Shown: in pieces, positions 1-25,439 of the stretch
Layout: every line of letters starts with the position of its first letter
How positions within the stretch are numbered: position 1 is the stretch's first letter
Program-made: the position numbers and the translations under genes
Source of the DNA: Rhodothermota bacterium
GTDB taxonomy: Bacteria; Hydrogenedentota; Hydrogenedentia; Hydrogenedentales; GCA-2746185
Direction of reading: 5' to 3'
Length of the DNA: 25,439 bases
Assembly: GCA_009885415.1 (NCBI GenBank)
Contig: VFKU01000787.1
Location: 1-25,439, forward strand
The notes under the pieces: generated by a model
What the model was told of the DNA's origin: nothing
What the model saw: the letters and a program-made list of their open reading frames with translations, nothing else
Databases searched by the model: none

Positions 1-53
1 GCGAGTCCTTTGAGGATCGAGCGGCGGGTGATAGTGGGGGATGGGTGGGACAT
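1..53 (-). CDS. 5' end of a probable Tat-exported protein (partial, runs off the left edge)
   Basis: Minus-strand ATG at 53-51, preceded by GGAG, reads MSHPSPTITRRSILKGL. TRRSILK matches the twin-arginine consensus (S/T)RRxFLK. Not in the ORF track because it is truncated. Confidence 0.6.
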   Translation of the reverse strand, partial: MSHPSPTITRRSILKGL

Positions 54-195
54 TCGAAGGTCTCCATGAGTACGAATCGCGGATGGCTTCGACGCCTCGC
101 CCAATTCGTGCTCGTTACAGTGGCTCAAGTTCAAAATCTCGCTTTCTCCACCCCCTCGAACCGTTTGACCAGGGAGCGTAAATTCTCATAAATGA

Positions 196-1167
196 TCACA
201 GGCTAAAAAGGTTATCGGGCACAACAATGACGAGGGATTTATCCGTTTCGACTTCGTTCACTCTACGGTTGTAGCACTCAAGAAAGCTTCTTAGACTTCC
301 ACCAACCGCTTTAGCCGAAAAAAAGGAATTCTCATCCAAATTTGTCGCGACGAAGGCTTCTATTGAGAGCACAGTAACCTTCTCGGGATTCGAATAATCT
401 TCAATCAGCCCGCGAGCCGTGGGAACGCGTTTTTCGGGAACCAAGAGATAAGGGCGTAGACCCGCAACTATATTCTGTTCGCAGCGCTGGCAATGTCCTT
501 GGTTGGGCGCGACCGTTATGTGGAATGCGACGTCATTGAGAACAAAATCGCCGTGTCGACCAAGTTGCTTGTCTGCGGTTGTAACACTCTGGTTCTCAAC
601 TCGAATTTGCGGAAAACTTACTTCGAGTTTCGCGCCGACCATGTGCTGCGCCACCGATCCATCCTTTTTGAAAACTCTGGCGGACGCTAAAATCCGCTGA
701 ATGTTCTCGAATGTACTCAGGGCGGGGTCGAGCGCGACTTCCAGCCGGCGATCGGCGAGCCAATCCTGAACTCTATCGGCGAGAAAACTCTGACACCTTC
801 CGATCAGTTCGAGTCTCTTCGAAACAGCCAGCTTCTCTATCCCAGCGTCACCGAGGAGGCTTAACAATTCCTCGCAATTCGGAATGTTTCCTCGATTAGT
901 CCGGATTCCATCCCCCACGAATTCCTTCTCAATTCCATATCGTTCGTTAAGTAATTTTCTTAGTCGCGCAGGAGACGCACCGGCGATCTGGGTGCCTTTT
1001 TCTGCACGATGACTTTGAATGTTCAGATTGCAGTCATTCCTCAAACGCTCAAGCAAAATGAACGACGATCCAATGGCTCCTCTGGAAGGAAATCCGTCGG
1101 GCTGCAACTGAAGAGCGTTGAACCACTTGGAGAACGCCAGGAAAGTATTTTCGATGGATGGTTTCAA
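196..1167 (-). CDS. DUF4928-like protein, putative restriction endonuclease partner of the adjacent methyltransferase (about 323 aa)
   Basis: Motifs VAQHMVGAKL, ADKQLGRHGDF..FHITVAP, SIEAFVATN and YNRRVNEVETDKSL resemble the DUF4928 family as I recall it. Preferred start is TTG at 1167-1165, overlapping the upstream TGA (TTGA); the track start at 1200 is also a TTG. The endonuclease role is inferred from gene context. Confidence 0.7.
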   Translation of the reverse strand: MKPSIENTFLAFSKWFNALQLQPDGFPSRGAIGSSFILLERLRNDCNLNIQSHRAEKGTQIAGASPARLRKLLNERYGIEKEFVGDGIRTNRGNIPNCEELLSLLGDAGIEKLAVSKRLELIGRCQSFLADRVQDWLADRRLEVALDPALSTFENIQRILASARVFKKDGSVAQHMVGAKLEVSFPQIRVENQSVTTADKQLGRHGDFVLNDVAFHITVAPNQGHCQRCEQNIVAGLRPYLLVPEKRVPTARGLIEDYSNPEKVTVLSIEAFVATNLDENSFFSAKAVGGSLRSFLECYNRRVNEVETDKSLVIVVPDNLFSL

Positions 1168-2783
1168 GAGGCGTATGCAGGCGTGCTGCCCGGGCGACAA
1201 CGTATTAATTCATTTAGGACCGGGTTGAGATAGTACTTCGAAATCCAGTCCACGGCAGGCACGCAGACCGCATCTCCAAATCCAAACAACGCCTGATTCC
1301 CTTTGACAGTAATGCGGAAGTCGCCCGCCCCCATCAGTCTCGCACATTCTCTCGGCGTAAGCAGCCGTGCTTTATAGCGCCCATACCCGGCCTTGAAAAG
1401 AATTTGCCGTGCACTGCCACCTTTGGGGGTGCGAAGACAACCCGCTATGCCGTCGCATCTAAGCTCCGCTGTCGACACACCATTGCGTATTCGACGGAAC
1501 ACGGTTCCATATGCCCAGACTCGTTTCTTCATCATTTCGCATGCGAGCTTCTTGTGCCTTTCACTCATCTGACTAAGGAGATAATCCGCGCGATCCTCCG
1601 ACCACCATTCGGGCGCAGCATCCGGAAAATCTTCCAGAATTTCCTTAAGCTCAATAGACAGAACAGGTGGCGGCGGTAAATCGCGAACACGCCACCTTAT
1701 ATCCGGAGATTGAAAAATAAAATCCGCCAGCACAGCTGGCCGCACAGCGCTCTGGTAGAACAGAGGTTCTTCTGCGACTTGATGGACGACGTCTAAGTTT
1801 TCACGAATGCCAATGACAAATAGTCTTTGTCTGCTCTGGGGCACAAAATTAAGCGCATCGAGAATAAATGCGTCGACTGCATAGCCAAGATCGTTTAGCA
1901 TACGGAGCGCATCGCGAAAGTCGTTGCCATTGTGCGAGCTAAGAAATCCAGGCACGTTTTCTATAAGTACTATAGCGGGTCGTTTCTCCTGCATCAGTCT
2001 TAGACAATTCGTGAAACCCCAGAAAGCAGATGAATGCTTGCCTTGAAGCCCGCGGCGTGCACCAGCCAATGACAAGTCGGTGCAAGGGAACGATGCAGTT
2101 GCTAGTGTTGCAGCGGGAATCTTCGAAGCGTCGAGCGAGTTCACGTCCTCAAGCAAATAGAGACCATTCGCCCCATCATCGAATTGCGCCTCGTACATCT
2201 CCTTTTTTGCCGGATCGATGTCATTTGCAAACACTGTTCGCCAGCCAGATTTTTCCAAACCCATTCTCATTAAACCGATTCCTGCGAAGAATTCCAGTAC
2301 AGTTCTCCCTAGTAGGCGTTCGATTATGTCTCTGGGCACCCTATCTTCTAAGATTGTTCGCTCAACAGTTGTTACGCACTCATCTGCCCGAGCGCGAATA
2401 TCAGCCTCCCAAAATCGCAGGACTTTCCAGCCTTCTAGCAGCAACTGCGAGGTCGATTCGATATCTCGCTCCATATTACGTCGAATCTTGCGTGTCCAGT
2501 AATCCTTGGAAGATGTAGCGGTAAATTGATCCTCAATGCAGGCGAGATCTCGCGTCTGCCATTGAGCACCGTGCCAGAACTCGCCATCAACAAATATCGC
2601 AACTCGATGCTTTGCCAACACCAAATCCGGTTTGCCCGGAAGAGTCCGATCGCAGACACGGAAGCGGAGACCGCGTTTAGATAGTGCGTGCCTAAGCAAT
2701 AGCTCCGGTTCAGTGCCGTCGCTCCTTACGCGCCGCATCCGATCAGAAATCGAAGCCGTGGATTTTAAGGATTTTCGGGCCAT
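1164..2783 (-). CDS. vsr-dcm: Vsr (very-short-patch repair) endonuclease fused to a DNA (cytosine-5) methyltransferase (about 539 aa)
   Basis: N-terminal Vsr motifs: MRRVRSDGTEPE, LPGKPDLV, IFVDGEFWHG, YWTRKIRRNMERD, GWKVLRFWE. C5-MTase motifs: I FFAGIG, IV FPC (SFPCTDLS), VI ENV, VIII QSRQRLF, IX RLLTPRECARLMG, X FGDAV. No stop between the domains. ATG at 2783 is preferred over the track's GTG at 2825. Confidence 0.92.
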   Translation of the reverse strand: MARKSLKSTASISDRMRRVRSDGTEPELLLRHALSKRGLRFRVCDRTLPGKPDLVLAKHRVAIFVDGEFWHGAQWQTRDLACIEDQFTATSSKDYWTRKIRRNMERDIESTSQLLLEGWKVLRFWEADIRARADECVTTVERTILEDRVPRDIIERLLGRTVLEFFAGIGLMRMGLEKSGWRTVFANDIDPAKKEMYEAQFDDGANGLYLLEDVNSLDASKIPAATLATASFPCTDLSLAGARRGLQGKHSSAFWGFTNCLRLMQEKRPAIVLIENVPGFLSSHNGNDFRDALRMLNDLGYAVDAFILDALNFVPQSRQRLFVIGIRENLDVVHQVAEEPLFYQSAVRPAVLADFIFQSPDIRWRVRDLPPPPVLSIELKEILEDFPDAAPEWWSEDRADYLLSQMSERHKKLACEMMKKRVWAYGTVFRRIRNGVSTAELRCDGIAGCLRTPKGGSARQILFKAGYGRYKARLLTPRECARLMGAGDFRITVKGNQALFGFGDAVCVPAVDWISKYYLNPVLNELIRCRPGSTPAYAS

Positions 2784-2810
2784 TCGCAAGGTACTCTGTG
2801 TTTTCAGACA

Positions 2811-2839
2811 AGCATACGGACTCACATTTCTAAGCGCAA
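2811..2839 (-). promoter_or_regulatory. Candidate sigma70 promoter for the vsr-MTase/DUF4928 operon
   Basis: On the minus strand, TTGCGC (2839-2834), a 17-nt spacer and TATGCT (2816-2811); the -10 box ends 27 nt upstream of the ATG at 2783. Confidence 0.45.
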
Positions 2840-2880
2840 GGTGCTAGGACACGACCGGAGGACAACCTCAGGCGCTACCT

Positions 2881-4047
2881 TCAATACGACTTCGGCAGGC
2901 CCATGACGTGTTCGCCGATGAAATTTAGCGCCATTTCTTGCGAGACGGGCGCGATTTTGTAGAGCCGGACCTCGCGCCAGAGCCGCTCGATGTGGTACTC
3001 GCGGGCGTAGCCCATGCCGCCGTGGGTTTGGAGCGAGGCGTCGCAGGCCTCGAAGCCGGCGTCGGCGGCGCGCAGCTTGGCGATGTTCGCTTCCGCGCCG
3101 CAGGCGTGGTTGTGGTCGTAGAGCCACGCGCCGTGCAGCACCATGAGCCACGCGACCTCGAGCTTGCTGTAGGCCTCGGCCAGCGGAAACTGGATGCCTT
3201 GGTTCGCACCGATGGGCCGGCCGAAGACGACGCGCTCCTTCGCGTAGCGCACGCCGAGGTCGAGCGCGGCGCGGCCGATGCCGACCGCTTCCGCGGCGAC
3301 CATGAGCCGCTCGGGGTTGAGCCCGGAAATGAGCTGGTAAAAGCCCTTGCCTTCTTCGCCGACGAGCGCGCTCGCGGGCACGCGGACCTGGTCGAGGAAG
3401 AGTTCGTTCGAGTCCACCGCCGCGCGGCCGAGCTTGTCGATCTCGCGGATGGTGACGCCGGGCAAGGTGAGGTCGACGAGGAAGAGCGACATACCCATCG
3501 TCTTCTTCTCGCACTGCTCGAAGGGCGTCGTGCGCGCGAGGAGCAGCGTCCGGCCCGAGCGCTGCAAATTGCTCGACCAGACTTTCTTGCCCGTGATGAG
3601 GTAGTCGTCGCCGTCGCGCACCGCGCGCGTCGTGATGCGCGAGGTGTCGGTGCCGGCGTCGGGCTCGGTGATGCTGAAGCCGAGGCTGAGTTCGCCCGCG
3701 GCGATTTTCGGGAGGAGATCCTTTTTCTGTTCTTCGCTGCCGTACTTGATCACCGGCATCGGGGGAAAAAACGCGAAGTGTACCGGCGAGGCGCCGGTGG
3801 TGCCTGCGCCGGCCGCGCAGATCTCGTGGAGGACGAGACAGGCTTCCGTGATGCCCAGGCCCGCGCCGCCGTAGGCCTCGGGGATGACGACCCCGAGCCA
3901 GCCTGCGTCGGCCATGGCTTTCAGGAAGGCCTCAGGATAGGTGGCGCTCGCGTCGCGCTCGCGCCAATAGTCCAGCCCGAAGCGGTTGCACAGGGCGCGG
4001 ACTTGTGTGCGGATCGCTTCGTGCTCTTCGCTGAGAGTGAAATTCAT
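2881..4047 (-). CDS. Acyl-CoA dehydrogenase family protein (388 aa)
   Basis: FSITEPDAGTD, ITGKKVWSS, LNPERL, VFGRPIGANQGIQF, LQTHGGMGYAREYHIERLWRE motifs. Confidence 0.93.
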   Translation of the reverse strand: MNFTLSEEHEAIRTQVRALCNRFGLDYWRERDASATYPEAFLKAMADAGWLGVVIPEAYGGAGLGITEACLVLHEICAAGAGTTGASPVHFAFFPPMPVIKYGSEEQKKDLLPKIAAGELSLGFSITEPDAGTDTSRITTRAVRDGDDYLITGKKVWSSNLQRSGRTLLLARTTPFEQCEKKTMGMSLFLVDLTLPGVTIREIDKLGRAAVDSNELFLDQVRVPASALVGEEGKGFYQLISGLNPERLMVAAEAVGIGRAALDLGVRYAKERVVFGRPIGANQGIQFPLAEAYSKLEVAWLMVLHGAWLYDHNHACGAEANIAKLRAADAGFEACDASLQTHGGMGYAREYHIERLWREVRLYKIAPVSQEMALNFIGEHVMGLPKSY

Positions 4048-4095
4048 TGCGGCGGCTCCTTGGATTCAATGACCATAACATACGGAGGCCGGGAT

Positions 4096-4166
4096 GGGAG
4101 GGTCGCGCTCCTGCGCGATCGTGGGCCGACCGCGTGCGTGCGGTCGCGCAGGAGCGCGACCCTCCC
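4096..4166. repeat. REP/BIME-like inverted-repeat element (26-bp arms, 19-nt spacer)
   Basis: Arm 4096-4121 GGGAGGGTCGCGCTCCTGCGCGATCG matches the reverse complement of 4141-4166 at 25/26 positions. Each arm contains its own hairpin (GGTCGCGC-AGGA-GCGCGACC). Confidence 0.8.
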
Positions 4167-4213
4167 CTTGCGCGTGTTGGGTTAGGTGTTGGTGTAAAGT
4201 TAGTGGAGTCTAC

Positions 4214-5596
4214 ATGGGGGACACGATCATGTCAGCGACTGCGGGGATCTCGGCAACGGCGATCGAGGAAGTCGAGAGTTTCATGTCGGGGCTGCGCAAG
4301 CGCAATCCCGGCGAAGGGGAATTTCATCAGGCGGTCGAGGAGGTCGCGCGGACGCTGATGCCGTTCATGCTGGAGAATCCGAAATACATCGATGCGATGA
4401 TTCTCGAGCGGATGACCGAGCCGGACCGCGTGGTGATCTTCCGCGTGAGCTGGCAGGACGATGCGGGGAACGTGCGCGTGAACCGCGGCTACCGCATCCA
4501 ATGCAACAACGCGATCGGGCCCTACAAGGGCGGGCTGCGGTTTCACCCCAGCGTGAATCTGAGCATTCTGAAATTCCTCGCCTTCGAGCAGACGCTGAAG
4601 AACAGCTTGACCACGCTGCCGATGGGCGGTGCGAAAGGCGGCGCGAACTTCAATCCGAAGGGGAAGTCCGACCGGGAGATCATGCGGTTTTGCCAGTCGT
4701 TTATGACCGAGCTCGTGCGCTATATCGGCAAGGACCTCGACGTGCCCGCGGGCGACATCGGCGTGGGCGAGCGCGAGATCGGATTCATGTTCGGCCACTA
4801 CCTGCGCATCGCGCGCGAGTTCACCGGCGCGATGACGGGGAAGGGTCTCGCTTTCGGCGGCAGCCTGATTCGGAAGGAGGCGACGGGCTTCGGCTGCTGC
4901 TACTTCGTCGAAGAAATGCTCAACCGCACGGGCGACGGGATCAAGGGGAAAGTGTGCCTCGTGTCCGGCTCGGGCAACGTCGCGCAGCACACGATAGAGA
5001 AGATAAACCATCTCGGCGGCAAGGCCGTGACTGCGTCGGACTCGGACGGTTTCATCCATGATCCGGACGGGATTCGCGACGAGAAGTTACAGTTTTTGAT
5101 GGACCTGAAGAACGTGAAGCGTGGGCGCATCGCGGACTACGCCGAGAAATACAAGTGCGCCTATGTCGCGGGCCAGCGGCCCTGGGGCGTGAAGGCCGAT
5201 CTCGCGTTTCCCTGCGCGACGCAGAACGAGATCAACGAGGCCGAAGCGCGCACCTTGCTGAAGAACGGGCTGAAGGGCGTGGGGGAGGGCGCGAACATGC
5301 CCTCGGAGGAAGCAGCCACCGACGCCTTCCTCGCGGCGAAGATTTTGTATGCGCCGAGCAAAGCGGCGAACGCGGGCGGCGTAGCGGTGTCGGGCCTGGA
5401 GCAGACGCAGAACGCGCAGCGATTACATTGGAGTCGAGAGGAAGTCGACACGAAGTTGCAGGCGATTATGAAGGACATCCACGCGACCTGCGTGAAGTAC
5501 GGCGCCGAGGGCGACTGGGTCAATTACGTGAAGGGCGCGAACCTGGGCGGGTTTGTACGGGTCGCGGATGCGATGCTGGCGTATGGGGTAGTGTAA
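4214..5596 (+). CDS. gdhA: NADP-specific glutamate dehydrogenase (about 460 aa)
   Basis: AIGPYKGGLRFHPSVN, MGGAKGG, DVPAGDIGVG, GSGNVA, EGANMP, KAANAGGVAVSGLE. Start placed at ATG 4214 after GGAG (alternative 4229); the track start at 4094 is an upstream extension. Confidence 0.95.
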   Translation: MGDTIMSATAGISATAIEEVESFMSGLRKRNPGEGEFHQAVEEVARTLMPFMLENPKYIDAMILERMTEPDRVVIFRVSWQDDAGNVRVNRGYRIQCNNAIGPYKGGLRFHPSVNLSILKFLAFEQTLKNSLTTLPMGGAKGGANFNPKGKSDREIMRFCQSFMTELVRYIGKDLDVPAGDIGVGEREIGFMFGHYLRIAREFTGAMTGKGLAFGGSLIRKEATGFGCCYFVEEMLNRTGDGIKGKVCLVSGSGNVAQHTIEKINHLGGKAVTASDSDGFIHDPDGIRDEKLQFLMDLKNVKRGRIADYAEKYKCAYVAGQRPWGVKADLAFPCATQNEINEAEARTLLKNGLKGVGEGANMPSEEAATDAFLAAKILYAPSKAANAGGVAVSGLEQTQNAQRLHWSREEVDTKLQAIMKDIHATCVKYGAEGDWVNYVKGANLGGFVRVADAMLAYGVV

Positions 5597-5631
5597 GCGA
5601 TCAACCTTCCAGTCCAGTGGTTTTTCGATCG

Positions 5632-6282
5632 CTACGACGATGCGGGGGCAGGGGCTTTCTTGGCGGGGCCGATGCCGCGGGTGGTGGCGAATTGGGAGAG
5701 GAGGCCGATGATCGAGAGCGCGATCCATGCGCCGATGACCCAGACGCGCTGGTCTTCGGAGCGCATGGCGGCGCGGAAGGGTTCGATGGGGTCGGTGCCG
5801 CCCTCGTAGAAATACACGCCGCAGGCGATGAGCATCCACGCGCCGAGGACGGAGGTGGCGACGAGCATGACCGGCTTCTCGAGGATCATCGCCATGAGTC
5901 CGCCCACCATGCCGATGCCGAAGACGAAGAGCGGGGCCCAGGCGTCGCCGGAATTTCGGAAGATGTGGTCGGCAATGAGTCCGGCGCCGAGCAGGCCCAC
6001 GAGAAAGATGCCGGCGCGGTAGACGAAGAAGAGCGCAAACGCGCCCGAGATGCCGCCGAGGCCGAGGCCGATGAGTGCGGCGGACTGGTTTCCCCGCGTG
6101 ATCCATAGCGCGATGCTCGCGGCGACACCGCCGGCGAGCAGAAAGCCGGTGAGCGCGATGACGAAGCGGAGGGTGCGGTAGCCGAGGAAGCAATACAGCG
6201 TGCCGACGGCGACCGCGGCGGCCATGACGCCGTTGAGCTGGCTCGGAGTGAGCTTGTCGATGTCGAAGCCCCAATCCGGCAC
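5632..6282 (-). CDS. DUF4203 (TM7S3/TMEM198-like) multi-pass membrane protein (about 216 aa)
   Basis: LYCFLGYRTLRFVIALTGFLLAG, Gly-rich TM repeats, ATSVLGA and final GLLSQF pattern. GTG start at 6282 follows an AGGGGG Shine-Dalgarno-like site; the track's N-terminal 69 aa look non-coding. Confidence 0.7.
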   Translation of the reverse strand: MPDWGFDIDKLTPSQLNGVMAAAVAVGTLYCFLGYRTLRFVIALTGFLLAGGVAASIALWITRGNQSAALIGLGLGGISGAFALFFVYRAGIFLVGLLGAGLIADHIFRNSGDAWAPLFVFGIGMVGGLMAMILEKPVMLVATSVLGAWMLIACGVYFYEGGTDPIEPFRAAMRSEDQRVWVIGAWIALSIIGLLSQFATTRGIGPAKKAPAPASS

Positions 6283-6487
6283 GTGCGTATCCCCCTGTTC
6301 CGCCGTGATTGTCGCGCCCGAGAGACGGCAATTCAACCCGGCGGCACGGGCGGCGCGCGAGTTGCCCGCCGACGCGGGAATTTGGCATACTTCCCGCCGC
6401 TGCAACGCACGCATGGCGTCCACTCCGCACCCGTCCCGCGGTCCACGCCGCGCACCATCCACACAGAGGCATTCACGCGCTCGCCCC

Positions 6488-8425
6488 ATGGATCACGCTG
6501 CTGACATCGCGCCCGATCGGCCCTGGTTTCGCCGCTACACGAAGCTCGTCGCGGCGGCGACGCTGTGCCTGATCTTTCTTGGCGGCCAGGTGAAAAGTCA
6601 CGAAGCGGGGCTGGCGGTGCCCGATTGGCCGACGACCTACGGGCAGAACATGTTGCTGTATCCGATCGACCAGTGGGTCGGCGGGATTTTTCATGAGCAT
6701 CTCCACCGTGTCGTCGCCACTTCGCTTGGAGTTCTTTGCATTATTCTCGCCGTGTGGATGGCGCTGGCGGAGCGCCGTCGCTGGGCGCGGTGGCTGGGCG
6801 TGGCCGCGCTGGGCATGGTCATCGTGCAGGGCCTCTTCGGCGGCCTGACGGTGTGGCTGCTCTTGCCTGCGTGGGTCTCGACCACGCACGCGATCCTCGC
6901 GCAAACTTTTCTTCTGCTCACGCTGTTCATCGCGTATTCACAGTCGCGCGAACGCCGCGCGCGCGAGGCGTCCGCCGGCGATTCGGGTTCCTGGCGCGAT
7001 GCGGCGCCCGCGCTGATTGTGCTTGCGCTGGTGTATGTGCAATTGCTCGCCGGCGCGCTGATGCGGCACACGGAATCGGGCTTGGCGATTCCGGACTTCC
7101 CGGCGATGGCCGGCGGGTGGCGGCCGTGGTTCGACGTGAGTTCGGTGGCGTGGGTAAACGCGTGGCGCGCGGATTATGCCTTCGAAACTGGGCAGGCGCT
7201 TGACCCGGTCACGCTCGGACAAATCTGGATCCATTTCACGCATCGCGCGGGCGCGGTGCTTGTTGCGCTTGGCGCGATCTACGCCGCGTGGCGCGCCTGG
7301 GCGCGGCAGGACGAAGCGCCGGCGGTGTTTCGCACGGCCTTCGTGCTCGTTGCGCTGGTCGCGTGTCAGGTTGCGCTCGGCATCGTGACCGTCCTCTCGC
7401 ATAGGATTCCGTTTATCGCGAGTTTGCACTTGGTCATCGGCGCGGCGACGCTTGGTTGCACGGCGTTGCTTGCGCTGCGCGCGATGCCGCTGAGACTTCG
7501 GCGCGCCGCGGCGAACGCGCCCGTCGCGGTGGTTTCTGCGGTCCGCGCGCGTTCGACCTTCGGCGCCTACCTCGAACTGACCAAGCCGCGTATCGCCGTG
7601 ATGGTGCTGGTGACGGCGGCGCTGGGTTACTACTTCAACGCGATTACTTCACGCGAGTTCCCCGGCTGGCTGCAATTTGCGATGGCGATGCTGGGCATCG
7701 CGATGTCCGGCGGCGGGGCCTCGGCGCTGAACCAGTATCTCGAACGCGATGTCGATGCGCGGATGGAACGCACCCGCGGACGGCCCCTGCCTTCAGGCCA
7801 GTTGTCGCCGGCCGCCGCGCTGTACTTTGGCGTTGCGCTCGTGCTCGGCGGCTGCTTCCTGCTGCTGTGGCAGGTCAATTTGCTCGCGGCCTTCCTGACG
7901 CTGCAAAGCGCTTTCTTGTATGTCCTCGTGTACACGCCGATGAAACGGCTGACCTGGTGGAACACGTCGATCGGCGCGGTGCCCGGCGCGATGCCGCCGC
8001 TCATCGGCTGGGCCGCGGCGACCGGCACGCTCGATCTCGGCGCATGGATCTTTTTCGCCGTCCTCTACCTCTGGCAGCACCCACACTTTTTTGCGATTGC
8101 GTGGATGTACCGCGAAGACTACGCGCGCGGCGGGCTCAAGATGCTCCCCGTCGTGCAGCCCGACGGCCGCAACATGTTCGCGCAGGTGATTCTGTTTTCC
8201 GTCGTGCTTATTCCGGTCTCGCTGGCGCCTTGGCTGAGCGCGATGAGCGGGTGGACGTATTTTATCGGGGCGATGCTGCTAGGGCTGATGATGCTCGCGG
8301 CGGGCATCGCGTTTACCGTGACCCATTCGCACCAGGCGGCGCGGCGCGTGCTGCACGTCTCGCTGCTGTATCTCCCCGGCCTCCTGTTGGCCGTGTGGAT
8401 CGACGCCATGATCCGGTTGCCGTAG
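6488..8425 (+). CDS. ctaA-ctaB: Fused heme A synthase (CtaA/COX15) and heme O synthase (CtaB/CyoE) (about 645 aa)
   Basis: CtaA part: AGLAVPDWP, EHLHR, TTHAILA, HFTHR, ASLHL. Ala/Arg-rich linker at about 7490-7555. CtaB part: YLELTKPRI, NQYLERDVDARMERTRGRPL, VYTPMKR, IGAVPGAMPPLIGW, WQHPHFFAIA, DYARGG. Confidence 0.92.
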   Translation: MDHAADIAPDRPWFRRYTKLVAAATLCLIFLGGQVKSHEAGLAVPDWPTTYGQNMLLYPIDQWVGGIFHEHLHRVVATSLGVLCIILAVWMALAERRRWARWLGVAALGMVIVQGLFGGLTVWLLLPAWVSTTHAILAQTFLLLTLFIAYSQSRERRAREASAGDSGSWRDAAPALIVLALVYVQLLAGALMRHTESGLAIPDFPAMAGGWRPWFDVSSVAWVNAWRADYAFETGQALDPVTLGQIWIHFTHRAGAVLVALGAIYAAWRAWARQDEAPAVFRTAFVLVALVACQVALGIVTVLSHRIPFIASLHLVIGAATLGCTALLALRAMPLRLRRAAANAPVAVVSAVRARSTFGAYLELTKPRIAVMVLVTAALGYYFNAITSREFPGWLQFAMAMLGIAMSGGGASALNQYLERDVDARMERTRGRPLPSGQLSPAAALYFGVALVLGGCFLLLWQVNLLAAFLTLQSAFLYVLVYTPMKRLTWWNTSIGAVPGAMPPLIGWAAATGTLDLGAWIFFAVLYLWQHPHFFAIAWMYREDYARGGLKMLPVVQPDGRNMFAQVILFSVVLIPVSLAPWLSAMSGWTYFIGAMLLGLMMLAAGIAFTVTHSHQAARRVLHVSLLYLPGLLLAVWIDAMIRLP

Positions 8426-8436
8426 AGGACTTCGCT

Positions 8437-9105
8437 ATGCCTTCCTCCCTTCTGCCCCATAGCTCTTTCGTGCGCCGTTACGTGCTGGCGATGAGTGTGC
8501 TGATCCTCGCGGCGATCTTCGTCACGCTGGCGCTGCGCGAAGGTGTTCGCGCACGGACTGCGGCCCAGCCCGCGATGCAGGCCGTGATCGCGGCGACGGC
8601 CCCGGGTGCCTTGTCGGAGCTGGGCGTGGTGGGCGAGTTCTCGCTCACCGATCAGTCCGGCGCCGCCTTCAATTCCGCCGCGCTCGAGGGCAAGATATAT
8701 GTCGTCGATTTTATCTTCACTTCATGCGGCAGCGTCTGCCCGGTGATGAGCGAGGCGATGTCGAAGCTACACAAGACCTACGCGGCGGATCCGCGCGTGG
8801 CCTTCGTTTCGGTGTCAGTCGATCCGGCGACGGACACGCCGGAGGTCCTCACGAAGTATGCGGCGCGATACGGCGCCGATACGGCGCGCTGGCATTTCCT
8901 TACCGGCGACGACGCGGCGATACAGCTCCTGGCGAAGGACCGTTTCAAGCTCGGGCACGCGGACGAGCCGGTCAACCACACGACCCGATTCGTGCTGGTG
9001 GACGGCGTGGGCAAAATCCGAGGCTATTACTTCGGGACCGAGCCGGCTTCGGTCGCGGCGCTTCAGGTGGACATTGAAAATCTACTGGTCGATTCTAAGT
9101 CGTAA
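8437..9105 (+). CDS. sco: SCO1/SenC family copper chaperone (about 222 aa)
   Basis: N-terminal TM anchor, FSLTDQSG, FIFTSCGSVCP (CxxxC), SVDPATDTPEVL and distal His in VNHTTRFVLVD. The ATG lies 11 nt after the ctaA-ctaB stop. Confidence 0.92.
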   Translation: MPSSLLPHSSFVRRYVLAMSVLILAAIFVTLALREGVRARTAAQPAMQAVIAATAPGALSELGVVGEFSLTDQSGAAFNSAALEGKIYVVDFIFTSCGSVCPVMSEAMSKLHKTYAADPRVAFVSVSVDPATDTPEVLTKYAARYGADTARWHFLTGDDAAIQLLAKDRFKLGHADEPVNHTTRFVLVDGVGKIRGYYFGTEPASVAALQVDIENLLVDSKS

Positions 9106-9261
9106 GCCGAGCGGTATAAGCGAGTTACGGCGAAATTATATTCGGGCCTGTGCAGCGTCTGATGGGAATGGGAGTGATACTTGAGCGCTCGAAGGGGTTC
9201 TATACGCCGTGTGTGCGCGGCGCGGGCGCAGGTCGTCAATGAATCAGGAAATCGCAATCGC

Positions 9262-10368
9262 ATGTTGAGCTCCGGCAAGGCCTATATATTCGTGTGCGCG
9301 GCGGCGCTTGGTGCGCTGCTGATGGTGGGACCTGTCGGCGCGGCCGACGGCCCGCCAGCGCACAAGCGTCCTCCCACGAAAGTGGCGACGGCGCACGGCG
9401 AGAGCGGCATCCTCGCGCCCCAGGGCGAATTCCCCGGCAGTGTCTACTTCAAGGCGGTGAGTGCGGTCGCCACGGAAATCCGCGGCAAGGTACTCGAGGT
9501 CCTCTTCGAGGTGGGCGAGCACGTGAAGAAGGGGCAGGTGCTCGTGCGGCTGGACGACGAGCTGCTGCGCAAGGACCTGGGCGCGGCGAAGGCGCGGCGC
9601 GATCGTGATCGCACGCTGCTCAAGAGCGCCGAGACGCGACTTGCGCGTGCGGAGGGTCTGGTCTCCGGCGGCCTGAGCCCTACGGAGCAGCTCGACGACA
9701 CGCGCTTCGCCGTGCAGGGCCTGCGGTTTTCCGTGGTCGCCACCGAGGCCGAACTCGATCGGCTCGAGGCGGTCATCAAGAAGAGTTCGATCGTTTCTCC
9801 CTTCGACGGGATCGTGATCGAGCGCCCGCTGGAAATCGGCGAGTGGCGCACCGAAGGCAGCACGGTGGCCGTGATCGCCAAAGAAAATTTTTATGAGGCC
9901 GTCGTCGAACTCCCCGAGACGAGCGTGCCCTTCGTGACCGCCGGCATGACGGTCGAGTTGGAGGTGGGCGGATTGATGGTGAAAGGCACGGTGACCACCG
10001 TGGTCCCGCGCGGCGACATCGCGACGCGGACCTTTCCGGTCAAGCTGAAAATCGAGTCCGAGGCGCCGCTGCTCGAAGGGATGACCGCGCGGGCGCGTAT
10101 GCCGATTAGCGCGCAGGTCGAGTGTTTGCTGCTGCCGCGCGACGCGATCCTCAATCAGCTCGGCGCGACCTACGTGTTCACCGCGCAGGATGGCCTGGCG
10201 CGCAAGCACCCCGTGGAGGTGGTCGGTTTCGACGGCAAGACCGTCGGCGTACTTGCGCCCGACCTGGGCCCCGGACAGCAATTCATTATCAAGGGGCACG
10301 AGCGCCTGAACGAGGGCGACCCCATCGAGGCGCTGCCGGTCCCCGCGCCGGCTCCGCCCGTGTCCTAG
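9262..10368 (+). CDS. RND efflux periplasmic adaptor (membrane fusion protein) (about 368 aa)
   Basis: GKVLEVLFEVGEHVKKGQVLVRLD lipoyl half-motif, coiled coil, IVSPFDGIV, TRTFPVKL, LLLPRDAI. Start placed at ATG 9262. Confidence 0.9.
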   Translation: MLSSGKAYIFVCAAALGALLMVGPVGAADGPPAHKRPPTKVATAHGESGILAPQGEFPGSVYFKAVSAVATEIRGKVLEVLFEVGEHVKKGQVLVRLDDELLRKDLGAAKARRDRDRTLLKSAETRLARAEGLVSGGLSPTEQLDDTRFAVQGLRFSVVATEAELDRLEAVIKKSSIVSPFDGIVIERPLEIGEWRTEGSTVAVIAKENFYEAVVELPETSVPFVTAGMTVELEVGGLMVKGTVTTVVPRGDIATRTFPVKLKIESEAPLLEGMTARARMPISAQVECLLLPRDAILNQLGATYVFTAQDGLARKHPVEVVGFDGKTVGVLAPDLGPGQQFIIKGHERLNEGDPIEALPVPAPAPPVS

Positions 10369-10380
10369 GCCGGTGCATTC

Positions 10381-13300
10381 ATGGACCTGATCCGCTTCGC
10401 CATCACCAAGCCGGTCGTCGTGCTAGTGGGCGTCATTCTCGTGGTGCTTTTCGGCAGCGTTGCGCTTTACCAATTGCCCTACCAGCTCGCGCCGCGCATC
10501 GAGAAGCCGGTCGTCGGCGTGCGCACCTTCTGGGCGGGCGCCAGTCCCTACGAGATCGAGCGCGACATCATCGAAGCGCAGGAAAAAGTGCTCAAGGGCC
10601 TACCCAATCTTGTACACATGGAGAGCGAGTCCCGGGACAACATGGGCTGGATCACGCTCACCTTCGACATCGGCGTGACAATGAGCGACGCGTTGCTGCG
10701 CGTGTCGAACAAGCTCGACGAAGTGCAGTCCTATCCGGAGAACGTGGACAAGCCGGTCCTGAGCGCGAGCGGTTCGGAGACGGACCCGATCGTGATGACG
10801 GCGCTGCAGGCGCTGCCGGGCAATCCGGTGGACGTATACACCTCGCTGAGTTTCTTCGAGGAGAACATCCAGCAGTATCTCGAGCGCGTACCGGGCGTGG
10901 CCGAGGTGCAGATTCGCGGCGGCGTGCGGCGCGAGATGCAGGTCATCCTCAAACGCGATCGCCTCGCGGCCTACGGCATCTCGATCGATCAGATCATCGC
11001 GGCGCTGCGCGGAGACAACGTCAACGTGTCCGCGGGCAATCTCGCGGTGGGTCGGCGCGAGTACCGCGTCCGCACGGTCTCGGAGTTTCGCTCCGAGGAC
11101 GACATCAAGAAGGTCGTGGTGCTCTCCGACGGTTTGCGCACGGTGACGGTGGGCGATCTGGCCGACGTGCAGCCCGGCTTCGAAAAACGCCAGGGCGGCG
11201 GCCTGCAAGACGGCAAGCCCGGCATCGTGATCCCGATCGTGTCCGAGCCCGACGCGAACACGCTCGAAGTGACCAAGGAAATCGAGCGGATCGTCGGAGA
11301 ACTCAACCGGGGCATCCTCAAAGAGAACGGCTTCGAGCTCATCTGGCTCGACGATCAGCGCGGCTACATCGAAGGCGCGATCAAGCATCTGCGCGAGGAC
11401 ATTTTCCTCGGCTGCCTGTTCACGGTACTTGTGCTGTGGGTCTTCCTGCGCAGTATCGCCTCCACGCTCGTCGTGAGCGTGGCGATTCCGATTTCGCTCA
11501 TTGGCACTTTCATTGTGATGTGGGCCTTGGGCACGACGCTCAATCTCGTGAGTCTCGCCGGTCTCGCCTTCGCCACCGGACGCCTTGTGGACGACGCGAT
11601 CGTCGTGCTCGAGAACATCGACCGGCACCGTAACCTCGGCAAGACGCCCTTCCAGGCGGCCTACGACGGCGCGCGCGAAGTGTGGGGCGCCGTGCTCGCG
11701 TCTACCTTGACCACGGTCGCCGTGTTCATTCCGGTCGTGTTCCTCAAGGTCGAAGTGGGGATGATGTTCCGCGATATCGCCATCGCGGTGACCACCGCGG
11801 TGCTCATCAGCCTGGTGGTGTCGATCACCGTTGTGCCGATGTTGTCGTACCAGTTGTTCTCGCTCCGCTTTGTGCATTGGATGGAGCACCGCAGCCAGGG
11901 CTTTCACCCGCTCAAGCGCGTCGGCGGGTGGATGTCGGGGGCGTACATGGCGATCGTGCGCGCAGCGACGCGGACGATCCCCGCGCGTCTCTTCACCGTG
12001 ACGGTGCTCGTCACCGGGTCGGCCGCGACCGTCTATTTTCTTTTTCCGCCGCTCGAGTATTTGCCCGAGGGCAACCGCGATTCCGTGGGTACGATGCTCA
12101 TGGCTCCGCCGGGCCTGAGCTATACCGAGCGCATGGGCATCGGAAAGCAGGTCTTCGACTTCATGGAGCCCTACCGCACGGCGGGCTATACCGACGACAC
12201 CGGACTCGTTTCGCCCGGCATCCGCCGCATGTTTTACGTGTCCTATAGCAACTTTATGCGCGTCGGCCTGATCAGCGCCGACAAGGAGCGCGCGCGCGAC
12301 CTGATCCCCATCTCCCGCAAAATGGTCGACAAGATCCCCGGGGTCATGGGCGTCACGAACCAAGCGAGCATCTTCGGGCGGAACGTCGGCCAGGGCCGCA
12401 GCGTCTCGGTCGATCTCAGCGGCAACGACATCCAGGAGTTGGCCTCGACCGTCCGCGTGATGATGGAGCGCGTGCGCCGCGAAATCCCCGATGCGCAGTT
12501 GCGCCCGCGCCCCGAGCTTGATCTTATGTATCCCGAGACGCGCTTCACGCCGAACGACGAGCGCCTCAGCGCGATCGGCATGACCGCACAGCAATTCGGC
12601 ACGGCGATCGACGTCCTCATGGACGGCCGCGACATCGGCGACTACAAGCAGGAAGGCGAGAAGAAGATCAATCTGGTAGTGAAGATGGACGAGCGCGAGA
12701 TCACGGCGCCCGAAAAATTGTACGGGGCGCTGATTCCCACTCGCGGGGGCCAGGCGATCCCGGTCTCGTCGCTCTCGACCATGGTGACCACCACGGGCCT
12801 CACTTCGATTCGGCACTTCGAGCGCAACCGCACCTTTACGCTCGACGTCAACCCGCCGGCCGAGATGACGATTCAGGAAGCGATGGAAGTGGTGAACGGG
12901 AAGGTGGTGCCGCAGATGCGCGCGGACGGCCTGCTCGAAGGCATCGGCGTCTCGCTCAGCGGCACGGCCGACAGCCTCACGCAAACGCGCACCGCGCTCC
13001 AGTGGAATTTCCTGCTGGCGATGGCGATCACCTATCTGCTCATGGCCGCGCTCTACGGCAATTTCATCTATCCCTTCATCATCATGTTCACCGTGCCGCT
13101 CGCGAGCGCCGGCGGCTTCATCGCGCTCAAGCTCGTCAATATCTTCATCGCCTACCAGCCGATGGACGTGCTCACGATGCTCGGCTTCATCATCATGGTC
13201 GGCGTGGTGGTCACCAACGCCATCCTCATCGTCCACCAGTCGCTCAACAACGTGCGCGAACACCGCATGGACGACTACGAAGCGATCATTGAAGCCACCC

Positions 13301-13554
13301 GCTCACGCTTGCGCCCGATTTACATGACCGCCGCGACCTCGATCTTCGCGCTGCTCCCGCTCGTCGTACGCGTCGGCGCCGGCGCCGAGCTGTACCGCGG
13401 GCTCGGCGCGGTCGTGCTCGGCGGCCTCGCGCTCTCCACTGTGTTCACCGTCGTCATGATTCCCGCCATCCTTATTTTCTTCATCCCCATGGAAAGCCGT
13501 TTTCGTCGCCGCGCCGAGCGCAATATCGGCACGGACGAGGCCGTGGCGAAGTAG
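10381..13554 (+). CDS. RND efflux permease, AcrB/AcrD/AcrF family (1057 aa)
   Basis: 1057 aa; SVAIPISLIGTF, LVDDAIVVLENI, STLTTVAVFIP, TNAILIV, RLRPIYMT, LYRGLGAVVLGGL. Confidence 0.95.
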   Translation: MDLIRFAITKPVVVLVGVILVVLFGSVALYQLPYQLAPRIEKPVVGVRTFWAGASPYEIERDIIEAQEKVLKGLPNLVHMESESRDNMGWITLTFDIGVTMSDALLRVSNKLDEVQSYPENVDKPVLSASGSETDPIVMTALQALPGNPVDVYTSLSFFEENIQQYLERVPGVAEVQIRGGVRREMQVILKRDRLAAYGISIDQIIAALRGDNVNVSAGNLAVGRREYRVRTVSEFRSEDDIKKVVVLSDGLRTVTVGDLADVQPGFEKRQGGGLQDGKPGIVIPIVSEPDANTLEVTKEIERIVGELNRGILKENGFELIWLDDQRGYIEGAIKHLREDIFLGCLFTVLVLWVFLRSIASTLVVSVAIPISLIGTFIVMWALGTTLNLVSLAGLAFATGRLVDDAIVVLENIDRHRNLGKTPFQAAYDGAREVWGAVLASTLTTVAVFIPVVFLKVEVGMMFRDIAIAVTTAVLISLVVSITVVPMLSYQLFSLRFVHWMEHRSQGFHPLKRVGGWMSGAYMAIVRAATRTIPARLFTVTVLVTGSAATVYFLFPPLEYLPEGNRDSVGTMLMAPPGLSYTERMGIGKQVFDFMEPYRTAGYTDDTGLVSPGIRRMFYVSYSNFMRVGLISADKERARDLIPISRKMVDKIPGVMGVTNQASIFGRNVGQGRSVSVDLSGNDIQELASTVRVMMERVRREIPDAQLRPRPELDLMYPETRFTPNDERLSAIGMTAQQFGTAIDVLMDGRDIGDYKQEGEKKINLVVKMDEREITAPEKLYGALIPTRGGQAIPVSSLSTMVTTTGLTSIRHFERNRTFTLDVNPPAEMTIQEAMEVVNGKVVPQMRADGLLEGIGVSLSGTADSLTQTRTALQWNFLLAMAITYLLMAALYGNFIYPFIIMFTVPLASAGGFIALKLVNIFIAYQPMDVLTMLGFIIMVGVVVTNAILIVHQSLNNVREHRMDDYEAIIEATRSRLRPIYMTAATSIFALLPLVVRVGAGAELYRGLGAVVLGGLALSTVFTVVMIPAILIFFIPMESRFRRRAERNIGTDEAVAK

Positions 13555-13633
13555 CCCCGCTTTAGGGGTAGCTCTCGAACGGTTATATTTCCTGTAGATT
13601 CAGGTGTAGAAACATCTAATTAAAAAATAAATA

Positions 13634-13679
13634 AACCCATACGTTCGTATTTATTATATAAAATACGGTCGTTCGTGTT
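13634..13679. promoter_or_regulatory. Two candidate TetR operator sites in an AT-rich promoter region
   Basis: 13634-13651 AACCCATACGTTCGTATT and 13662-13679 AATACGGTCGTTCGTGTT match the palindrome AATACGAACGTTCGTATT at 14/18 and 15/18 positions. They are 28 bp apart, upstream of the tetR ATG. Confidence 0.5.
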
Positions 13680-13717
13680 AATATGTTGGCTCGTCTAGCT
13701 TACACGGAGACTCGCCT

Positions 13718-14383
13718 ATGGCCAAGCAAATCCGCGGTATCAAGACCCAGGATCGTATCGTCCGTCGCGCAGCACAGTTGGCTTCAGTCGAAGGGCTCGA
13801 GGGTCTCAGTGTGGGGCGACTCGCGGAGGCGCTGGGTCTGTCCAAAGGCGGGCTCTTCGCGCACTTCGGCTCGAAGGACGCGCTCCAGCTTGCCGTGATC
13901 GAAGAGGCGCGTCGTGTGTTTTCTGAGGCCGTCCTCGTACCGGCGGAGAGCACACCCGAAGGGTTGCCGCGTCTCTTCGCGTTGCAGGCCCAGTGGATTG
14001 CTTACCTCCATGCGGAGAGTTTCAAGGGAGGCTGTTTTTTCGCGGCGGCCTCGGCGGAATTCGACGGCCGTCCCGGCCCGGTGCGCACGCGGATCGCGGC
14101 GCTGGCCGGCCAATGGCGGGAGCGCCTGGCGGGCGAGGCGAGGCGGTCCAAGGAGCTGGGCCACCTGAATCCAGACGCGGATCCGGCCCGGCTCGCCTTT
14201 TTGCTCCACGCGATCACGCTCGAGGCGAACTGGGCCCACCAGCTTCTGGGCGACCCGGACTGTTTCGTCCACGCGCGCGAAGCCTCCGAGGCGTGCCTGC
14301 GCGCCGAGGCGACGCCCGAGGGCCTGCGCGCGACGAAGGCCCGGCGCGTCGTGCCCGCGCGTCCCGAGGGTGTGCTATCCTAG
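13718..14383 (+). CDS. TetR/AcrR family transcriptional regulator (221 aa)
   Basis: GLEGLSVGRLAEALGLSKGGLFAHFGSKDAL HTH; C-terminal GGCFF motif. Confidence 0.93.
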   Translation: MAKQIRGIKTQDRIVRRAAQLASVEGLEGLSVGRLAEALGLSKGGLFAHFGSKDALQLAVIEEARRVFSEAVLVPAESTPEGLPRLFALQAQWIAYLHAESFKGGCFFAAASAEFDGRPGPVRTRIAALAGQWRERLAGEARRSKELGHLNPDADPARLAFLLHAITLEANWAHQLLGDPDCFVHAREASEACLRAEATPEGLRATKARRVVPARPEGVLS

Positions 14384-14455
14384 TGAGCGCGCCGGGTCCG
14401 CGCGGCTGCGCGATTCCATCGATACGCGTCCCAGGTGCAAGAGGAGGGTCCCACC

Positions 14456-14929
14456 GTGGCGGATCAGGGCGGCGACGTGGCCATTGTCGAAGCGGGCGCG
14501 GAGGATATCGATCTCCTCGTCCCGCTCTTCGACCAGTACCGCATGTTCTACGGCGAGCCCAGCGATCTCGCGCTTGCGCGGCAATTCATCGGCGCGCGGC
14601 TCGAACAGCGCGATTCGGTCATTTTTCTCGCGCTGGGCGGCGGCGCCGATGAGATCGGCCTCGGCTTTGCCCTGCTTTATCCCTCCTTCAATTCCGTGCT
14701 CGCCACGCCCATCTGGATTCTCAACGACCTTTATGTGCTCGAAGGGGTCCGACGCAAAGGCGTCGCGCGCCTGCTCATCGACGAGGGGCGCAGCCTGGCC
14801 GAAGAGACCGGCGCGACCGTCATTTCGCTGTCTACGAAACGGGAGAACCAGCCTTCCAGGCGGTTATACGAGCGGCTCGGATTTACGTTGGACGACGATT
14901 TCTGCACTTATCTGCTGCGCTTGGGCTGA
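14456..14929 (+). CDS. GNAT family N-acetyltransferase (about 157 aa)
   Basis: LFDQYRMFY, WILNDLYV, RRKGVARLL (acetyl-CoA motif A), N..SRRLYERLGF. GTG at 14456 follows GAGGAGG. Confidence 0.9.
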   Translation: MADQGGDVAIVEAGAEDIDLLVPLFDQYRMFYGEPSDLALARQFIGARLEQRDSVIFLALGGGADEIGLGFALLYPSFNSVLATPIWILNDLYVLEGVRRKGVARLLIDEGRSLAEETGATVISLSTKRENQPSRRLYERLGFTLDDDFCTYLLRLG

Positions 14930-15094
14930 GTTGCGGCCACGTCCGTGCTCATGGCCCTCGCGGGTGTCAAGAAATAGCTAGACCTAAGTCCAAGGATTTG
15001 GTAGGCTTAGAGTTGCATTCGCGGCGCCAGGCCCCGACGGTCCGGCGTCCGCATCGGTTGCCGGACTGCGGCGCGACGTAAGGAAGGGCCACGC

Positions 15095-18000
15095 ATGATC
15101 GGGAGTATTCTTGCCAGAGGTTGGTGGGCGCGAGCGATCTGCGTGGCAGCGGGCGTGTGGGCCTGCGCAGGCCATGCCATCGCCCAAGACGGCATTCCGC
15201 CGTTGCTGAGCCGCGAACCGCTCGGCGCAACTGGCGCGCGCGGTTTTGCGTCTCCGCTCGCCGTCAACGTCTCGCTCTACCGCGACACGCTCACCGCCGG
15301 CGACAAGGCGCTCTACAACGAAATCTTCGGCCACTTCGCGGACGCCGTCTTCGAGGCGACCGAGGGGCAACACTTCGTTGAGAAGATCACCGTCTTCCAA
15401 AATGGCCAGCCCGTGGTCGATACGCCGCCCGTTATTACCATCTCCGGCGATACCCCGGTCAACCTCGAAGTCGGAGATGTCTATCTCGAGCAAGGCGCGA
15501 CCGCCTTCGACACGCCCGATGGCGACCTCACCTCGAGCGTGATTACCTTCGGCAGCGTGAACACGGCGATTGCAGACACTTACTTTGTCGCCTACATCGT
15601 CAACGACTCGGCCGGCCAACAGACCATCGAATTCCGGATCGTGAATGTCATCGGCAAAGATCCCGTGATCACGATATGGGGACAGAATCCACTGACCATG
15701 ACGGAAGATACGCCCTACCCGTACGCCCCTGGAACGCCAATTTTTGGCGAGCCTTTTGTACGAGCCCTCGACGTCTCGGATGGCCTGCTCACGTCTCCCA
15801 ATTTAACCTCTTCCTTCGACGTGGACACGAGCGAACCCGGCACGTACTTCGTCACCTACGAGGCCACGGATTCACAGGGAAACATCACGCGGGCCGCGCG
15901 CAAGGTCAATGTCGTGGTCGAGAATTCCGAGGATCCGGTAATCCAAATCCTAGGGCCACCCCTCCCGCCCGCCCCGCCCGGCCCCTTCCCGCCGGAAGTC
16001 CCCGACCAAAACAATAGCGGTAATCCGCTGACTATCGAAGTCGGCGACGTATTCTATGATCCGGGGGCGGAGTCTGGCGGGGCCCTCGTCACCGAGTACG
16101 ATCAGGATCTTCAGAACGGGCAAATCGCGCAATTCGACGGCACCTACTTCGTTGTTTACACCGCGACGGACGCGGAAGGCAGGACGGTCACCGAAACCCG
16201 GACTGTGGTCGTGGTCGGGAAAGACCCCGTGATACAAATCGACGGGGACAACCCCGCCACGGTCGATGTCGGATCGGCGTATATAGACCCTTGGGCGACC
16301 GCCTCCGACGTCTCGGACGGCGACCTCACGGATCAAATCGAGGCCGTGAGCGACCTCGATACGATGACGCCGGGGACCTACTTCATCCAATACCAAGTCA
16401 CCGACTCGAAAGGAAACACGACAACGGAGTTTCGCCAGGTCAACGTGGTGAAGTCCCTGGATTACGGGCAGACGTCGAACGTTTTCTGGCTGCCGTCCGG
16501 CGTGCCCAATTTCCGGCTGAGCGGGGGCATTGGCACCGGCGGCGGACAAGTCACGATGTACGACATTTTCGAGAATGGCGAAGCGGGCGCCGACATCAAC
16601 TTCCTCTCCACATCGCAGAACCGGCGCCGCGCGGGATATATCCTCGCGTCCCTGTGGATGCAGTATTACCTCGGCCTGGGGACTGAATTTAAGGACATCG
16701 GATCGGACATCGCGGTGAGGAATTCATTGCTGGCCGATCCCTTCTCGCCTGCGCTCGCGCCGGACGGGGCGGGGCTCAATCTTTCCGCGACGCTCGACGG
16801 CGTGGCCACGGCCGGCCAGTTCGATCTCTTCGAAGATACACGCGCCACGTCGCAGTTCCGCTTGCAAGGCGCCAGCGCGTGGGCAACCATCGCCCGCTCC
16901 TACGATCCCAAGTCCGCGCGGCTCATCGCCAAACGGCCCCGGACCTTCTATCCGGAGTTGGCCGCCGCTGCCCCGGTCGGCACCGCCGCGCCTGTGACAA
17001 ACTTGTCGTCCGTGCCGACGGGCTCTTTCCTGGGAACAAAGTATCTCAAGGGCGAGCGCTCCTTCTTCCGCATTGCCAGCGAAAACACGCTTCCCGTCGT
17101 CCGCGGTCAACGCAAGCGGGCCGCAGACCCTTGTGTCCCCGGACGCCTCATCGACATACCCACGACCGCACCCATCGTCTTCGAGTTCCCCGTTGACTCC
17201 AATCTGCTGGAATTGAGCGTATCGATTTCCGAGCCATGCACCAGCGACCTCATCAATCTCGATTCCATACTGATCGATCCCCTGGGTCGCCGCGTCGATC
17301 CGGAGTTTCTCTCAAACGACTCCACACAACGAATATACATAAAGAACCCCTCGGTGGCCGGGAAATGGCGCCTGGAGCTCTCCGCCCGTTCCTTCACCGC
17401 CGAAGGCGTGAAGATCGATGTGACTGCGAGCAGCTTCGAACACAAACACCGAATCTCCGCGGATCTCGTCCATAAACCCAGCAACTTGGCCACGCGCGTC
17501 GTTACGTATCCCGATCCCATCGTGCTGGAAGTGAGCGACACTGCCGGCCAAGCGACGCGCGGCGCCACGGTCAAGGGAAACCTTCGGCTGCCGACCGGTA
17601 CCGAGATTCCCGTGACCTTCTCCGACAACGGCGTCAGCCCGGACCTGATCGCGAACGACGGCAGCTACTCGACTGATCTGCGCTATCCGCAGAACGGAAT
17701 TTACCATCTCGAGGTTTCCATCGCTGACCTTGCGGGCACCGCGTCCCTCACGTACACGGGCACTTCGCGCGCGCCGAGTCTGGGCCTCGACGGCATCGTC
17801 AGCACGCCGGCGCCGGCCGATGTTCCCGTCGGCGAACCGTACATGCGGACCCTGTTTCTCGATTTCACCGTCCAGGACCTCGCTACAGACGATCACGGCA
17901 ATACAGCGGCCGAGTTCACCAGTCTCCTCTTGACGAACGCGGACAAGCCGGGAAGGATCGATACCTCGACCGATATCGACTATTTCCGCATCCAGGTGAG

Positions 18001-18625
18001 GTCGCGCGCGGCCGTCGATACCGTGGCACGACTTACGAACGCGAGCGGCGGTGGGCAATACCTGCTGCGGATGTTCGACTCGACGGGGATCAGGGAGATC
18101 GCGCGCGGGTCGAATGGGCCTTCGGGGTATCCGCAGATTCACGATGATCTGGAACCGGGAGCCTATTTCCTCGCCGTGAGCGCGTCTGGCGCGAAGGTGG
18201 GCGACACTTATTCTGTCAGCGCGGGCCCGCCGATCCCCTCCGATCTGGCGGCGATCGGCATTGATGTGATTTCCGGCGGCAGCCGTGGCGGTGGTGGCGG
18301 AGGCGGGGGTGGCGGGTGCTTCATCGCGACCGCGGCCTACGGCACGCCGCTACAAGCCGAAATCGATCGCATCCGCGGGCTGCGCGATGAGCGTCTGCTT
18401 ACAAATGCGTTTGGCGCCGCGTTCACGGATGCGTACTATCGCTTGAGCCCGCCCGTAGCGAACGCGGTGGCGCAGAGTGGCGCGCTGCGAGTTGGCGTGC
18501 GCGGCGGCATCGAGGCCGTCCTGGCGCTGATGAATCTGGACGCGCGTGCCGTGCTCGCGCTCGGCGCGATCGCGGCCCTTATTCTCACCGCTGGCGCCCG
18601 GAAACTCGGCAAGACCCGCGCTTAA
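15095..18625 (+). CDS. Large secreted/surface protein: signal peptide, split CLCA-like metalloprotease-fold domain with four inserted DUF5011-like Ig domains, choice-of-anchor-X-like motif, PPC-like domain, CFI-box-CTERM tail (1176 aa)
   Basis: Signal peptide ending AIA-Q (aa 1-30); FADAVFEATEGQHFVEKITV (CLCA-like); four PVI.I.G...GTYF..Y...D..G...R.V.V repeats; FSDNGVSPDLIANDGSYS; DDHGNT...IDYFRI; Gly linker followed by GCFIATAAYGTP...LRDERL...YYRLSPP. Confidence 0.8.
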   Translation: MIGSILARGWWARAICVAAGVWACAGHAIAQDGIPPLLSREPLGATGARGFASPLAVNVSLYRDTLTAGDKALYNEIFGHFADAVFEATEGQHFVEKITVFQNGQPVVDTPPVITISGDTPVNLEVGDVYLEQGATAFDTPDGDLTSSVITFGSVNTAIADTYFVAYIVNDSAGQQTIEFRIVNVIGKDPVITIWGQNPLTMTEDTPYPYAPGTPIFGEPFVRALDVSDGLLTSPNLTSSFDVDTSEPGTYFVTYEATDSQGNITRAARKVNVVVENSEDPVIQILGPPLPPAPPGPFPPEVPDQNNSGNPLTIEVGDVFYDPGAESGGALVTEYDQDLQNGQIAQFDGTYFVVYTATDAEGRTVTETRTVVVVGKDPVIQIDGDNPATVDVGSAYIDPWATASDVSDGDLTDQIEAVSDLDTMTPGTYFIQYQVTDSKGNTTTEFRQVNVVKSLDYGQTSNVFWLPSGVPNFRLSGGIGTGGGQVTMYDIFENGEAGADINFLSTSQNRRRAGYILASLWMQYYLGLGTEFKDIGSDIAVRNSLLADPFSPALAPDGAGLNLSATLDGVATAGQFDLFEDTRATSQFRLQGASAWATIARSYDPKSARLIAKRPRTFYPELAAAAPVGTAAPVTNLSSVPTGSFLGTKYLKGERSFFRIASENTLPVVRGQRKRAADPCVPGRLIDIPTTAPIVFEFPVDSNLLELSVSISEPCTSDLINLDSILIDPLGRRVDPEFLSNDSTQRIYIKNPSVAGKWRLELSARSFTAEGVKIDVTASSFEHKHRISADLVHKPSNLATRVVTYPDPIVLEVSDTAGQATRGATVKGNLRLPTGTEIPVTFSDNGVSPDLIANDGSYSTDLRYPQNGIYHLEVSIADLAGTASLTYTGTSRAPSLGLDGIVSTPAPADVPVGEPYMRTLFLDFTVQDLATDDHGNTAAEFTSLLLTNADKPGRIDTSTDIDYFRIQVRSRAAVDTVARLTNASGGGQYLLRMFDSTGIREIARGSNGPSGYPQIHDDLEPGAYFLAVSASGAKVGDTYSVSAGPPIPSDLAAIGIDVISGGSRGGGGGGGGGGCFIATAAYGTPLQAEIDRIRGLRDERLLTNAFGAAFTDAYYRLSPPVANAVAQSGALRVGVRGGIEAVLALMNLDARAVLALGAIAALILTAGARKLGKTRA
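15419..16453 (+). repeat. Four tandem Ig-like (DUF5011-type) protein repeats
   Basis: Repeats begin DTPPVITISG, KDPVITIWG, EDPVIQILG and KDPVIQIDG. Each has a TYF.. motif and ends in a V.V strand. Confidence 0.8.
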
Positions 18626-18637
18626 TTCCACACAAGT

Positions 18638-18681
18638 ACATCGGCCCCGATCTGGACCTTAGATCGGGGCCGATGTTTTTT
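18638..18681 (+). terminator. Rho-independent terminator after the surface-protein gene
   Basis: Perfect 16-bp stem ACATCGGCCCCGATCT / AGATCGGGGCCGATGT with a 7-nt loop, followed by a T-run, 12 nt after the stop. It may also serve the convergent cytochrome b gene. Confidence 0.85.
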
Positions 18682-18795
18682 GGAGCCATTTGCGCCTGTG
18701 GCATGGGCGGCCCGCCCATGCGCGCTGGAAAAATAACGATTCGGATTTATTCAGAGAGACGCGAAGGAGCGACTGTCCGTTCGCGCGACTCCGGT

Positions 18796-20172
18796 CTACT
18801 GCGCAGGCGGGGTGCCGCGGAGCGAGCGGAGATACGCGACGAGCGCGTCGAATTTTTCGGGGTCCACCGCCGCCGGCGGCATGATCGTGTCCGGCTTGAA
18901 CGATTTGGGGTCCTTGAGCCAGGCGCGCAAAAAGGTGTCTTGCAAGCGCAGGCCCGCGAGCGACAAGTCCGGCCCGATGTCTTTGCCGACGCCGTTTACG
19001 AGATGACAATTGAAACATTTTTGCTCGCGAAAGACCCGGCGCCCAAGCTCGATGGTCGCCGTTTCGTTGTCCGGCGCGGCGGTGGGAGGGGCGGCCGCCG
19101 CCGTTTCTTGATCCTCCGGCTCCGCCGGCATACGCGAGACCCCGTAGGCGGTGAGGCCCATGAAGATCGCGATCAGGACGGCGGCCGCGGCGACGACCGG
19201 CTTGCGGTCGCGCATCGCCGCGGTGCGTCCGCGATCGAGCCAGGGCAGCGCCGCCAGCGCGAGCGCGAGCGCGGCAGGCAGCGCGAAGGCGACGATCGTT
19301 TTTTGCGTCGCGCCGTGCGTCCAGCGCAGGAGCTCGTAATGCGCCAGGAAGTACCACTCCGGCCTCGGCTGATACGACGTATCGGCCAGGTTCAGCGGTC
19401 CCGATTTCGGCCCGCCATACTCGCCCGCGACCAACACGAGCCCCCCCAACACCAGCGTGATGGCCACCATGTCGCGGAAGAACTGCGCGGGATAGAACGC
19501 GGCCATGCGCGCGCTCGTGTCGCTCGCGGCGCGCATCGGGCCGTGCCGGCGCAACAGGAGCAGGTGCAGCGTGACTAGGGCCGCCAGCGCCCCGGGCAGC
19601 ACGACGATGTGCAGTGCATAGAAGCGTGTCAGCGTCAGCGCGCCGACCGTGTCGCCGCCCAGCATCAGCGTGCGAATCGCCGGGCCGATCAACGGCGCCG
19701 ACGAGGCAATCTCAATGCCCACCGTGCCCGCCCAATACCCCATCTGGTCGAAGGGCAGGAGCTGGCCCGTGTACGCGAGCATCACGACCACGCCGAAAAG
19801 GGCCAACCCGGTGATCCAGTTCATTTCCCGCGGCGTGCGATACGCGCCGGTGAAGACGACGCGGCACAGATGAACAAAGACCGCGACGACGGCGAAGGAC
19901 GCGCCCCAGTAGTGGAGCGCGCGGACGAAATCGCCGAGTGTGATGTTCTTTTCGATCCACGCGATGGATTCAAAGGCCGCTTCGGGATGCGGCACGTAGT
20001 ACAAGGCCAGCAGGACGCCCGTCGCAATTTGCGCCAGCAGCAGCGCGCCGGCCACGCTGCCCAGCGTGTTGCGCCATCCGACGCTGGCCGGCATTTCCTC
20101 GCCCAGAAACTCGCGCAGCGCCCGAAGCGCGCCCGTGCGCGATTCCATCCAGTCGCCGATCCGCGAGGCCAT
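18796..20172 (-). CDS. Cytochrome b (unsplit b6 plus subunit IV type) with a fused C-terminal monoheme cytochrome c (458 aa)
   Basis: Four heme-b His ligands (ALHYW, VHLCR, ALHIV, TLHLL), TGQLLPFDQMGYW, Qo-site RPEWYF, CFNCH with distal Met (IMP). Confidence 0.92.
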   Translation of the reverse strand: MASRIGDWMESRTGALRALREFLGEEMPASVGWRNTLGSVAGALLLAQIATGVLLALYYVPHPEAAFESIAWIEKNITLGDFVRALHYWGASFAVVAVFVHLCRVVFTGAYRTPREMNWITGLALFGVVVMLAYTGQLLPFDQMGYWAGTVGIEIASSAPLIGPAIRTLMLGGDTVGALTLTRFYALHIVVLPGALAALVTLHLLLLRRHGPMRAASDTSARMAAFYPAQFFRDMVAITLVLGGLVLVAGEYGGPKSGPLNLADTSYQPRPEWYFLAHYELLRWTHGATQKTIVAFALPAALALALAALPWLDRGRTAAMRDRKPVVAAAAVLIAIFMGLTAYGVSRMPAEPEDQETAAAAPPTAAPDNETATIELGRRVFREQKCFNCHLVNGVGKDIGPDLSLAGLRLQDTFLRAWLKDPKSFKPDTIMPPAAVDPEKFDALVAYLRSLRGTPPAQ

Positions 20173-20175
20173 CGC

Positions 20176-20649
20176 TTAACCCAGCTCGGCCGTCACGCGG
20201 CCATCGCGTACTTCCGCGGTCAGCCGGCGCAAAGGCCGCGGCGGAGGTCCGCCGAGCACGGCGCCGTCCGGCGCGAAGCGCCCGCCGTGGCAGGGGCACT
20301 GGAATTCGCCGACGCCGGCATTCCACTGCACGGTGCAGCCGAGATGCGTGCAGGTCGCGGAGAGTACCAGCGGCTGGCCCGCGTCATCGAGCCGCGCATA
20401 CACGCGCACCGCGTCTTCGCGCGAATGCCAGCCGTCATTCACCGCTACGCGCAGGTCCACCGCGCGAAACGCGGCGCTGAGTTCCGACAGCGCCCCAAGA
20501 TCCACCTCGCGCCGGCGCGTCACTGCCCGCAGCGGCGCCGTGATGAACAGCGCCGACAGCCCCGCGACCGCTGCGGTCCAAAGGGCCGCCAGCGTCATGG
20601 ACATCGCGGCCATCGCATTGCGCCGCGTGATGGAAGAGTCGTCGTTCAT
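20176..20649 (-). CDS. Rieske 2Fe-2S protein of the Rieske/cytochrome b complex (157 aa)
   Basis: CTHLGC and CPCHG boxes; N-terminal TRR plus TM helix (Tat-type anchor); ends 3 nt before the cytochrome b start. Confidence 0.93.
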   Translation of the reverse strand: MNDDSSITRRNAMAAMSMTLAALWTAAVAGLSALFITAPLRAVTRRREVDLGALSELSAAFRAVDLRVAVNDGWHSREDAVRVYARLDDAGQPLVLSATCTHLGCTVQWNAGVGEFQCPCHGGRFAPDGAVLGGPPPRPLRRLTAEVRDGRVTAELG

Positions 20650-20691
20650 CGTCTCGTGTGTGTGTTGGGGACCGGGACCGGTCCACGAAAT

Positions 20692-20723
20692 TTCAGGGGA
20701 AATCGCCCGGGCGATTCCCTGAA
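20692..20723. promoter_or_regulatory. Dyad upstream of the Rieske gene (possible regulator site or 5'-UTR hairpin)
   Basis: Perfect 16-bp palindrome AATCGCCCGGGCGATT (20701-20716), extended by TTCAGGG/CCCTGAA with a 2-nt bulge. Confidence 0.4.
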
Positions 20724-20825
20724 GAATTTTGCAGAGTGTAGCGATTTCCGGCGCGATCGGGCAAGCCGCGCCGATCCATGGCCACAGTGTCTCCGGGCGC
20801 GTGAAACGACTGCAATGCGTGGCCG

Positions 20826-20865
20826 CACAAAATAGAAGCGCCCCCGGCAGCGCTGCCGGGGGCGC
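20826..20865 (-). terminator. Rho-independent terminator of the lipoprotein gene
   Basis: Perfect 28-bp palindrome GCGCCCCCGGCAGCGCTGCCGGGGGCGC (20838-20865), followed on the minus strand by TTCTATTTTG, 27 nt after the stop at 20893. Confidence 0.75.
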
Positions 20866-20892
20866 GAATACGCGTTGAAATTATTTCGAGGC

Positions 20893-21318
20893 TTAGAACT
20901 GCGCCTGATAGGTCACGAGCCACGCACCCTCGCGCTTCTCGAGCGTGAACTCGAGCGTCAACGCGCCGAAAGCGCCTTCAAGGCCGATCGGCTTCGCCGT
21001 CGCCTTGGCGCCGTCGACCGCGATCACGAGCTTGCTGGTGTCAATCTTGATGTCCTTGAGGAAGCCCTGATCTTTCGCGCCGGTCAGGAACTCCTTCATC
21101 TCGGCCTTGCCGCCGCCCTGATCGGACTTGAAGTCCTCCGCGTAGCTCGCGGTCATCGCTTCGATGTCCTGCGCCACAAGTGAGGCCATCGCCTGATCCA
21201 CCAGTTCCTTGATCATCGTTTCGTCGCTCTTGCCTTTCGCCGCGCCGCCGCCCGCGCACCCCGCCATCACGACCAACGCCAGCGCAACCACTCCAAACTT
21301 CATCGCAATCGCCTTCAT
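20893..21318 (-). CDS. Lipoprotein with an NTF2/SnoaL-like domain (141 aa)
   Basis: Lipobox VMAG-C; IKELVDQAMASLVAQDIEAMTASYAEDF and FTLEKREGAWLV are typical NTF2-like fold ends. Confidence 0.7.
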   Translation of the reverse strand: MKAIAMKFGVVALALVVMAGCAGGGAAKGKSDETMIKELVDQAMASLVAQDIEAMTASYAEDFKSDQGGGKAEMKEFLTGAKDQGFLKDIKIDTSKLVIAVDGAKATAKPIGLEGAFGALTLEFTLEKREGAWLVTYQAQF

Positions 21319-21480
21319 GTGCTCGCCCTTTCTGTTTGTCCTATCCGGAATGATGGACGTGAAAATTCCCCGACCCGACCCGTTCGAGAGGAATGCGGGA
21401 AATCATAGCGCGCGACCGCGCGCGCTTCAAGCCCGTGACCCCTTTGACTCCGCGGGGGCCGGGATCGTTTCAACCACCCA

Positions 21481-23634
21481 TTACTCTTCGCCGGGCCGGT
21501 ATTCCTGCTCGAGGTGGGCCCGGATTTCAGCTTCCTCCCGCCATACGGGCCGCAGCTCGCGCCTGGCGAAAAGCGGGCTCTGGTCGTTGTAATGCGGGGA
21601 GGACTCGATGCTGGTCGCCGCGCCAAACTGGTGGACAGCCTGCGTATGCACCGCGCCCGCTTTGTCCCAGCGCACCATAAGGACAAGAGTGTCGCCCGCG
21701 CGGCCGATGAGGCGCCCGGTGGCCTCGTCCGGCGCGCCATAGACCGCGTGCAGCACGTCGGGCGCGCCGCCGATGCCGACGTCGGCCGAGCCGCGCACGA
21801 CGCGGTTCACCTCGCTCCACGGCACGTCCATCCGGCCGAATCTGGTCTTCAGGTTCTCGACTGTTTGCCCGAGGCTCTTGGCCAGTTCCTCGCCCGAGGG
21901 CACGCCGTCGTTGAAGTTCTTGATCAAGCGGCCCACCGTGAGCACGCCGAGCGCCGCGGCTGGGTTTTCAGGTTGCGTGCCCAGGTCCCATGCGCGCAGC
22001 AGGTCGATCGCTTGTTTGTCCACGGCATCTGGGTGCGCCGCGGCGTATTCCATCAAGGCCTTCATCGAGCGCCCCATCGACGACGCCGTCGAATATTTCA
22101 TGTCGTACTTGTATTCAAGAAACTCGTCCCAGGTGATCTTGTCGTCCGCCGTGAACAGCTCCATCGCCCGTAGCGAGCGGTTGGTCATGCTCGTCTCGAT
22201 GCCCATCGTCGCCGGATACTTTTCCGGATCGGGATTGCCGGGACCGGCCGTGGTCTGGAAGGGCGAGGAGTTGCAGTTCTGAAAAAAGCCGGACGCGGGG
22301 TTCTTCACCAGCGGCAAATCGTCGAAGGGGAGATAGGAATTCCATACTGTCTCCGAGACGTCGCCCGGCAGATATTTTTTGTAATCGTAGCCCGGCGTGC
22401 GAATCGGCAGCTTGGCGTTGTAGAGGTAAAGAATATTTCCTTTATCGTCCGCGTAACCGATGTTGAGCTAGGCGATCGCTTGCAGGCTCACCGCGTCCAT
22501 CCACTCCTCGAGCGTGTTCGCTTTGTTCATGCGAAACCACTGCTCGACTTGGCGAATGTCGCCCATGCCGGCATAGCGAATCGCGTAAACGCCGTGTTTG
22601 GCGCGCACGACCGGGCCCTGAACCGAGCGCAGCACCTCGCGCCGCACGTTCATCGTCATCGCCGACTTGTCGGAGAGCTTGGCCTTGAGCGTTACCGTCT
22701 TTACTTCGAGGTCCAACCACTTCCCGTCGAACCAGTATTGGTTCGGATTGTCCGGATTCATCTTGAGGACGTAGATATCGACGAGGTCGGGCGCGTTGAC
22801 CGTGTGCGCCCAGCCGAGGTGCGCGTTGTGCCCGTGGCCGATGACCGGCATCCCCGGGAAGAGCCCGCCGTACATGTCCCAGCCCTGCTCGCTGTGCAGT
22901 TGCGCCTCGTACCACGCGACCGGCCCCGTGTAGGGCTGGTGCGAGTTGATGGCGAGGTAGGTGCCGCCGTCGGCCGAGCGCGTGCGCGAGACGCCCAGCG
23001 TGTTCGAGCCGAGCTCCATCTGCTTGCGGAAATAATCGCCCGCCATCGCGAAGGCCTCGCCGTCCGCGAAATCGAGCGCGGCGCGTTTCTCCGAGACTTC
23101 GCGCTTGCGTTCCTCGCCGAAGAGTTCGCGCACCGCGTTGTCGAGCCCGAAGAAGAACGGCGCCTTGAACACGAAGCCCGCCACGATGTCCTTGCCGGTA
23201 ATCGGCAGGACCTCGGGCATCAGCACCTGGTTCATGTGCTTCTTCGCGTAGAGATTCACGCCCTCGGCATAGGCCTCGCAGATCGCGCGCGTCTCGGGGC
23301 TCAGGTCCGTGTCGTACTTCGCGTTCACCGAGTCCCACACGCCGAGCAGATGCACCAGATAATCGATCGCCGCCGCGTCCGGCCCGCCGTGCACCCCGCC
23401 CAGACTGCGTCCCGCGATCAGCGCCCCCTGAATCGTCGTGAAATCGTCCTCGCAATGCGCGTAGGCCAGGCCAAAGGCCGTGTCCGCGTCCGTCTTGCCG
23501 AAGATATGCGGCACGCCCCACGTATCGCGCAGGATTTTGACGTCGCGGGTAAGGTCTTCGGCGATCGCCGCAAATGAAAATGCGGAGAACACCGCGATCA
23601 GCACGAACGAACGCCGCATCAAACGAATCGACAT
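21481..23634 (-). pseudogene. Penicillin acylase / peptidase S45 (Ntn-hydrolase) family gene interrupted by an in-frame TAG at 22470-22468
   Basis: Signal peptide, RDTWGVPHI, AYAHCEDDF, beta-chain nucleophile GSN (Ser at 23007-23005), NSHQP, HLGWAHTVN. The same frame continues past the TAG (LNIGYADDKGNI...FFQNCN...HQFGA...SPHYNDQ), giving 717 codons in total. Could be a true pseudogene or a sequence error. Confidence 0.8.
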
Positions 23635-23732
23635 GAAACCCCCCGAATCGGATAGAGAAACAAACATTGTCATTGCGAGGAGCGGGGTTTGCGACGAAGC
23701 AATCTCGTCAACCCGCAACCCTACCTAAAATC

Positions 23733-23812
23733 TCAACACAGAGTCACAGAGAACACGAAGAAGTTCAAATGATTGTCTGGGCTTCTCCGTGTTCTCTGTG
23801 ACTCTGTGTTGA
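23733..23812. repeat. REP/MITE-like inverted-repeat element (31-bp arms, 18-nt spacer)
   Basis: 23733-23763 TCAACACAGAGTCACAGAGAACACGAAGAAG matches the reverse complement of 23782-23812 at 30/31 positions. The arms are built from CACAGAG-like subrepeats. Confidence 0.85.
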
Positions 23813-23817
23813 TCTCT

Positions 23818-24663
23818 TCACGCCTTTGCCCACGCTCCCCGCACGAACCTCGCGCCTTCTTTGGCGATGTGCTCCTCGCTCGGGGCCATCTTGCGCCAGA
23901 TGCAGGTCGCCCCGGCGAGCTCCGGCAGCCACTCGCCGAAGGCCTCAATCGTCAGCCAGCCGTCGTAGCCGATGCTCTTCAGCGCGCGCAGCGTCGTCGC
24001 ATAGTCGACATGGTCCTCGCCCGGCGTCGCGCGGTCGTTCGCCGAAATGTGCACGTGGTTGATCCGCTTGCCGCCCGCGCGCACCGCCGCCTCGATGCCC
24101 TTCTCCTCGATGTTCGCATGGAAGGTATCGTACATGTGGCCCACCCACGGGCTGTTCACTGCGTCCGAGACCGCCTTCGCGTCCGCCTGCGAATTGAGCA
24201 CGTAGGTCTCGAAGCGGTTCAGCGGCTCGACCGAAATCTTTACCTTCGCCGCTTCTGCGTGCGGCGCGAGCGAGATCAGGCTCTCGACCAGCCGCTTGCG
24301 TTCCTCCGCCGTCGGCCCGCGCCCGGCAAGTTGACCAACCGGATGGTAAATCGGCCCGGCAAGCGTCTCCGCGCCGAGCGTCACGCAGGAATCGATCGAC
24401 GCGCGCAGGTGATCCAGCGCGCGCTGCCGCGTGCCCGCGTCCTCCGCCACCAGCGAGGTCTCTGCCGGCAACACGCTGACCACCGTCGAGCCCATGCTGA
24501 GGTCTTTCATCTTCTGCCGCAGCGTCCCCCACGGCGATCCCTTCGCGTCGAACATAGGAAACTCGACCCCGTCGAAGCCCCAGCCCTTGATTTTCTCGAG
24601 CAGCGGGATGTGCTGCTCCGTCGCCGAGGCTGTCCAGAGGAGTAGATTCATTCCAAGCTTCAT
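23818..24663 (-). CDS. Sugar phosphate isomerase/epimerase, D-psicose/D-tagatose 3-epimerase-like TIM barrel (281 aa)
   Basis: MKLGMNLLLWT, GFDGVEFP, EPLNRFE, YDTFHANIEE, HVHISANDR..PG, LTIEAF metal-binding motifs. Confidence 0.9.
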   Translation of the reverse strand: MKLGMNLLLWTASATEQHIPLLEKIKGWGFDGVEFPMFDAKGSPWGTLRQKMKDLSMGSTVVSVLPAETSLVAEDAGTRQRALDHLRASIDSCVTLGAETLAGPIYHPVGQLAGRGPTAEERKRLVESLISLAPHAEAAKVKISVEPLNRFETYVLNSQADAKAVSDAVNSPWVGHMYDTFHANIEEKGIEAAVRAGGKRINHVHISANDRATPGEDHVDYATTLRALKSIGYDGWLTIEAFGEWLPELAGATCIWRKMAPSEEHIAKEGARFVRGAWAKA

Positions 24664-24784
24664 GGGCGCAATCCTTTCGTGAGGTATCCGAAGAGAATAC
24701 CGACTTTTCGCCCCACATCAAAGCCGCCCTTTCCTGTGCTACGATGAAAACCACAATCGAAAGCCGCACAAAAGGATTACCGCC

Positions 24785-25439
24785 ATGACCCGCGTCCTTC
24801 CGCTCGTTCTGCTCGTTGCTGTACTTCTCAATCTGCCCGCCATCGCCGAGGATGCTCCGCCCTGGGTCACTTACGAAGGCGGCAAAGGCCCCGGCAAGGG
24901 CAAACACATCGTCATCGTCTCCGGGGACGACGAGTACCGCTCCGAGGAGTCGATGCCGCAGCTCGGGAAAATCCTCGCCGAGCGCCACGGCTTCACGGTT
25001 ACGGTCCTCTTCGCGATCAACAAGACGACCGGCGCGATCGATCCCGCCGCGCAGGACAATATCCCCGGCTTGCAGGTGCTCGACACCGCCGACCTCATGG
25101 TGCTCTTCCTGCGCTTCCGTCAATTGCCCGACGACCAGATGAAGCACATCATGGACTACACCAACTCCGGTAAACCGATCGTCGCGCTGCGCACCTCGAC
25201 GCATCCCTTTATGTACAAGGACGCCGCGAGTCCCTATGCGAAATGGAGTTGGACGAGCAAAGACCCTCAGGGCGGCTACGGCCGCGAAGTGCTCGGCGAG
25301 ACCTGGATCAACCACTACGGCCAGCACGAGAAGCAAAGCACGCGCGGCATCGCGGCGCCCGGCCGCGAAGGCGATCCCATTCTGCGCGGCTGCGAGAACG
25401 TCTGGGGCGCGTCCGACGTCTACGAAGTGACCACGCTCA
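24785..25439 (+). CDS. Secreted ThuA-like domain protein (partial, runs off the right edge)
   Basis: My own translation: MTRVLPLVLLVAVLLNLPAIA-EDAPPWVTYEGGKGPGKGKHIVIVSGDDEYRSEESMPQLGKIL...DNIPGL...FLRFRQLP...RTSTHPF...GETWINHYG. AAAGGA Shine-Dalgarno site; open to the window end; absent from the ORF track. Confidence 0.8.
   Translation, partial: MTRVLPLVLLVAVLLNLPAIAEDAPPWVTYEGGKGPGKGKHIVIVSGDDEYRSEESMPQLGKILAERHGFTVTVLFAINKTTGAIDPAAQDNIPGLQVLDTADLMVLFLRFRQLPDDQMKHIMDYTNSGKPIVALRTSTHPFMYKDAASPYAKWSWTSKDPQGGYGREVLGETWINHYGQHEKQSTRGIAAPGREGDPILRGCENVWGASDVYEVTTL

What the first reader, a model, noticed from the sequence alone, without database searches (positions are those of the whole stretch)
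1164..2783. Vsr endonuclease fused in-frame to a C5-cytosine methyltransferase: a candidate self-repairing methylation enzyme
Seen: one ORF carries a complete Vsr domain (about 2783-2349), a 15-aa linker (EDRVPRDIIERLLGR) and a complete C5-MTase starting at motif I (2291). Known: vsr and dcm are normally separate adjacent or overlapping genes, and Vsr nicks T:G mismatches made by deamination of the MTase's 5mC. Inference: fusion would tether repair to the methylation sites and fix a 1:1 stoichiometry. An in-frame GTG in the linker (2339-2337), after a purine-rich stretch, could also yield a free 391-aa MTase. The Vsr half lacks the E. coli Vsr Zn-ligand Cys residues (FVDGEFWHG, WEAD), and motif X reads GDAV.
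Basis: partly seen in the sequence, partly recalled or inferred. Interest (0 to 1): 0.8.

Follow-up and report, generated by a model that had tools for sequence, protein, structure and literature searches.

The report
Fused Vsr repair nuclease–cytosine methyltransferase gene
One gene really does encode a T:G-mismatch repair nuclease (Vsr) joined to a cytosine-5 DNA methyltransferase, but this fusion is a widespread, database-annotated part of a mobile restriction-modification cassette, so it is a normal member of a little-studied family, not a one-off.

Summary
ORF 2783..1164 (-) encodes 539 aa. Residues 1-145 match Vsr and 156-539 match a C5-MTase, both above curated HMM cut-offs.

The fusion is not unusual. 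The best 120 database homologues (55-62% identical) are all full-length fusions from many phyla, and 56 distinct related genome loci carry it. A Chryseobacterium indologenes protein has the same architecture.

The gene is translationally coupled to a DUF4928 gene that looks like a Type II restriction endonuclease. Both sit in a 50% GC island in a 65% GC genome. This is a compact V·M–R restriction-modification cassette.

The fused Vsr domains form one clade without zinc ligands. They keep every catalytic and DNA-wedge residue and have a connector of fixed length. AlphaFold predicts a confident two-domain arrangement (pTM 0.88).

Related MTases have separate vsr genes of other clades, or none. 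No comparative support exists for an internal start giving a free MTase.

Best reading: a bifunctional protein that methylates the cassette's target and nicks the T:G mismatches left by 5mC deamination. The target sequence is unknown and no activity was tested. I score it as a new member of a known kind, with modest interest. The scan's DUF4928 note on this window agrees.

The parts
1164..2783 (-). Single gene for the 539-aa Vsr–C5-MTase fusion protein (stop TGA at 1166-1164)
   Evidence: Uninterrupted translation. Pfam and NCBIfam hits to both domains are above the curated cut-offs. The best 120 homologues are full-length fusions.
2349..2783 (-). Vsr (T:G mismatch endonuclease) domain, residues 1-145, of the zinc-less clade
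   Evidence: TIGR00632 scores 117.6 bits. PDB 1cw0 matches at E 3e-18. M16, T24, E27, D53, D66, W70 and H71 are invariant in all 120 homologues, D107 is in 119 and F69 is F/Y/L. All 57 fused Vsr domains lack Cys and form one clade.
2319..2348 (-). Short inter-domain connector, residues 146-155. Codon V149 is the in-frame GTG at 2339-2337.
   Evidence: M.HhaI homology starts at residue 156. AlphaFold places a helix at 152-159, with block pLDDT of 77-83. Spacing is fixed at 35 residues in 107 of 120 homologues. Start codons are not enriched here.
1167..2318 (-). C5-cytosine DNA methyltransferase domain, residues 156-539. It has motif I FFAGIG, motif IV FPC, motif VI ENV, motif VIII QSRQR and motif X GDAV, plus a family-conserved target-recognition region.
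   Evidence: PF00145 scores 169 bits and TIGR00675 163 bits. PADLOC MTase_II PDLC03243 matches at E 6e-119. M.HhaI matches at E 2e-31 by sequence and TM 0.72-0.76 by fold. Invariant motif residues are listed.
196..1167 (-). DUF4928 gene, the probable Type II restriction endonuclease of the cassette. Its likely TTG start at 1167-1165 overlaps the MTase stop (TTGA).
   Evidence: PF16280 scores 216 bits. PADLOC REase_II PDLC03543 matches at E 7e-33. It lies directly downstream of the fusion. A 323-aa product from TTG 1167 fits the 308-336 aa of the homologues. AlphaFold gives pLDDT 92. The best structural matches are restriction nucleases: EcoT38I at Z 7.8, then the R.BspD6I, MspJI, AspBHI and FokI nuclease domains.
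1..2880 (.). Low-GC (about 50%) island carrying the two-gene cassette. It runs off the left end of the contig. On the right it abuts a 67-69% GC acyl-CoA dehydrogenase gene (2881-4047).
   Evidence: Composition profile. The window is the whole of contig C781. Pfam identifies the neighbouring gene.

Best explanation
The ORF is the modification-plus-repair component of a horizontally acquired Type II restriction-modification cassette, V·M–R.

Shown: one polypeptide carries an N-terminal Vsr-family nuclease domain and a C-terminal C5-cytosine methyltransferase, and the next gene (DUF4928) is translationally coupled to it.

Inferred:
- DUF4928 is the cognate restriction endonuclease.
- The MTase domain methylates the cassette's target, which is unknown, and so protects the host from that nuclease.
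- When 5-methylcytosine in that target deaminates to thymine, the Vsr domain nicks 5' of the T in the T:G mismatch, and host Pol I and ligase restore C:G.
- Fusion guarantees that an incoming m5C system brings its own anti-mutagenic repair, made in 1:1 ratio with the MTase from one promoter and one start codon.

The fusion is old. The fused Vsr domains form a single zinc-less clade with a fixed-length connector and a confidently predicted domain packing, and they have spread across many phyla by horizontal transfer.
For: - Both domains pass curated HMM cut-offs.
- The E. coli Vsr positions D51, H69, D97, T22 and E25 and the DNA wedge M14, F67, W68 correspond to D53, H71, D107, T24, E27, M16, F69 and W70 (alignment). 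These are invariant or nearly so in 120 homologues.
- All the C5-MTase motifs examined (I, IV, VI, VIII, X) are present, and their key residues are invariant or nearly so.
- DUF4928 follows the fusion directly, across distinct genome contexts: 31 of the 56 other distinct fused loci have a DUF4928 hit. It hits a REBASE-derived REase_II model and has a restriction-nuclease-like fold.
- In closely related MTases (59-63% identical) the Vsr function is supplied by a separate adjacent vsr gene, either upstream or after the REase. This shows the fused domain is functionally equivalent to an ordinary Vsr.
- The 57 fused Vsr domains (56 loci plus the window) form one clade. On the MTase tree the fused state is deep and the unfused forms are nested within it.
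- AlphaFold gives pTM 0.88 and mean pLDDT 85.7.
- The GC content marks an island.
- Nothing indicates an alternative start.
- The sequence across the junction is confirmed by an independent contig.
Against: - No activity, target sequence or expression was tested here.
- The four zinc ligands of E. coli Vsr are absent, so stability and activity of the domain rest on conservation and a predicted fold only.
- 25 of the 56 other distinct fused loci had no detectable DUF4928, and some DUF4928 genes carry stops or are truncated. In many hosts the fusion therefore works as an orphan MTase, and the link to this nuclease is not obligatory.
- Structural matches for DUF4928 are modest (Z below 8), and Foldseek and sequence searches of the PDB found nothing.
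- The literature library held no paper describing this fusion. That it is 'known' rests on database annotation.
Confidence: 0.75

Rival explanations
1. The gene makes two products: the full-length fusion and a free 391-aa MTase started at the internal GTG (2339-2337). The effective stoichiometry would then not be 1:1.
For: An in-frame GTG exists at V149 after a purine-rich stretch. It lies seven codons upstream of residue 156, where the M.HhaI homology begins.
Against: The upstream sequence has no GGAG, GAGG or AGGA at a useful spacing; AGG abuts the GTG. Across 49 fused loci, start codons before motif I are no more common than in control windows. SD-plus-start occurs in 3 of 49 against 9% of controls, and 19 loci have no start codon there. 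The position is not conserved as Val or Met.
Confidence: 0.08
2. The Vsr-like domain is not a repair enzyme. It is the DNA-cleaving or nicking module of a fused restriction-modification enzyme, as in other restriction enzymes that use Vsr-like nuclease domains. DUF4928 would then be an accessory protein.
For: Vsr-fold nuclease domains occur in restriction enzymes, for example AbaSI (PMC4081097, listed). There are sub-threshold hits to DUF559 and REase_MTES_1575 at residues 100-144. Vsr domains are also fused to other nuclease-like domains (P0263).
Against: The domain passes the Vsr-specific NCBIfam cut-off. It keeps the mismatch-wedge residues M16, F69 and W70. Related cassettes carry ordinary stand-alone vsr genes in its place. 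DUF4928 itself matches a Type II REase model and restriction-nuclease folds. The fusion persists where DUF4928 has decayed, as expected of an MTase with repair but not of a restriction enzyme.
Confidence: 0.07
3. The Vsr half is a catalytically dead remnant, having lost its zinc site. It survives only as a folding, DNA-binding or regulatory appendage of the MTase.
For: All four E. coli zinc-ligand positions are replaced, by D/E68, G/A73, the insertion with W75, and S/A127. pLDDT drops to about 70 in residues 71-80.
Against: The catalytic and wedge residues M16, T24, E27, D53, D66, W70 and H71 are invariant in all 120 homologues at only 55-62% overall identity, and D107 is kept in 119. That is hard to explain without selection for catalysis. 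Zinc-less stand-alone Vsr genes exist (L068, L072). The rest of the domain is predicted with pLDDT of 85-97.
Confidence: 0.08
4. The fusion is an assembly or sequencing artefact, such as a lost stop codon or a frameshift between two adjacent genes.
For: The window comes from a low-coverage metagenome bin of 944 contigs with depth about 3-5.
Against: The same single ORF with the same connector length occurs in 56 other distinct genome loci and in the 120 best protein clusters. A per-run contig spans the junction without an indel.
Confidence: 0.01

Closest known systems
Database family of Vsr–C5-MTase fusion proteins, about 515-565 aa. NCBI names them 'DNA mismatch endonuclease Vsr' and JGI 'DNA (cytosine-5)-methyltransferase 1'. 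Examples: P0007, P0008, P0013, P0024 and the Chryseobacterium indologenes protein P0315.
   Same: Same domain order, same connector length, same zinc-less Vsr motif (F-I/V-D-G-D/E-F-W-H-G-x-Q-W), same GFGDAVCV motif X, and usually the same DUF4928 neighbour. The 120 best homologues are 55-62% identical over the full length; the more distant P0315 was compared only over the Vsr part, at 44%.
   Different: The best match is only about 60% identical. Here the cassette sits in a 65% GC freshwater-sediment genome bin. None of these proteins appears to have been characterised in the literature I could search.
E. coli Dcm / Vsr (very-short-patch repair; Vsr structure PDB 1cw0)
   Same: A C5-MTase paired with a T:G endonuclease. 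The Vsr domain aligns to 1cw0 at E 3e-18 and keeps the catalytic and intercalating residues. Expression of the two functions is coupled.
   Different: In E. coli there are two proteins from overlapping genes in the order dcm then vsr, and Dcm is an orphan MTase. Here there is one polypeptide in the order Vsr then MTase, belonging to an R-M cassette, and the C66/H71/C73/C117 zinc site is missing. The same genome also holds a classical M-then-V pair with a Cys-type Vsr on contig C694.
M.HhaI (GCGC C5-MTase, PDB 10mh and others), the closest solved methyltransferase
   Same: The catalytic domain matches at E 2e-31 over residues 156-354, plus motifs IX-X. Foldseek gives TM 0.72-0.76 normalised to M.HhaI.
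   Different: The target-recognition region (about residues 355-468) does not align, so specificity cannot be transferred. M.HhaI has no Vsr domain.
Related cassettes with a separate vsr gene: V,M (L063, L067, L069, L070, L074, L079, L082) and M–R–V (L065, L066, L077, L081, L084)
   Same: The MTase is 59-63% identical, and several have the same DUF4928 nuclease.
   Different: Vsr is a separate gene of another clade, mostly of the Cys type (FVDGCFWHG…C), and only 34-48% identical to the fused domain.

Membership tests
Vsr endonuclease family (Pfam PF03852 / NCBIfam TIGR00632) | Family HMM score above the curated cut-off | tested here: met
   PF03852 scores 83.4 bits against a cut-off of 27. TIGR00632 scores 117.6 bits against 97.85.
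Vsr endonuclease family (Pfam PF03852 / NCBIfam TIGR00632) | Catalytic residues equivalent to E. coli D51, H69 and D97, plus T22 and E25 | tested here: met
   D53, H71, D107, T24 and E27 in the alignment to 1cw0. All are invariant in 120 homologues except D107, which is in 119. The catalytic role of the E. coli residues comes from my own knowledge of the Vsr structural literature.
Vsr endonuclease family (Pfam PF03852 / NCBIfam TIGR00632) | DNA-intercalating wedge (E. coli M14, F67, W68) | tested here: met
   M16 and W70 are invariant and F69 is F/Y/L.
E. coli-type (zinc-bearing) Vsr | Structural zinc site C66/H71/C73/C117 | tested here: not met
   The positions hold E68, A73, an insertion with W75, and A127. 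The whole fused clade lacks the ligands. This is a feature of the prototype and is not required by the family models. I therefore file the domain as a zinc-less Vsr subfamily.
Vsr endonuclease family (Pfam PF03852 / NCBIfam TIGR00632) | Mg-dependent nicking 5' of the T in T:G mismatches within the partner MTase's target | not testable with these tools
   Needs biochemistry, and the target sequence is unknown.
C5-cytosine DNA methyltransferase (PF00145 / TIGR00675) | Family HMM above the cut-off, and the conserved motifs I (FxGxG), IV (PC), VI (ENV), VIII (QxRxR) and X | tested here: met
   169 and 163 bits. FFAGIG is at 165-170, FPC at 232-234, ENV at 275-277 and QSRQR at 316-320. Motif X is GDAV where GN(A/S)V is usual. 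The Asp is conserved across the family, including in unfused relatives paired with a nuclease.
C5-cytosine DNA methyltransferase (PF00145 / TIGR00675) | Methyl transfer to C5 of a defined target sequence | not testable with these tools
   No methylome data. The target-recognition region has no characterised relative among solved structures.
Type II restriction-modification system | MTase gene adjacent to a separate cognate endonuclease gene | tested here: met
   DUF4928 is directly downstream with a TTGA overlap. The adjacency is conserved. PADLOC REase_II matches at E 7e-33.
Type II restriction-modification system | The endonuclease has a nuclease fold and cleaves unmethylated target DNA | tested here: inconclusive
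   The seven best VIA-align matches are all restriction nucleases, but Z is at most 7.8. Foldseek and sequence profiles found nothing in the PDB. Cleavage was not tested.

The most novel reading that the evidence does not exclude
The fusion may be more than co-expression. It could be a rigid two-domain machine in which the zinc-less Vsr domain depends on the MTase domain, for folding or for sequence-specific targeting through the MTase recognition region. One protein would then find the deaminated site, nick it and re-methylate the repaired cytosine. The fixed 35-residue spacing, the single ancient clade and the high pTM are compatible with this but do not show it.
Probability: 0.15. Interest if true: 0.6.

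Novelty: new member of a known kind. Interest (0 to 1): 0.3.

Why it matters
For annotation, the locus should be called a Type II R-M cassette: a Vsr–m5C MTase fusion plus a DUF4928 nuclease, acquired horizontally.

More generally, this family is a natural experiment on how mobile m5C systems offset the mutagenic cost of 5-methylcytosine. The repair enzyme is welded to the MTase, has lost the structural zinc of the E. coli prototype, and has spread across Chloroflexota, Acidobacteriota, Nitrospirota, Planctomycetota, Bacillota and others.

The family seems to lack biochemical study, and the DUF4928 nuclease has no solved relative. A single expression and methylome experiment would therefore give a new specificity, a first activity for DUF4928 and a test of a zinc-free Vsr. 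This is useful but incremental. A restriction-modification specialist would not be surprised by it.

Tried and rejected
- **Literature.** Four full-text searches (Vsr with fusion or fused, 'Vsr domain', XorII, DUF4928) and seven papers read gave no description of a Vsr–MTase fusion. The single DUF4928 paper was not read.
- **Target sequence.**
  - The MTase recognition region matches no solved or characterised MTase.
  - An Akkermansia methylome search, chosen because L064 has a 63%-identical MTase, gave no usable lead in the titles and abstracts listed; no paper was opened.
  - The EcoT38I similarity of DUF4928 is too weak (Z 7.8, no sequence signal) to transfer a specificity.
- **Counting fused proteins.**
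  - The representative search with residues 1-175 gave 9351 Vsr-family clusters, but only 52 at E ≤ 1e-30, because the family collapses at 50% identity and many hits are fragments.
  - The word-index search of the Vsr region scored only 243 candidates.
  - Neither gives a true total, so I report lower bounds only.
- **First internal-start test.** The window was too wide and picked up a conserved Met in the last Vsr helix together with an SD-like Glu-Gly codon pair. It was redone with an 18-codon window.
- **Inter-domain geometry.** Only pTM and pLDDT could be used.
- **Island boundaries.** Repeat and promoter scans around the island gave nothing above chance.
- **Left end of the contig.** The 62-aa open frame at 3-191 has no Pfam match.
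Full report
**Observation**

The minus-strand frame 2783..1164 translates without interruption to 539 residues. The longest ORF form begins at GTG 2825. ATG 2783 leaves 12 residues before the conserved S-x-I-M-R-K-V-R-S segment, as in the family consensus.

Both halves pass curated thresholds:
- Pfam Vsr, residues 13-76, 83.4 bits against a cut-off of 27.
- Pfam DNA_methylase, residues 161-515, 169 bits against 22.
- NCBIfam vsr TIGR00632, residues 9-128, 117.6 bits against 97.85.
- NCBIfam dcm TIGR00675, 163 bits against 100.65.

- The linker is residues 146-160.
- GTG 2339-2337 is codon V149.
- 2291 begins F165 of FFAGIG.
- Motif X reads GDAV.

Per-run contigs from freshwater-sediment metagenomes lie on the region. 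One spans 2274-2561 across the junction with no indel and one synonymous change.

**Surroundings**

Positions 1-2900 have about 50% GC, against about 65% in the rest of the window. The window is a complete contig of a 944-contig genome bin, so the island runs off its left end.

The gene directly downstream is a DUF4928 protein (216 bits). Its likely TTG start at 1167-1165 overlaps the MTase stop as TTGA. That start gives 323 aa, within the 308-336 aa range of its homologues.

DUF4928 hits the PADLOC Type II REase model PDLC03543 at E 7e-33. The MTase half hits MTase_II PDLC03243 at E 6e-119 over the whole 377-position model.

An AlphaFold model of DUF4928 is confident (pLDDT 92). Foldseek finds no PDB match, and a sequence profile finds nothing either. 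An exhaustive VIA-align search gives restriction nucleases as the seven best matches. EcoT38I comes first at Z 7.8 with 244 aligned residues, followed by the nuclease domains of R.BspD6I, MspJI, AspBHI, LlaBIII, N.BspD6I and FokI. This signal is modest but consistent.

The right flank is an ordinary acyl-CoA dehydrogenase gene followed by a glutamate dehydrogenase gene.

**How common is the fusion?**

The 120 best protein clusters in a 5.8-billion-protein collection are all 515-593 aa. All carry both Pfam domains and are 55-62% identical to the query. Sources label them Bacillota, Nitrospirota, Poribacteria, Acidobacteriota and Chloroflexota. NCBI names them 'DNA mismatch endonuclease Vsr' and JGI 'DNA (cytosine-5)-methyltransferase 1'.

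Among these loci and those fetched by contig look-up, I classed 56 distinct loci other than the window's own as single-ORF fusions, counting L022 (near-terminal frame irregularity) as fused. A further 16 have a separate vsr gene and 9 have no vsr within the locus.

More distant fused proteins occur in cultured Bacteroidota, for example a 559-aa Chryseobacterium indologenes protein in NCBI and UniRef. Other architectures also exist:
- The reverse order, MTase then Vsr (P0218).
- A DUF4420 nuclease-like domain followed by Vsr (P0263).
- A structurally similar 546-aa fusion from another MTase family in AlphaFold DB.

The architecture is therefore well populated and already annotated. I found no paper on it in the searchable library.

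**Context elsewhere**

In two unrelated genome contexts the fusion is followed within 16 nt, or with a 17-nt overlap, by DUF4928. The cassette there lies between unrelated housekeeping genes. Of the 56 other distinct fused loci, 31 have a DUF4928 hit. Some of those are truncated (L015, L017) or carry an internal stop (L009, L050). This is the usual decay of a restriction gene that leaves the MTase behind.

**Anatomy of the Vsr half**

The HMMER alignment to E. coli Vsr (1cw0, E 3e-18) maps the residues as follows:
- D51 to D53
- H64 to D66
- H69 to H71
- D97 to D107
- T22 and E25 to T24 and E27
- the DNA wedge M14, F67, W68 to M16, F69, W70

M16, T24, E27, D53, D66, W70 and H71 are invariant in all 120 homologues. 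D107 is present in 119, and F69 is F, Y or L.

The zinc ligands are replaced throughout the fused clade:
- C66 by D/E68
- H71 by G/A73
- C73 by a 7-residue insertion followed by invariant Q74-W75
- C117 by S/A127

Stand-alone Vsr proteins next to closely related MTases are mostly of the Cys type (FVDGCFWHG…C, WE-C/H). Two zinc-less stand-alone examples exist, L068 and L072. In a Vsr-domain tree the 57 fused domains (56 loci plus the window) form one Cys-less clade apart from all the stand-alone ones.

The same genome also has a classical arrangement on contig C694. A C5-MTase 3' end is followed directly by a Cys-type vsr, next to an AIPR abortive-infection gene.

**Connector and domain packing**

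Homology to M.HhaI begins at residue 156, so the true connector is about ten residues long. The distance from RFWE to EFFAGIG is 35 residues in 107 of 120 homologues. AlphaFold, run on a 120-sequence alignment, gives mean pLDDT 85.7 and pTM 0.88. It places a helix at 152-159 leading into the first MTase strand. A pTM this high for a two-domain chain indicates a confidently predicted relative orientation. I could not inspect the coordinates.

**Internal start**

I tested 49 fused loci over the 18 codons before motif I.
- An in-frame ATG, GTG or TTG is present in 30 (61%), against 71% of equal-sized control windows in the same genes.
- A start with an SD-like tetramer upstream is present in 3 (6%), against 9% of controls.
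- Nineteen loci have no start codon there.

In the window, the GTG is abutted by AGG and has no canonical SD at a working distance. Nothing comparative supports a free MTase product.

**MTase half**

- Motifs I (FFAGIG), IV (FPC), VI (ENV) and VIII (QSRQR) are present and conserved. F166, G168, G170, F232-P233-C234, E275-N276-V277, S317, R318 and R320 are invariant, and the remaining motif residues are at 90% or more.
- Motif X reads GFGDAVCV across the family, including in unfused members that sit next to a nuclease gene. The Asp-for-Asn change is therefore a family trait and not a defect.
- The region 355-468 is strongly conserved within the family but aligns to no solved MTase. The target sequence cannot be inferred.

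**Evolution**

On a maximum-likelihood tree of 82 MTase domains, fused genes occupy the deep branches. The unfused forms are nested among them. They include a well-supported clade (100/97) of 12 genes, seven with a separate upstream Cys-type vsr and five with no vsr in the locus. Starred branches force only one change for the fused label. Phyla are thoroughly mixed.

Together with the single fused Vsr clade, this points to one old fusion, later replacement or loss of the Vsr module in some lineages, and frequent horizontal transfer. The tree is midpoint-rooted and samples only the best 80 loci, so the direction of change is an inference.

**Mechanism**

Shown:
- The architecture.
- The conservation of both catalytic sets.
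- The coupling to a nuclease-like gene.
- The island character of the region.

Inferred:
- The MTase protects the host against the DUF4928 nuclease.
- The Vsr domain nicks the T:G mismatches produced by 5mC deamination in the same target.
- The fusion ensures co-transfer and equimolar synthesis.

Rivals:
- **Vsr-like domain as a restriction module.** This is unlikely, given the Vsr-specific score, the retained wedge residues and the stand-alone vsr genes that take its place in related cassettes.
- **A dead Vsr domain.** This is unlikely given the invariance of the catalytic residues.
- **An artefact.** This is excluded by recurrence in many genomes.

**Verdict**

The feature is real and correctly described, but it is a typical member of a large, annotated fusion family that appears uncharacterised. 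The more specific points are the zinc-less Vsr clade, the fixed connector with predicted rigid packing, and the unsolved DUF4928 nuclease partner. These justify modest interest.

I checked its start-overlap claim and extended the nuclease assignment.

Noticed in passing
window 196-1167 (-): DUF4928 protein, the probable Type II restriction endonuclease. It matches PADLOC REase_II at E 7e-33, has a confident AlphaFold model and no sequence relative in the PDB. Its best fold matches are EcoT38I and the nuclease domains of BspD6I, MspJI and FokI (Z 6-8). Conserved residues include K180, D199, D207, H216, T218, E279 and E307.
   Followed up: partly
L002 (own genome, contig C694) 3-684 and 690-2120: The same genome holds a second m5C system in the classical layout. 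A C5-MTase 3' end (QVGNAVPP) is followed one base later by a 144-aa Cys-type vsr (FVHGCFWHRHQGC, VWEC). A convergent AIPR abortive-infection gene comes next.
   Followed up: partly
L009:5600-6562, L050:5598-6536, L015, L017: In several genomes the DUF4928 gene beside an intact Vsr–MTase fusion has an internal stop or is truncated. The restriction gene has decayed and left an orphan fused MTase.
   Followed up: partly
P0218, P0263, P0155, P0173, P0123, P0275, P0277: Vsr domains occur in other fusions:
- MTase then Vsr, the reverse order (P0218).
- A DUF4420 PD-(D/E)XK-like domain followed by Vsr (P0263).
- A Peptidase_S74 segment followed by Vsr (P0155).
- Several 340-500 aa proteins with an N-terminal Vsr and an unassigned C-terminal region.
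   Followed up: partly
L003:8651-10991: In one genome the fused cassette is followed by an AIPR gene and an IS (HTH_Tnp_1 plus rve transposase). This looks like a small defence island. An AIPR gene also neighbours the classical M/V pair in the window's own genome.
   Followed up: no
L068 and L072 (vsr about 700 nt downstream of the MTase): These are stand-alone zinc-less Vsr genes (CDSEFWHGY-R/Q-W, RFWE) beside MTases of the same family. They form their own branch outside the fused clade. No DUF4928 was detected between the MTase and vsr.
   Followed up: partly
window 2508: One per-run contig reads T where the window has G. This is a synonymous change in codon Ser92 (TCC to TCA on the coding strand), most likely a strain variant in the sediment sample.
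   Followed up: yes
window 3-191 (+): A 62-aa frame, open at the contig's left end and inside the low-GC island, has no Pfam match. What lies beyond the cassette on that side is unknown.
   Followed up: partly

Follow-up and report, generated by a model that had tools for sequence, protein, structure and literature searches.

A DUF4928 gene adjoining a Vsr-cytosine methyltransferase gene very probably encodes the nuclease of a Type II restriction-modification cassette gained by horizontal transfer

What is encoded by the gene that follows a Vsr-methyltransferase gene near one end of this contig? The first-pass annotation read the open reading frame at positions 196..1167 (minus strand) as the cognate nuclease of the methyltransferase and further proposed that the two genes constitute an undescribed defence system. 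The first of these ideas is very probably right, as indicated by a match to a PADLOC restriction enzyme model, a predicted nuclease fold, near-constant linkage of the family to C5 methyltransferase genes, and the existence of fusion proteins; with high confidence, the frame specifies the endonuclease of a Type II restriction-modification (R-M) cassette that was acquired horizontally. The second idea is not supported: the two genes form a Type II R-M module of the standard kind, with Vsr, and the family of the nuclease is widespread and already present in a defence system HMM library.

The window (the whole stretch of DNA analyzed, 25,439 nucleotides) corresponds to one whole contig (25.4 kb) from a metagenome-assembled genome that is 84% complete. 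The two genes occupy a 2.8-kb island (54..2880), delimited by GC profile and same-genus comparison, with a GC content of about 50% in a genome of 65% GC; along the contig, GC is 0.49 to 0.55 over positions 1 to 2800 and 0.63 to 0.70 beyond. The island contains these two genes only, so the earlier remark that the DUF4928 gene is the sole other gene of the lower-GC cassette was accurate. A host gene lies on either side. Positions 1..53 (minus strand) hold the start of a host gene, with a twin-arginine signal in its translation, that runs off the contig; its first 17 codons (53-3) resemble the start of the Tat-signal amine-oxidase-like gene located downstream of the acyl-CoA dehydrogenase gene in the same-genus genome G047. 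The other flank (2881..4047, minus strand) is a host acyl-CoA dehydrogenase gene, identified by Pfam, with orthologues that are 82 to 94% identical in same-genus genomes.

Similarity to the same-genus genomes ends at 2870-2881, just past the point where the acyl-CoA dehydrogenase frame stops. What occupies the intergenic spot on the downstream side varies within the genus: the R-M island here, an IS630-like transposase gene in G044, and, in G047, a lipocalin gene with the Tat-signal oxidase-like gene after it (L106:879-1487 and L107:2708-3271 are the loci of the variable spot in the latter two genomes). The 13 other genomes of the taxonomic family all lack DUF4928, and in the rest of the phylum it occurs in 9 of 121 genomes. 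Because similarity breaks at the island edge, congeners differ at this spot, and the other genomes of the family lack DUF4928, the island is, on comparative sequence grounds, a recent, strain-specific horizontal insertion at a variable intergenic site. Repeats, promoters, and terminators were looked for at the island boundaries, and nothing above chance was found. The sequence recurs in freshwater sediment metagenomes at a depth of about 3 and in short contigs; one independent metagenome contig bridges positions 28-356, and among the contigs listed none bridges 2867-2881. Elsewhere in the window, a 741-codon frame at 6200-8425 (plus strand) contains COX15/CtaA (heme A synthase) and UbiA/CtaB (heme O synthase) domains and, from its sequence, looks like a fused CtaA-CtaB protein.

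The extent of the nuclease gene depends on the choice of start codon. Two in-frame TTG codons, at 1200 and 1167, open the minus-strand frame. In an alignment with twelve homologues, a conserved N-terminal Trp is residue 14 in the homologues and would be residue 15 from TTG 1167 or residue 26 from TTG 1200, and TTG 1167 is the better start because the position of the Trp is then closest to that in the homologues. The gene chosen in this way runs from TTG 1167-1165 to a stop at 198-196 and comprises 323 codons plus the stop. TTG belongs to a weak class of start codons, which counts against the endonuclease reading, and no Shine-Dalgarno sequence is visible ahead of TTG 1167. The public gene call (P0001) has 240 amino acids and begins at an internal GTG (916-918), which encodes residue 84 of the 323-residue protein. 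By both homology and structural modelling, that call is too short, as residues 1-83 are conserved in homologues (e.g., Gln60) and are modelled at a pLDDT of >90. An AAGGA sequence of the Shine-Dalgarno type stands ahead of GTG 916-918, which could serve as an internal start; the full-length protein is nevertheless favored by homology and by the modelled structure.

The protein belongs to DUF4928 (Pfam PF16280), which it matches with an E value of 6.8e-64 and 216.5 bits (gathering score, 25 bits); residues 33-314 align with positions 18-305 of the 306 in the profile and thus cover most of the model. It also matches PADLOC model PDLC03543 (REase_II, Type II restriction enzyme) with an E value of 6.5e-33 over profile positions 57-322 of 331. 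The same model is matched by nine further DUF4928 members, with E values of 1e-31 to 1e-164. The match of a homologue on an Enterobacter mori plasmid has an E value of 1.4e-164 over the full model length, and the seed of PDLC03543 must therefore be a close relative of the Enterobacter mori protein. The family is large, with 751 clusters at 50% identity and 561 confirmed genome matches. Pfam and NCBI annotation name it by its DUF label only, and NCBIfam models gave no match to the frame. Single-sequence and profile searches of the PDB returned chance matches only. The literature on DUF4928, PF16280, or IPR032285 yielded one incidental mention (PMC9035990), and the searchable literature contained no cleavage activity or target site for any member.

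The partner gene (1164..2825, minus strand) encodes a Vsr domain (residues ∼23-142; PF03852, E value of 1e-23) fused to a C5 cytosine methyltransferase (residues ∼175-530; PF00145, E value of 2.3e-49), with matches also to TIGR00632 and TIGR00675. Its frame has 553 codons and starts at GTG 2825 or ATG 2783, and the C5 domain is complete. The nuclease gene adjoins this gene and is co-oriented with it, the arrangement by which a Type II R-M pair is recognized. Reading the sequence directly confirmed the proposed overlap: the 4 nt t-t-g-a at 1164..1167 (minus strand) contain both the TTG with which the endonuclease gene starts (1167-1165) and the TGA that ends the methyltransferase gene (1166-1164). 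Such junctions are the rule where a methyltransferase gene (M) precedes the candidate endonuclease gene (R). All 59 such M>R loci have tight or overlapping junctions, with a candidate R start at −50 to +25 nt relative to the M stop, and 11 of the 59 have the identical 4-nt overlap.

Homologues of the fused Vsr-C5 methyltransferase number in the thousands, are 60 to 67% identical, and occur in many phyla; among the 120 best matches listed, approximately two-thirds are Vsr fused and the remainder are methyltransferase alone. This high sequence conservation suggests a single shared specificity spreading by horizontal transfer.

Does the association extend beyond this contig? The first-pass annotation had pointed to the neighborhoods of DUF4928 homologues as a check on its nuclease proposal, and these proved to be consistent. 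A survey of the 80 best loci, in which each species was represented by a single genome, showed a C5 methyltransferase gene beside DUF4928 in 77 and Vsr as well in 62, leaving 3 loci without an adjacent methyltransferase and 18 without Vsr. A DUF4928 gene directly follows a DNA cytosine methyltransferase gene in all four plasmid records and comes immediately after the Vsr-methyltransferase fusion gene in each of three such loci that were looked up, and three methyltransferase-DUF4928 fusion proteins are present among the representative proteins. The order of the genes varies (where V is Vsr and ∼ is fusion): V∼M>R in 27 loci, M>R>V in 19, M>R in 14, R>M>V in 9, M>V>R in 3, and a few others. Three activities that stay together while their order changes are the hallmark of Type II R-M combined with very-short-patch repair. 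The compact layout of two genes and three activities that the earlier reading described is therefore real in the window, but V∼M>R is merely the commonest of several orders.

Two homologous loci depart from this pattern. In one (L045:3554-5960), the place of the methyltransferase gene between Vsr and DUF4928 is taken by a gene on the opposite strand that encodes a NOV_C/DUF3883 nuclease domain, and the DUF4928 gene is thereby left without an adjacent methylase. In the other (L024:3949-5601), the DUF4928 domain (residues 257-539) ends a 550-codon frame; the N-terminal 250 residues have no Pfam match, and there is no methyltransferase gene within 5 kb. This frame could be an over-long open reading frame in GC-rich DNA or a different fusion.

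These neighborhoods also bear on the proposal that the pair is a new, undescribed defence system rather than conventional R-M. Such a system might be suspected from the DUF name, the only one used by Pfam and NCBI, and from the lack of an NCBIfam match, but PADLOC already models the family as REase_II, and the pair matches a classical Type II R-M operon plus Vsr in the genes present, in their order, and in their coupling. In addition, the trio of Vsr, DUF4928 protein, and C5 methyltransferase was already present, uncommented, on SGI1-related Marinobacter genomic islands in a 2022 study (PMC9035990). We consider novelty of this kind very unlikely.

Structural predictions indicate how a conventional Type II endonuclease could be built from this sequence. 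An AlphaFold2 model, built with a 77-sequence alignment, has a mean pLDDT of 94.7 and a pTM of 0.87 for the whole protein; it is helical throughout the N-terminal half and alpha/beta in the C-terminal half. The helical domain (residues 1-140; 748..1167, minus strand), recognized from secondary structure and conservation, carries a conserved Gln60 and the motif G-R89-T90-x-R92-G and is probably a DNA recognition domain. The C-terminal alpha/beta domain (residues 141-323; 199..747, minus strand), modelled separately with a pLDDT of 95.9, resembles a restriction-endonuclease-like nuclease of the PD-(D/E)XK type. Its elements occur in the order helix, strand, strand, helix, strand, helix, strand, helix, and it has the mixed sheet and flanking helices of the superfamily core fold, with DSSP assigning no first core strand.

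Fold searching, which had been suggested as a check on the nuclease proposal, gave a divided answer. Foldseek against the PDB, with either the whole model or the C-terminal domain, returned nothing at an E value of ≤0.001, and its top rows were unrelated enzymes. VIA-align of the whole protein against 48,161 chains ranked the restriction enzyme EcoT38I first (Z of 9.3, 262 aligned residues), followed by the nuclease domains of BspD6I, AspBHI, MspJI, LlaBIII, N.BspD6I, and FokI, with Bse634I, SgrAI, Cfr10I, AgeI, and NgoMIV among the lower matches. With the C-terminal domain as the query, the top 8 of the 48,161 chains are all nuclease domains of restriction enzymes (Z of 5.9 to 9.2), including those of EcoT38I, BspD6I, MspJI, AspBHI, LlaBIII, FokI, and BstEII. 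Z values of 6 to 9 are moderate by the tool's own caution; nevertheless, the exclusive enrichment for restriction nucleases among the matches of the modelled domain is persuasive.

The conservation of individual residues points to an active site within this fold. The motif segment running from Ala198 to Thr218 lies at 514..576 (minus strand), close to the earlier placement at about 505-575, and includes Asp199, Asp207, His216, and Thr218. Across 77 diverse family sequences, Asp199 and Asp207 are each conserved in 76, His216 is invariant, and Thr218 is present in 74 and replaced by Ser in the other 3. In the model, Asp207 directly precedes strand 208-210, and His216 and Thr218 are at the end of strand 213-217. 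The canonical signature has an Asp where strand 2 begins and (D/E)-x-K on strand 3; the protein has the Asp, as Asp207, and lacks the triad. Conservation and predicted topology thus bear out the initial observation of Asp residues spaced as in a PD-(D/E)xK core with H-x-T in place of (D/E)xK, and they support His216-x-Thr218 as a family-wide variant occupying the expected (D/E)xK position.

A basic residue that might compensate for the missing lysine can be proposed from the same alignment. Residue 228, on the helix after the third core strand (helix 223-234; codon at 484..486, minus strand), is Lys in 58 and Arg in 17 of the 77 sequences (75 in total) and is a candidate relocated catalytic residue; Lys180 (70 of 77) is a candidate alternative source of the positive charge. 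Further conserved positions are Asn232 (72 of 77), Glu270 (67), Asn276 (69), Glu279 (70), Tyr299 (74), Asn300 (77), and Glu307 (73). The window protein is full length and retains all of these residues, with Arg at position 228, where most members have Lys. Relocations of this kind are known in the superfamily: a review (PMC3424549) describes PD-XXK-E in Cfr10I, EPD-XXK in EcoO109I, and a lysine on the second core helix in Pa4535. In the review as read, no His/Thr pair is described for the positions on the third strand.

The same substitution, which leaves the protein without the canonical (D/E)xK lysine, is an argument for a catalytically dead or non-nuclease partner, e.g., a DNA-binding regulator or a specificity factor for the methyltransferase. 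That the searchable literature yielded no published activity and that Foldseek found no significant match in the PDB would also suit such a protein. However, polar residues on the strands of the nuclease fold are invariant or nearly so in the 77 diverse sequences, a pattern like that of an active site, and PADLOC assigns the family to the Type II restriction enzymes. Migrated and substituted catalytic residues are, moreover, well documented for this superfamily (PMC3424549). We therefore regard a dead partner as highly improbable. Least probable is a modification-dependent (Type IV-like) or repair-type nuclease acting with Vsr on methylated or mismatched DNA: the 5mC-dependent enzymes MspJI and AspBHI are among the best fold matches of the nuclease domain and Vsr is usually part of the module, but a methyl-dependent nuclease whose translation is coupled to that of a C5 methyltransferase would be directed against the very cell that makes it, the helical N-terminal domain does not match the N-terminal 5mC recognition parts of MspJI and AspBHI (only their C-terminal nuclease domains are matched), the likeness to MspJI concerns a generic nuclease core common to FokI and BspD6I, and Vsr is missing from loci of the survey far more often than the methyltransferase is.

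If the protein is the endonuclease of a Type II R-M system, the following scheme can be put forward. The C5 methyltransferase would shield host DNA at the target site, and the Vsr domain would mend the T:G mismatches arising from deamination of 5-methylcytosine. The endonuclease would be translated by coupling via the TTGA overlap, i.e., after the methylase and probably in smaller amounts. Its helical N-terminal domain may read the DNA sequence, and its C-terminal domain, with the restriction-endonuclease-like fold, would provide a variant PD-(D/E)XK site in which Asp207, and perhaps Asp199, could bind Mg2+. With His216 and Thr218 at the third-strand (D/E)-x-K positions, positive charge may be contributed by Lys/Arg228 or by Lys180 on the preceding helix. 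Incoming unmethylated DNA would then be cut at the recognition site.

The recognition site was sought in two ways. First, the best PDB match of the methyltransferase is M.HhaI, and specificity cannot be read from it because the match covers the catalytic half only and leaves the target recognition domain outside. Second, palindrome avoidance was analyzed around 63 loci whose methyltransferases are closely related, and no single palindrome stood out in their 420 kb of flanking sequence. In the host genome itself, the most avoided palindromic hexamers are CAGCTG, ACTAGT, CTGCAG, and AAGCTT. CAGCTG occurs 130 times in this genome (G000) against 636 expected and CTGCAG occurs 416 times against 1017, which suggests past or present restriction systems targeting these two sequences; nothing found ties either site to the cassette.

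For annotation, the consequences are practical: DUF4928 genes adjoining C5 methyltransferase genes can be labelled Type II restriction endonucleases, and the public call of 240 residues at this locus should become 323 residues. In enzymology, a single characterized member would fill a gap, as this large family apparently has neither a solved structure nor a published specificity. For this organism, the cassette is a small acquisition that introduces no new defence principle. A broader but tentative idea, which we consider possible rather than probable, is that DUF4928 is a structurally unsolved branch of restriction endonucleases that has the two-domain build of EcoT38I, HaeII, and SacI, a His-x-Thr site, and charge supplied by Lys/Arg228. 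If so, it would represent a catalytic variant so far undescribed for Type II enzymes, possibly with a recognition sequence that is lacking commercially.

Among enzymes of known structure, EcoT38I (PDB 7e8r) is the closest in shape. Its residues 176-351 align with the C-terminal domain over 152 residues (Z of 9.2, rmsd of 4.6), and in both proteins an N-terminal domain is followed by a C-terminal nuclease domain. The two differ in sequence, with 9% identity and no sequence-level match, and the rmsd over the whole protein, 8.5, implies that the domains are oriented differently or that the N-terminal domains are not alike. HaeII is the only significant match among AlphaFold models of Swiss-Prot proteins (E value of 1.7e-3, residues 5-310), and RE_SacI is the next family by shape (TM of 0.47). 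In the language model features of the ESM Atlas, RE_HaeII (PF09554; 0.93) and RE_SacI (PF09566; 0.87) come next after the DUF4928 clusters, and one cluster mixes members of PF16280 and PF09554. Aligned by eye, G-L-D, nine residues, and Q-I-K of HaeII correspond to G-D-F, eight residues, and H-V-T of DUF4928, HaeII keeping the lysine (Q-x-K) where DUF4928 has H-x-T.

Sequence homology to HaeII was considered and rejected, as hhalign against six HaeII family proteins fetched from genomes gave a probability of 0.1%. A Pfam scan of 77 members, at E values of up to 10, likewise gave no link to RE_HaeII or other named restriction enzyme families, and HaeII itself gives no sequence match to EcoT38I. 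With neither an HMM nor a profile-profile match, the likeness to the HaeII family is structural and feature level only, and because the sequence-level link fails, we describe DUF4928 as built like EcoT38I, HaeII, and SacI rather than as a member of any of their families.

A more distant parallel is provided by PD-(D/E)XK nucleases with relocated catalytic residues. In Cfr10I and Bse634I (PD-XXK-E), Pa4535 (PD-EXX-K), and Vsr, the core is kept and part of the triad comes from a neighboring helix, according to the review (PMC3424549). Cfr10I and Bse634I, together with SgrAI, NgoMIV, and AgeI, are among the fold matches of the C-terminal domain (Z of 5.0 to 5.6). DUF4928 resembles these nucleases in its restriction-endonuclease-like core, with putative catalytic roles for His216 and Lys/Arg228. 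The closest counterparts of the cassette as a whole are the known Type II R-M operons that combine a C5 methyltransferase, Vsr, and DUF4928. The window shares with them the protein family, the PADLOC model, the partners, and the tight coupling of M to R, whereas its nuclease differs in its TTG start, in the Arg at position 228, and in its identity of only 30 to 55% to the other members found.

Follow-up and report, generated by a model that had tools for sequence, protein, structure and literature searches.

A predicted bacterial surface protein built on a CLCA-like pseudo-protease domain that is interrupted by four Ig domains

The window, i.e., the whole stretch of 25,439 nucleotides analysed here (Rhodothermota bacterium, GCA_009885415.1 VFKU01000787.1:1-25439), carries on its plus strand a single open frame of 1176 aa (15095..18625). 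Its product, P0001, is a CLCA-like pseudo-protease and the only member of its family that we found in the window's MAG (84% complete). All the features of P0001 described below lie on this strand. Residues 1-31 (15095..15187) form a putative signal peptide, in which a basic n-region, a hydrophobic core, and an AxA motif can be recognised by eye in the translation, with a likely cleavage site between AIA and QD. The start of the protein, MIG, is common to P0001 and two relatives, P0002 and P0003. The N-terminal segment of a zincin domain (beta1-alphaA-beta2, residues 52-106, 15248..15412), which includes FADAVFEATEGQHFVEKITV (residues 81-100, 15335-15394), is followed by a stalk of four Bact_surface_Ig-like domains (residues 109-453, 15419..16453). 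Then comes the C-terminal segment of the zincin (beta3-5, active-site helix, and lower subdomain; residues 454-644, 16454..17026), with a degenerate zinc-binding and catalytic motif, ASLWMQYYLGLGTEF (residues 518-532, 16646..16690), and the string RTFYPEL (residues 616-622, ending at 16960). The rest of the protein consists of a linker of about 48 aa (17027..17170), two beta-sandwich domains (17171..17794), a further beta domain (residues about 931-1050, 17885..18244), a Gly10 run and a CFI-box-CTERM (residues 1065-1141, 18287..18517), and a hydrophobic helix, AVLALGAIAALILTAGA, with the basic tail RKLGKTRA (18548..18622), which may be a membrane anchor or a sorting signal. P0001 is predicted to be an exported protein anchored at the cell surface because it combines an N-terminal signal peptide with the CFI-box-CTERM, the hydrophobic helix, and the basic tail.

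A sequence-only reading of this DNA had proposed that a CLCA-like metalloprotease domain is interrupted at about 15419 by 345 aa of Ig repeats. To place the domain among its relatives, we searched 1.84 billion cluster representatives with residues 454-720 as the query, which resulted in the identification of 130 relatives. A family HMM was made from 47 uninterrupted relatives whose copy of this region is found some 100 residues from the N-terminus. This profile matches nearly all relatives in a single contiguous stretch of about 250 residues. In P0001, it matches twice: positions 63-121 of the HMM at residues 52-106 (E 2.4e-15) and positions 105-307 at residues 441-641 (E 3.1e-53). Such a split match was found only in P0001, P0002, P0003, and P0004, i.e., in 4 of 134 proteins (cluster representatives). 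The two stretches match consecutive parts of the HMM; therefore, they make up a single domain into which the Ig block has been inserted. To judge by these profile matches, the splitting of the zincin by the Ig block far exceeds chance.

The insert lies between beta2 and beta3, and the order of secondary-structure elements is identical in the models of P0001 and of P0005, one of its closest relatives without the Ig block. In P0005 and in the other such relative, P0006, the insertion point is occupied by a loop of about 12 residues; the block is also missing from about 125 other relatives. The insert itself is filled by PF16403 in four stretches (177 bits against a gathering threshold of 27, E 5.8e-53), in agreement with the interruption proposed earlier, and the other coordinates and residues read at that stage, including S519, L520, Q523, and the end of RTFYPEL, all check out. 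At the start of the third Ig domain, P0001 has a Pro-rich loop of 21 aa, PPLPPAPPGPFPPEVPDQNNS (15956..16018), found only in this protein: it corresponds to a gap in P0002, P0003, and P0004 and has low pLDDT in the P0001 model. The predicted fold of the stalk matches the tandem repeats of cadherins and RTX adhesins in Foldseek searches.

The CLCA proteins studied in animals cleave themselves and regulate chloride channels and mucus. The link of P0001 to CLCA was drawn through its relatives and its fold because direct scans gave none. Scanned against Pfam and NCBIfam, P0001 and its pieces 30-110, 454-700, and 454-830 matched no protease family and no CLCA_N. Residues 454-1075 matched nothing among PDB sequences with phmmer, and residues 454-700 had no usable match in a feature search of the ESM Atlas. 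A locus search of genome contigs with residues 441-720 recovered no relatives; the genome search did recover them. The gathering threshold of PF08434, the CLCA N domain (25.6 bits), is reached neither by P0001 and its pieces, nor by P0005, P0006, or any other family member. Below this threshold, 68 of the 120 members examined match PF08434 (best E 1.5e-5), and TIGR00868 hCaCC matches 21 family members. P0001 is thus CLCA-like without being a formal Pfam CLCA member: the CLCA assignment of the sequence-only reading stands when approached through relatives and fold, but direct Pfam and NCBIfam scans provide no CLCA_N match. It follows that a CLCA-like bacterial family of at least 130 sequence clusters is missed by the current Pfam and NCBIfam models.

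The same scans allow a different assignment, in which the domain is a generic zincin or a relative of Peptidase_M64 (IgA-peptidase) and resembles CLCA only by sharing a motif of the HExxHxxxGxxDEY type. Peptidase_M64 matches 77 of the 120 members (best E 4.7e-5) versus 68 for CLCA, all below threshold, the family profile has M64 IgA proteases as its sole matches among PDB sequences (E 0.11), and M64 has been named the nearest known family to CLCA (PMC3650047). We nevertheless find this assignment unlikely. Active relatives show the domain order of CLCA, including a VWA, and TIGR00868 hCaCC also matches the beta region downstream; the structural comparisons described below count against it as well. 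P0001 itself has no match to Peptidase_M64 (threshold 26 bits).

All the structures used in these comparisons are predicted models. Residues 31-690 of P0001 were folded with AF2 using the family alignment, and Foldseek searches of Swiss-Prot and the PDB with this model returned only Ig and cadherin matches, the zincin part being masked. Because these searches were swamped by the Ig stalk, we folded the uninterrupted P0005 (AF2, residues 60-345, alignment of 120 sequences; pLDDT 86.5, pTM 0.87) and applied VIA-align to the split model. The 11 best matches of the P0005 model among the Swiss-Prot AlphaFold models are all CLCA1/2/3A/4 (probability 0.99-1.00, E 3e-5 to 2e-3); after these, the matches fall off abruptly, and YbeY and MMP-23 come next. 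A domain that naturally lacks the Ig block therefore gives the CLCA matches that had been expected from deleting it in silico. The ESM Atlas clusters closest to this model consist of bacterial VWA or hypothetical proteins (TM 0.64-0.67), and the next ones are three eukaryotic clusters that are 100% PF08434 (TM 0.57-0.59 over 204-213 of 286 residues); generic zincin clusters have TM 0.42-0.47. Among solved structures, VIA-align matches the P0005 model to the catalytic domains of adamalysin, ADAM, and ADAMTS (Z up to 9.2), whereas M64 IgA peptidases reach only Z 4.8-5.5. The CLCA N-terminal fold is thus recovered on predicted models; a search for a CLCA N-domain structure in the PDB for direct comparison found none.

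The P0001 model has high pLDDT in the two zincin segments (85-96 in the N segment and 90-97 in the C segment) and lower values in the Ig stalk (55-85). With VIA-align, the zincin chains that match P0005 also superpose on this model, over the range 17..620, with 158-170 aligned residues, an rmsd of 3.4-4.2 A, and Z up to 9.4. The P0005 model gives equivalent figures; therefore, both segments sit in one zincin-like domain in the model. Their packing into a single domain is deduced from the superpositions and the pLDDT and would mean that the segments do not fold independently; independent folding would have undermined the earlier reading. Taken together, the two models have Z values of 7-9.4 to adamalysin, ADAM, ADAMTS, InhA, and ulilysin, as expected from the zincin fold (MEROPS clan MA).

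The catalytic site of this domain has been lost. When the sequences are aligned by column, an intact AHEWGHYxYGLYDEY is present in 105 of 120 relatives, and the SLWMQ of P0001 falls column for column on their HEWGH. Relative to the family motif, P0001 has the substitutions H519S, E520L, H523Q, and D530T, so that, as initially suggested, both His ligands and the catalytic Glu are gone. When compared with the CLCA motif HExxHxxxGxxDEY, the corresponding stretch, SLWMQYYLGLGTEF, retains only G527 and E531, and the final Tyr has become Phe. Neither His nor Cys occurs anywhere in residues 454-644. At least 80% of the family share the residue at 55 positions, and P0001 has retained 43 of these. Among the 12 that it lost, six lie within residues 519-532, and M546L, close by, is another. 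The concentration of losses at the motif and the absence of His and Cys from 454-644 indicate that the loss was targeted at the catalytic apparatus and does not reflect general decay.

These substitutions predict that P0001 has no zinc-dependent self-cleavage. The Glu at 531, the motif's third acidic residue, is invariant (120/120) and may allow residual metal binding. One could go further and suppose that the domain is still a hydrolase working with non-canonical residues, e.g., Q523, E531, and D538, and with another metal or water network; the invariance of E531, the retention of D538, and the strong conservation of the domain would fit such an enzyme. Yet Ser, Gln, and Leu now stand in place of the two His ligands and the general-base Glu, no His or Cys is available in 454-644, and the replacements vary among close relatives (S/H/G/A for the first His, Q/K/D/Y/R/T for the second), unlike what a newly fixed catalytic set would show. 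We consider continued hydrolysis very improbable, and retain the reading of P0001 as a former protease.

A second difference from the active relatives concerns the VWA. Their domain order, i.e., zincin, VWA, and a GBD_Hemicentin-like beta domain, is that of CLCA, and the VWA, which others have too, directly follows PRTFYPELAAAAP in P0007, P0011, P0012, P0014, and P0016. In P0001, the Pfam scan found no VWA, and RTFYPELAAAAP is followed only by the 48-aa linker at the place where relatives have this domain. The two beta-sandwich domains that come next are GBD_Hemicentin-like (PF23560, E 0.0024) and choice-of-anchor-X/Big_6-like (NF041940, 33 bits against a cut-off of 25). Positions 529-689 of TIGR00868 hCaCC match residues 723-885 (E 2.5e-5, 22 bits, well short of the cut-off of 900, which is set for the full-length model), and these two domains may correspond to the beta-rich region of CLCA. 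The further beta domain is weakly PPC-like, by way of the aligned region of P0002 (PF04151, E 0.0049), and the CFI-box-CTERM is recognised well above its cut-off at residues 1075-1141 (NF041770, 68.6 bits against 40, E 3.1e-19).

Some relatives have additional N-terminal modules on the same scaffold. P0002 and P0003 have a trypsin-like domain, and P0004 has a HEIGH-containing region, which suggests that the scaffold is able to display active enzymes too. P0001 has neither addition, and no trypsin homologue of the P0002/P0003 module was found elsewhere in the MAG, as far as its 84% completeness allows.

We inferred the phylogeny of the domain by maximum likelihood; the order of events given here uses the midpoint root, which is an assumption. 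The tree contains four well-supported clades nested in one another. The largest (12 members, SH-aLRT 96) groups the proteins with a broken motif, and its outermost members, P0011 (HHWMH) and P0012 (HLWMR), retain the VWA. The next (10 members, SH-aLRT 99) has no VWA. Within it, a clade of nearer relatives (7 members, SH-aLRT 99) includes P0005, P0006, and P0008, all without the insert, and the innermost clade (4 members, SH-aLRT 98) has the four-Ig cassette. Over the whole tree, three changes suffice to account for the broken motif. With the root so placed, the tree suggests that the motif decayed first, that the VWA was lost next, and that the Ig domains were gained last, within one genus.

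The gene was found in all five species of the window's genus that we searched, with its frame intact; in one of them (G001), a contig end truncates the copy, in which Ig4 adjoins the C segment. An intact frame, kept across the five species, leads us to reject the interpretation of P0001 as an artefact or a pseudogene. The split form is present in G002 and G004, and the contiguous form, P0005, in G003. The window, the locus of P0004 (with the insert), and that of P0005 (without it) share the neighbourhood HlyD, AcrB, TetR, GNAT, and then the gene. By this synteny, P0005, which comes from a species of the window's genus, is a positional orthologue of P0001; the insert is therefore something in which positional orthologues differ. 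The gene immediately upstream is a GNAT acetyltransferase (14435-14929). An ORF in a different frame (14370-14981) was considered as an upstream partner and rejected; it shows no relation to the ORF of 231 aa that lies upstream of P0004. The glutamate dehydrogenase of the window is 71-78% identical to its best named relatives, which are from Candidatus Hydrogenedentota; on this basis, the organism probably belongs to that group.

The gene evolves fast relative to its neighbours: identity to the orthologue is 47%, versus 91% for AcrB, 82% for GNAT, 72% for TetR, and 93% for GDH. The divergence is uneven along the protein, with 56-66% identity in the C segment of the zincin, 61-69% in the CFI box, and 31-53% in the Ig domains. 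The dead zincin domain, in which the loss is old, is thus, with the CFI box, the best-conserved part of a fast-evolving protein. This pattern bears on whether the zincin might be a degenerating relic that no longer has a role itself, leaving the Ig stalk and the beta domains as the parts that count. The missing catalytic residues and the fast divergence (47% against 72-91% for neighbouring genes) are what a relic would show; but the zincin C segment and the CFI box would not be the most conserved regions (56-69%), 43 of 55 family-conserved positions would not have been kept, the frame would not be intact in every species searched, and a broken motif would not persist through a 12-member clade with deep branches. 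Such a relic is, in our opinion, hardly credible.

We consider it very probable that P0001 is a surface protein built on a CLCA-type zincin that is no longer a metalloprotease, with a nested Ig stalk, and that it acts non-catalytically. In the mechanism that we propose, the ligands of zinc have been replaced, along with the catalytic Glu and the Asp close to it, and selection holds the remaining fold. The VWA of the active relatives has been lost. The four Ig domains are inserted in the loop after beta2, a position from which the zincin halves could still assemble into one globular domain with the stalk projecting from it. The protein would be exported by its signal peptide and retained at the cell by the CFI-box-CTERM and the C-terminal helix. 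There, it would serve as a non-catalytic module for binding or display (an adhesin, a receptor, or a scaffold), probably through the former substrate groove, the fast-evolving Ig stalk, or both. The analysis itself establishes the homology, the loss of the motif, the folding as one domain (on models), the site of the insertion, and the pattern of conservation; the role as scaffold or adhesin is what we infer.

A more specific scenario is possible, and we offer it tentatively. The four-Ig cassette may have been inserted recently, at an orthologous locus in one genus of a candidate phylum, into a loop of an already dead CLCA-like protease, whose domain would now be a rigid base presenting a fast-evolving stalk. 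The whole could then act as an organ of surface recognition, subject to diversifying selection, e.g., in contacts with particles, prey, or phages. If this is true, the comparison of P0001 and P0004 with P0005 provides a natural system to study the origin and the tolerance of nested domain insertions. Within a single family, the locus offers the series from an active zincin with VWA, to a dead one with VWA, to a dead one without it, and finally to a dead one with a nested four-Ig stalk, the step of Ig gain being caught inside a single genus at a syntenic locus. This makes two questions testable: what purpose a conserved dead protease fold serves, and how a globular domain accepts a loop insertion of 345 residues.

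Lenart et al. 2013 (PMC3650047) described bacterial homologues of CLCA as well as CLCAs whose catalytic sites are substituted, and gave the CLCA consensus as HExxHxxxGxxDEY. The sequence-only reading had not recognised the architecture of P0001. This holds for the nested Ig insertion, but not for the substituted active site, given these earlier descriptions. An insertion of several domains inside the catalytic domain of CLCA appears to be new, and we found no report of one in the literature. The CLCA N domain (PF08434; metazoan CLCA1-4 and bacterial homologues) is otherwise the closest known system. It provides the best Swiss-Prot matches to the fold and the PF08434 clusters in the ESM Atlas, its consensus is the same as the family motif HEWGHxxxGxxDEY, and its succession of zincin, VWA, and beta-rich domain is that of the relatives. 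P0001 differs from it by the absence of the motif and of the VWA, by the four Ig domains inside the catalytic domain, and by its CFI-box-CTERM anchor, which stands in place of the CLCA C-terminus. Peptidase_M64 (PDB 3P1V, 4DF9, 9QDH) also has the zincin fold and a similar extended motif, AHEFGHGLLGLGDEY, which can be aligned with the family profile, but its structural similarity is lower, and its members are active proteases that lack the surrounding VWA and beta domains.

Among zincins that have lost their activity, inactive ADAMs are the best studied (PMC3650047). ADAM22 (PDB 3G5C) has a zincin fold without zinc ligands that is used in binding, and it matches the models with Z 8.2-8.6. Such inactive ADAMs may be the closest functional analogy to P0001, although the relation is one of fold only, the proteins are eukaryotic, and they have no nested domain insertion. 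The stalk, for its part, resembles the Ig stalks of bacterial adhesins (PF16403; RTX repeats, PDB 6XI1): the insert consists of four PF16403 domains, and its predicted fold matches those of adhesins and cadherins. In adhesins, these repeats follow one another in series along the chain, whereas P0001 has them inside a loop that belongs to another domain, and the stalk therefore leaves and re-enters the zincin domain at one place.

The gene of the surface protein, a 1,176-residue protein in which a dead CLCA-like zincin is split by four Ig-like domains (15095-18625, + strand), is very fast-evolving and lies in a conserved neighbourhood. The protein is 47.5% identical to its positional orthologue in the syntenic locus of another genome (L003:6001-10296), and the neighbours are much closer than this: AcrB is 91% identical, the GNAT acetyltransferase 82%, and TetR 72%, with GDH, on the same contig, at 93%. 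The true upstream neighbour of the gene is that of the GNAT acetyltransferase (14435-14929, + strand). A longer ORF that overlaps it (14370-14981) has no Pfam match and is probably spurious.

Elsewhere in the window, two respiratory genes are fusions. One combines COX15/CtaA and a UbiA-type prenyltransferase in a single frame (6200-8425, + strand), corresponding to heme O and heme A synthesis, and in the product of the other a cytochrome b carries a cytochrome c domain at its C-terminus (18796-20172, - strand). The G+C content of positions 1-3000 is about 51%, against 62-68% across the remaining window, and this region looks horizontally acquired. It also contains a Vsr-methyltransferase cassette.

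Within the surface protein, the third Ig domain starts with a Pro-rich loop of 21 residues, PPLPPAPPGPFPPEVPDQNNS (15956-16018, + strand), found in this protein alone among its relatives and predicted with low model confidence. Two relatives that lack the VWA domain and have broken motifs, P0009 and P0010, carry 350-430 additional N-terminal residues before a contiguous dead zincin domain; these extensions have no Pfam match.

The closest insert-bearing relatives (P0002, P0003, and the syntenic orthologue P0004) have an extra N-terminal module that is absent from the window protein. In P0002 and P0003, this is a trypsin-like serine protease domain at residues about 130-300 (PF13365, E 1e-16). 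In P0004, residues about 130-190 include the motif HEIGHGLGF and match Matrixin weakly (E 0.023). A weak relative of this HEIGH-containing region is found on another contig of the MAG that includes the window (L005, G000:C207:1764-2267; E 2.4e-5, 35% identity), in an open frame of 370 residues. Among the insert-bearing proteins, the dead-zincin scaffold seems to have been reused to display active enzymes.
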